Shown here piece after piece: positions 1-64,000 of a DNA stretch of 64,000 bases (its first letter is position 1; each line of letters starts with the position of its first letter). Under the pieces are notes generated by a model, which saw nothing but the letters and a program-made list of their open reading frames with translations, had not been told where the DNA came from and made no database searches. A program made the translations under genes and the position numbers. Origin of the DNA: Zootoca vivipara (lineage: Eukaryota); NCBI RefSeq assembly GCF_963506605.1, contig NC_083281.1, positions 1,240,001 to 1,304,000 on the forward strand. The letters are read 5' to 3'.

Positions 1-419
1 GAAACATCCCAGGAGCCAATGCAGGACCGGTGTTATATGATCTCGGCGGCCGCTCCCAGTCCCCAGTCTGGCTGCTGCATTCTGGATTAGTGGCAGTTTC
101 TGGGTCACCTTCCAAGGTAGCCCCACGGAGAGTGCATGGCAGTAGTCCAAGTGGGAGATAACCGGAGCATGCACCACTCTGGCCGGACAGTCTGCGGGCA
201 GGGAGGGTCTCAAATGAAGCTGGTAGACGCCCTTCCTGGTTGCAGAGTAGTTGGGGGGGGGCAAGGTAGTCTTCCCTCCCACCTTTGCACAATTTAGGAT
301 TTGTCCCCAGCCACGACTGTGGGAATGAGTAGACCCCGAAGTAGATGTCTCTCTATTCCAACCCATGGGCTCGATCTGGTCTCATCCGACAAGACAAAAC
401 GCCGACCCAAGGGCCTTGA

Positions 420-8967
<8,548 letters not shown>

Positions 8968-9879
8968 CCCCGCGCGGGGGAAAAAAAGCATCCGGACTTC
9001 GGGAAGCCGAAAGGATCCTGCGAAAAATAGCGGCTTCCTCTTTGAATCCCCTTCTCTCCTGCTCTCTCTCTCGTCTTCCCCACCTTTTAGATCACACAAA
9101 ATGCCAACCTTCTCTTCCCCCTTTAAGCATTGAGGTTTTGGGCACCAACTGAATGTAGTTTTTTGTTGTTGTTGTTAGTAATCCTCTGCGGCAGGATGTT
9201 GCGAAACCGGGAAAGCTGCGCGCCAAGGCATCCGTTTCTCGCAGGGCTGCTCCAACGGTGCTAACTTCTCTCGATACTGGAAACGCACGTGTTTTGTGCA
9301 AAACCGAGGGGTGCGGGGAGCAGGGGCCCAGTTGAGGCGACAGGGAGACGGAGCTCTTGGCGGTAGTCGCAGCATTTTGTTTGCTGCTTTTCCCGCTGCC
9401 TGCAGTCGCAAAAGGGCGGGAAACTCTCTTGCAGAAGCACAAAGTTTATGCAGAAAGCCTGCACGTTCTGCAGGAAGACGGCTTTTTTCGCCGCCTTCCT
9501 CGTTTACAGAAAGTTCGTAGAACTGGAAGCTTACACATTCCATAGGAAGGCGAGATGTACTGGCTTCCTAGTTTACAGAACTGTGCCAAAATACTATTTC
9601 TTTGTGTATGTGTGTGTGTGTTTCGTCTCCTTGAACATCTTGAGAAGCAGACCAAAAAAAGAAGAAAAAAAGCAGGAGTCATTTCCCATTGGCCAATCTT
9701 AGGGTGCTCTGATGGGGAAATGGCGGATTCTGCACTTCTGTATTTATTATTATTATTTTGCAAGGAGGGTGGAAGGAAGGGAAACGGGCAACATGAATTC
9801 AATCACCCCATCCCGCTAAATGTATCCTGTTAACATGGCTATAGCATTTTTATTATTATTTTTAAGCTTTTCATCTAAT

Positions 9880-9885
9880 AATAAA
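9880..9885 (+). terminator. Poly(A) signal for TPM4 exon 9d
   Basis: AATAAA at the end of an approximately 900-nt non-repetitive UTR, followed by GT-rich sequence and then a CR1 fragment. Confidence 0.6.
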
Positions 9886-9940
9886 ACCTTTTCCCCCCCA
9901 ATACACATTTCCACTTTGTGGGGTATTTGTTAACATAATG

Positions 9941-10150
9941 AATCTAAACATTAGAAAGAACTTCCTGACAGTAAGAGCTGTTCGGCAGTGGAATTTGCTG
10001 CCAAGGAGTGTGGTGGAGTCTCCTTCTTTGGAGGTCTTTAAGCAGAGGCTTGACAGTCATCTGTCGGGAATGCTTTGATGGTGTTTCCTGCTCGGCAGGG
10101 GGTTGGACTGGGTGGCCCTTGTGGTCTCTTCCAACTCTATGATTCTATGA
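9941..10150 (+). mobile_element. CR1 LINE 3' end
   Basis: [16 protein letters not shown] end of ORF2 and (ATTCTATG)n tail. Confidence 0.85.
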
Positions 10151-11322
10151 ATCAGGGCCGGATTTAGGTTTGATGAGGTCATCATGGGGCCCAGCTGTCC
10201 TTTGTCCACAACAAATTGTCACTGTGCTTTGTGTTGAATGTATCCAAATGGTCGTTGATGGACCTAATAGGGATCTTAATCCATTTGCCCATGTGGCCAT
10301 GCAACCAGTCCATGCAGAATGTAGGCACCCTATATATAGAAAGGAGCAGAGCAGTGATATTTGAGGGAGCAGGCTAGCAGGCAGGGCCCATGACTACAAT
10401 CCGAGGAGCCTACACCACACAAAACACAGTGGCTGTAGGTAGGTTTAATTTTATTTGTTTTTTATCTTATATTTTGGAAATGTACATCCAGGTTTTATTC
10501 CCCCCAAGAGAGGGGCGCTAAGCTATCACTTGTTTAGCTTATACGTAAATCCGGCACTGTAATGAATATAGATTTAGTGCTGGAATAAGAGGCGTTCCCT
10601 TCCCTGAACTGGACAGGGAGCAGCCGCAGCGGTCAAGGGAATGACAAACCGCTTGCTGTTGTTTTTTTTTGAAACTCTGGAGAGTTGGAGACATCCGGCC
10701 GGCCGGATCAGCTGCAGAACGAGAGGAACGACGTTTCTTTGGCATTTCAGACTCTTTCTAGGTCATCGGCAAATGCGTTTTGGTGGGGAGATGGGAGGAG
10801 AGGCTCTGCTGATCTCATCAGAAGGTGGTTCCACCCAGCGGGGTTGGCATTGCTGCTGGTGGAAAGTATTTTACGTAGGAAGCACGAGAGACTCGAGAAA
10901 TGATTCCCAAATGCTGGGTATCTTCAGGCAATAAATGCTGCTGCAGCTGCCGTCTACCACAGCCTCCCTGGGGGGGAAAGGGATCCTCGATTTGTGTCCT
11001 TTTCAAGGTTCCGCTTACTGAATACATACCTCGGGTTACAGACGCTTCAGGTTGCGCATTTTTGGGTTGCGCACCATGCCGAACCCGGAATTACCAGAAC
11101 GGGTTACTTCCGGGTTTCGGTGATCATGCATAGGCAGAGGTGCTATGCGCAGAAGTGCCGAATTGTGACCTGCGCATTGCAAACGTGCCTCCCGCACGGA
11201 TCATGTTTGCAACCCGAGTGTCCACTGTAGTGCCAACAAGGCCCTCAGTGACTTTTGGAAGGCTTAAACAAGAATAAAACCACACCTGGCTTTGTTTTGG
11301 AGGCAGCTATCTGAGGCTGAGA

Positions 11323-11836
11323 GGGGATGCGGGTGGCGCTGTGCATTAAAGCACTCTTGGGCTTGCTGATCAAAAGGTTGGCGGTTTGAATCCCCGCGAC
11401 GAGGTGAGCTCCCGTTGCTCGGTCCCAGCTCCTGCCAACCTAACAATTCAAAAGCACAGAGTGCAAGTAGATAACTAGGTACTGCTCTGGCGGGAAGGTA
11501 AACGGCGTTTCCGTGTGCTGCTCTGGTTCGCCAGAAGTGGCTTAGTCATCCTGGCCACATGACCCGGAAGCTGTACGCCAGCTCCCTCGGCCAGTAAAGC
11601 GAGATGAGTGCTGCAACCCCAGAGTCGGTCACGACTGGACCTAATGGTCAGGGGTCCCTTTACCTTTATTATTATTAATACTATTAATATTATTGAATTT
11701 GTTTATTGCCCTATATCTGCAGGTCTCAGGGCAGTCGACAAACAAATAAATCACAATATTAAAACACAAAATACATAACAACAACAAACAACAACAACAC
11801 AAAAAACAAGACGGTCAGGGGTCCCTTTACCTTTAC
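11323..11836 (+). mobile_element. Sauria SINE with an insertion in its tail
   Basis: Body 11323-11667, duplicated tail 11812-11836; flanking CTGAG(G/C)CTGAGA duplication. Confidence 0.8.
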
Positions 11837-12522
11837 CTGAGCCTGAGAAACAGTGGTAAGGAAAGACATGGATGGGGGCCCTTTAACGAGTATCAGAAGC
11901 CAGAATGTTGGTGTACGCACCCATTTTCATTTTTTTACAGTGTTAAAATTGATTGAGGGACCCCTGTGTCTGTTTCCTTTAGTCTGTGTCCTTTTCAAAC
12001 ACACAAGCGAGTTTGTGTGTTTCAGGACAAGGCTGATGTTGACTTAGCCACACCTGAAGCTGGCTCTGCCCAAAGGTGGGTCACTTCCACGTTTAAGAAC
12101 AGCAACGAGGTCAAGTTCGTGTAAAAGGAGCCGTTTGCCTTTTGCTCAAAAATACGTTTGTTTGCCTCTTTGGACAGAGAGAGACGCTGTTTTTCTGTGT
12201 TTTAAATTTTCTTCAGGAGCAGTTTTGGTTTTAAAATGTTTAACGAGTCCCCGTGTGCTGGGCTTTCCGAGTCAAGTGCTGAGGGGAGAAAGAGCCATGC
12301 ATTTTGATTGTTGGTTTAATAAAAACGATGCAAATAGGCGTTATACGTCTTGGCAGCTGTCCCTAGTTATGTTCATCTAGGAAGAAGGGGAAACGCCCTC
12401 AAATGCAGGGCAGCAGTCGGGAGGAGAACAGATGAGCTGGCGGTAAATAAAGCAAAATACATTAACCATTTAGTCACAGAATCCTGATCAAGCCAAACAT
12501 TTTATATATGGCCTTCCTGGCC

Positions 12523-12528
12523 TTTATT
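12523..12528 (-). terminator. FAM32A poly(A) signal
   Basis: TTTATT on + (AATAAA on -) about 265 nt past the stop codon. Confidence 0.6.
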
Positions 12529-12791
12529 TAACCTGGAGTCGGAGATAAAATATGATATGATAAAATAACGGAAACATCCAATGGAGATTTTCGGCAGTTA
12601 AATAAGAGCGGCCATTTACTTGAAGGTGTAAGATCCAGACGTTTAATCTTCTTTAAAACACAAGTTTAATTGAACCAGTTACAGAAAGTTGTGCTGAACA
12701 AGGTCCCCAGAAACGGTCCCGTCTGCTGAGTTGTGCCCTTTCAGCAAAACGAGACAAGCCTGGGAAGCAGGGGAAGCAAAACAAAAATGGC

Positions 12792-15700
12792 TTATTTCGT
12801 CCAGCTGACTTTTGGGATGTCGTAATGCTCTGTCAAGGTGTCCAGGTGCCGATTAAAATCCTAGGAAGGGAAAGGGGAGAGAGATGCAAAATCAAGGCAA
12901 CCGAAGCGGCTTCAATCATCTCGGATTATATTTTAGAACCCACATTTAATTGTGTAACTATCAAAATACACCAGAATCAGTGGGTTTTGTCGCTCAGTTC
13001 AGCAGGCTCTGAACAAAGTGGGCACAGACCAAGGCAGTCCAACACACACAAACACAAAAAGCTTTCTTTAGCGCAGGGGTCAGCAAACATTTTCAGCAGG
13101 GGGCCGGTCCACTGTCCCTCAGACCTTGTGGGGGGCCGTACTATATTTTGAAAAAATATATATGAAATTCCTATGCCCCACAAATAACCTAGAGACGCAT
13201 TTTAAATAAAAGGACACATACTACTCATGTAAAAACACCAGACAGGCCCCACAAATAACCCAGAGATCCTTTTAAATAAAAGGACACATTCCACTCATGT
13301 AAAAACATGCTGGTTCCCGGACCTTCCGGGGGCCAGATTTAGAAGGCGATTGGGCCGCATCTGGTCCCCGGGCCTTAGTTTGGGGACCCCTGCTTTAGCG
13401 CCTCAGCCCTTGCTTCCCCCCCCCAGGACTAATTGCAGTCATCAGCAGTCGTTAACAGCCATCTACAGGTTTACCACTCCCATCAGCCCATCACCCATTC
13501 CCACCCACCCCCACCACCCTCTGCATATATATAAGGGTCTGACACTTCTGTTTCAAGTGTATCTGAAGAAGTGTGCATGCACATGAAAGCTCATACCAAA
13601 ATAAAAACTTAGTTGGTCTTTAAGGTGCTACTGAAGGAATTTTTTTATTTTACACACAAACATGTATGCCCATTTGTTTGGGGCTTCCAATTATCCGTAC
13701 TCTATAATCCCATTTTCTGCAGCCAAATTCTGCCTCAAGGGATAATCAATGGGGGGGGGGAACCCTCTTGTGCTTGCTGAGTTGCACAATATGTTGTGGT
13801 CCACTTCACTTTCCCCCGGCACCTCGCTCTCATTCCCCAGAGCGCAGCGGCCATTATGCCTCCCTACTTCAGGGAAGCCTGATCAATACTAACGGGAGGC
13901 AGATTAGCCCCGCGTTCCAGTTGGCCACGGCAAGAAAGCATAGCTTTCCGGGCACATCGCTGATGCCGGCTTGTGTGTGGCGGGTGAGCCCTTCTCTGCA
14001 AGCAAACTGGTTAGATTTGACAGCAATTCAGAGCACCGCTTGCAGCCCAAATCTGGCTATAAGAACGGGATTCGTGGGGGGAGGGGAAGAGGATGCCGAT
14101 TTTCACAAAATGTGCAAAGTTAGAAACCGCTTCTGTACAAAATACATTGCAGAGGGGGAGACACTGGCCAAGTAATTACCAGTCTGCTGGCTAGACACTA
14201 ACTTCAAGGCCCTAGCCTGCCAAACAGAAGGACTTTCCTCTGTAACGAAGGGCGCACAGCCACCTTGAGGCGAAGGAGGAGACGGGGAAATTCTCTCTCC
14301 TGACATTTGTGGATGACAACCCGGCGGAAAACCCCAACCCCCCCCACCTCTCTCTTCAAGCCTCGTCCCAGTATCCCTGAAGGAGCGTCTCCATTCCGGA
14401 CACGGGGGTCCATCTCCTTAGGGCCTTCTGGCAGTTCCCTCCCTGCGAGAAGTGAGGTTTCAGGGAACCAGCCCGCCCTGTGGAACGCTCTCCCATCAGA
14501 TGCCAAGGAAATAAACAACTATCTAACTTTTAGAAGACATGTGAAGGCGGCCCTGTATTGGGAAGTTTTTAATCGTGTTTTTAATATTCTGTTGGGAACC
14601 GCCCAGAGTGGCTGGGCAGGCCCGGCCAGATGGGGGAGGTATAAGTAATAAATTATTTTAAAAATCCCTTCCAGTAGCACCTTAGAGACCAACTAAGTTT
14701 CTCATTGGTATGAGCTTTCGTGTGCATGCACACGTCTTCAGATATACAAATAAATTCTTCTTCTTCTTCGAGCTGTACATGGAGGGGGCCACAGGGCTCT
14801 GAGGTCAGGGATGCCATGCTCAGCATGCAGACGGTCCCTGGTTCCACATTGCGGCTGAAGGACCCCGAGGCAGTAAGTGTTAACAAGGAGACAGACCTTC
14901 TCTGTCTACAGGATCCCTCACCTCTTGCCTTGCCCCTTCTCCTTCCCAGAACCTCTCCCCCCCCCACTGGCTGTCGGAGCAAGCATGTCAAGGTAGCATC
15001 TCTCCCGTGGGGCAGCGACTCACCTCGACTCTCTGCTTGTGGGTTTTGGATGCTTTCTTCAGGATCCTCTCTATTTGCTGCAGGGCAGAGGGAAAAAGAG
15101 GAGTGGTCACTTTTGTTCCTCCAAGGGCTTCCTCGGCCCACCTCCCCTGAAGCCATTTTGACAGACCTCAAATATTTCTCTGCAAAACTTTCCAATGGGC
15201 TTTGGACTGTAGGGGCTTACACCTCCCTTTTCAAATGCAAGTATCTGTTAAGCTGAGAACACTCTCAATATGCCCAAGAAGAGATTCAGGAACTAAGTAT
15301 TGACCATCTCCAAGGAATGGCCAGGCTACCCAGAAAAGGGAATTGATAAGGTATGATCAGATATCCTGGCAGACAGGAGAGAAGCAACACACTCCCATTT
15401 CTGCTGGGGACCACCTCTTTCTGTGATGTATGCCTGAAGTTTTGGGGGGTGGTCTCGAGCTACAGCGGAGGCAATTTCAAAAGTCTATATAAGAGCTTGT
15501 ACACCAATGTTCTGGGTTCCTTTCCTCCCTTCCTGCATGGGGTGAGCGGGGGCCCCTGTTGCAACAGTTTAATAAAGATCAAGCTTACTAGCTGCTTTGC
15601 TTCTCAATATTCTCCGCTTGGCCTCTGTTATTTTCTCTTACCGATAGGGAACCAACATAAGGACTCTATACGGGCTCTTGGTTACCCGACAAGGGAAAGA

Positions 15701-17751
15701 GAGCTCTATACGGGCTCTTCGTTACCCCACAAGGTGTTTCTTATAACACCTGCTTCTGGGTGAAGCAGCCGAGGGGTGCAGAGAAACTGCTCCCCCTCGC
15801 CTGCTTCCGGCAAACACCCACCCGCTTCTCCTGCATCTTCTCGTAGGCCAGCTGCGCTGGGGTCCTCTTGTCCAGGGCACGCTTTTCCTCCTCTTCCTCC
15901 TCCTGCATCTTGCTGCTCACTATCTGGTCCACGATCTTGCTTTTCTCCTTATCTTTCTTTTTCTTCCTGCAAACAGAAAAAGAGACCTGCGTTTGAAGGG
16001 CGGTATATAAAATTTTATTTATTAGGATTAGTATGAGCACAGGCGCACTGGGCCTGCCAAACCCTTCCCAAGGGGGGGGGCAGTCGGTGTGGTGTCCCCC
16101 AGATATGCCCCCCCAAATTTTCTGTGTAATTTTATTTGTAGGACATAAAAGAAAAGATTGTGCCGGGGAACGCTTCTCCAACTTCTTACAACGTCGCCTC
16201 TCTCTTTTTGATACTGTATCTAATACGTAAATGCACAGATCGAATTGCAAGCTACTTCCTTTTCTCTCTCACATACACATTTATTTTTACCGTACTTTTC
16301 TGTCTATAAGACTAGGTTTTTTTTAAAAAAAAATTTAAAAATAATGTTAAAAAGGGGGAGTAGTCTTATACACGGGGGCAATCTCCCCCCATTTTCTTAA
16401 TTTTGAGCCCCCCCAAATAGGGGGCATGTTATACACAGAAAAATACGGTATTTGATGACGTAATACTAATAAATAATAAAAAATGTGCGCCCCACCCCAG
16501 GATCATTCCCTTGTAACTATCCAACCTCCCCAAAACACCTCTTGTGACATTGGTCTGACCCCTCTTTCCGTTTCAATAGTACAAATTCCGTAAACGTCTC
16601 GGCTGTTATCTCCCCGGGTTTCTCTCCCCCCCCCTTTCATTTACGTCTCACCATGTTTAGTGAGTGTGTATTAATCATGTCCTTTTTAACCTTTACAATA
16701 AAGAGGTCTGGTAAAAATGAAAATTAAAATAAAATACGCCTCCTGCCCATGTCTCCTCAAAATCATGTCTCCTGCATATCCCGAGGCAGAGGGCCTTCTC
16801 AGTGGTGGCGCCTGCCCTGTGGAACGCCCTCCCATCAGATGTCAATAAACAAATAAACTACCGTGTTTCTCCGAAAATAAGATACCGTCTTATATTTATT
16901 TTTCCTCAAAAAACAACACATTATGGCTTATTTTCCGGCATTGCTGCTGCGCTTATTTTCAGGCATCACTATGTCTTATTTTCGGGGTATGTGGCTTATA
17001 TGGCTTGTAGGGAAACAGGGTACTATCTGACTTTTAAAAGATATCTGAAGGCAGCCCTGTTTAGGGAAGTTTTGAATGACTGAAGTTTTAATGTACTTTT
17101 AATCTTTTGTTGGAAGTCACAGAGAGTGGCTGGGCTTCCCCAGCAGGGTATTATTATTACGTATTGGGCAGGGCATCATCATCATCATCATCATTATTAT
17201 TATTATCCCCTGGTATTTTTTTTAAAATAAAACATTTTCCGTGTCCTGCATATCCCCTGTCTTAACTTTAATAAAGCATGTCAATTAATCACGAACAGCT
17301 ATATCTTCTTTTAAAGCAGGCACCCCCAGGCTCGGCCCTCCAGGTGTTTTGGGACTACAACTCCCATCATCCCTGACCACTGGTCCTGTTAGCTAGAGAT
17401 GATGGGAGTTGTAGTCCCAAAACATCTGGAATGCCGAGCCTGGGGGTGCCTGTTTAAAAGCCATCTAGGCTGGCAGCCACCCCCCTTTCCTCCTGTGGCA
17501 GGGAGTTCCGCAGGCTCCTCGGGCGCCATCCCTCCCCGCGCGTGCGCACAAGCGCTTTATAAGTCCTAAGTGCCTTATAGCCCGCTCGTCGGAAAGCAGC
17601 AGGAAGTCCCTCCCGCGCGACCGGAAGCTTCCTTCTAGGAGAATCCCGGGGCGTCTCGCTCTCCCCCTCACCGCTTCCCTGCGGGGGACACCCCGACGCC
17701 GCCCTTCAGGCGGAGAGCTCCCCGCTGGACGGCCTCGTACTCCGACGACAT
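12792..17751 (-). CDS. FAM32A: Protein FAM32A (115 aa)
   Basis: Exons (minus) 17751-17672, 15966-15822, 15077-15024, 12860-12792, all GT-AG and in phase: MSSEYEAVQRGALRLKGGVGVSPAGKRKKKKDKEKSKIVDQIVSSKMQEEEEEEKRALDKRTPAQLAYEKMQEKR-QIERILKKASKTHKQRVE-DFNRHLDTLTEHYDIPKVSWTK*. The C-terminal half matches FAM32A. Confidence 0.96.
13074..13392. mobile_element. hAT-type MITE
   Basis: CAGGGGTC...GACCCCTG with perfect 8-bp TSD CTTTAGCG; family also at 39603-39926 and 62560-62883. Confidence 0.85.
13420..13652 (+). mobile_element. Penelope-like element terminal-repeat (pLTR) remnant
   Basis: TATATAAGGG upstream of the hammerhead motif, followed by TTAGTTGGTCTTTAAGGTGCTACTG also seen at 14665-14745 (-), 35642-35700 and 49981-50079. 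Confidence 0.6.
13559..13596 (+). ncRNA. Minimal hammerhead ribozyme motif, copy with a G-U wobble at the base of stem II
   Basis: GTATCTGAAGAAGTGTGCATGCACATGAAAGCTCATAC; one C>T change relative to the 49981 copy. Confidence 0.6.
14708..14744 (-). ncRNA. Minimal hammerhead ribozyme motif, sense to FAM32A intron 3
   Basis: Minus strand reads TATCTGAAGACGTGTGCATGCACACGAAAGCTCATAC. Confidence 0.6.
15250..15748 (+). mobile_element. Solo LTR-like element (5' boundary uncertain)
   Basis: Aligns with 36850-37500; TATATAA, AATAAA, ends CTTATAACA. Confidence 0.55.
16290..16448. mobile_element. Tc1/mariner-superfamily MITE
   Basis: TA|CCGTACTTTTCTGTCTATAA...TTATACACAGAAAAATACGG|TA; a similar element at 16861-17020. 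Confidence 0.7.
17317..17452. mobile_element. Short palindromic hAT MITE in FAM32A intron 1
   Basis: CAGGCACCCC...GGGGTGCCTG, near-perfect 8-bp TSD. Confidence 0.8.
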
Positions 17752-18125
17752 CCTCCTTCGCTTCGGCCTCCTTCTTTCCTACCGCTCCGTCCTCCACTTC
17801 CGGGTGTCGGTATAAACTTCCGGGGCAAATGGGTTGTGTGGCGTACCGCGGGAATGAACTTCCGGGGCAAATGAGTAACGGTCCTTGGAGAGAGCATGGA
17901 CTTCCGTTGGAGAGGGAAAGTGAGAGTGACACCCTAGAGCGGCTTCCGGGCTTCTCTCGCCGCAGAGACTCTAATACAGTACGCTTTTGTCGCGCCGAGA
18001 GTCTCTCTCCAGACGCACTGCGCATGCATGGCTGCCGCGGTGCTCGCCGGGAGCTGTAGTCCTCTGTGCCGCGCGGCACATGCGCAGTTTTTTTCTTCCT
18101 TCCCGCGGTGGGTCTCGAGCGGGTC
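17752..18125. promoter_or_regulatory. Bidirectional CpG promoter FAM32A/TIMM13
   Basis: 374 bp between divergent ATGs; several ETS/GABPA cores (ACTTCCG at 17796, 17816, 17858, 17900), NRF1-like TGCGCATGCA at about 18019, ZNF143-type motif 18035-18062 (GGACTACAGCTCCCGGCGAGCACCGCGG on -). Confidence 0.85.
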
Positions 18126-20251
18126 ATGGCGTCAGGCAACGGGGACTTCGCGTCCGGGGGTCGCCTGGATCCCGGGGCTCTGATGGAACAGGTCAAAGTG
18201 CAGATCGCCGTGGCCAACGCGCAGGAGCTGCTGCAGGTGACCGGCGCTGGGAAGAGAGGGAAAGAGAGCCTCCCTGGCAGGAGCAGTCTACCTTAGGGGG
18301 GAAGGGAGGAAGGGAGGAAGGAAACGGGGCCTAGGAACCAACGCCCGGGGGGGTCCCTTTCGCATCCCCCACCCCATGAAATATTTGAGGGGTTCTGGGG
18401 CCCCAATAAGAGCGCTGAGGGGTCTCAAATCCCCCTCCCAAAAAGAGGGTGGGCATTGCCATTCAAATTTTTGTTGGGGTGGCCCAGCCAAAGTTTTTGA
18501 GCTTTTTTTAAAAAAAGGAAATCAAAGTTGTTCTTATTTATTAATACCCAGCCCATCTGGGCAGCTTCCAGCAAAATATTAAAATACAAACAAACAATGG
18601 AGTACTTCCAATTCTTTTTAAAAAATGATTTTCTATTAAAGCTTTTCTTGGCTTACAAGAAAACCAAGATTGACTGCGCAAGGCAGGGCTTCTTCCCACC
18701 TCCAATATTTAATTCAAGCTTGCCCCCCCCCCCCCGGAAGACTAGACCGACCTCGCAGCCTGCTGGCCTTCTTTCCTTTCTGGAGTAATAGAGTGGGACC
18801 CTCCTTGACCTTCAAACGCCAATGCAGGGGAGCGCCGGATTTCAGGGGGGGGGGTCTGCAGCAGGCGCCCCGACTAGGACACCCAACGGAAGGCGAGAGG
18901 TGGGGAGGAGCAGGTTTTGGCGGCGCACGGGGCGCCCCCGAAATTTAAGACCTCAATGTCCATCACTGTTAACCCTGTCTCTGTTCTTACATTCAAACTT
19001 TTCCTTTCCCCGTCCTTTGCAGAGGATGACGGACAAATGTTTCCGGAAGTGCATTGGGAAACCCGGGAGCTCTCTTGACAACTCCGAGCAGGTGAGGCTA
19101 GCTGCCTATNNNNNNNNNNNNNNNNNNNNNNNNNNNNNNNNNNNNNNNNNNNNNNNNNNNNNNNNNNNNNNNNNNNNNNNNNNNNNNNNNNNNNNNNNNN
19201 NNNNNNNNNNNNNNNNNNNNNNNNNNNNNNNNNNNNNNNNNNNNNNNNNNNNNNNNNNNNNNNNNNNNNNNNNNNNNNNNNNNNNNNNNNNNNNNNNNNN
19301 NNNNNNNNNNNNNNNNNNNNNNNNNNNNNNNNNNNNNNNNNNNNNNNNNNNNNNNNNNNNNNNNNNNNNNNNNNNNNNNNNNNNNNNNNNNNNNNNNNNN
19401 NNNNNNNNNNNNNNNNNNNNNNNNNNNNNNNNNNNNNNNNNNNNNNNNNNNNNNNNNNNNNNNNNNNNNNNNNNNNNNNNNNNNNNNNNNNNNNNNNNNN
19501 NNNNNNNNNNNNNNNNNNNNNNNNNNNNNNNNNNNNNNNNNNNNNNNNNNNNNNNNNNNNNNNNNNNNNNNNNNNNNNNNNNNNNNNNNNNNNNNNNNNN
19601 NNNNNNNNNNNNNNNNNNNNNNNNNNNNNNNNNNNNNNNNNNNNNNNNNNNNNNNNNNNNNNNNNNNNNNNNNNNNNNNNNNNNNNNNNNNNNNNNNNNN
19701 NNNNNNNNNNNNNNNNNNNNNNNNNNNNNNNNNNNNNNNNNNNNNNNNNNNNNNNNNNNNNNNNNNNNNNNNNNNNNNNNNNNNNNNNNNNNNNNNNNNN
19801 NNNNNNNNNNNNNNNNNNNNNNNNNNNNNNNNNNNNNNNNNNNNNNNNNNNNNNNNNNNNNNNNNNNNNNNNNNNNNNNNNNNNNNNNNNNNNNNNNNNN
19901 NNNNNNNNNNNNNNNNNNNNNNNNNNNNNNNNNNNNNNNNNNNNNNNNNNNNNNNNNNNNNNNNNNNNCAGGGGTCTCAGGGCGGTTCACAGAATAAAAT
20001 CAACATCTCAAACAACAAAATACATAATTAAAAACAACAACCCAATTGCACCCCCTTTACTCAGCTGATGACACCCAGATCTATCTGTTGATGGAGACTT
20101 ACAGCCTGTTCCTCTTTCCTGACTCTCCTTTCCTGTTCTTCTCCCTTCTCAGAAATGCGTTGCGATGTGTATGGACCGGTACATGGATGCCTGGAACACC
20201 GTCTCGAGGGCCTACAACTCCCGGCTGCAGAGGGAGAGAGCCAACATGTGA
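18126..20251 (+). CDS. TIMM13: Mitochondrial import inner membrane translocase subunit Tim13 (92 aa)
   Basis: Exons 18126-18236, 19023-19091, 20153-20251: [92 protein letters not shown]; twin CX3C motif of small Tims. Confidence 0.97.
19110..19968. other. Assembly gap in TIMM13 intron 2
   Basis: Run of N. Confidence 0.99.
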
Positions 20252-20366
20252 TCGGTGGCAGTGGGGTTACTGAGTTGCCCCATCGTGGACTTGGGTCGAG
20301 GGATGCTGGGCATCCAGCAAGGTGGTTTAATTTAGAATGGGCAGGATTTTGGTCCAGGTGGCAGCA

Positions 20367-20372
20367 AATAAA
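20367..20372 (+). terminator. TIMM13 poly(A) signal
   Basis: AATAAA 115 nt after the stop, followed by a GT/T-rich downstream element. Confidence 0.7.
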
Positions 20373-20437
20373 ATGACAAACCTGTGGCACCGCCTCCTGC
20401 CTTCGTTGTTTTGCCTTGCATTGTCTAGGCGCTCGGC

Positions 20438-21122
20438 AGAATTGTAGTGTTGGAAGGGACCCCCAGGGGTCATCCAGTCCAACCCCATGCGATGCAGGAA
20501 TCTCGGCTAAAGTATCCGTGACGGATGGCCACCTGACCTCTGCTTAGAAACCTCCAAGGAGGGAGAGTCCACCACCTTCCGTTCCGTGGTCGTACAGCTC
20601 CTCCGGTCAGAAAATTTTTAGTCGGAATCTCCTTTCTTGTAACTTGAAGCCATGGGTTCAAGTCCTACCTTCCAGAACAGGAGAAAACAAGCTCATTCCC
20701 TCTTCCATGTCACAGCCCTTGAGATATTGGAAGATGGCTCTCGTATCTCCTCTCAGCCTCTCCTCTTTCCCAGGCTAAACAGACCCAGCTCCTTCAACCG
20801 TTCCTCATCAGACCCTTTGATCATCTCGGTCGCCCTCCTTGGCCCACCTTCCACCTTGTCAATATTCTTCTTAAATTGCGGTGCCCAGAACTGGGCACAG
20901 TATCCCAGGTGTGGTCTGATCATGGCAGAATAGAGAGGGACTATAACTTCCTTTGATCTGGACACTAAACGTCTGTTGATGCAGCCTAGAATAGCATTCA
21001 CTTTTTCCGCTGCTGCTGCAACACACAGTTGGCTCACATTCAGATTGTGGCCCACCAAGACCCCCAGATCCTTTTCACATGTCCTGGTAGGAAGCCAGTG
21101 TCCCCTATCCTATATTTGTGAT
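20438..21122 (-). mobile_element. CR1 LINE 3' fragment
   Basis: [42 protein letters not shown]. Confidence 0.85.
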
Positions 21123-21472
21123 CGGGACACTATACTTGTTACTGGTCCCAGGTTCAATCTCAAATGGCAACTCTAGGTAGTACTGAGGAAATTCCCTCTC
21201 TGAAATTCCCGAGACCCTCTGCCAGTGGTCTAACTCAGTATAAGGATTCTCCTTACCTCTCCCCTCCCCACCTTAGTTTTTTGTGTGCTTCTGCTGAATA
21301 ATCAGATCAATGGTCACTCCTGAGGGCAGACAGGGGCCTAGCTAGTGGGATAAAGGCAGGGGGAGCCAGCCTGAGCCCTGGGTGGTGTTTTCCAATTAAC
21401 TGGGGGTGCCTGCGACTAGGAAAGCAGTGTGTTGAAAAGTAGTTTCTAAATCTGGCCCAGGGGACTAGGTTT

Positions 21473-21824
21473 GTGAGCACAATTCAAATTGTTGGTGCTG
21501 ACCTTTAAAGCCCTAAACGGCCTCGGCCCAGTAGACCTGAAGGAGCGTCTCCACCCCCACCGTCCACCCCGGACACCGGGGTCCAGCTCAGACGGTCTTC
21601 TGGCATTCCCCTCCCTGCGAGAAGTGAGGTTAGAGGGAACCAGGCAAAGGGTCTTCTCGGTGGTGGTGCCCTCCCATCAGATGTCAAGGAAATAAACTCC
21701 TCTCTGACTTTTAGAAGACACCTGAAGGCAGCCCTGTTTAGGGAAGTTTTTAATGTTTGGTGTTTTTAATATTCTGTTGGAAGCCGCTCAGAGTGGCTGG
21801 GGAAACGCAGCCAGATGGGCATGC

Positions 21825-21875
<51 letters not shown>
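21473..21875 (+). mobile_element. L2-clade LINE 3' fragment
   Basis: Same family as 4548; (AAT)n tail. Confidence 0.78.
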
Positions 21876-21877
<2 letters not shown>

Positions 21878-22061
21878 GTAGATGTTGGGGAATGTTGGAC
21901 AGGGGAATCCATCTTCCCAGGAGACCTTCCTAGACAGCAACTGTGGCCCCATTGAAGGCAACCAGAGGTTTGCCAGATGTTCCCAAGTGCTCTCCTCATT
22001 CAGATCAGTCACGAACTCAAGCACCATCTCACACAAGCTTTGTTTTCTCTAAAAAAATAGA

Positions 22062-22067
22062 TTTATT
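22062..22067 (-). terminator. RAB8A poly(A) signal
   Basis: TTTATT on + about 725 nt past the stop, at the end of unique UTR-like sequence. Confidence 0.6.
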
Positions 22068-22791
22068 CATTTGTGTATCGAGGCATTGTGCAACTTCTAT
22101 CACAGGAGTGTCTAGAATCATCGCCAAGAGCACACCAGGAGCAGATTTCAGATGCCTTTTTTTTTCTGTGTGTGTTTGTGAAAGGGATCGGTGAGCTTTG
22201 TGGCCCCCACAAAGTGACGCGAGGAAAGGTGGGGGGGCGGAATCTGCTACCAAAAATAAAACAAAAATCAGTGCTTTTAAGCTGGCTGTGTGATTCAGCC
22301 TGATAGAAATGTCTTAGGGGGCTCCAGTGGCACCCCTGACCATTCGTAGATTTGGGGATTCAGCAGGAAATCATTGAGAGTTATTCTGACCGCGTACTTT
22401 TTTTTCTACTAGACTTGATATAGTTATCCAAAACACACCCGAGAGACAGAAAGAGAGAAAGAGAGAGAAACCCATTAGGAAACTTCCCCGTGTCTGATTT
22501 CTTGATCCACATCTTTCCTCCCCAAAGCAACCCCCTCCCCGCACAAACGCCACCGCGTTTTCCGTCTGGCAGGTGTGACGGGAGGGGAAAGCGGTGTTTT
22601 CTCCAGCGCGTAAGAGTCCATCGTGAAAAGAAGCCCCTTCCTCCGTTCCGTTCCAGCAAATGCAGCATGGCGGGTTGCGTTGGTGGGGTCGGAGCCAGGC
22701 AGGGGAAACGGAAGGAGGAGCCTCCTGCAAGCACACAGGGAGGCACAGCCCAGGGAGCTTGAGCAGAGGCTCGCGGTAAGGCTGCTCCCCC

Positions 22792-24757
22792 TCAGAGGAG
22801 GGCGCATCGGAAAAAACTGGTTTTCTTCTGTAGCTCGGGGGTGATCTTCACTCCCTGGCTGCTGCCTTGAGGACTGTTGCCTTCCTGTGAATGTAAAAGG
22901 ACCACAGGAGGGTTATTCAGGTGGGCTTGGGTTACGACTTGTACCCCCACCCCCGCTGCAAACTCTGCTGGAGCTGCAGGTCAAACTCTGGCCTGGGGAG
23001 GGAGCAGGGCAACCGCACCCAGCAGACCAGGGCGCTCCGCTCTGCACTCCTAGCAACTCCAAAGGCTGCGGCCTCAAAGCTCATTTCGCCCCCTCCCCTC
23101 CTGCCGCATTATAGAACTTTTTAAAAATAATATTTTTATTACGCTTCCATTTTAATCATTTCAATACAGCCTTATCTTCCATTTTACTTTTTGCTCATAA
23201 GAGCTTAGGGACTTCCCTTCCTCCCGCCTCATGGTTTTCACAATTCGTTTTTCACATCTTAGCATTTATACGTTTTCCTTCTTACTTGTCGCTCATTCAA
23301 CCTATCTCCATTTTTTTACATAAATACAAAAAGGCATTAACCATTATCGTCACAAGCCTCCTTGCAACCCTTCTGCTGTTAACTGTATACAATAGTGAAT
23401 TATAAAACTCTGATCCATTGCCACCTGTCCTCCTCAACCCAACCAGCTTCTTATACAACACTGAACAAGTTAATACTGTTTCATGTATTTGAGGGTTTGG
23501 GTGTTACACCCCCCCCCCACTCCCACAGTGGTACTTTGGTTCTCAAATGCCGTGGTACTCAAAACAACTCGGAACCCAAAAACTGCAAACCCGGAAGGAA
23601 GTGTTCCGGCTTGCAAACTTTTTTCAGAAGCCGAATGTGCTCCGTTTTGAGTGTTGTTGTTGTTGTTTAGTCGTTTAGTCGTGTCCGACTCTTCGTGACC
23701 CCATGGACCATAGCACACCAGGCACTCCTATCTTGCACTGCCTCCCGCAGTTTGGTCAAACTCATGTTCGTAGCTTCGAGAACACTGTCCAACCATCTCG
23801 TCCTCTGTCGTCCCCTTCTCCTAGTGCCCTCCATCTTTCCCAACATCAGGGTCTTTCCCAGGGAGTCTTCTCTTCTCATGAGGTGGCCAAAGTATTGGAG
23901 CCTCAGCTTCACGATCTTGAGTGTTACTCTTCCGATTTGAGTGCCACATTTCTGTTTTGAGAGTTACGCCGAGGTCTGTTTTTGCTATTTTGCGTTTTTT
24001 GTGGCTGTGTGGAATCCAGGTCAGCTACTGATTGCTTGCTTGATTGATTGTGTGACTGCAGAACATTGATTATTGCTTTCATTTTACGGATCAATGGTCT
24101 CGTTAGATATGAAAATTCATGTTCAAGTGCTGTTTTAGGGGTTGTTTTTAAAAGTTTAGAATGGATTAATTCATATTGCATCACTTTATGGGAAAGCGCG
24201 CCTTGGTTTTGGAACGGACTCCCGGAACAGATTAAGTTTGAGAACCAAGGTAACACAGTGTATACGGAAAGCTGTTAGTTATCCAACACGATACACTGGG
24301 AAGAAATCTCTTACTACCATTCCCCCCCCCCTTTAAGGCTTTCCCCCAGGAATGTCTTTCTGCAAATGCCAAATTGTGCTGAAGCATAGAGTTGCGATGA
24401 TTCAGCTACCTGAATCATAGATCTTAGCTAGGTGTACTCCCAGGAATCTATAAAGCATGGTAGGGTAAGTAGCGGTTAAGAGTGCCGTACTAGGACCTGG
24501 GAGACCAGCATTCAAATCTCCCACTCGGCCCTGAGGCATGCTTGGGCCAGTAGTCACTCCCCCTCCACCTAACCTGCATCGGAAAGTTGTTGTGCAGATT
24601 AAATGAGGAGGGGGAGCCTTGAGCTCCTTGGAGAGGTATCAATGCAACAAATAAATCTCTGTTCCAGCCAAGGCGACTCACCAGTTTCTTGTCCATTTTT
24701 GCCTTGATGTCTCTGGCGAGAGTGAAAAACGCCTGAAATTTAAAATGGAGAAACAGA

Positions 24758-24814
<57 letters not shown>

Positions 24815-27800
24815 GTGGTGCCTCGCTAGACGAATTTAATTCGTTCCACAGGTCTTTTCTTATAACGAAAAATTCGTCCATCGAATCCCATAGGAATGCA
24901 TTGAATTTTTTTTTAAAAAAAATTTTGCCCATAGGAACGCATTAATTGAATTTCAATGCATTCCTATGGGAAACCGCGATTCGCTAGATGAATTTTTTGT
25001 AAAACGCATTCGTCTAGCGAGGCAACCTCCGCTAGAAAAAACCTTTCGTTAAGCGGAAATTTCGTTAAGCAGGGCATTCGTTAAGCGAGGCACCACTGTA
25101 TATACATACATACACACACACACGTGTGTGTGTGTGTGTAAGTGATCGGATGAGGCCTGCCTCTGGAGAGCCGTAGCTCGCGCTGCTCTCCTGCGCTCAT
25201 GCCAAAATGCAAAGCCAAAGACTCGAGGGAGGTTATGCGGAGGGGGCAATTGGATCTTTGGTGTGTGTTCCCTGAAATGGCCCCTGTGACCCGTCAAAAC
25301 ACACCACTGATTGCTGCACGATGTCCCCTGTCACCTGCGAGAGCAGCAGCAGCAGCACGCCAAACCCCTGCAAATTAGAATTGTGGGCCGGGAGAGGGAG
25401 GCATGTGCTCGGGCGCGACAGCTGTTTTTGCAGCGGGTCCCCCGTTTTGCAGATTTGCTGCAGCGCTGATCAGGGTTGGAAGAAGGGCTTCGGCTTAAGA
25501 GATGCTGCCGGAATCGGCCTCCTTTGGACTTCTGCCCTTTGGACTGGATGAAAAGGCTTCCGGGAAAGAGGGGTCGCTCAGGGAGGGCCAGCACTCACGT
25601 TCTCTATGTTGATGTTTGCCTTGGCGCTGGTTTCCATGAACTTGATGCCGAAGCTGCTGGCCAGCTGAATGAGGAAAAAGGAGGAGAGGTCTCGGGTCAG
25701 TTACACAGGCACCAGCATGTGCCTTGAGAAACACAGTTCTATTTTTTCCCCATTCCTGAATCCCACATACATAGAATCATAGAATCGTAGAGTTGGAAGA
25801 GACCACTAGGGCCATCCAGTCCAACCCCCTGCCAAGCAGGAAACACCATCAAAGCATTCTTGACATATGCCTGTCAAGCCTCTGCTTAAAGACCTCCAAA
25901 GAAGGAGACTCCACCACACTCCTTGGCAGCAAATCCCACTGCCGAACAGCTCTTACTGTCAGGAAGTTCTTCCTAATGTTTAGGTGGAATCTTCTTTCTT
26001 GTAGTTTGAATCCATTGCCCCGTGTCAGCTTCTCTGGAGCAGCAGAAAACAACCTTTCTCCCTCCTCTATATGACATCTTTTTATATAAGAGGCTTCATA
26101 ATATAATTTTAAACCAAGTAGTGAGCAGCAACGGGGATTCTGAGGACAGGAGGCTGATGGCCTTTGAAGTTTCAGGGAGGCACGAGCAAAGAGAGATTTA
26201 GCAGCTTCAGCACAGAGCCCCCGTGGATAGTGTACCTGTTTTGTTTTAAGTTTTAATTTCATTTTGCAATACAGTATGTAATAAAAAAAACTGTTGCAAA
26301 TCAACTTTGTTCAATTAACAGCATAAACTTTGAGATTTTAAGCTATTTCAATTTCCTACCCTGTCTGGCCTCTTAAGAAATATTTAGATGGTGTTACCTT
26401 GTCTCTCTCTGATCTGCGGACAACTGTGATATGTGTCAGCTCCCTTGACATCTATATAGAACCCATATGGTGATATAACCACATAACACCGGTCCTGAAA
26501 GACCTACATTGGCTCCCAGGATGTTTCCGAGCACAATTCAAAGGGTTGGGTGCTGACCTTGAAAGCCCTCAACGGCCTCCGCCCAGTAGACCTGAAGGAG
26601 CGTCTCCATCCCCATCGTCCATCCCGGACACTGAGGTCTAGCGCAGAGGGGCTTTTGGCGGTTCCCTCCTTGAGAGAAGCGAGGTTAGAGGGAACCAGGC
26701 AGAGGGCCTTCTCGGTGGTGGCGCCCGCCCTGTGGAACGCCCTCCCATCAGATGTCAAAGAGGAAAACAACTATCTGACTTTTAGAAGACATCTGAAGGC
26801 AGCCCTGTTTAGGGAAGTTTCTTATGTTTGATGTTTTATCGTGTTTTTAATATTCCATGGGGAGCCGCCCAGAGTGGCTGGGGAAACCCAGCCAGATGGG
26901 CAGGGTATAAATAAAAATAATAAAAATAATAATTATTATTATTCCTGTTCTGATTCCTCAAGGCATTGCCTTGTCTCTCTCTGATCTGCAGCCAACTTTT
27001 CTAGGTGTCAGCTCCCTCGATATCCCACCCGCCTGTCCCGTGACACACGACCGGCTAATCTCTGGATGTCAGAAACCGCCCTCACCTTCTCTCCTTGCTC
27101 TCGGGAGACCTGGCGCTTGTGGTTCATGTCGCACTTGTTCCCAAGAATCATTTTTTCCACATCTGGAGATGCATGCTGCGGGGGGGGGGGGAGAGCGCAG
27201 AGGTGAGAAAAAGGGACCCGGCCTGGTCGGCACGCAGAGCTGGTGGCTGAGATGCCAACATGGCGCTTCTCCTCCCGCTCTGTCGGGAGGGGAAAGGCCT
27301 TTCAGAGGCCCCTTCCTAGCAGATGAAACTCCCCTGCCAGTTCCGGAAATTTCACTGCACTTCAAACACTTCCAAAAAAACCAAAAACCAATGCCATGCC
27401 GCTCATTCGGAACAAAGCAGAAGCGTTCCGTGTTAGTTGCAGAACTCGGCGACAGCAGAGGAGGGACCATGGCAAGCGTCGCCACAAGGTGCATTTTGGG
27501 GAGGGGTTTGCCAGCTGGGACGAGCGAGCAGAAGGGCTGGCTCACCATTCGTTACCTTCTAGAGGGCAACAGTCCTATCCCACAGGGCATCCTGCAAGAA
27601 ACCGCACCTCTGAGAAGCACAAGTCCTTGGGGGGGGGGGGGAGGAGAGCCTCCTCTGAGCGTCCGAGAACAGAAGCAGCCCATTTCAAATGCTCCTTCCC
27701 CCCAAAACCTGAATCCCCCCTGCTAGGAATGACAGGTAATGAAATCCCCAAAAAGTCCAGGAGAATCTTTATGTATGTTACAGTCGCTGCCAGAATTCTA

Positions 27801-30800
27801 GTCGCAAAAGGCTGGAAGGGAGAGGATATCCCATCTAAACCAGACTGGCAAAATAAAATAAGAGAGTACGCCGAACTGGCAAGATTATCAACAAAGCTAA
27901 GAGACGTTACAGATGGAGAATTTATCAGAGAATGGGATATATACAGAGTCTATGTAAAAGAGGGACGCGGGTGCCGCTGTGGGTTAAACCACAGAGTCTA
28001 GGGCTTGCCGATCAGAAGGTCAACGGTTCGAATCCCCGCGATGGGGTGAGCTGTTGCTCGGTCCCAGCTCCTGCTAACCTAGCAGTTTGAAAGCACATCA
28101 AAGTGCAAGTAGATAAACGGTGCTTCCGTGTGCTGCTCTGGTTCGCCAGAAGCAGCTTTGTCATGCTGGCCACATGACCTGGAAGCTGTACGCCGGCTCC
28201 CTCGGCCAATAACGCGAGATGAGTGCCGCAACCCCAGAATCGGTCACGACTGGACCTAATGTTCAGGGGTCCTTTTACCTTTACGTAAAAGAACATTGTC
28301 AAAAGATCAATCTGTTGGCAGGTTTTGATTGAGCTTCAGTGCGTAAATAGGATAATTTTATAAAATAAAACTTGTAGTAAGTCAGATAACATGGAGAAAG
28401 TAAAGTTTAAGCGCGTGTTTAAGGAAATTAATTCCGGAATGCAAGGGGGTCCCTCCCAATTCTACGATTGATCTATGATCTACGAACTGTTTGTAGTCTG
28501 TTCCTCTAGGCCCCGGCGGTGTTGCCTGCGCAGGAAAACCTCCAAGGGTCTAGTAGGACTGCAGTACCGACAGGACCGCCTCTTTCCATATGAACCTACA
28601 CAGACCCTGAGATCATCTTCTTAGACCCTCCTTCGTGTTCCTCCTTGAGAGGTCCGGAGGGTGACAACATGAGAACGGGGCCTTCTCTGCAGTGGCTACT
28701 CCCCAGGGAAGATTGCCTGGTGCCTTCATTATACACCTTTACGTCCTAGGCAAAAATGTTACTTTTTAACCAGGCCTTTGGGGGATCTGGTTGACATTCT
28801 ATAACCTTTTAAAATGTGGCTCTTTTGGGGTGGTGGTGTATTATTGGGTTATTGCTTTTATTTTGATTTTATATACAGTGGTGCCTCGCTAGACGAAATT
28901 AATTCATTCCACGGGTCAATTCGTGTACCGAATTTTTCGTCTACGGAGTCCCAGTTTCCCATAGGAATGCATTGAAACTTAATCAATGCGTTCCTCTAGG
29001 CTCTGGGGGACTGGCAGCGGCATGCAACGGGGCTTCGGAGAAGGTCTCCGAAGCCCCGTCCGATGCCGGCTGTGTGCAAGGCGGCGGGGGGAGAAGCTCT
29101 CTTCTCCCAGACACCGCCTTGCCTGCCTCCCCCAACACGGAGCGCAAATTCGGAGGTCTCCAAAGTTGCACTCCGTGCTGGCTGTGCGCGGCGAGAGGCG
29201 ACGGCGGGGGGAAGAAAGACCTTCTCCCGCCGCCGTCTCTCGCCTGCCTCTCCCGACACGGAACACAACTTCGGAGGTTTCCGAAGTTGCGCTCCGTGTC
29301 TGGGGTGCGGGGCGAGAGGCGGGGGAAGACCTCCTCCTGCCGCCACCTCTCGCCTGCCTCCGAAGTTGCGAAACCTCCGAAGTTGCGTTCCGTGTCAGGG
29401 TGCGGGTCTCCCCCTGCCTCCGCCCCAGGCACGGAGTGCAACTTCGGAGGTCTCTGAAGTTGCGTTCTGTGTCGGGGGAGGCAGGCGGGAGGCGGCGGGG
29501 GGAGAAGGTCTTCCCCCGCCCCCGCCTCACACCCCAGGCACAGAGCGCAACTTCGGAAACCTCCGGAAGTTGCGTTCTGTGTCGGGGGAGGCAGGCGAGA
29601 GGCGGCGGCGGGGGACGGAGCCAAATCGCAGCAGGCGATGCTTGCCCCCGCCTGTCTTCCCCGAGCCAAGGGGAAGACAGGCAGGGGCAGCCACCGCACC
29701 GCCGCGTTTCGGCTCCGTCCCCCTCCCTGGCAAAGGGAGATTAGCTGTCAGCTTCCCGCGCTGACAGCTGATCTTCCTTTGCCGCTTTCTATGGCCGCGC
29801 TTCGTAAGACGAAGCGGTGGTCATAGAAAATTTTGTCGTCTTACGAATGCCTCGCGCAACGCAAAACTCTTTCGTCTAGCGAGTTTTTCATTGTGCGAGG
29901 CATTCGTAAAGCGAGGCACCACTGTATTGTGATCTTTTTTGTGAACTACCCTGAGACCTCCGGGTATAGGACGTTATATAAATTCAAATAATAATAATAA
30001 TAATAATTATAATAATAATAATAATAGCAGAGAGAGGCCTCTTTCTACCTCTGGGTTTGACTGACATTGTTTCCACCCAGCTTTTGTGTCCACGGATATA
30101 CACCACGACTTCCACAAAAGCAAATCTCCTCTCCGGCAGCTTCTGCAGCTAGTATTCAGAAACAGACAGCCTCCGACTATGGAGATAGAGCAGCGGAGAA
30201 CATACCTCTTCGATGTTTCTGACCCAGTTCCGAATGTTTTCAAACGACTTCTCGTTGGTGATGTCGTACACCAGCATAATGCCCTAAAGAGCAGAAACGG
30301 GGAGAGGCAACCAATCAAAAGCTGATTTTTTTTCGATTCCGGAGGGATTTGTGGGCTGGAGGTGGGAGAAGCTTGAACCCAGGCGTTCCCAACATGACAC
30401 AGAAAGCAAGAGGGGCTCGGCACCGAGCCGGCTCTAGGGGGCAAAGAGTAGCACAGCGCATGAGGGTATGCAGAGGGATGGGGTAAGAACGAGGGTGCGC
30501 TTAGAGTCGAAGTTTTCAGTCCTCAACCCGAAGGTGGAACTCACCACCAGCATCTTGAGAGCGGGGGGAGGGAGAATTGATGGAGGGGCAGCGGCAAAAG
30601 AGGAGGTCAGCAGTGACCCACGTCAGACCTGCACCCACCATGGCTCCTCTGTAGTAAGCCGTCGTGATCGTCCGGAAGCGTTCCTGCCCAGCGGTGTCCC
30701 TGGAGGAAAGGCACAGGAAGAGTAATGACGACAAGCAGCCAGGCAGGGGCCCCGTCATCTTGCCCTCAAGTTACGCTGGCCGAGAAGCTCTTAACGCGGG

Positions 30801-32256
30801 GCAGAAGCCCTGCTGCAGCAGGATGAGGCCCAGGAGGTCTGGGTGCTGCTGCTGCTGCTGTGCCATTTTGGGATGTTCTGTGCTCTCACCGATGCAGCAG
30901 CTGCCATCGCAAGTGGCCTTGTCAGGGATTGTCTGTAGGCTTGCCACCCGTGTCGGGGCACTGCCCCGTCTTCCTAGGAGTCTCAGGGACTCCGCACCCC
31001 CCCTTCTCAACAAAGGATAATTCTCTGGGCTGCCAGGAGAAAAGAGAGGACAGGGAAGCTACCTAGCGAAAGCGCAACCCAGAGTCCCCCTTACCAGATC
31101 TGCAGCTTGATCTTCTTGCCATCGAGTTCTATCGTCCTGATCTTGAAATCGATTCCTGCACCAAGAAGACCACCAGCCAGTTAACAGGTGGCACTTGACA
31201 GCTGACAATTATGATCATTATTAATATGAAGCTCTCCGTCTCCTTTTTTGCTGCCCCCTGGAATTCCATTTATTTTCCTCCCGTCGGAGGTGGGGAAGCC
31301 AAGGTGGGGTTTCCCAGTTGTCCCGTCCCCCCCGCACTTTGCATCTCAGCCGCAGAGGCTGTTGCTGTGCTTGGCTGTTAGCTCTGTCCCACACTTTCAG
31401 TCCTCTGCCTGGTTCCTGCCATAACACACCCTAACCCTGGCGGCAGTGCCATCCTCACAACCAGGGGCGCCAACTTGAAATAAATATTGGGGGAAGAGGG
31501 AAAGCAGTTAAGCCCCGCCCCACCCAATCCATCGCACATGGGCGTAGCCAAGGGAGGGGGGCAGCTGCCCTCCCTAAACCAAGCACAGTCGTACATTGGA
31601 AATCAAATGGAATCCGTTACGGAAGTCCGTTCGACTTCCAAAACGTTCGAAAACCAAAGCGCGGCTTCCGATTGGCTGCAGGAAACTCCTGCGGCCAATC
31701 GGAAGCCCCGTCGGACGTTTCGCTTCCAAAAATAGTTTGCAAACTGGAACAGTCACTTCCGCGTTTGTGACGTTCAAGAGCCAAAACGTTTGGGAACTAA
31801 GATGTTTGAAAACTAATGTACGACTGTAAATCAATAAGAATACTTAACCGAGGTTCTGCCCATGCCCCTCCCCCAACACAAATCACGAATTAAACAACTC
31901 TGTATGCAGTGTGCAAAAATTCCTCAGCAATAACGTGCGACATTTCAACGCCTTCTAATACGTGAGATCTTAAATAATATGCGTTGACGCGTTTTTGCAA
32001 ACAAATTTGTTTGATTTGCGATTCATCCCCCTAACCCAGAGCTTCCTGGACTTTTCCGGTTGGCGACACACTTTTATTTGTTTTATTCATTTCATTTATT
32101 TCTTGAATTCATATACCGCCCTATACCCGGAGCTCTCAGACATGCGCCTTTTTGTGGCGCAGCGACCCAACTATCCTAGCAGAACTTTGCTTTGATTACA
32201 TATTTTGCAGTTTTATGTTTTGATTCTGCGAACCGCCCAGAGGCCTCCCAAATTCA

Positions 32257-32296
<40 letters not shown>

Positions 32297-33552
32297 GCAA
32301 ACCGGACATGAAACTAACGCCCTCCCAGCCCCTGGGGAGGAAAAAGCTCTGCCCTAACATAAAGCCTGCACCTCCCCCAATACATAAATCCATGCAATCG
32401 TGTGAGTCACCCCACTTGAATGGCAATGTCCATCAACTTGGGAGGGGGGGGTCCCCTGGACCCCTCAAATATTATTATTTTTAGGGGGGAAGCACAGGTG
32501 TAGTTGGGGTGGGGGGAGTCTAGCTGCCCTCCCTTAAACCAAATAAATAAAAAAAAACTTTAACTCTGCTCCCCACCCCAGGATTTTCGGGGTGTCAAAT
32601 GGACTCATGCGATGGCATGGATTTATGTCTGGGGGAGGAGGAGTGTGGTGTGTGGAGGCTTTCTGTGAATGGCCATGCCCATCATCCACTTAGGAGGGGG
32701 GCGCCATGGACAACTCAAATACTTAATTTTTCTTTTATTTTGGGGTCGGGGGGGGGGGCAAAGCACGGGCGTTGTCGGGGAGGGGGGAAAGTCCAGCTGC
32801 CCCCCCTAAACCAAATAAATAAATAATAAACACTTAACTTCCGCTCCCCATTCCAGGATTTTCGAGGTGTCAAGGGGGGGGGGGTTGACTCATGCAATGG
32901 CATGCATTTATGTCTGGGGGGGGGGAGGTGAGTGCAGGCTTTCTGTGAATGGCCATGCCCGTCAACTTGGGAGGGGGGCGTGCTGGACAACTCAGATATT
33001 TCATGGGGGGCGGACAAAGCACGGGCATAGCCAGGGGAGAGAGAAGTCCAGCTGCCCTCCCCCTTTAAACCAAATAAATAAATAAAAACACTCAACTTTT
33101 GCTCCTCCCCCCCCGGATTTTTGTTAGGTTGGGGGGGGAGGAGGAAGAACCTCAGGTTTTATTTTAAATTGATTTGGACGGATTATTATTATTATTATTA
33201 TTATTGGGGGGGTGTCAGCTGCATTATTATTATTATTTGGGGGGTGTCAGCTGCATTATTATTTTTTGGGGGGTGTCAGCTGGAGGCTCCCCCCCGAAAT
33301 AAACCCTGGCGGGGCGGTTCCCTTCCGGGTCCTCACAACAACCCCGCGAGGTAAGCCTGCAGGGGGAGGGGGCGCTCCGCGGTTGCCATGGCGACGGAGA
33401 GGAGAGGGGGGGCAGCCGGCCGGCGCACCGATGGTGGAGATGAAGGTGGCGTTGAAGGCGTCCTCGCTGAAGCGGAAGAGCGCGCACGTCTTCCCCACCC
33501 CGGAGTCGCCGATCAGCAGCAGCTTGAAGAGGTAGTCGTAGGTCTTCGCCAT
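22792..33552 (-). CDS. RAB8A: Ras-related protein Rab-8A (207 aa)
   Basis: Eight exons (minus): 33552-33429, 31155-31095, 30699-30639, 30283-30206, 27175-27086, 25664-25599, 24732-24682, 22884-22792 (624 nt). [22 protein letters not shown]...[21 protein letters not shown]...GNKCD...ETSAK...[30 protein letters not shown] (RAB8A-type tail, CAAX). Confidence 0.97.
23653..23916 (-). mobile_element. Bov-B (RTE) LINE 3' fragment
   Basis: Encodes [41 protein letters not shown]; (CAA)n tail; TSD TTGAGTGTT inside a Tigger-like MITE. Confidence 0.88.
24813..25098. mobile_element. Tigger/pogo-like MITE in a TA/CA microsatellite
   Basis: TIR CAGTGGTGCCTCGCT...AGCGAGGCACCACTG. Confidence 0.8.
25770..26088 (-). 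mobile_element. CR1 LINE 3' end
   Basis: [41 protein letters not shown]; CATAGAAT repeat tail. Confidence 0.88.
26493..26943 (+). mobile_element. L2-clade LINE 3' fragment
   Basis: Same family as 4548. Confidence 0.8.
27720..28420 (+). mobile_element. L1/Tx1-like LINE 3' fragment interrupted by a SINE
   Basis: [33 protein letters not shown]...[14 protein letters not shown]...EW. Confidence 0.6.
27962..28283 (+). mobile_element. Sauria SINE
   Basis: Full head to ACCTTT tail; TSD GTAAAAGA; inserted in an L1 fragment. Confidence 0.85.
28876..29924. mobile_element. Tigger/pogo-like non-autonomous element with internal palindromic array
   Basis: Same TIR as 24813, TA TSD, GC-rich internal repeats; interrupts an L2 tail. 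Confidence 0.8.
32418..33120. repeat. Degenerate tandem repeat, about 3 units of 250-280 bp
   Basis: GAATGGC(C/A)ATG(C/T)CC...CTGCCC...TAAACCAAATAAATAAA recurs at about 32418, 32667 and 32947. Confidence 0.7.
33382..33395. promoter_or_regulatory. RFX X-box in RAB8A intron 1
   Basis: GTTGCCATGGCGAC, 13/14 match to the palindromic X-box GTTGCCATGGCAAC, about 35 bp into intron 1. Confidence 0.55.
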
Positions 33553-34066
33553 GTTCCTCAGGCCGGGAAGCGGCGGCCGAGGCTCGCGATAGGCCGGCGG
33601 GGCTGCCCGTCCGCGGGGTGGAGGAGCTCCCATTGGAGGAAGCCGACAGAACTCCCGCCTCTCGCCAAGGCCCTGGGATCCCATTGGTGCCACGTCAGCC
33701 ACAGCCGTGGGCTCCGACGTCATGACGCGAGGCCGACAGAGAGAGGGAGAGGGCCGCTCTGGTCCTTACGTCATGACTCGCGCGCCGAGAGAGCGAGGGA
33801 GAGGGCCGCTCTTACCGCTACGTCATAACGCGCGCGCCGAGAGAGAGGGAGAGGGAGAGGGAGAGGGAGAGGGAGAGGGAGAGGGCCGCTCTAGCCTAAC
33901 CCGCGTCGCTCTAGCCCGTGCGCGTCCTTGGTGCGGCCTATCCGGCTCCGAAGCGGGGAAGCGGCGCCTGCGAGCTCGCCGAGGCTGCGGCCGGCTCTGA
34001 GAAGCCGGCTGCTGCTGTTGCCCGGGAGGGGTCGCCTGTGGGCCTTCCCCCCCTCCGCCCCTCGCC
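33553..34066. promoter_or_regulatory. Bidirectional CpG promoter RAB8A/AP1M1
   Basis: 514 bp between divergent ATGs; ATTGG boxes at about 33632 and 33683, GCCACGTCA at about 33689, three tandem units carrying ACGTCAT(G/A)AC, and a (GGGAGA)n run. Confidence 0.85.
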
Positions 34067-35519
34067 ATGTCCGCCAGCGCCGTTTACGTGCTGGACCTCA
34101 AAGGGAAGGTGAGCCTCTCTGGACAGGAGCAGTCTACCCGCCTCCGCCTGACAGGCCGCCGACTTCCGGGAAAGCGCGGGGGGGGGGAGAGGGCCGAGTA
34201 GGGGGGTTCCCTTGAGTGGGTGTAGGCTTTACCTGGGGGCCGGGGAGGGGGGTGCCCTCCAATGCGCCCTGCCCCTCCCCCCACAGCCCCCCACGGCTCC
34301 TTCCACCCCCTCCTCCTGAGTCCTGCCCCCCCCAAGGGATGAGCAGAGGAAAAGAGAATGGAGCCTCCCTAGCCAGGAGCAGCAACCCACCAGCCCAGGA
34401 CTCGGAAGGCAGCCCTGTCATGTTTGAAAGGCTTGACGTTTGGTTACCTCTCTGTGTGTATGTATAAATTGTTTAGTCGTTTAGTCATGTCCGACTCTTC
34501 GTGACCCCATGGACCATAGCACGCCAGGCACTCCTGTCTTCCACTGCCTCCCGCAGTTTGGTCAGACTCATGTTCGTAGCTTCGAGAACACTGTCCAACC
34601 ATCTCGCCCTCTGTCGTCCCCTTCTCCTAGTGCCCTCAATCTTTCCCAACATCAAGGTCTTTTCCAGGGAGTCTTCTCTTCTCATGAGGTGGCCAAAGTA
34701 TTGGAGCCTCAGCTTCACGATCTGTCCTTCCAGGGAGCACTCAGGGCTGATTTCCTTCAGAATGGATAGGTTTGATCTTCTTGCAGTCCATGGGACTCTC
34801 AAGAGTCTCCTCCAGCACCATAATTCAAAAGCATCCATTCTCCGGCGATCAGCCTTCTTTATGGTCCAGCTCTCACTTCCATACATCACTACTGGGAAAG
34901 CCAGTAGCTAAAAAAGCCAATGCAATTCTGGGCTGCATCAATAGGAGTATAGCATCTAGATCAAGGGAAGTAATAGTACCACTGTATTCTGCTCTGGTCA
35001 GACCTCACCTGGAGTACTGTGTCCAGTTCTGGGCACCACAGTTCAAGAAGGATACTGATAAGCTGGAACGTGTCCAGAAGAGGGCAACCAAAATGGTCAA
35101 AGGCCTGGAAACGATGCCTTATGAGGAACGGCTTAGGGAGCTGGTTATGTTTAGCCTGGAGAAGAGAAGGGTAAGGGGTGATATGATAACCATGTTCAAA
35201 TATATAAAAGGATGTCATATAGAGGAGGGAGAAAGGTTGTTTTCTGCTGCTCCAGAGAAGCGGACACGGAGCAACGGATTCAAACTACAAGAAAGAAGAT
35301 TCCACCTAAACATTAGGAAGAACTTCCTGACAGTAAGAGCTGTTCGGCAGTGGGATTTGCTGCCAAGGAGTGTGGTGGAGTCTCCTTCTTTGGAGGTCTT
35401 TAAGCAGAGGCTTGACAGCCATCTGTCAGGAATGCTTTGATGGTGTTTCCTGCTTGGCAGGGGGTTGGACTGGATGGCCCTTGTGGTCTCTTCCAACTCT
35501 ATGATTCTATGATTCTATG

Positions 35520-35592
<73 letters not shown>

Positions 35593-35703
35593 AGGTAGGT
35601 AGCTGTGTTGGTCTGCCATAGTTGAAACAAAATAAAAAAAATCCTTCCAGTAGCACCTTAGAGACCAACTAAGTTTGTCTCTAAGGTGCTACTGGAAGGA
35701 ATT

Positions 35704-35743
<40 letters not shown>

Positions 35744-36309
35744 CCCCAGAGTGGCTGGGGAAGGGCTGACAGATGGGTGGGTTGAAATAATAACATTAGG
35801 ATGATACGGGGTCGGAAGCTGCCCTGGGGTGGCTGGGGTATAAATAATAATAAAATAATATCAAAATAATAAAAATTAAAACAATAATAAGGCAACCAGG
35901 GAGTTAGGTGGCTGTAATACTAATTATTATTATTATTATTATTATTAATGATCAGGGAGTCATCTGGCTGGGGTATAAATATTAATACTTATTGTTAGTG
36001 GCCAGGGAGTTAGCTGGATGGGGTACTAATATTATTGTTATTAATACTTATTATTATTGTCAACCAGGGAGTTAGGTGGGAGTTAGCTTCCTGGGGAAGG
36101 CTCTGCTGGTCACTGGAAAGGGGCTGCCTTTTTTATGCAAAAGGAACAACACAGCCTGCAGATTTCTGGCCCTGGCCCCTTCCGAATGCAGGAAGCTTTC
36201 TGGGCCTCGGACATAGGTGCGGTGCTTTTGCTGCAGGTGACAATTCCTGGGTGTGACCGAACAGTGGCAACGTCATGGTTTAGACTTCTCTTCAAGCTGC
36301 TGAAGATTA

Positions 36310-36340
<31 letters not shown>

Positions 36341-39300
36341 GCCCAAAACACCCCACACTCTCCTGCCGATTTCAGGTCCTCATCTGCAGAAATTACCGTG
36401 GCGATGTGGACATGTCAGAAGTGGAGCATTTTATGCCGATCCTCATGGAGAAGGAAGAGGAAGGGACTCTGTCTCCTATCCTGGCCCACGGAGGCGTCCG
36501 ATTTATGTGGATCAAACACAACAACTTATATCGTATCCTTTGCCAAAGCAAAATGTGCACTTACAAGTTCTTATGCAGAGGAGGGCCGCTTCACGATACA
36601 AGGCAGATGGTTGCTATGAAGGAGTTGGGCCTTCTCAGTGGTGGCCCCCACCTTCCCAACATGCCCTTGTTATAAGAATTCTAAGGTCCCAAATATAAAA
36701 TACCGTATTTTTCCGTGTATAACACCCCCCACACCCCGTGTATAAGACGCCTCCTATTTTGGGGGACTCAAATTTAAGAAAACAGAAGGAAATTGTGCAG
36801 AGTTGTTGAGTGTTTTGGGGGAACTAAAGTATTAACCATCACAAAAGAACGACCAGGCTGCCTCCTTCTGTGATGTATGTATGATGTTTCAGGGGGTGGT
36901 CTTGGGCTACAGGGACGTGGGTGGCGATGTGGGTTAAACCACAGAGCCTAGGGCTTGCCGATCAGGTCAGCGGTTTGAATCCCCGCGACAGGGAGAGCTC
37001 CCGTTGCTTGGTCCCAGCTCCTGCCAACCTAGCAGTTTGAAAGCACGTCAAAGTGCAAGTAGATAAATAGGTACCACTTTGGCGGGAAGTAAATGGCGTT
37101 TCCATGTGCTGCTCTGGTTCGCCAGAAGCGGCTTAGTCATGCTGGCCACATGACCTGGAACCTGTACGCCGGCTCCCTCGGCCAATAAAGCGAGATGAGC
37201 GCCGCAACCCCAGAGTCGGTCACGACTGGACCTAATGGTCAGGGGTCCCTTTACCTTTACCTTTACTTGGGCTACAGGGTGGGCAATTTCAAAAGTATAT
37301 ATAAAGAGCTTGCACACCAATGTTCAGGGCTCTCTCCTCCCTCCTGTGTGTGGTGAGTGGGGACCTTTAATAAAGATCAGTCTTTCTATAGCTGCTTTGC
37401 TTCTCAATATACTCAGCTTCGCCTCTGTTATTTTCTCCTCCCAATAGGGAACCCACAAGGACTCTAGACGGGCTCTTGGATACCCCATAAGGGAAAGGGA
37501 GCAGGTTTTTTAAAATAGCACCCTCCAGTTCAGGAGGTGGAAGCAAGTAGTTCCTTTTATACATCCTTGGAAGACCTACTTTTAAATTTTGTAAGTAAAT
37601 AACTTAAATATCTGTCTTGCCAGTCACTCGCACCTCCCATTGGAGAAGGAGGAGAAGTCTGTTTTCCCAGTCAGACTTTCCCTGGAAGGGTGGGGAAGAG
37701 TTGCTCAGATTTGCTCCCCCTTTTGGTCCCCTATGTTTAAATCTGGTCAGTGTCAGGAAAAGTCTGCTGTGCATCATCCCTGGTATATTTCACACGGTTA
37801 AGTTTAGCATTATTATCAGCCTTGTGGCGTTTTGTCGACAGGGAGGCAAGTTTGCAAAGCAAAGCGAATAAAATGTACTGGTAAAAGAAATACAGAGAAT
37901 TGGCAACTTGAAAACCTGCAAATGTGTTTCTTGATGCTCTCCCCCCACCCTTTTAAGCGACAAGCTCCTCAACACAGCCCCCCTCCCAGTGGTTGCCACC
38001 TCTAAGAAGAACGCCTGTGTCTCTCTGGTGTTTTCCTTCCTCTACAAGGTTGTTCAGGTGAGTGTGGCAATTACGATGTTCCTGCAGATGTACCGAGTCA
38101 GACATGCTGAGCCCCTGAGATTTTCCCCCCATGTCGATTTTGTCATGCCCTTGGGTGAAGAAGCCTAATACAGTAGTCCCTTGGTTCTCAAACACCTCTG
38201 TACTCAAACAACTTGGAACCCAAACACTGCAAACCCGGAAGTAGGTGTTCCAGTAGGCGAACTTATTTCGGAAGCCGGACATGCTCCGTTTTGAGTGTTA
38301 CGCATTTTTGCTATTTATTTTGCCTTTTTTTGCGGCTCCTTATTGTTTTGTTTTGTTTGTTGTGGTTGTGTGGAACCCAGTTCAACTACTGGTTGATTGA
38401 TTGTGTGACTGCAGTACATTGTTTATTGCTTTCATTTTATGGATTAGTGGTCTCGTTAGATAGTGGAATTCATGTTCAATTGCTGTTTTAGGGGTTGTTT
38501 TTAAAAGTCTGGAACAGATTAATACCGTACATTTTGCATTACTTTCTATGGGAAAGCATGCCTTGGTTTTGGAACGCACTTCCGGAACGGATTAAGTTTG
38601 AGAACCAAGGGACCACTGTACAGGATTGAATCAACAGCGAGGCAGGAATCGGGGGATGGTGGTCGAATGCGTTTCCCACCTTTCCAGCATTAGCAGTTTC
38701 AAAGGTTGTGAACAACCTTTTTTTTATTTGAGGAGACCTACTACCTGCCACAGGGACGCAGGTGGCGCTGTGGGCTAAACCACTGAGCCTCGGGCTTGCC
38801 GATCAGAAGGTCGGTGGTTCGAATACCTGCAACAGGGTGAGCTCCTGTCGCTCGGTCCCAACTCCTGCCATCCTAGCAGTTCGAAAGCACGTCAAAGTGC
38901 AAGTAGATAAATAGGTACCACTCTGGCAGGAAGGTAAACGGCGTTTCCGTGCGCTGCTCTGGTTCGCCATAAGCGGCTTTGTCATGCTGGCCACATGACC
39001 TGGAAGCTGTACGCCGGCTCCCTCGGCCAATAAAGCGAGATGAGCGCTGCAACCCCAGAGTCGTCCACGACTGGAACTAACGGGTTGGGGTCCCTTTACC
39101 TTTACTACCTGCCACTTTAACATTTGGTCCTGGGGGGCCTCGTGCTCTTTCCTGGCCGTTTCAGGTGTTTTCCGAGTATTTCAAAGAGCTGGAGGAAGAG
39201 AGCATCCGGGACAACTTTGTGATCATTTACGAACTCTTAGACGAGCTGATGGATTTTGGATACCCGCAGACCACGGACAGCAAGATTTTACAAGAGTAAG

Positions 39301-41852
39301 TGTCTGGTCTGAATGGCTGAGAGAAGCAGTCAGAGACTCAAAATTGGCTGCTGAAATCTTGGCAGGAGAGGAGAGAGTCGCTACCGGCGGGTGGCGGGCC
39401 TTTTCTGCAGTGGCTCCCCAACTTGCAAATGTCTGAGCTGAGTGTCAGGAGCTGCTGCTTTGTAGACTGAGTTGAGAGACACAAGTCGGGGTTTGAGGGA
39501 GAAGAGATTGGTGGTGTGTAGCCCTGTCTGGCCTCGTTGGACTAGGCTTAAATCTCTCCGTCATTTTCCGGCAGGCTGGGTGGGGAATCGGTCAGTTTTC
39601 AGCATGGGTAGGCAAACGAAGGCCCGGGGGCGGGATCCGGCCCAATCGCCTTCTCAATCCAGCCCGCAGACGGTTCGGGAATCAGCGTGTTTTTACATGA
39701 GTAAAATGTGTCTTTTTATTTAAAATGCATCTCTGGGTTATTTGTGGGACCTGCCTGGTGTTTTTACATGAGTCGAATGTGTTCTTTTATTTAAAATGCA
39801 TCTCTGGGTTATTTGTGGGGCATAGGAATTCGTTCATCCCCCCCCCCAAAAAAATATAGTCCGGCCCCCCACAAGGTCTGAGGGACAGTGGACCAGCCCC
39901 CCACTGAAAAAGTTTGCTGACCCCTGGTTTTAAGCATGTCTCCAGGGCTGAAATGTCCAGAGCCTTGCATTTTGACTTCCTGCTTGTGTTTGGAAAGGTA
40001 TATAACCCAAGAAGGTCACAAGCTGGAGACGGGAGCACCACGCCCTCCGGCCACCGTCACCAACGCCGTGTCTTGGCGTTCGGAAGGGATCAAGTACCGG
40101 AAAAACGAGGTCTTCTTGGACGTCATCGAATCGGTCAACCTCTTGGTGAGTACGCTTTTCTGCTTACAGGCTTTCGGAGGAAGCTGCCTTAGGCTTGTAG
40201 GGCATGGTGGCGTTACAAGAGCCCCCCCCCCCCGGGAGGACGTGCACCCCCTATGGCCTGCACAAAGATGACTAGAGAAAGAGAGCCCACTGCCCCCCCT
40301 CAGCCCTCGCCAAATCTCCCTTCCTTCTAAGAACAGCGTTCAAAATTAGACACCTTCACTATCGTCTGCTTGATGACCAAGTGAAGATGCCTGCGGTCTG
40401 GACTGTTTTCGCACGCTTAGCGCCCCACCCTGTAGAATTATGTCCGCTATATTTTATCTGCACAGCCTGGGATCAATTTCTGGAACTGAAATGCTTTTCC
40501 TGCGCAGCCTGAGCTGGCAAGTTCGATAATGTCAACCGTGAGATGGTTGAAGGACGAGGAAACCCTTCTGATCCGGCGGCCTGGAAGCTGCCCACTTAAC
40601 CTCCGTGTTGCGGGGTGGGGCAGGGGCTGGAGACCTTCCTTGCGTCTGTTCTTGCCTCCCCACACTCTCTTGATCTGTCTATACCCCTCGGTCATTGCCT
40701 GAGATGTTACCATCGGCCGGCAGGCCTCAAAAAGTGGCCTCCTGTGGCTGGTCAGTGCCTTGTCGGTCGCCGTCCAGTGACCCCCCTCCCTCCCACCCCC
40801 AGGTGAGCGCCAATGGGAACGTTCTGCGCAGCGAGATCGTGGGCTCCATTAAAATGAGGGTCTTCCTCTCCGGGATGCCGGAACTCCGCCTGGGCTTAAA
40901 TGACAAAGTCCTCTTCGACAACACTGGCCGTGAGTATGTCTGCGGTGGCTCCCAAAATGTTTCGGGTTCTTTCCTTGCCTCTTTGAGGAACTCGCCCTTC
41001 GCGGGGAGAGAGCTGGGTCGGGTTAGGGGTTAGTTGGCAAAGGACAGCTGGACATAGAAAGGACCCCATGACCTTCAGGAGCTGAGGGCCGCATCAGACC
41101 TGAATCTGGCCCTGGAGTGCAGGGAAGGGACCCCATTCCATAACCTCCCCCAGGACGCTTGCTCCTTTTTCTAGGAGGGAGAACTCCGTGTTTCTCGCTT
41201 CTGCTCAGTGAAGAAAGCAGGTCACGGGAGAAGTCACTGTTGCCTTTCACCCTGGAGAATGTCGCCCCCCGGGGGCGGCGACTTTGGCGCAGAGAGGTTC
41301 CTCTTCCTCTGCTGGGTTTTCACCTGCTGCCCAGGCACGGGTTCCCTGCAATTCCATGGTTCTGTTTTTTGAACCGTGGTTCTGTATATAAAAAGCATTC
41401 CAACGCCCTCTGCGAAGGACAGGGATAAAACTCTCCTGCCGAAAAGGCTTGTTGGAAACGGAGGGTGCTCAGCAGGGCAATGGGAGCTGCGTTTTCTGCT
41501 TCTACATTGGCTCCCAGGACGTTTCTGAGCACAATTCAAAGGGTTGGTGCTGACCTTGAAAGCCCTAAACGGCCTCAGCCCAGTCGACCTGAAGGAGCGT
41601 CTCCACTCCATCTCCCAAGGGCCTTTTGGCAGTTCCCTCCCTGCGAGAAGCAAGGTTGCAGGGAACCAGGCAGAGGGCCTTCTCGGTGGTGGCACCCTCC
41701 CATCAAATGTCAAGGAAATAAACAACGATCTGACTTTTAGAAGACATCTGAAAGCAGCCCTGTTTAGGGAAACTTTTGATGTTTTATCGTGTTTTTAATG
41801 TTTTGTTGGGAGCAGCCCAGAGTGGCTGGGGAAACCAAGGCAGATGGGCGAG

Positions 41853-41899
<47 letters not shown>

Positions 41900-44800
41900 T
41901 GTTATTATTACTTTCCCACCAGGAGGCAAAAGCAAATCAGTGGAACTGGAGGATGTGAAGTTCCACCAGTGTGTCCGTCTCTCTCGCTTTGAAAACGACA
42001 GGACTATTTCGTTCATCCCACCCGATGGCGAGTTTGAGCTCATGTCTTATCGCCTGAACACTCACGTGAGTCTGTGTTAATCCAAGGGCAGGAGCAACCC
42101 CCCTCCTTACGCCTCCCCCGCTCCTTTCTGTTGCTTTCTTCTTCTTGGGTGTTTCCCAAACTTGGGTCTCCAGCTTCTTTGGGACAACAATTTGGCCCCA
42201 GTAGACCTGAAGGAGCGTCTCCACTCCCATCATCCATCCATCCACTGAGGTCCAGCTCCGAGGGCCTTCTGGCGGTTCCTTCCCTGCGAGAAGCGAGGTT
42301 ACAGGGAACCAGGCAGAGGGCCTTCTCGGTGGTGGCGCCCGCCCTGTGGAACGCCCTCCCGTCAGATGTCAAAGAAATAAATAATCTGACTTTTAGAAGA
42401 TATCTGAAGGCAGCCCTTTTTTAATGGAAGCTTTTAATGTTTGATGTTTTATTGTGCTTTTAATATTCTGTTGGGAGCCGCCCAGAGTGGCTGCGGAAAC
42501 CCAACCAGATGGGTGGGGTATAAATAATAAATTATTATTGTTATCATTATGCTAGACCTTCCATGCAAAGTCCTCTCCCAAATTATTGGCCTGGTTGCCA
42601 ACCCAGAGAGTGACCCCTCCTCTCCGCAGCCGCCATTTCAGGGGGCTTCCTGCTGTTTCACTCGCGGTACCTATCCTGACTGAGCAGGCTCCTGACGCAC
42701 CTTTTCTCTCCTCGCCCGCAGGTGAAACCCCTGATCTGGATCGAGTCGGTCATAGAGAAGCATTCCCACAGCCGCATAGAGTATATGATCAAGGTGAGTG
42801 GGACCCTCCCTCTCTTTCTTTTGGGGTGACTGGAACTCACAATGGAAATTCCACGTTGCAAGAATTTAATTTACCCTTTGTAAATTCTGTTATACTCTTT
42901 GGTTCTTTTGGGTTGATTGCAATTTCCCTTTTCGAAACTAATAAAGTAATATGCGGGGGGCGGGACAAAACATGAGACTTCCGATTCTCCTTTGCGCTCT
43001 GCTCTTTCTTAGGCCAAGAGCCAGTTCAAGCGCAGGTCGACGGCCAACAACGTGGAAATCCACATCCCTGTCCCGAACGACGCGGATTCGCCAAAGTTCA
43101 AAACCACCGTCGGGAGCGTGAAGTGGGTGCCCGAGAACAGCGCCATCGTCTGGTCGGTCAAGTCTTTCCCGGTAAGACCGCCTGGGTTTTTGGGGTGCAG
43201 AGCTGGTTTTAGGTTTGATGAGGCCCTAACTTACTGAAGGTAATGGGGCCCTTTCTATGTCCAGCTCTCCTTCGTCAACAACAAATTGCTGCTGTTTTGA
43301 ATATATGCTATAATATGGTCATTTGTGGACCCAATAGGTATCAAGCCATTTGCAAATGTGGCCCTGCAACCAGTCCATGCAGAATGATATAGAAAGGAGC
43401 AAACCAGGGATATTTTAGGGAGCAGGCGAGCAGGCAGGGCCCATGACTTACATCACAGGAGCCTACACAACACAACACAAAACAAAACACAGTTGCTGGA
43501 TGTAGGTTTTATTTTATTGGTTTTTTATCTTAATTTTGGAAATGTACATCCAGGTTTTTCCCCCTTTAATTTTTTTGGGGGCCCCCAAGAGAGTGGGGCC
43601 CTAAGCTAGAGCTTGTTTAGCTTAGACGTAAATCTGGCACTGTTGGGGTGTCTGGAAAGAGGGGAAAAACCTGACCGTGGAGAGAGGAGATCGAGTCGGT
43701 TTGGGGACCTGACTGTGGCACCTCGGAAGTCGACTTCCAAAATGTTCAAGAAACCAGGCACGGCTTCCGATTGGCTGCTGGGAGCTCCTGCAACCAACTG
43801 GAAGCTGTGGAATCTGCGTTGGACGTTCGGGTTTGCCTCGCTCGACTGGGAACAGGGAATTTGCTGAGGATCTTGGGGTCAGGATGAAAAGGAGAAGGCA
43901 GCCTTCCTAGTCTAGCCTGGCTCTCCCCATTCTCCGAGGGGGTTTATAAATGGTTCCCAGCAGAACTCAGGGAAGGGAGGTGTGAGCCCTGACTTGTTTC
44001 CTTTCCCCGCAGGGAGGGAAGGAGTACTTGATGCGAGCTCACTTTGGGCTCCCCAGCGTGGAAGCAGAGGACAAAGAGGGGAAGCCGCCCATCAGCGTTA
44101 AGTTCGAAATCCCCTACTTCACAACTTCCGGCATCCAGGTGATAAGCTCTTCGTTGCCGGGGGGGGATGGGACAGTGGGGGGCTGCTGTGCACACGCCCC
44201 GGCGGTGAGCACTGTGAAGATGGGGTGGGTGGGGGCAGACTAAGCAAGCCATCGCTCCAATCTCGCAGTTTCTTACTTTGGCCGTCATGTTCGCTAATAC
44301 TATAAAGTTCTGTTAATTTATACAACCATTGATAGGAACGTTTTTGCCTGGCGTATAATGAAGGCGCCAGGCGAACTTCCCCGGGGAGAGTATTCCACAA
44401 ACAGGGAGCCACTGCAGAGAAGGCCTTGCTCTTGTGTTGTCACCCTCCGGACCTCTCGAGGAGGAGGCACACGAAGGAGGGCCTCGGAAGATGATCTCAG
44501 GGTCCGGGTAGGTTCATTTGGAGAGAGGAAGTGACTCGCTCTGCTTTTCTCCCTCCTCGCACAGGTACGCTACTTGAAGATAATTGAGAAGAGCGGCTAC
44601 CAGGCCCTACCTTGGGTCCGCTACATCACTCAGAACGGAGGTAGGTGGAGAGGCGCCTTGACCTGTGCCCATGGCACGTGTTCTTCCCCCTCCTTGCACC
44701 TGGAAAGGGGTAACAGGCTGGGGCAGGGCTTGCCTTGTTGGTGTTGCAAAGGCATGTGTGAATGGCAGTGGGGAACAGGAGGGTCTGGGGCTTGCGAAGC

Positions 44801-46303
44801 AGCAGGAGTAGGGGCTCAACAATAATAATGTAATAATAATTTCTTATTTATACCCCACCCATCTGGCTGGGTTTCCCCAGCCACTCTGGGCGGCTCCCAA
44901 CTGAATATTAAAAGAATTAAACAAGTACGTTTCCGAGCACAATTCAAAGTGTTGGTACTGACCTTTAAAGCCCTAAACGGCCTCGGTTCAGTATACCTGA
45001 AGGAGCGTCTCCACCCCCACCATTCAGCCCAGACACTGAGATCCAGCACCGAGGGCCTTCTGGCAGTTCTCTCACTGCGAGAAGTGAGGTTACAGGGAAC
45101 CAGGCACAGGGCACCCACCCTGTGGAACACCCTCCCAGCAGATGTCAAGGCAATAAGTAGCTATTTTACTTTTAGAAGACAACTGAAGGCAGCCCTGTTT
45201 AGGGAAGTTTTTAATGTTTGATGCTGTTCTATTTTTAATATTCGGTTGGAAGCCGCCCAGAGTGGCTGGGGAAACCCAGCTAGATGGGTGGGGTATAAAG
45301 AATAAAGAATAATAATAATAATAAAACACTTCTCTAAACAGGGCTGCCTTCTAAAAGTCAGATAGTTGTTGATTTCCTTGACATCTGACGGGAGGGCGTT
45401 CCACAGGGCCGGCACCACTACCGAGAAGGCCCTCTGCCTGGTTCCCTGTAACTTTGCTTCTCGCAGGGAGGGAATCGCCAGAAGGCCCTCAGGAGATGGA
45501 CCCCGGTGTCCGGGGTGGAGATGCTCCTTCAGGTCTACTGGGCTGAGACTGTTTAGGGCTTAAAGGTCAGCACCAATACTTCAGTGGGTCACTTTAGAAT
45601 CAGGGCTCTAGACAGGTTCCCCCCCCCCCGCCTCCTGCCCTGGAGTTACGCAGCGTGGTGCCTCAGCGAATCTGCCCCTTCCTAAACGTTGCTTCTCTGC
45701 CCAAATTATCTTTCTTTTCTTGCAATGTTTATCAGTTTTCCAATTTTTTTGGGGGGAAATAATTTTTATTTGATTTTACAAGTATAAAATTATAACAATA
45801 CAACCACACACTCCCACATTTACAGATCCCTCCCAATCTCTGGACTTCCCACCTTCCCTCCATGGGGGTCCTATGATTAAACCTTTTCTACCGCTTCTTT
45901 TCCAATAATCTGTATTCTATATAACATCATTGTCTCCAGGGTACTTGCCGCATCACAAGTGTTACTGCAGTCTTGCTAATGTTTCCATCTGCTTACAGTG
46001 GTCTCCAAGATAGATTATTAAAGTTTTGGTCTTCTCGGTTCCTGAACTTCCCGGTCAGTTTTGCCATTTCGGCGTAGCCCAACAGTTTTAATTTGCCATA
46101 CTTCTCTGGCATGGACCAGCTTTCCAAATTTTTAAACAAATTAACAACAAATCAATTCGGATTCAGCACCAGTTTAAAAATGGACCTTTTACCCTCCCTC
46201 CCTCCTTTGCTGCTCTCAGTAAAACACTTTTTCCTAGTTTCTAAACGTCTCCCGCCCATTGCTGTTTCTCTGTCCCCTAGATTATCAACTCCGGACGCAG
46301 TGA
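34067..46303 (+). CDS. AP1M1: AP-1 complex subunit mu-1 (423 aa)
   Basis: Twelve exons: 34067-34108, 36376-36532, 37990-38057, 39165-39295, 39998-40145, 40803-40929, 41923-42065, 42722-42793, 43013-43171, 44013-44138, 44565-44640, 46281-46303 (1272 nt). [33 protein letters not shown]...[19 protein letters not shown]...[19 protein letters not shown] (mu1A-type termini). Confidence 0.97.
34469..34901 (-). mobile_element. Bov-B (RTE) LINE 3' fragment
   Basis: [39 protein letters not shown]...HGVTKSRT. Confidence 0.9.
34902..35520 (+). mobile_element. CR1 LINE 3' fragment (uninterrupted ORF2 end)
   Basis: [44 protein letters not shown]...; (ATTCTATG)3 tail. Confidence 0.92.
35521..35589. repeat. 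(TA)n(TG)n compound microsatellite
   Basis: Directly visible. Confidence 0.9.
35591..35700. mobile_element. Penelope-like remnant with inverted terminal segment
   Basis: Perfect 24-bp inverted repeat 35642-35665 / 35677-35700 of the same family sequence. Confidence 0.55.
36668..37520 (+). mobile_element. Solo LTR with nested SINE and MITE fragment
   Basis: TG...CA ends, 4-bp TSD CCCT (36664, 37521), internal TATATAAA and AATAAA; related copy at about 15250-15748. Confidence 0.65.
36912..37265 (+). mobile_element. Sauria SINE
   Basis: Full length; TSD CTTGGGCTACAGGG (36901 and 37266). Confidence 0.88.
38753..39103 (+). mobile_element. Sauria SINE
   Basis: Full length; TSD TACTACCTGCCAC (38739 and 39103). 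Confidence 0.88.
41502..41909 (+). mobile_element. L2-clade LINE 3' fragment
   Basis: Same family; (TAT)n tail abuts the AP1M1 exon 7 acceptor. Confidence 0.78.
43198..43642. mobile_element. hAT-type MITE (second family)
   Basis: Perfect 8-bp TSD TTGGGGTG; related copies at 1606-1924 (inverted) and 10153-10559. Confidence 0.8.
44821..45580. mobile_element. Nested L2 copies in opposite orientation
   Basis: Minus copy split into 44821-44920 and 45323-45580 by a plus copy at 44925-45322. Confidence 0.75.
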
Positions 46304-47374
46304 GGGCCGTCGGAACAGCCACGACTGAGGAAACAGTGCATCTTCCTGTTCAGAAACGCGTTTGGTGCTCAGAAGGTGGTCCTCGGGGTGGGGGGGTGGG
46401 GAAGGTTTGGCCGTCTGGAAGCGGGACCGAGCCCAAGTCCCAAATCCGGCAGCCTTTGGCACAGACCTTGTGAATGTGTGTGTTTCTCTTGTTCAGTGTT
46501 AATCACGTTAGGAGTTAGCTGTTGCCTTGAGAGAGAGCCGACCTCAGGAAAAGCCTGGCCAGTCTTATTTCCGCTCTTCAGAAGCCTAAGCACCATTTGC
46601 AGCCCGTTCTGGAACCGCTTCCGAGTATTAGCCCAAGCCCTTCTTGCCAGAGAAACGCTTGCTTGACCTCTGCGGACGCCCCTCAAAGTCCCCACACTTA
46701 TTAGCGCAGGCCTGTTTTGCCAACAGATTCAGAACGGAGGCTCCGAACGACTCATCGCTTGCAGAAAACCCGCTGTCTCTCCTTCCCACGAGGGCAGGGA
46801 ATTCAAAGCGGGCGGACTGAGCAAATTGGCACCAATTCTGGAGCCAAGGGGGAAGGAAGAAAGGCATCCGATTCCTGCAGTTTCCACAAGCGGCAGCTGA
46901 GCTGGCAAATCCTTGCCCAGACCGAGCCGCTCACGGGATGGGGTGTTCCTTGGTGGTAGAAAAGTTCCTGCAGTTGGAAAACCAGCCTCATTTTTGGGTG
47001 GGGCGAACCTTCCTCGCCATGTTTTGCCACGATGTCTGACGCTGCTAATGAAAAGGCGGCAATCGGGTCTCCCAGCAGAAGAAATGGGCGCACAGAGTTC
47101 TTGCGAGCGATTGGCTTGGTGTGTGTAGAAAATTGGATGGCTGTCGATGCTTTTCTTCCTTCCTCTCCCCCCCCCCCAGTTCCATCTGCTCCTGAGCAAT
47201 TTGCCTTTGCTCAGTGACCAGTCGGGCTTTGCTGTTTAGGAAGCACATATTTCCACCCCCCCCACCCCCATGTCAGCTTTCTTTCATTCTGCCTCCTTCC
47301 CTTCCCCGGAGCTCTGGCTCGAAACGCCTGCAGTGCCAGTAATCCAGTGCTCGAGTTTGCCTTTCCCAAGAGTA

Positions 47375-47380
47375 AATAAA
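47375..47380 (+). terminator. AP1M1 poly(A) signal (a second AATAAA at 47701-47706)
   Basis: AATAAA about 1.07 kb after the stop, at the end of unique UTR-like sequence. Confidence 0.55.
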
Positions 47381-48414
47381 GCCAAGTTTGGGATCTCTTC
47401 ACCTTCCTTTAGCGTGTCAGAGGCCCTGCCGGAGCCACAGGAAAAGCTGCCTAGCACCCCATTGTGGATCTTGGTGCAGAAACGAGGGTTCCTCAGTGGT
47501 TGCATGTAAAGGTTTTCTGCTACGGACTGGCTCGGGGTGACGCTTGGGGCCGGGTTAGCGTTACCTGCTGAAGCCAGGTTGAAGATGGGACCACCGCTGC
47601 CCCCTCCTCGCCCCCAGCCGTCGGAAACGCCACCAGGCAAGCAAACCACCGTTCCTGCCGAATAGGCCATTGTTAACTTGTTGCCGAAACGTCTGTTTCA
47701 AATAAATTGAGCTTCTCTTGGTCAGTATTTGGGCTGGAAACTGACTGGCCTCTGCCTCTTTGTGTGTGTGTGGGGGGGGGAGGGTCAGGGAGCCTGGGCA
47801 TATGAGGGAGGAGAGCATCTCTCTGCAGCGGGCATGCAGAGTCCAAAGCAGGGGGCAGCCGGCCTGGACCCCCAGCAGAAGGGAATTCCTTCCTTGGCTG
47901 CAACACCTATGGGGGACTCCCATTAGCAACCCAGGGGTTCATTGGCGACCCGGACCTGAAATCCCCATTGCCTGCAGTCACTGGAAGCACAGCCCAATGG
48001 AGTGAAGGAGAAACGACAGCTTCCGGGAAGGGGGCATGGGGACAGTGGGAGAGTAAACCACTTTGAATGTGTGTGTGTGTGTTTTCTCTCTCTTTGAGCT
48101 GTGTTTATGAAATAGTAATTGTAACGGGAGATGCTCAAAATTAGAACAGCAAGCTCTGGGCCCAGGACAGAACCTTTCAGCACCCCACTTGTCCCCACCT
48201 GGCTGTGGCAGCGAGAGCGCCATCACAGGCCTTCCAGAGGGGGGTCCCGCAGAGTGGCCATTCTTGCCTTGCCGAGTTGTACCCCGGCTGGGTCTCTGGT
48301 CCTGCCTAGCCAGGGCTTCGCAATCCACTTGTTTCCCGTGCCTGTCTGCAGGCCCCACCGGCCTCTAAGCTGGGAGTTTGGCCTCTCGACACACATCTCG
48401 AAATGCCGACACAC

Positions 48415-48703
48415 GGAAGAGGGGAACAAGCTTGTTTTCGCCTGCTCCGGGACGGTAGGACTTGAACCTGTGTCTCCGAGTGACAAGGAAGAAGATTCCG
48501 ACTCAACGTCATTGGGAAGAACTTTGCGAGGGTCAGAGATGTTTGACCGTGTGGTTGAAAGTGGTGGACTCCCCTTAAGAGGTTTTAAAGCAGAGGGTGG
48601 GTGGCCATGATCTGTCAGGGATGCTTTAGCTGAGATTCCTGCATTGCAGGGGGTGGGACTGGATGACCCCTGGGGGTCCCTTCCAACTCTGCAATTCTAT
48701 TCT
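48415..48703 (+). mobile_element. Degenerate CR1 3' end
   Basis: Decayed ORF2 end and GGTCCCTTCCAACTCT..ATTCTAT terminus. Confidence 0.7.
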
Positions 48704-49099
48704 ATCCCCGCATTTCTTGGTGCAGAGTTCAGGTGTTGCCTGTCCCGGGGGGTGGGGCGGGCGGCTCTGCCAGAATCCTGGGAACTGTTAACGGTGCTGG
48801 AAATTATTGCTGTGCGGAGGGTGCAATAGGTGGCAGTGCATTGAGGGCAGCCAAAGCTGCAACGTGGACGGTATGGGCGTCAGAATCTGCATGGGCTGGG
48901 GTACCCTGAATAGCTTTAAAAAAATAAAAAATAACAAGAGTTAGGAAGAGCATGAACCCCAAACTTTTGACGGGATATGGGGAGATCAAAACGAGGCCAA
49001 ATCAACCTTGGAATTCATCCCCCTTGGAAAGGACCTTTAGCAACGCGAACCCGGAAAGTCTCCATGCAAAGGGGGGGCGATGTGATCCTCTTGCGCTTG

Positions 49100-49760
49100 C
49101 GTAACTCTTCTCCTCCGGAAACCAACGTGTCCTGGCCGGCGGCCGTTCTAGCTGCGCGCATCTCTATGACGACGCTGCTCCCCTCTTACGTCACAACGGA
49201 AGCGGAAGTGCCGGTGTAAGGACTCTCGCTGGCGGGCCGCTCCGAGTCTTTTCCTCACTGAGGTAGAAAGGATTTTAATTTGTATTGGCTTTTTAAAAAC
49301 GCGTTTTCGACCCCTGGTAATATTTAACGGCGTCCGCCGCCTCTCCTATCGGCGTGGCTTCGGCGGAAGCTGTGTGTGCGCCGCTCTATCCCATTTCAAT
49401 TATTATCTAATGCTTCTTCCCTTCCCTTCCCCCCTTCCGTCCTTCAGCAGCGGGTCACGCCCCCTTTACCGTTCGTGATCTCGCGATATCTGTCAGGGCG
49501 GGACGAAGGCTTCCCCCCTTTCTGCGCAGGCGCGTGACTAGCTCTTCCCTTCCCTTCCCTTCCCGCGGCCGTTTCTTTAAAAGTGGGCGTGGTTCGAATT
49601 CTAGCGCCATGGCAACAGCGGGAAAAAATAGAAGGGGGCGGGGATGGAATTCGAATAGGGAGGCCTAGTTGATTTTGTAATAGGCGGGGTGGGGGTAAAC
49701 GTGCGTCGTGACGTCACGGCGATGACGTCATTTTGCACGGCCTAGTTAGTTGCGTGTTCG
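49100..49760. promoter_or_regulatory. Orphan CpG island / promoter with no attached coding gene
   Basis: CpG-rich; TACGTCA 49187-49193, tandem ETS CGGAAGCGGAAGTG 49197-49210, TCTCGCGATA 49479, GC boxes, half X-box CCATGGCAAC ending 49616, two full CREs TGACGTCA at 49709 and 49723. Confidence 0.6.
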
Positions 49761-49774
49761 GTGCTGTTGCATCC

Positions 49775-49805
<31 letters not shown>

Positions 49806-49980
49806 GCAGTAGTATACCGCCCTATACCTGTAGATCTCAGGGAGGTTCACAACATGAAATTAAAATATACAAAGGACAAAATACGTAATAAAAACAAAAA
49901 CAGAGGCGTGGTTGATTTTGAAATAGGCAGCAGAGGGAGACGTGTCGTGATGTCATGGCAATGATGTCACTTTGCACTGT

Positions 49981-50018
49981 GTATCTGAAGAAGTGTGCAT
50001 GCACACGAAAGCTCATAC
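49981..50018 (+). ncRNA. Minimal type I hammerhead ribozyme motif (Penelope-like element associated), intact copy
   Basis: GUAU-CUGAAGA-A-GUGUG(CAUG)CACAC-GAAA-GC-UC^AUAC: conserved core CUGANGA and GAAA, 5-bp stem II, stem I GUAU/AUAC, palindromic AGCU in place of stem III. Confidence 0.75.
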
Positions 50019-50253
50019 CAATGACAAACGTAGTTGGTCTCTAAGGTGCTACTGGAAGGAATTTTTTTTATTTTGTTCCCACTGCTTAGCTATCTGTGTG
50101 TTCAGTGTAGGTTGCAACCACCACCGCCACCACCATCATTACTATTATTAATATACACCCCCCCCATACCTGTAGATCTCATAAAATTAAAGACAACATA
50201 AAATTAAAATATAAAAAGACACGATAAACATAAAAAACAGGGGCAACCCAATA

Positions 50254-50493
50254 CAGTCATACCTCGGGTTACAGACGCTTCAAATTGTACACCGTGCCGA
50301 ACCCGGAAGTACCAGAATGGGTTACTTCTGGGTTTCGGCGCATGCGCAGAAGTGCTAAATTGCACTTTGCGCATGTGCAGAAGTGCCAAATCGCGACCCT
50401 CATGTGCGCAGATGCGGCGCTGCGGGTTGTGAACGCTGCGGGTTGCGAACGTGCCTCCCGCACGGATCATGTTCGCAACCCGAGCGTCCACTG
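50254..50493. mobile_element. Tigger/pogo-like MITE
   Basis: TA|CAGT...CTCGGGTT...AACCCGAG..CACTG|TA; second copy at about 11025-11227. Confidence 0.75.
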
Positions 50494-51562
50494 TAACCCC
50501 CTCTTCCACAGCACATTTTAAAAGGGCATCAGCCCAAGGGCTGGTTGCAGAGGGATGTTTTTCAACTGGTGGCTGAAGGTGTATAAGGAAGGTGGCAGGC
50601 GAACCTCCCTGGGGAGGGCATCCCGCAAACAGGGAGTCATTAGCTCTCCTCCCGGCTAGACCTGTTGAAATGGACCGACATGACTAAATTGGGTGCATTG
50701 ATTCCCGTGGTTGTACTCTGAGTACAGCCTGTTTTGTACACAGCCTTCCCAAAGCAAACCTGATTCCTGATAATGTGTGTTTTCAGGCCTGACAACTCTG
50801 ACCATCAGAGAAAATTTAAAATGCAGATGAGATGTAATCATACAAACTGATACCAGTACAATAATACTCCAACCCCAAAGGGAAGACCCCCAGTTTGGTG
50901 TTGCCCTTTTGGGGGGAAGCCAAGTTATCTCTGTGGGCAGGTGATTTAATTGAAAAACCGATCTGGTTGAAAAAAAAAAGTGTTAACCTTATTAATCTCC
51001 TTTAAAAAGCTGGTCGAGGCTGTATGGCTGACGACGGCAATAAAATCATATGGTTACAGGGATACAAAGGATATAAAGAAATGGCTGTTTAGAAGCAGTA
51101 GATCTCATCCCTACTTGTGTATTATCACTAATACAAATTAGGAAAATATTATTAATTAATACAAATAAACATGGAACGGAATTTACTCCCTCCTGAGTTT
51201 TGCAGCCACCCTGAGTTTCCACGTGCTACAATTTACTGAACATAAATTATGTCAAAATGTTTGCTTCTTCCAAAACCAGGGTAATTATATATATTACTTT
51301 TATCATGATTACCACCATGTTATCTTGCATTACGTTAGCTATATTACGTTATGTTATGTTTTCTGCACTTACTTTATTGCTCACATTTTCATGATTGTTG
51401 CTTTTTAGCAATTTTATGTACACAAAATATACAAAATTATTTGGAAACAACCACTATGGTTTTCACCAGGGACGGCTTTCAACATAAGAAATGAAGGCTG
51501 TAGTTCTAACCATGCCTGCTCAGAAGTCCCATTGAATTCAATGGGCTTTCCTTCCAAGTAAG

Positions 51563-52250
51563 TGGGAAAACAAGCTTGCTCCCTCTTCCCTGGGACAACC
51601 CTTCAGATATTGGAAGATGGCTGTCCTGTCTTCTCTCAGGCTCCTCTTTTCCAGGCTGAACATCCCCAGCTCCTTCAACCGTTCCTCATCAGGCTTGGTT
51701 TCCACACCCTTGACCATCTTGGTCTCCCTCCTCTACCCACCTTCCAGCTTGTCGACATCCTTCTTAAATTATGTTGCCCAGAATTGGACACAGGATTCCA
51801 GGTGTGGTCTGTCCAAGGCAGAATAGAGAGGTACTTTCCTTGATTTGGACACTAGACTTCTGTGGATGCAGCCTAGAATAGCATTCGCTTTTTTCACTGC
51901 TGCATCACACGGTGGGCTCACATTCAGCTTGCGGTCCACCAAGACCCCCAGATCCATTTTACGGCTACCACTGTCTAGCTAGGTGTCCCCCATCCTATAT
52001 TTGTGCATCTGGTTCTTCCTGCCTAAGTGCAGAACCTGACCCCACTTGCCCTATGGAAACTCATTTTGCGTCCAGTTCTCCAATCTGTTAATGTCATTTC
52101 GAATACCGATTCTGTCTTCTGCAGCGTTGGCTCCCCCTCCCGGTTTGGTTTTGTCTGCAAATTTATAAAGATGTTGAACAACAACGGGCCCAGGACAGAA
52201 CCCTATGGACCCCACTTGTCCCTTTTTCCAAGGATGCTGAGGAACCAGTA
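51563..52250 (-). mobile_element. CR1 LINE fragment
   Basis: [39 protein letters not shown]. Confidence 0.82.
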
Positions 52251-53149
52251 TTATTATTATTAAAGATTTAAAACCAGCTCTGGTAGATTTAGATCTTCTA
52301 AAGAGCCTTAAAGCATTCGAATAATTATCTTTAAAATCCTTGTTGTCCAGACATTATTTATCTATGCTGTTTCGCCACGCCTGTGTTCCTGCGATAAATA
52401 TCTTTTTAAGGAAATGGGGTAAAATGTTTTAATCAGCCTTTTCTAACCATGAAAGGCAGATTTCTTTCCCTTCTAATATCTCAATTATGCCTCAGATCAT
52501 TTGAGCAGGGTTCTAGTGCATATGACTCAATTAATTCATTTTAATTTTTTTTAAAGAAGCCACTTTGTAAATTATTTGCGCTTACAAGGATTAAAAAAAA
52601 ACCCAAATGCCACCAACGCAAAATTAATGACTTACAAAATTGTATCAATTTCAGCTATGATGATGGTACGAAAATAATACCAGCCTGTGTGTAATATGAT
52701 GAAACAAACCATTTAATGCAAGCCAAGCTTTAAGAAAAGGCCAGTTTCCTAAAAGGATTTCATCTTTCTCATGTCACCCACCATCTCTTGGGCATCTTTT
52801 TCTATAGTCTATAGAACTGCGGGTATAGGGCGGTATGCAAATTTACATAATAATGATTGTGTTATTATTTACTGAAAATCATTTTTCTTTTTTTCTCTTA
52901 AGCAGAGGGGAAGGGTTGCGTGTGCGTTTGCATGTGGACACATTTTTTTTAAAAAAAGTGGGCTCCGGATGATTACTGTTAGGCCTGTTAGGAAATGTAA
53001 TCGCGTTTTATTATTATTTGTAATGCATTTTAATGCTTGCGTGTTGACGCTTCGCCGAAAAAAGCGGTAGTGGGGAGTGTTTTAAAAAAAACCCACAAAG
53101 ATAAAACAACCCCCAAAACACCCGGGTTTCACGCCCGCTGCAAACGTAA

Positions 53150-53900
53150 CGTATGAACGCGGGTCCCGCGGAAAAGGTTCGGAGCGCGTGACTGGTTTAA
53201 AAAAAAGAAAAGCACGCAGCCACGCCCCAAAAAAAGGTGGGGGGGGAGAAGACGAGTACGGCAGCCTTCCGCGCATGCGCCGGCCCGAAGGCGAGCCGTC
53301 GCTCGGAGAGCGTCCGTTTTTCTCACCCACAGCGCCCCTTTAACCGGCGCGGCGGCCGGCCAATGGGCGCGTCGGGCGCGCGCGTCGCGACCAATGAGCG
53401 TCGGCGGGCGGGGTGGGCGTGGCCGTTCCTGGAGCCCGCCTCCTCCCCCCTCCTCCTGCTTCTGCCGACTGAGGGAGCGGAGCGGCTCGTCGTGCGGCCG
53501 GAGGGACTCTCAGCTTCGTCGGTCGACCGCCTCTCCTCTCCTCTCCTCTCCGCCGCCCTCCTTCCCCGCTCTTCGCCCGCCACCCCCGCAGCGGCAGCAA
53601 CGTGACGTCAGGTGAGGCCCCCGTCGCCGCCGAGGGAAGAGGCGGTTGGTCGGAGGCCGCGGCGACAGTGAGAGCGGGCCAGGCTTGCCTCGCGGCCTGC
53701 CCGGCCGGTGACGCAGCAGGGGGAGGGGCCTGCGTGGGGGGCGGGGCCCGCAGCGAGCGAACGTGGGCCACTTCCCCCCTCTTTCTCTCCCACCCCCCCT
53801 TCCAAAAAAGAGAGAAAGAAACCACGCACGAGGGAGGGGGGAGCGCAGTCTTTTGTTAGGGCGGGCGGGGAAGGGAGGCAGAGCGGCCATCCAGGATGAT
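53150..53900 (+). promoter_or_regulatory. ELAVL1 CpG-island promoter with non-coding exon 1 (donor CAG|GTGAGG after 53611)
   Basis: Very CpG-rich; NRF1 GCGCATGCGC 53271-53280, CCAAT at 53360 and 53391, GC boxes; strong donor; nearest promoter upstream of the ELAVL1 ATG exon. Confidence 0.75.
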
Positions 53901-55160
53901 CGCAGCGGTGGATGAGCCATTATTATTATATCTATCTAATCATCGATCTATCTATCGTTATCTTTAGGCCTGGTGTACGGCCAGCCGCTTTTGGCAAGGC
54001 GGACCAGCCTCGCTGTTTTTGTTTTTTTGTTTTTACAAACGGGGGTGGACTTTGCAGGGAGACAACGGCTGGCATCGGGATCCTTCAAATAAAAACCCCG
54101 TCACCACTACCAATGGCAAATCAGGTTTATTATCAGAATTTGCACTGAAGAAATCAAAGTTGCGTTTGCGGCTGAGTTTGGGTGTGTGCAGGGAGTCATG
54201 GTGGCGATTGAAATCGTTCACACCCACTCACACCAATCTGGTTTATTATCAAATTCTGCAGCGAGCAAAATCAAAGTTGAGTTTTCAGCTGATTTTTTTT
54301 TTTTTTTGCTGGGGTGGTGGTGGTGGTGGTGAGCCCACTTGACGCTTCCGCTGTGTTGGAGATGTTTCAATGGCTTTTGTTTGATTCGCTCCTTGCAAAC
54401 AGCAGGAAGTCTGTAAATTTTGATAATAAACCTGATTTGCATTTTTTGCGGGGCGTGTGTGTGTGTCCCAGTACGTGTCTCCACCCCCATCGTTCAGCCT
54501 GGAAGGCAGCCCTATTTAGAGAAGCTTTTAATGTTTAATAGACTTGTATTTTAACACAGTATTCTGTTGGAAGCCACCCAGAGTGGCTGGGGAAACCCAG
54601 CCAGATGGGCGGGGTATAAATAATAAATTATTATTATTATTATTATTAATTCGATGGCAACTTGCTCCCTCACAGGGAAGGAATTTGAGTATGGTGCAAG
54701 CCAATTGTGATAGCAGCAGTGGGGTTTCGTCCCAGCTGCTTGGAGCAGACCTATTGGAATAATGCATCTGAGGAAGTTTAAGGTCCTTTAGTTTTAATTA
54801 AGGGTCTGTCTTGAGTAAGAATATCATTTGGTATTACCTAAAGGCTTGGTCTTTTTGAGGCCTTTCTGTGTAGATGTGCATAGTTGAACATTGCAGGTGC
54901 GCGCACACACATTATTGACAGACAACAGCTTTGCAAGGTTCAGCTCAGACACTGAGGTCCAGGTCTGTGGGCCTTCTGGCGGTTCCCTCACTGTGAGAAG
55001 TGAAGTTACAGAGAACCAGGCAGAGGGCCTTCGTGATGGTGGTGCCCACTCTGTGGAATGCCATCTTATCAGATGTCAAGGAGATAAAATAACTATATAA
55101 AAGGGAAGCCTTTTAATGCATTTTTTAAAATGCTTTTATATACGTTGTAAGCTGCCCAGA

Positions 55161-55534
55161 ATTGATGCTTTTGAATTCTGGTGCTGGAGGAGACTCTTGA
55201 GAGTCCCATGGACTGCAAGAAGATCAAACCTATCAATTCTTAAGGAAATCAGCCCTGAGTGCTCCCTGGAAGGACAGATCGTGAAGCTGAGGCTCCAATA
55301 CTTTGGCCACCTCATGAGAAGAGAAGAATCCTTGGAAAAGACCTTGATGTTGGGAAAGATGGAGGGCACTAGGAGAAGGGGACGACAGAGGACGAGATGG
55401 TTGGACAGTGTTCTCGAAGCTACGAACATGAGTTTGACCAAACTGCGGGAGGCAGTGGAAGACAGGAGTGCCTGGCGTGCTATGGTCCACGGGGTCACCA
55501 AGAGTCGGACATGACTAAACGACTAAACAACAAC
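55161..55534 (+). mobile_element. Bov-B (RTE) LINE 3' fragment
   Basis: [22 protein letters not shown]...; 12-bp TSD AAGCTGCCCAGA (55149, 55535); inserted in an L2 tail. Confidence 0.9.
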
Positions 55535-55821
55535 AAGCTGCCCAGAGTGGCTGGGGAAAGCCAGTCAGATGGTCGTGGTACAAATTTACAACAACAACAA
55601 CAATAATAATGTAGACCAGCCTTGCTGTTTCTCCATACGGGGTGTAGGGAGATAGTTACTTGCTTCCATGCAGGGAAGGAATTTGAACACAATGCAAGTC
55701 AATTGCGATAGCAATTATTGTAGTGGGGTTTCATCCAGCCAAATGATCCCCGCTTTGAGTAGATGCATTAAAATAACACAGCTGTGGGAGTTAACGGCCT
55801 TTAATTTCAGTGGGTCTACCT

Positions 55822-55957
55822 CAGGCATCCCCAAACTTCGGCCCTCCTGATGTTTTGAACTACAATTCCCATCTTCCCTGACCAATGTTCCTGTTAGCTA
55901 GGGATCATGGGAGTTGTAGGCCAAAACATCTGGAGGGCTGCAGTTTGGGGATGCCTG
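55822..55957. mobile_element. Short palindromic hAT MITE
   Basis: Fold-back 136-bp element, perfect TSD GTCTACCT; copies at 6003-6138 and 17317-17452. Confidence 0.85.
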
Positions 55958-56840
55958 GTCTACCTTGAGCAGGAATATCGCACACAGCCCTTGGTGTGAT
56001 AGTTTTGAAAGGAAAGCTGGCATTGCATCATGGAGGGGAAGCAGGAATGTAGATCACTCCTGGTAAATATTTTGTCATTTTGCAAGTTCTATAGAAGAAT
56101 TATATATACAGAGAGAGAGAGAGAGGGGGGGGGAAATCATTGGGAGGGTCGCAGTGCAAACCAGTTTCAGTAACAGACTTGTGTGTGTCTGTGTAGATAT
56201 TATAAAAAAGACAAGTGTGTGTACACACACACACACACACACACACACAAATTTGTAGTCCTTAGGGGAGCAGCACAGCATTGCGGTTTTCCCTGTAGGG
56301 AAAAGGGGTCACTCTTGTCATGGGGAAGTATGTTATTTGGAATGCAAACCAGCAGTGTTAGAAATTAGCCTGGTGCCTTTTGTACCTGCCTTTTGGCCAC
56401 TTGTAACCAAGTGAAGATACCTGGGTGTCAGGATGGCGCCTGACATCTCCCCCATCTGGGGAATCCCTGGATCTGGGCCGTTTTCACACAATGGGAATGA
56501 ATTTCAGGAGCCAGGATGCTTTTTCATTAGCTCCTGAGCAGGAGCAGCAAACAAATGGCAACTAGACATTCCAGTTTGGTGACTGTAACCTTGGCTTAAG
56601 GAGCCATTTGACATCGAGCTTATATATCTGAGATTCTAACCCTGCAAATCAGCAGTGGTGCAGTTAAGAATCTTTAGACTCTGGCTTTAACAGCCTTGTA
56701 CAGTAGCACATAACTTTAGATGCTAGTATGTTTTACTTGAAAATGTGGTAAGTGAACTTTTGGGGGAGTGGGCCCTGGGTTTCTGGCGCCAAATAGTGCC
56801 TAGATTGTGGGTCCTGAAAGACATCAGCTTCATAGGGCAT

Positions 56841-57260
56841 ATATTGGCTCCCAGTACATTTCTCAGCACCATTCAAAGTGTTGGTGCTGACCTTTAAAGC
56901 CCTAAACGGCCTAGGTCCTGTATCCCTGAAGGAGCGTCTCCACCCCCATCGTCCAGCCCGGACATGGAGGTCCAGTGCCGAGGGCCTTCTGGCGGTTCCC
57001 TCCCTGCGAGAAGCAAAGCTACACAGGGAAGCAGGCAGAGGGCCTTCTCGGTGGTGGCGCCTGCCCTGTGGAACGCCCACCCGTCAAATGTCAAGGCAAT
57101 AAGCAATTATCTTACTTTTAAAAGACATCTGAAGGCAGCCCTGTTTAGGGAAGCGTTTAATTTTTAATGCTGTATTGTGTTTTTAATATTCGGTTGGGAG
57201 CCGCCCAGAGTGGCTGGGGAAACCCAGCCAGATGGGTAGGGTATAAATAATAAACTATTA
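56841..57260 (+). mobile_element. L2-clade LINE 3' fragment
   Basis: Same family as 4548. Confidence 0.78.
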
Positions 57261-60200
57261 AACTATTACTTTTACTGTATTAAATCCAAGTTGCATTTGA
57301 ATCCTAAGAAACCATTCCTTAAGATGAGGAAAATAAAGGGGAAATAAAGGGGTAAGCTTTGTTCAAAGTGCATCTCAGTAATCCTTACAGGGCCCTATGA
57401 GGTAGGTCAGTATTTGTATTGCTAACCTAAAAATGTGCTTAATTCTTAGCCACCCAACTAAAAACAATGGTATGTAGCATTTATGTTGGGTTTTGGAGTG
57501 CTCAAAACGGCTTCCTAGTGATCCATCTTTCATTTTTAAATGACTGTATTTTATGTTGTTTTACTATGCAAGCCAGTTTGGGAGGAATAATGAATATATA
57601 ACAACTTCAGCAGTCATTTAAAACAGAAGTTTAGAGCATTGCACTGTTTAGCAATACACTCCACTCTCTCTCATTTTATCCTCATGGCAGTCCTGTAAGT
57701 TGGGTTACGCCAAGACAGGATAGTTAATATAGTATCCTCTAGGTTTCTACAACTACCAGGTGCTCCAGCAGCCAGCAGGGTCAGTGGTCAGGGTTCATGG
57801 CAGTTTGAGTCAAAGCAACATCAAGGGGACACCCACATTGCTTCTCCTAGGCTGAGAGAGTAACTGACGCAGGGCCTTCCAGGAAACTTGCTGACTAGTC
57901 TCCCCGCACGTGGGTCTCTCTCCACCCCTTTTTGGTGATTTGCGGCTTCCTCTTTGGGATGTATGAATATAGTTGAAGCAAATACGGTGAAACAGACAAA
58001 TATAGTTAAAGCTGAGAAAGGTGCAACAGGAATAATATATTTATTCAAATAATCAGTCTGTTTTGCGTATGCAGGAATTTAAATACCCTAAAATACATTG
58101 GTATTTCCATTTTGAGATGAGGGGAAGAAGCAGGAATACCAAAGCAGCAGATTCAGAATTAGTGAGCGGCAGAATTTTAAGTTTCTAATGTGGAGTAGTT
58201 TTCTTCACTGAAAGGCCTCTTCTGTTTAATCATGCATTTTGTCCATCATCGGCTCCAGTGAGTTTCACTTCCTCTTTCTCACCCTTGAGCATGAAACGAG
58301 CTTTTGTACACTGGGAGATTTATGTGAATTAGCCCTGGTTCCGTAGTGTGCGTGTGCATGTGGACTGAATGGAGAAGGAAATAACGACTCCAAAAGTGAT
58401 GCCTCAGATTGACAGGTTCACCTGGAAAACATCATTGCCAGGAAGTTCTTGTTTTAAATCTTAATTTGTTTGCTCTTATCGGGTACCCAAGGCTTGAACA
58501 AGCTGAGACGGCCTGACCTCTTTTCTTCCTCGTTTCCTTTCAGAGGATCAGAGTATACTATTAGACAAGGGCTGTCAAGACTGGTTCCTTTGCAGCTTGT
58601 GCTTGGGGGGGGGGGGTCTAATTAAAGCGGTTTGCCAAGAGAAACAACCAAAACGGAGAAGGTCCCTAAGAGTATGAGAAACAACAGACAAAAGCATGGG
58701 AAAGAAAGAAAGAAACAAAAACCCTAGTGAGAGAGAACATCACAGGAGATCTCATCGTTATACAGTAATTGATGGGTTTGGAGAAATGTTTGTTACACAA
58801 CAGTGGCTACCGCTTATATATGTTCATTGTACTTACATGTCCTCCTTTTATATCACATTTTGGGGGTTTGATTTTGCCAAAAGGAGCAACGTAGAGGTAT
58901 AATGGTCCTGCTTCAGACTGATGTTGGCTCAGGAATATTGTAGGCACAACTCAGATAACATTCTCTGCTGTGGGAAATGCATTCAAGTCCAACCTGACTC
59001 ATCTGGGAACTTGGGGTGCTGCTGACCAGCTAAAAAGAAAAGCGGTGGTGAGGCATACTCTCTGCTCCCCACTTTTCTGCTTAACAGCAAGGCAAGTTTA
59101 GGATTTGAACCCCTGCTTCAAGAGAGACTTCAGGGCAAAAGCGGCTGGGGTGATTAATTGGCTCTCCTGGGTGCCACTTTTCTGTGGAAATTGCCTGCCT
59201 CCGACATGGTGGAGCATTCCCCCCCCTCCCCGTTCCTCTCCTTGAGCTGGAAGTGAGATTGAGCTGGTAAGGAAGCATTTAGGCAGAACTGCTGCCCCAA
59301 TGCAGGACAGCTCTGTGAGAGCTCTCAGGGCTGGTAACTCAAAGAAGGGAGAAGGTAATGTGAAACCCAGCATAGAGCTGGTGCAGGAGCCATGGTTAAT
59401 CGTGGTAGGCAGAAGACTGGGGAACTAAACACTCCCTCTGACCCTCCTCCCAGGCAAATTGCTGCCCCCCAACCTTCTGCGACTTCCCCTTCATTTGGTG
59501 CTATGGCTACTACCAGCCTTGGTGAAGAAAACTCCTAAATCCTTGCACATTTGCATACAGAAACCACCATGTTGCTGTTGCTCTGTCGTTTGCGGCATCC
59601 GTCTGTCTTGAGAGACAATGGAGTGTGCCTCCGGGGTTGAAGTCAATCCGCAGCGTTGGAAACATTGAAGGGACCCCCCCCCCAATGGTGTAAGCCTGGG
59701 CAGTGTGTGCGGAGGTCCTGGACTGCCCAGATGACAAGACCCCCCCCCTCCTGGCCTCATTGATGGGGTCCAAAGGAAAGCAGAGCAATGCATTGGGCAG
59801 TAGCTTGGCTGCAGGAATTGCCAGAAGGAGGCACGCAAGAAGTTATCCAACCTTCTTAGAGTCTCTACTCCAGATTTGGGTAGGGTTTCCTCCTTAGCCT
59901 GCAAGGCTGTGGAGGGTGAGGACCAACACTTTTCTTCTCCTAGATGGGCTAGCTTTCTAGGTTGACGAGCCCAAGAAACCACCTTCTTCTTTTTAATACT
60001 TTAATGTCTCTCATCCAGGGTCCTCCATCAACCCTCTAACGCCCCCATGAATATACAATTTCTGGACCCTAATCAAGGCAGCTGCTGTCCCGTCCCGTCC
60101 CCCCCCGTCCCCCCCTGGCTGCTTCTACTGCCTAGCAGGCCTGTTGGCAGCCTGGAAATTCCAGATTATTTGTATTCACTGTGACACATTGCCATACTTT

Positions 60201-60585
60201 GGATCGTCCTGAATACCACCACTTGGCAGCCAAGCCCCCAACCAAAGGTCCTGTTTGGATGCAACTTGGCTTGCCTGCTGAGGACGACGGTGTGGTGATG
60301 GATGGTCGCCACTTATCCGTTTTAGACCCCCCTAGTGGCTTGTGGAAAGGCTGCAGCGCCATCAGATGTGCAGTACGCAGGTTTGTGCTCAGCTCTGCAC
60401 TTTCCTTGATGTGATGGTTGAGGGCGGTACGCGAGTCAGCCGGCTCAATGGAGATGTTAGGGGCCAAGGCTTAGTTGCAATTGGACCCGCGTCAGTAGCA
60501 TAACACGCCCGGCTCCTGGGGAATTTCGAACCCTAGGTCAGTCGCATGCTTCTCCTCCTCCTGGTTGTCTTTTCTTTCTTTTTAA

Positions 60586-62223
<1,638 letters not shown>

Positions 62224-63114
62224 TGACAGTCCAACCCTCTCCTCTTTCTTTCCCTCCACCCTCTACAATGGTCATGAATGTATCTTTTTTAAATGTTTTG
62301 TGTTACGTTGTTGTTTCATTAGCCTTGAACTCATTGGACAGGGAGGCAGGGTATACGTGTTCAATAAAAATGTGCAAACCTGAATTCCAGCAGAGCGGAT
62401 TTATTAGTCAGTTGCAGGAAAAACAGCCAATAATTGTATGACATTTAAAAGTGAGCTTAGTTCACAACCCTAATACCTCAAGGACTGCCTCTCCATATGA
62501 ACCTACCTGGACCCTGAGATCATCTTCTGAGGCATTTCTTTGCATGCCTCTTCCTCGAGCAGGGGTCAGCAACCTTTTTGAGCTGTGGGCCGGTCCACCT
62601 TCCCTCAGACCATGTGGTGGGCCAGACTATATTTTTTTGGGGGGGGGGATTTATGAATTCCTATGCCCCACAAATAACCCAGAGATGCATTTTAAATAAA
62701 AGCACACATTCTACTCATGTAAAAACACCAGGCAGGCCCCACAAATAACCCAGAGATGCATTTTAAATAAAAGGACACATTCGACTCATGTAAAAACACG
62801 CTGATTCCCAGACCTTCCATGGGCCGGATTGAGACGGTGATTGGGCCACATCCGGCCGACGGGCCTTAGGTTGCCTACCCCTGCTCAAGAGGTTTGGAGG
62901 GTGGCAACACGAGAGCAGGGCCTTCTCTGCAGTGGCTCCCTGTCTTTGGAATGCTCTTCCCGGGGAGGTTCGCCTGGTGCCTTCATTATACACCTTTAGA
63001 CGCCAGGCAAAAACGTTCCTCTTTAACCAGGTCTTTCATTGATTTGATTGACAACCTATGCCTTTTTAAAATGCATTATTGGGGGGTGGTTGTTTTTATT
63101 TTGATTATGTAGTT

Positions 63115-63351
63115 CAGGGGTAGGCAACCTAAGGCCCGTGGGCCAGATGTGGCCCAATTGCCTTCTCAGTCCAGGAATCAGTGTGTTTTTACATGAGTAG
63201 AATGTGTCCTTTTATTTAAAATGCATCTCTGGGTTATTTGTGGGGCATAGGAATTCGTTCATCCACCCCCCCCCCCAAATATAGTCCTGCCCCCCACAAG
63301 GTCTGAGGGACAGTGGACTGGCCCAGGGCTGAAAAAGGTTCCTGACCCCTG
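63115..63351. mobile_element. hAT-type MITE
   Basis: CAGGGGT TIRs, perfect 8-bp TSD ATGTAGTT. Confidence 0.85.
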
Positions 63352-64000
63352 ATGTAGTTTGTGGTTTTACATTCTGCTTTTGTCTTGTGAACCACCCTGA
63401 GACCTGCGGGTATAGGGTGGTATATAAATTCTAATAATAATAATAATAATAATAATAGTAATAAGAATAATAATTCACATGCATGTGTCATAGCAGGTAT
63501 AATCTTTCCGTTCTCATGAGGAAAAGCCTCTTTTAAGATGGCACTGCCATGCATTAATTTTATAAGCAGTGACTAAATGGTGGGGGGGGGGAATTTGATT
63601 CATTTTAAAGTGCTGATATACCAATCTAACCAATTAGTGGCCTCAACCCTGTAGCCCTAAAAGTGATATCTATGTTGCGTGCGCCTGTCGTCTTTGTGGA
63701 AGGGGAGACGGTAAGGCAGCACGGCGGTCCGGCTTAGCTCTCTACCAGCTGCATGGCTCACAAGACAAAAGGGACAAGCCACGGGTCAGGGAAGAAGCGG
63801 GGGGGGGGATAAGTGAGGGGGTGGCCTGACCTGCCTCCCAATCTGAGCAACACAGCTGTCATTGCTTTGAGAGTCGAATCGCGTGACTGCGTGCTGGCGG
63901 CTGCGCACCCATGAATGAGCTGCTTGTATCCTTCCAAGCTTCGCTCTCTCTCTTGGCTTACCAAAGCCTCGTTGGGAGGAGGTTGTCAGATGAGAAATCT

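Follow-up and report, generated by a model that had tools for sequence, protein, structure and literature searches.

In a 64-kb stretch of the Zootoca vivipara genome (64,000 nucleotides in full, hereafter the window), we describe the hammerhead of a Neptune-type Penelope-like element (PLE); the copy that harbors it is probably a run-off cDNA of the front end of an uncut, likely capped RNA, inert when alone. The motif is a real minimal type I hammerhead of a kind already described for PLEs, and its ribozyme class, its PLE home and its AGCU form are all already in print. A publication placing the ends of PLE copies at a capped start on helix I was not found in the literature searched, outside which subscription journals largely fell.

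The Hammerhead Motif and Its Insertion

The letters and the position of the motif (Table 1) are exactly those given in an earlier note on this DNA. The CUGANGA, GAAA and UH elements of the core are present in type I order, with C3–A9 at 49985–49991 and G12–A14 at 50007–50009. A 4-bp helix I joins 49981–49984 to 50015–50018, and helix II (49993–49997 with 50002–50006) is closed by the G10.1-C11.1 pair (G49993-C50006) and preceded by an unpaired extra A (A49992) between positions 9 and 10.1. Helix III is absent, its place being taken by AGCU (50010–50013), palindromic at 15.2–16.2. Because C17 is at 50014, the cut is predicted between 50014 and 50015. Both helices, as well as an extension of helix I past one bulge that the earlier note had described, were given by MFE and centroid folds, the stability of the fold lying within the shuffled range (z = -0.70). 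The minimal type I hammerhead of a PLE that had been claimed was recovered with its core, stems, AGCU remnant and place in the pLTR, as a minimal form that lacks the canonical helix III and loop I–II contacts and for which an Rfam scan returned nothing at gathering scores.

The 100-bp insertion carrying the motif has a target duplication of 5 bp (CACTG on both sides) and is delimited by an empty counterpart at ~49726–49770, a paralogous site stemming from an older local duplication. It contains neither a TATA box nor an ORF, and its own 5' end lies at -5/-6, not at -4 (C3 = 0). The copy had been thought to seed an intron; it is, however, intergenic, with an AP1-medium-subunit gene on one side and the next transcription start 3.5 kb downstream, and it had no reads of its own in three RNA-seq runs (one study, ~6% of each read), where depth in the flanking bins was near zero. 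In one run, approximately 97% of the reads that cover it show a different base at 50030 and, therefore, come from other copies.

Three copies are present in the window, as the earlier note had counted, against a chance expectation of 0; they have ~95 bp in common, the other two are slightly damaged, and no same-sense tandem partner is near the intergenic copy in these 64 kb, again in line with that note. By context, one copy is sense-intronic, one antisense-intronic and one intergenic. The gene hosting the two intronic copies is presumably FAM32A-like. Exons of the AP1-medium-subunit gene were located at 39–45 kb (translation scan, 100 of 122 frames), and spliced reads delimit a + strand gene from ~53473, which, by its translation, we take to be ELAVL1. 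Positions 12800–64000 hold a compact cluster of genes that, by their translations, we take to be FAM32A (-), TIMM13 (+), RAB8A (-), AP1M1 (+) and ELAVL1 (+), with RAB8A and AP1M1 head to head. A CpG island at 49100–49600, with ETS-like motifs and a possible donor at 49263, lies 4 kb upstream of the ELAVL1-like start and had no reads in the three runs. An intronic position of the window copy behind an upstream first exon at this 49.2-kb island was considered, given the GT at 49263, but is not supported, no spliced read being listed in the three runs (one study, ~6% of each). A GC-rich array of direct and inverted repeats occupies 28950–29760.

Table 1. PLE-related features of the window, numbered from its first nucleotide
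Feature	Position	Strand	Remarks
Minimal type I hammerhead (helices I and II, core, AGCU remnant of helix III)	49981..50018	+	Sequence and folding; min-HHR features as described in PMC4209133
14-nt palindrome of stem-loop II	49993..50006	+	Predicted non-catalytic duplex of two copies; 292 inverted junctions in the genome centre here
Whole PLE insertion, 100 bp	49980..50079	+	From about the putative transcription start to the proximal (short) RT start
Left target-site duplication CACTG	49975..49979	+	Last G may double as the element's own -6 base
Right target-site duplication CACTG	50080..50084	+	
5' UTR part of pLTR	50019..50079	+	Reaches the short, T-rich 3' end; tail absent
Second, longer copy	13393..13651	+	3' UTR and TATA-like box retained; U for C11.1 at motif 13563 (+); antisense, last intron of the presumed FAM32A-like gene
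Third, short copy	14660..14748	-	Outer helix I pair broken (motif 14741, -); sense, last intron of the presumed FAM32A-like gene
Inverted pair of the same PLE family	35590..35708	.	Truncated downstream of the hammerhead; a tail on one arm; first intron of AP1-medium-subunit gene

The Parent Element and Its Family

A parent with RT and GIY-YIG had been predicted, and walking upstream from the longer window copy, through RT and GIY-YIG fragments, led to it in this genome. It forms 3,030-bp head-to-tail units with an identical hammerhead once per unit (20 loci fetched), and its intact ORF encodes 901 aa with an RT (PF00078 at 433–577), a CX4CX2C linker and a GIY-YIG domain (PF01541 at 799–840). 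The hammerhead is present in both pLTRs; 137 nt separate it from the ATG further downstream, and a TATA-like box precedes it by 31 nt. A single ORF with RT followed by a C-terminal GIY-YIG and a CX2-5CxxC linker between RT and EN is the Neptune-type EN+ layout, as given for Neptune/Nematis in PMC8557442; partial tandems, an inverted 5' copy and a 30–40-nt tail on one end are likewise found in this family. An open frame of 925 codons occurs in many of the 150 listed out of 1,358 protein-search candidates, and the nearest named proteins (among the top named matches listed) are turtle PLEs with 61–70% identity. As a separate observation, the parent protein shares 65–70% identity with turtle PLE proteins, a high value for lizards vs. 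turtles. Loci L062–L081 contain many intact 925-codon frames and 100% identical tandem neighbors. The family is young, and it looks currently active.

The very high genomic count that the earlier note had foreseen is borne out by 17,230 exact motif 34-mers, as compared with 0 for the reversed control (1.44 Gb, 48 contigs), while a 22-nt anchor just downstream of the motif has 35,069 exact copies. Ends were called against 63 references in a sample of 148 copies picked by the exact anchor from the first 4 Mb of one contig. Copies stop at two 3' positions, ~95 and ~130 nt further down the element from the motif, i.e., ~35 nt apart; 70 of the 148 belong to divergent inverted pairs, and 33 of 36 such pairs combine one long and one short end, which is the known PLE tail. 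Family sequence is abundant in RNA on both strands, and depth over the 5' part of the parent ORF is very low (three runs). Strand bias as a reading of the dual-strand depth over the motif was rejected, as a few loci dominate.

Several loci deserve separate mention. The array at L076:820-3242 consists of four 598-bp units, nearly identical and arranged head to tail, which come from an element with an internal deletion and share the joint of that deletion; each has a TATA box and a hammerhead, and the array ends in a tail. This retrozyme-like layout is what copying round a circle, or else repeated jumps between templates, would produce. L077:1061-1175 holds a natural dimer, two hammerheads of the same sense at a distance of 71 nt, together with an inverted arm. 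At L062:7410-7487, just past the stop codon, 11 reads (three runs) skip 78 nt with GC..AG ends, possibly representing a 3' UTR intron or a subfamily difference.

Conservation of the Core and Stems

Core and stems are retained in 76 of the 91 sampled motif-spanning copies, variation being concentrated at N7 (17) and at the CpG C11.1-G12 (11). In 72 long copies, variation at a level of at least 10% affects 2 hammerhead columns out of 38 (N7 and the CpG C11.1), 22 of 41 upstream and 8 of 42 downstream, and the sole core change at the subfamily level is N7, the one free position. Two compensatory pairs distinguish the motif from a turtle motif (by eye), with none inside the young lizard family. 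A loose-pattern search yielded 745 sites vs. 301 in the control, and of 10 odd sites fetched, about 5 seem to belong to older families in which the core is unchanged and the stems differ. The earlier note had named a core no more conserved than its flanks as a finding that would speak against it; the core is more conserved than the flanks, and the proposal passed this test. Core and stems are conserved across subfamilies; between families, the core is kept and the stems covary.

Loci L257–L260, L262 and L154 represent older, decayed hammerhead families with the same core and different stems, L260 resembling the turtle type. A hammerhead-like string in several dozen of the listed loose-pattern matches was rejected as another repeat in which helices I and III are unfit. 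A repeat other than the PLE (L142–L171, e.g., L143:1500-1533) carries an in-frame hammerhead-like string whose helices I and III do not fit, probably by chance; by its endonuclease start, we take it to be RTE/BovB-like.

It is extremely improbable that the hammerhead is vestigial, i.e., kept as a promoter/initiator or a protein-binding RNA that never cuts, given the confinement of subfamily-level change in the core to its free position, the compensatory pairs relative to the turtle motif and the older families that keep the core with other stems. The anole homologue, moreover, is reported to cut with protein (PMC11167929). What would suit such a role is the overlap of the motif with the putative start site, the fair conservation of the downstream region, the spread of Naiad PLEs without hammerheads (as described in PMC8557442) and the in vitro insertion of the anole element, reported to be unimpaired by hammerhead mutants (PMC11167929).

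Where the Copies Begin

Numbering upstream from C3 (= 0), 25,378 copies reach 0, 18,998 reach -4, 13,572 reach -5, 10,697 reach -7, 8,905 reach -11/-12 and 8,044 reach -16/-17, so that the loss per nucleotide runs 7%, 28.6%, 11%, 4% and 2%. The largest one-base loss, 28.6%, falls just before G2.4, the first base of helix I, where 5,426 of the 18,998 copies begin exactly. In 3,608 of these 5,426, a G directly precedes G2.4 (66% vs. 31% expected). The ends proved true at 26/30 and 29/30 inspected loci (overlapping sets, 17 common), across several subfamilies and in solo as well as inverted copies; solo copies without an inverted arm make up 16 of 30 inspected loci and have the same ends. Of 66 long copies, 63 have a TATA-like box beginning 31 nt before G2.4, which is the usual TATA-to-start distance. 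At the 7 loci with a clear target duplication, the extra G belongs to the duplicated bases in 4 cases and falls outside them in 3; at 17 of 30 inspected loci, it is preceded by A. In the 148-copy sample, 32 ends are spread across -12 to -1 (0.031 per nt vs. 0.004), only 4 of them at -4, with no sharp peak. An extra G is described as a mark of capped full-length L1 insertions (PMC11702581); a G would also be added by terminal transferase or by folding back one base on helix I.

The short copies might instead be ordinary 5'-truncated products begun at the 3' pLTR, with RT stopping or folding back at the hammerhead helices and thereby generating both the pile-up and the G. The fixed 31-nt spacing of the TATA-like box is left unexplained by this scenario, and we consider it unlikely, even though the cDNA can self-pair via helix I and the palindrome, and ends are also raised inside helix II (25 over 15 nt in the 148-copy sample, 0.013 per nt vs. 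0.003–0.004 outside). The 292 perfect palindromic junctions centred on the stem II palindrome and the joining of the two helix I strands in 3 of 30 junctions likewise point toward fold-back, and self-priming at palindromic junctions has been proposed (PMC3846280). Fold-back, however, predicts more templated bases beyond the G, which are mostly unseen, and the same ends occur in the inspected solo copies and in 14 of the 78 solo ends, at -12 to -1, of the 148-copy sample.

The cut site, on the other hand, has no pile-up. In one subfamily, 89 of 15,116 copies leave the element by transversion at C17, with 63 at A1.1 and 89 at U16.1 on either side, and about 11 of the first 30 departures at C17 are point changes; none of the 148 sampled copies starts exactly at the cut. 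Copying of cut RNA would place the start of insertions at A1.1, where they do not begin. Ligated circles, which leave no end, are compatible with this absence. Among the sites listed in three standard RNA-seq runs, read ends did not pile up at -4 or at the cut, which is a weak test for cut ends. A splice acceptor at -5 (pyrimidines and AG in three subfamilies) was rejected as a cause of the copy ends, as no exon from further upstream in the element is spliced to it and AC stands in its place in the youngest subfamily. In D. virilis Penelope, a TATA-less internal promoter with a start well upstream of its hammerhead has been described (PMC2377424). Taken together, the copy ends in Z. vivipara suggest an uncut, likely capped RNA front end as the source, and the lone window copy is therefore probably inert.

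Would Dispersed Copies Cut?

The earlier note had envisaged dispersed copies as active halves that cut host pre-mRNAs when two of them meet in cis or in trans. Intactness of the sampled motifs (76 of 91), the abundance of family RNA on both strands and the existence of natural same-sense pairs (L077, L076) would favor such activity, which we nevertheless regard as very improbable. In nearest-neighbor calculations, which leave out tertiary and Mg2+ terms, the double hammerhead is modeled at -11.1 kcal/mol, as compared with -13.6 for two monomers and -28.0 for a duplex of the stem II palindrome, and the 4-bp AGCU helix (helix III) contributes -2.5 kcal/mol; for the natural 71-nt pair, the respective values are -7.1 vs. 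-29.2 kcal/mol. Two copies are thus predicted to pair via the 14-bp palindrome, not as a double hammerhead. Published tests agree in direction with the modeled energies: min-HHR monomers are reported as inactive and their dimers as cutting poorly (PMC4209133), and the anole PLE hammerhead cuts only with the element's protein, uncut RNA being the main substrate and template (PMC11167929). Furthermore, the inverted arm adjoining 70 of the 148 sampled copies would pair with them, and the window copy is intergenic and without reads. The idea that the stem II palindrome nucleates the dimer was rejected, as the 14-bp duplex crosses the shared helix III and the palindrome is absent from the turtle motif.

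Proposed Mechanism and Its Implications

In the scheme that we prefer, with short copies derived from the uncut front end, Pol II would start at or within a few bases of G2.4, and the hammerhead would therefore constitute nucleotides 1–38 of the mRNA. Of the internal sites, RT would use the one closest to the 5' end as its start, a choice reported for the anole protein in vitro (PMC11167929), and from there run ~100–135 nt to the cap, the product being inserted alone or as an inverted pair. Selection would keep the ribozyme only in the parent. There, helped by the protein of the element or acting as a 5'+3' pair separated by 3 kb, it would cleave a minority of the RNAs; each cut would take away the cap together with the first 34 nt and might yield unit-length RNA for circles.

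A more far-reaching version, plausible enough to state but held tentatively, is that the Neptune-type mRNA, starting on the first hammerhead base, may give rise to a retroviral-like strong-stop cDNA (from cap to internal RT start). Thousands of these would be inserted prematurely as short copies, and the rest would jump to the identical 3' repeat and rebuild a pLTR that carries the promoter. Cutting at 34 nt from the cap, with the help of the protein, might then act as a switch (decapping or unit-length RNA for circles), and the stem II palindrome both as a brake on cutting and as a place of cDNA joining. What PLE hammerheads do and how pLTRs arise are posed as questions in PMC8557442 and PMC11167929. 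The family is young and rich in intact copies, and its dated insertion ends, which number in the tens of thousands, enable base-level predictions, i.e., a start at G2.4, an uncut template and a cut 34 nt from the cap. The findings also argue that the intact motifs in host RNA, of which there are tens of thousands, mostly do no harm.

Comparison With Known Systems

The core and the AGCU remnant are the same as in the min-HHR of the turtle Chrysemys picta (Fig. S3 of Cervera and de la Pena, 2014, PMC4209133), a figure with no lizard among its rows. The extra base at 9/10.1, the G10.1-C11.1 pair, the G-C palindrome at 15.2–16.2, the 4-bp helix I, the pLTR location and the mostly single dispersed copies are features that the same article describes as common to the min-HHR of metazoan PLEs. 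Relative to the turtle motif, the lizard motif has compensatory pairs at 2.3:1.3 in helix I and 10.4:11.4 in helix II (by eye), C17 in place of U, and a palindromic loop II that the turtle lacks. With at least 17,230 identical copies, the lizard family exceeds the 4,000–9,000 motifs reported in coelacanth and Xenopus (PMC4209133).

Among lizard PLEs, PAc (Poseidon of Anolis carolinensis; Frangieh et al., 2024, PMC11167929) also carries its hammerhead in the pLTR, has two 3' ends ~35 nt apart (tail) and shows no RNA reads at the cut, as far as described there; its template is uncut RNA, a point on which we infer that the Zootoca family is alike. Unlike PAc, the Zootoca family has the CX4CX2C linker of the Neptune/Nematis type, and it has its hammerhead and the two RT starts within the 5' UTR, clear of the ORF; the available text on PAc gives neither mapped 5' ends of copies nor a start site. 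The pLTR of Adineta vaga Pen2a (Arkhipova et al., 2013, PMC3846280) resembles that of Zootoca in its TATA box, inverted 5' copy, tail and palindromic inverted junctions, and has an initiator-like TCACT in addition to the TATA box. A putative promoter and an antisense self-priming model were put forward for Pen2a, whereas the ends of Zootoca copies point to a sense template starting from helix I. Finally, non-LTR retrozymes (Li et al., 2026, 10.64898/2026.07.22.740005) are described as PLE-derived hammerhead units, a form matched by the four 598-bp units of L076; unlike them, the window copy has no tandem units and represents a single 100-bp stretch of an autonomous element.
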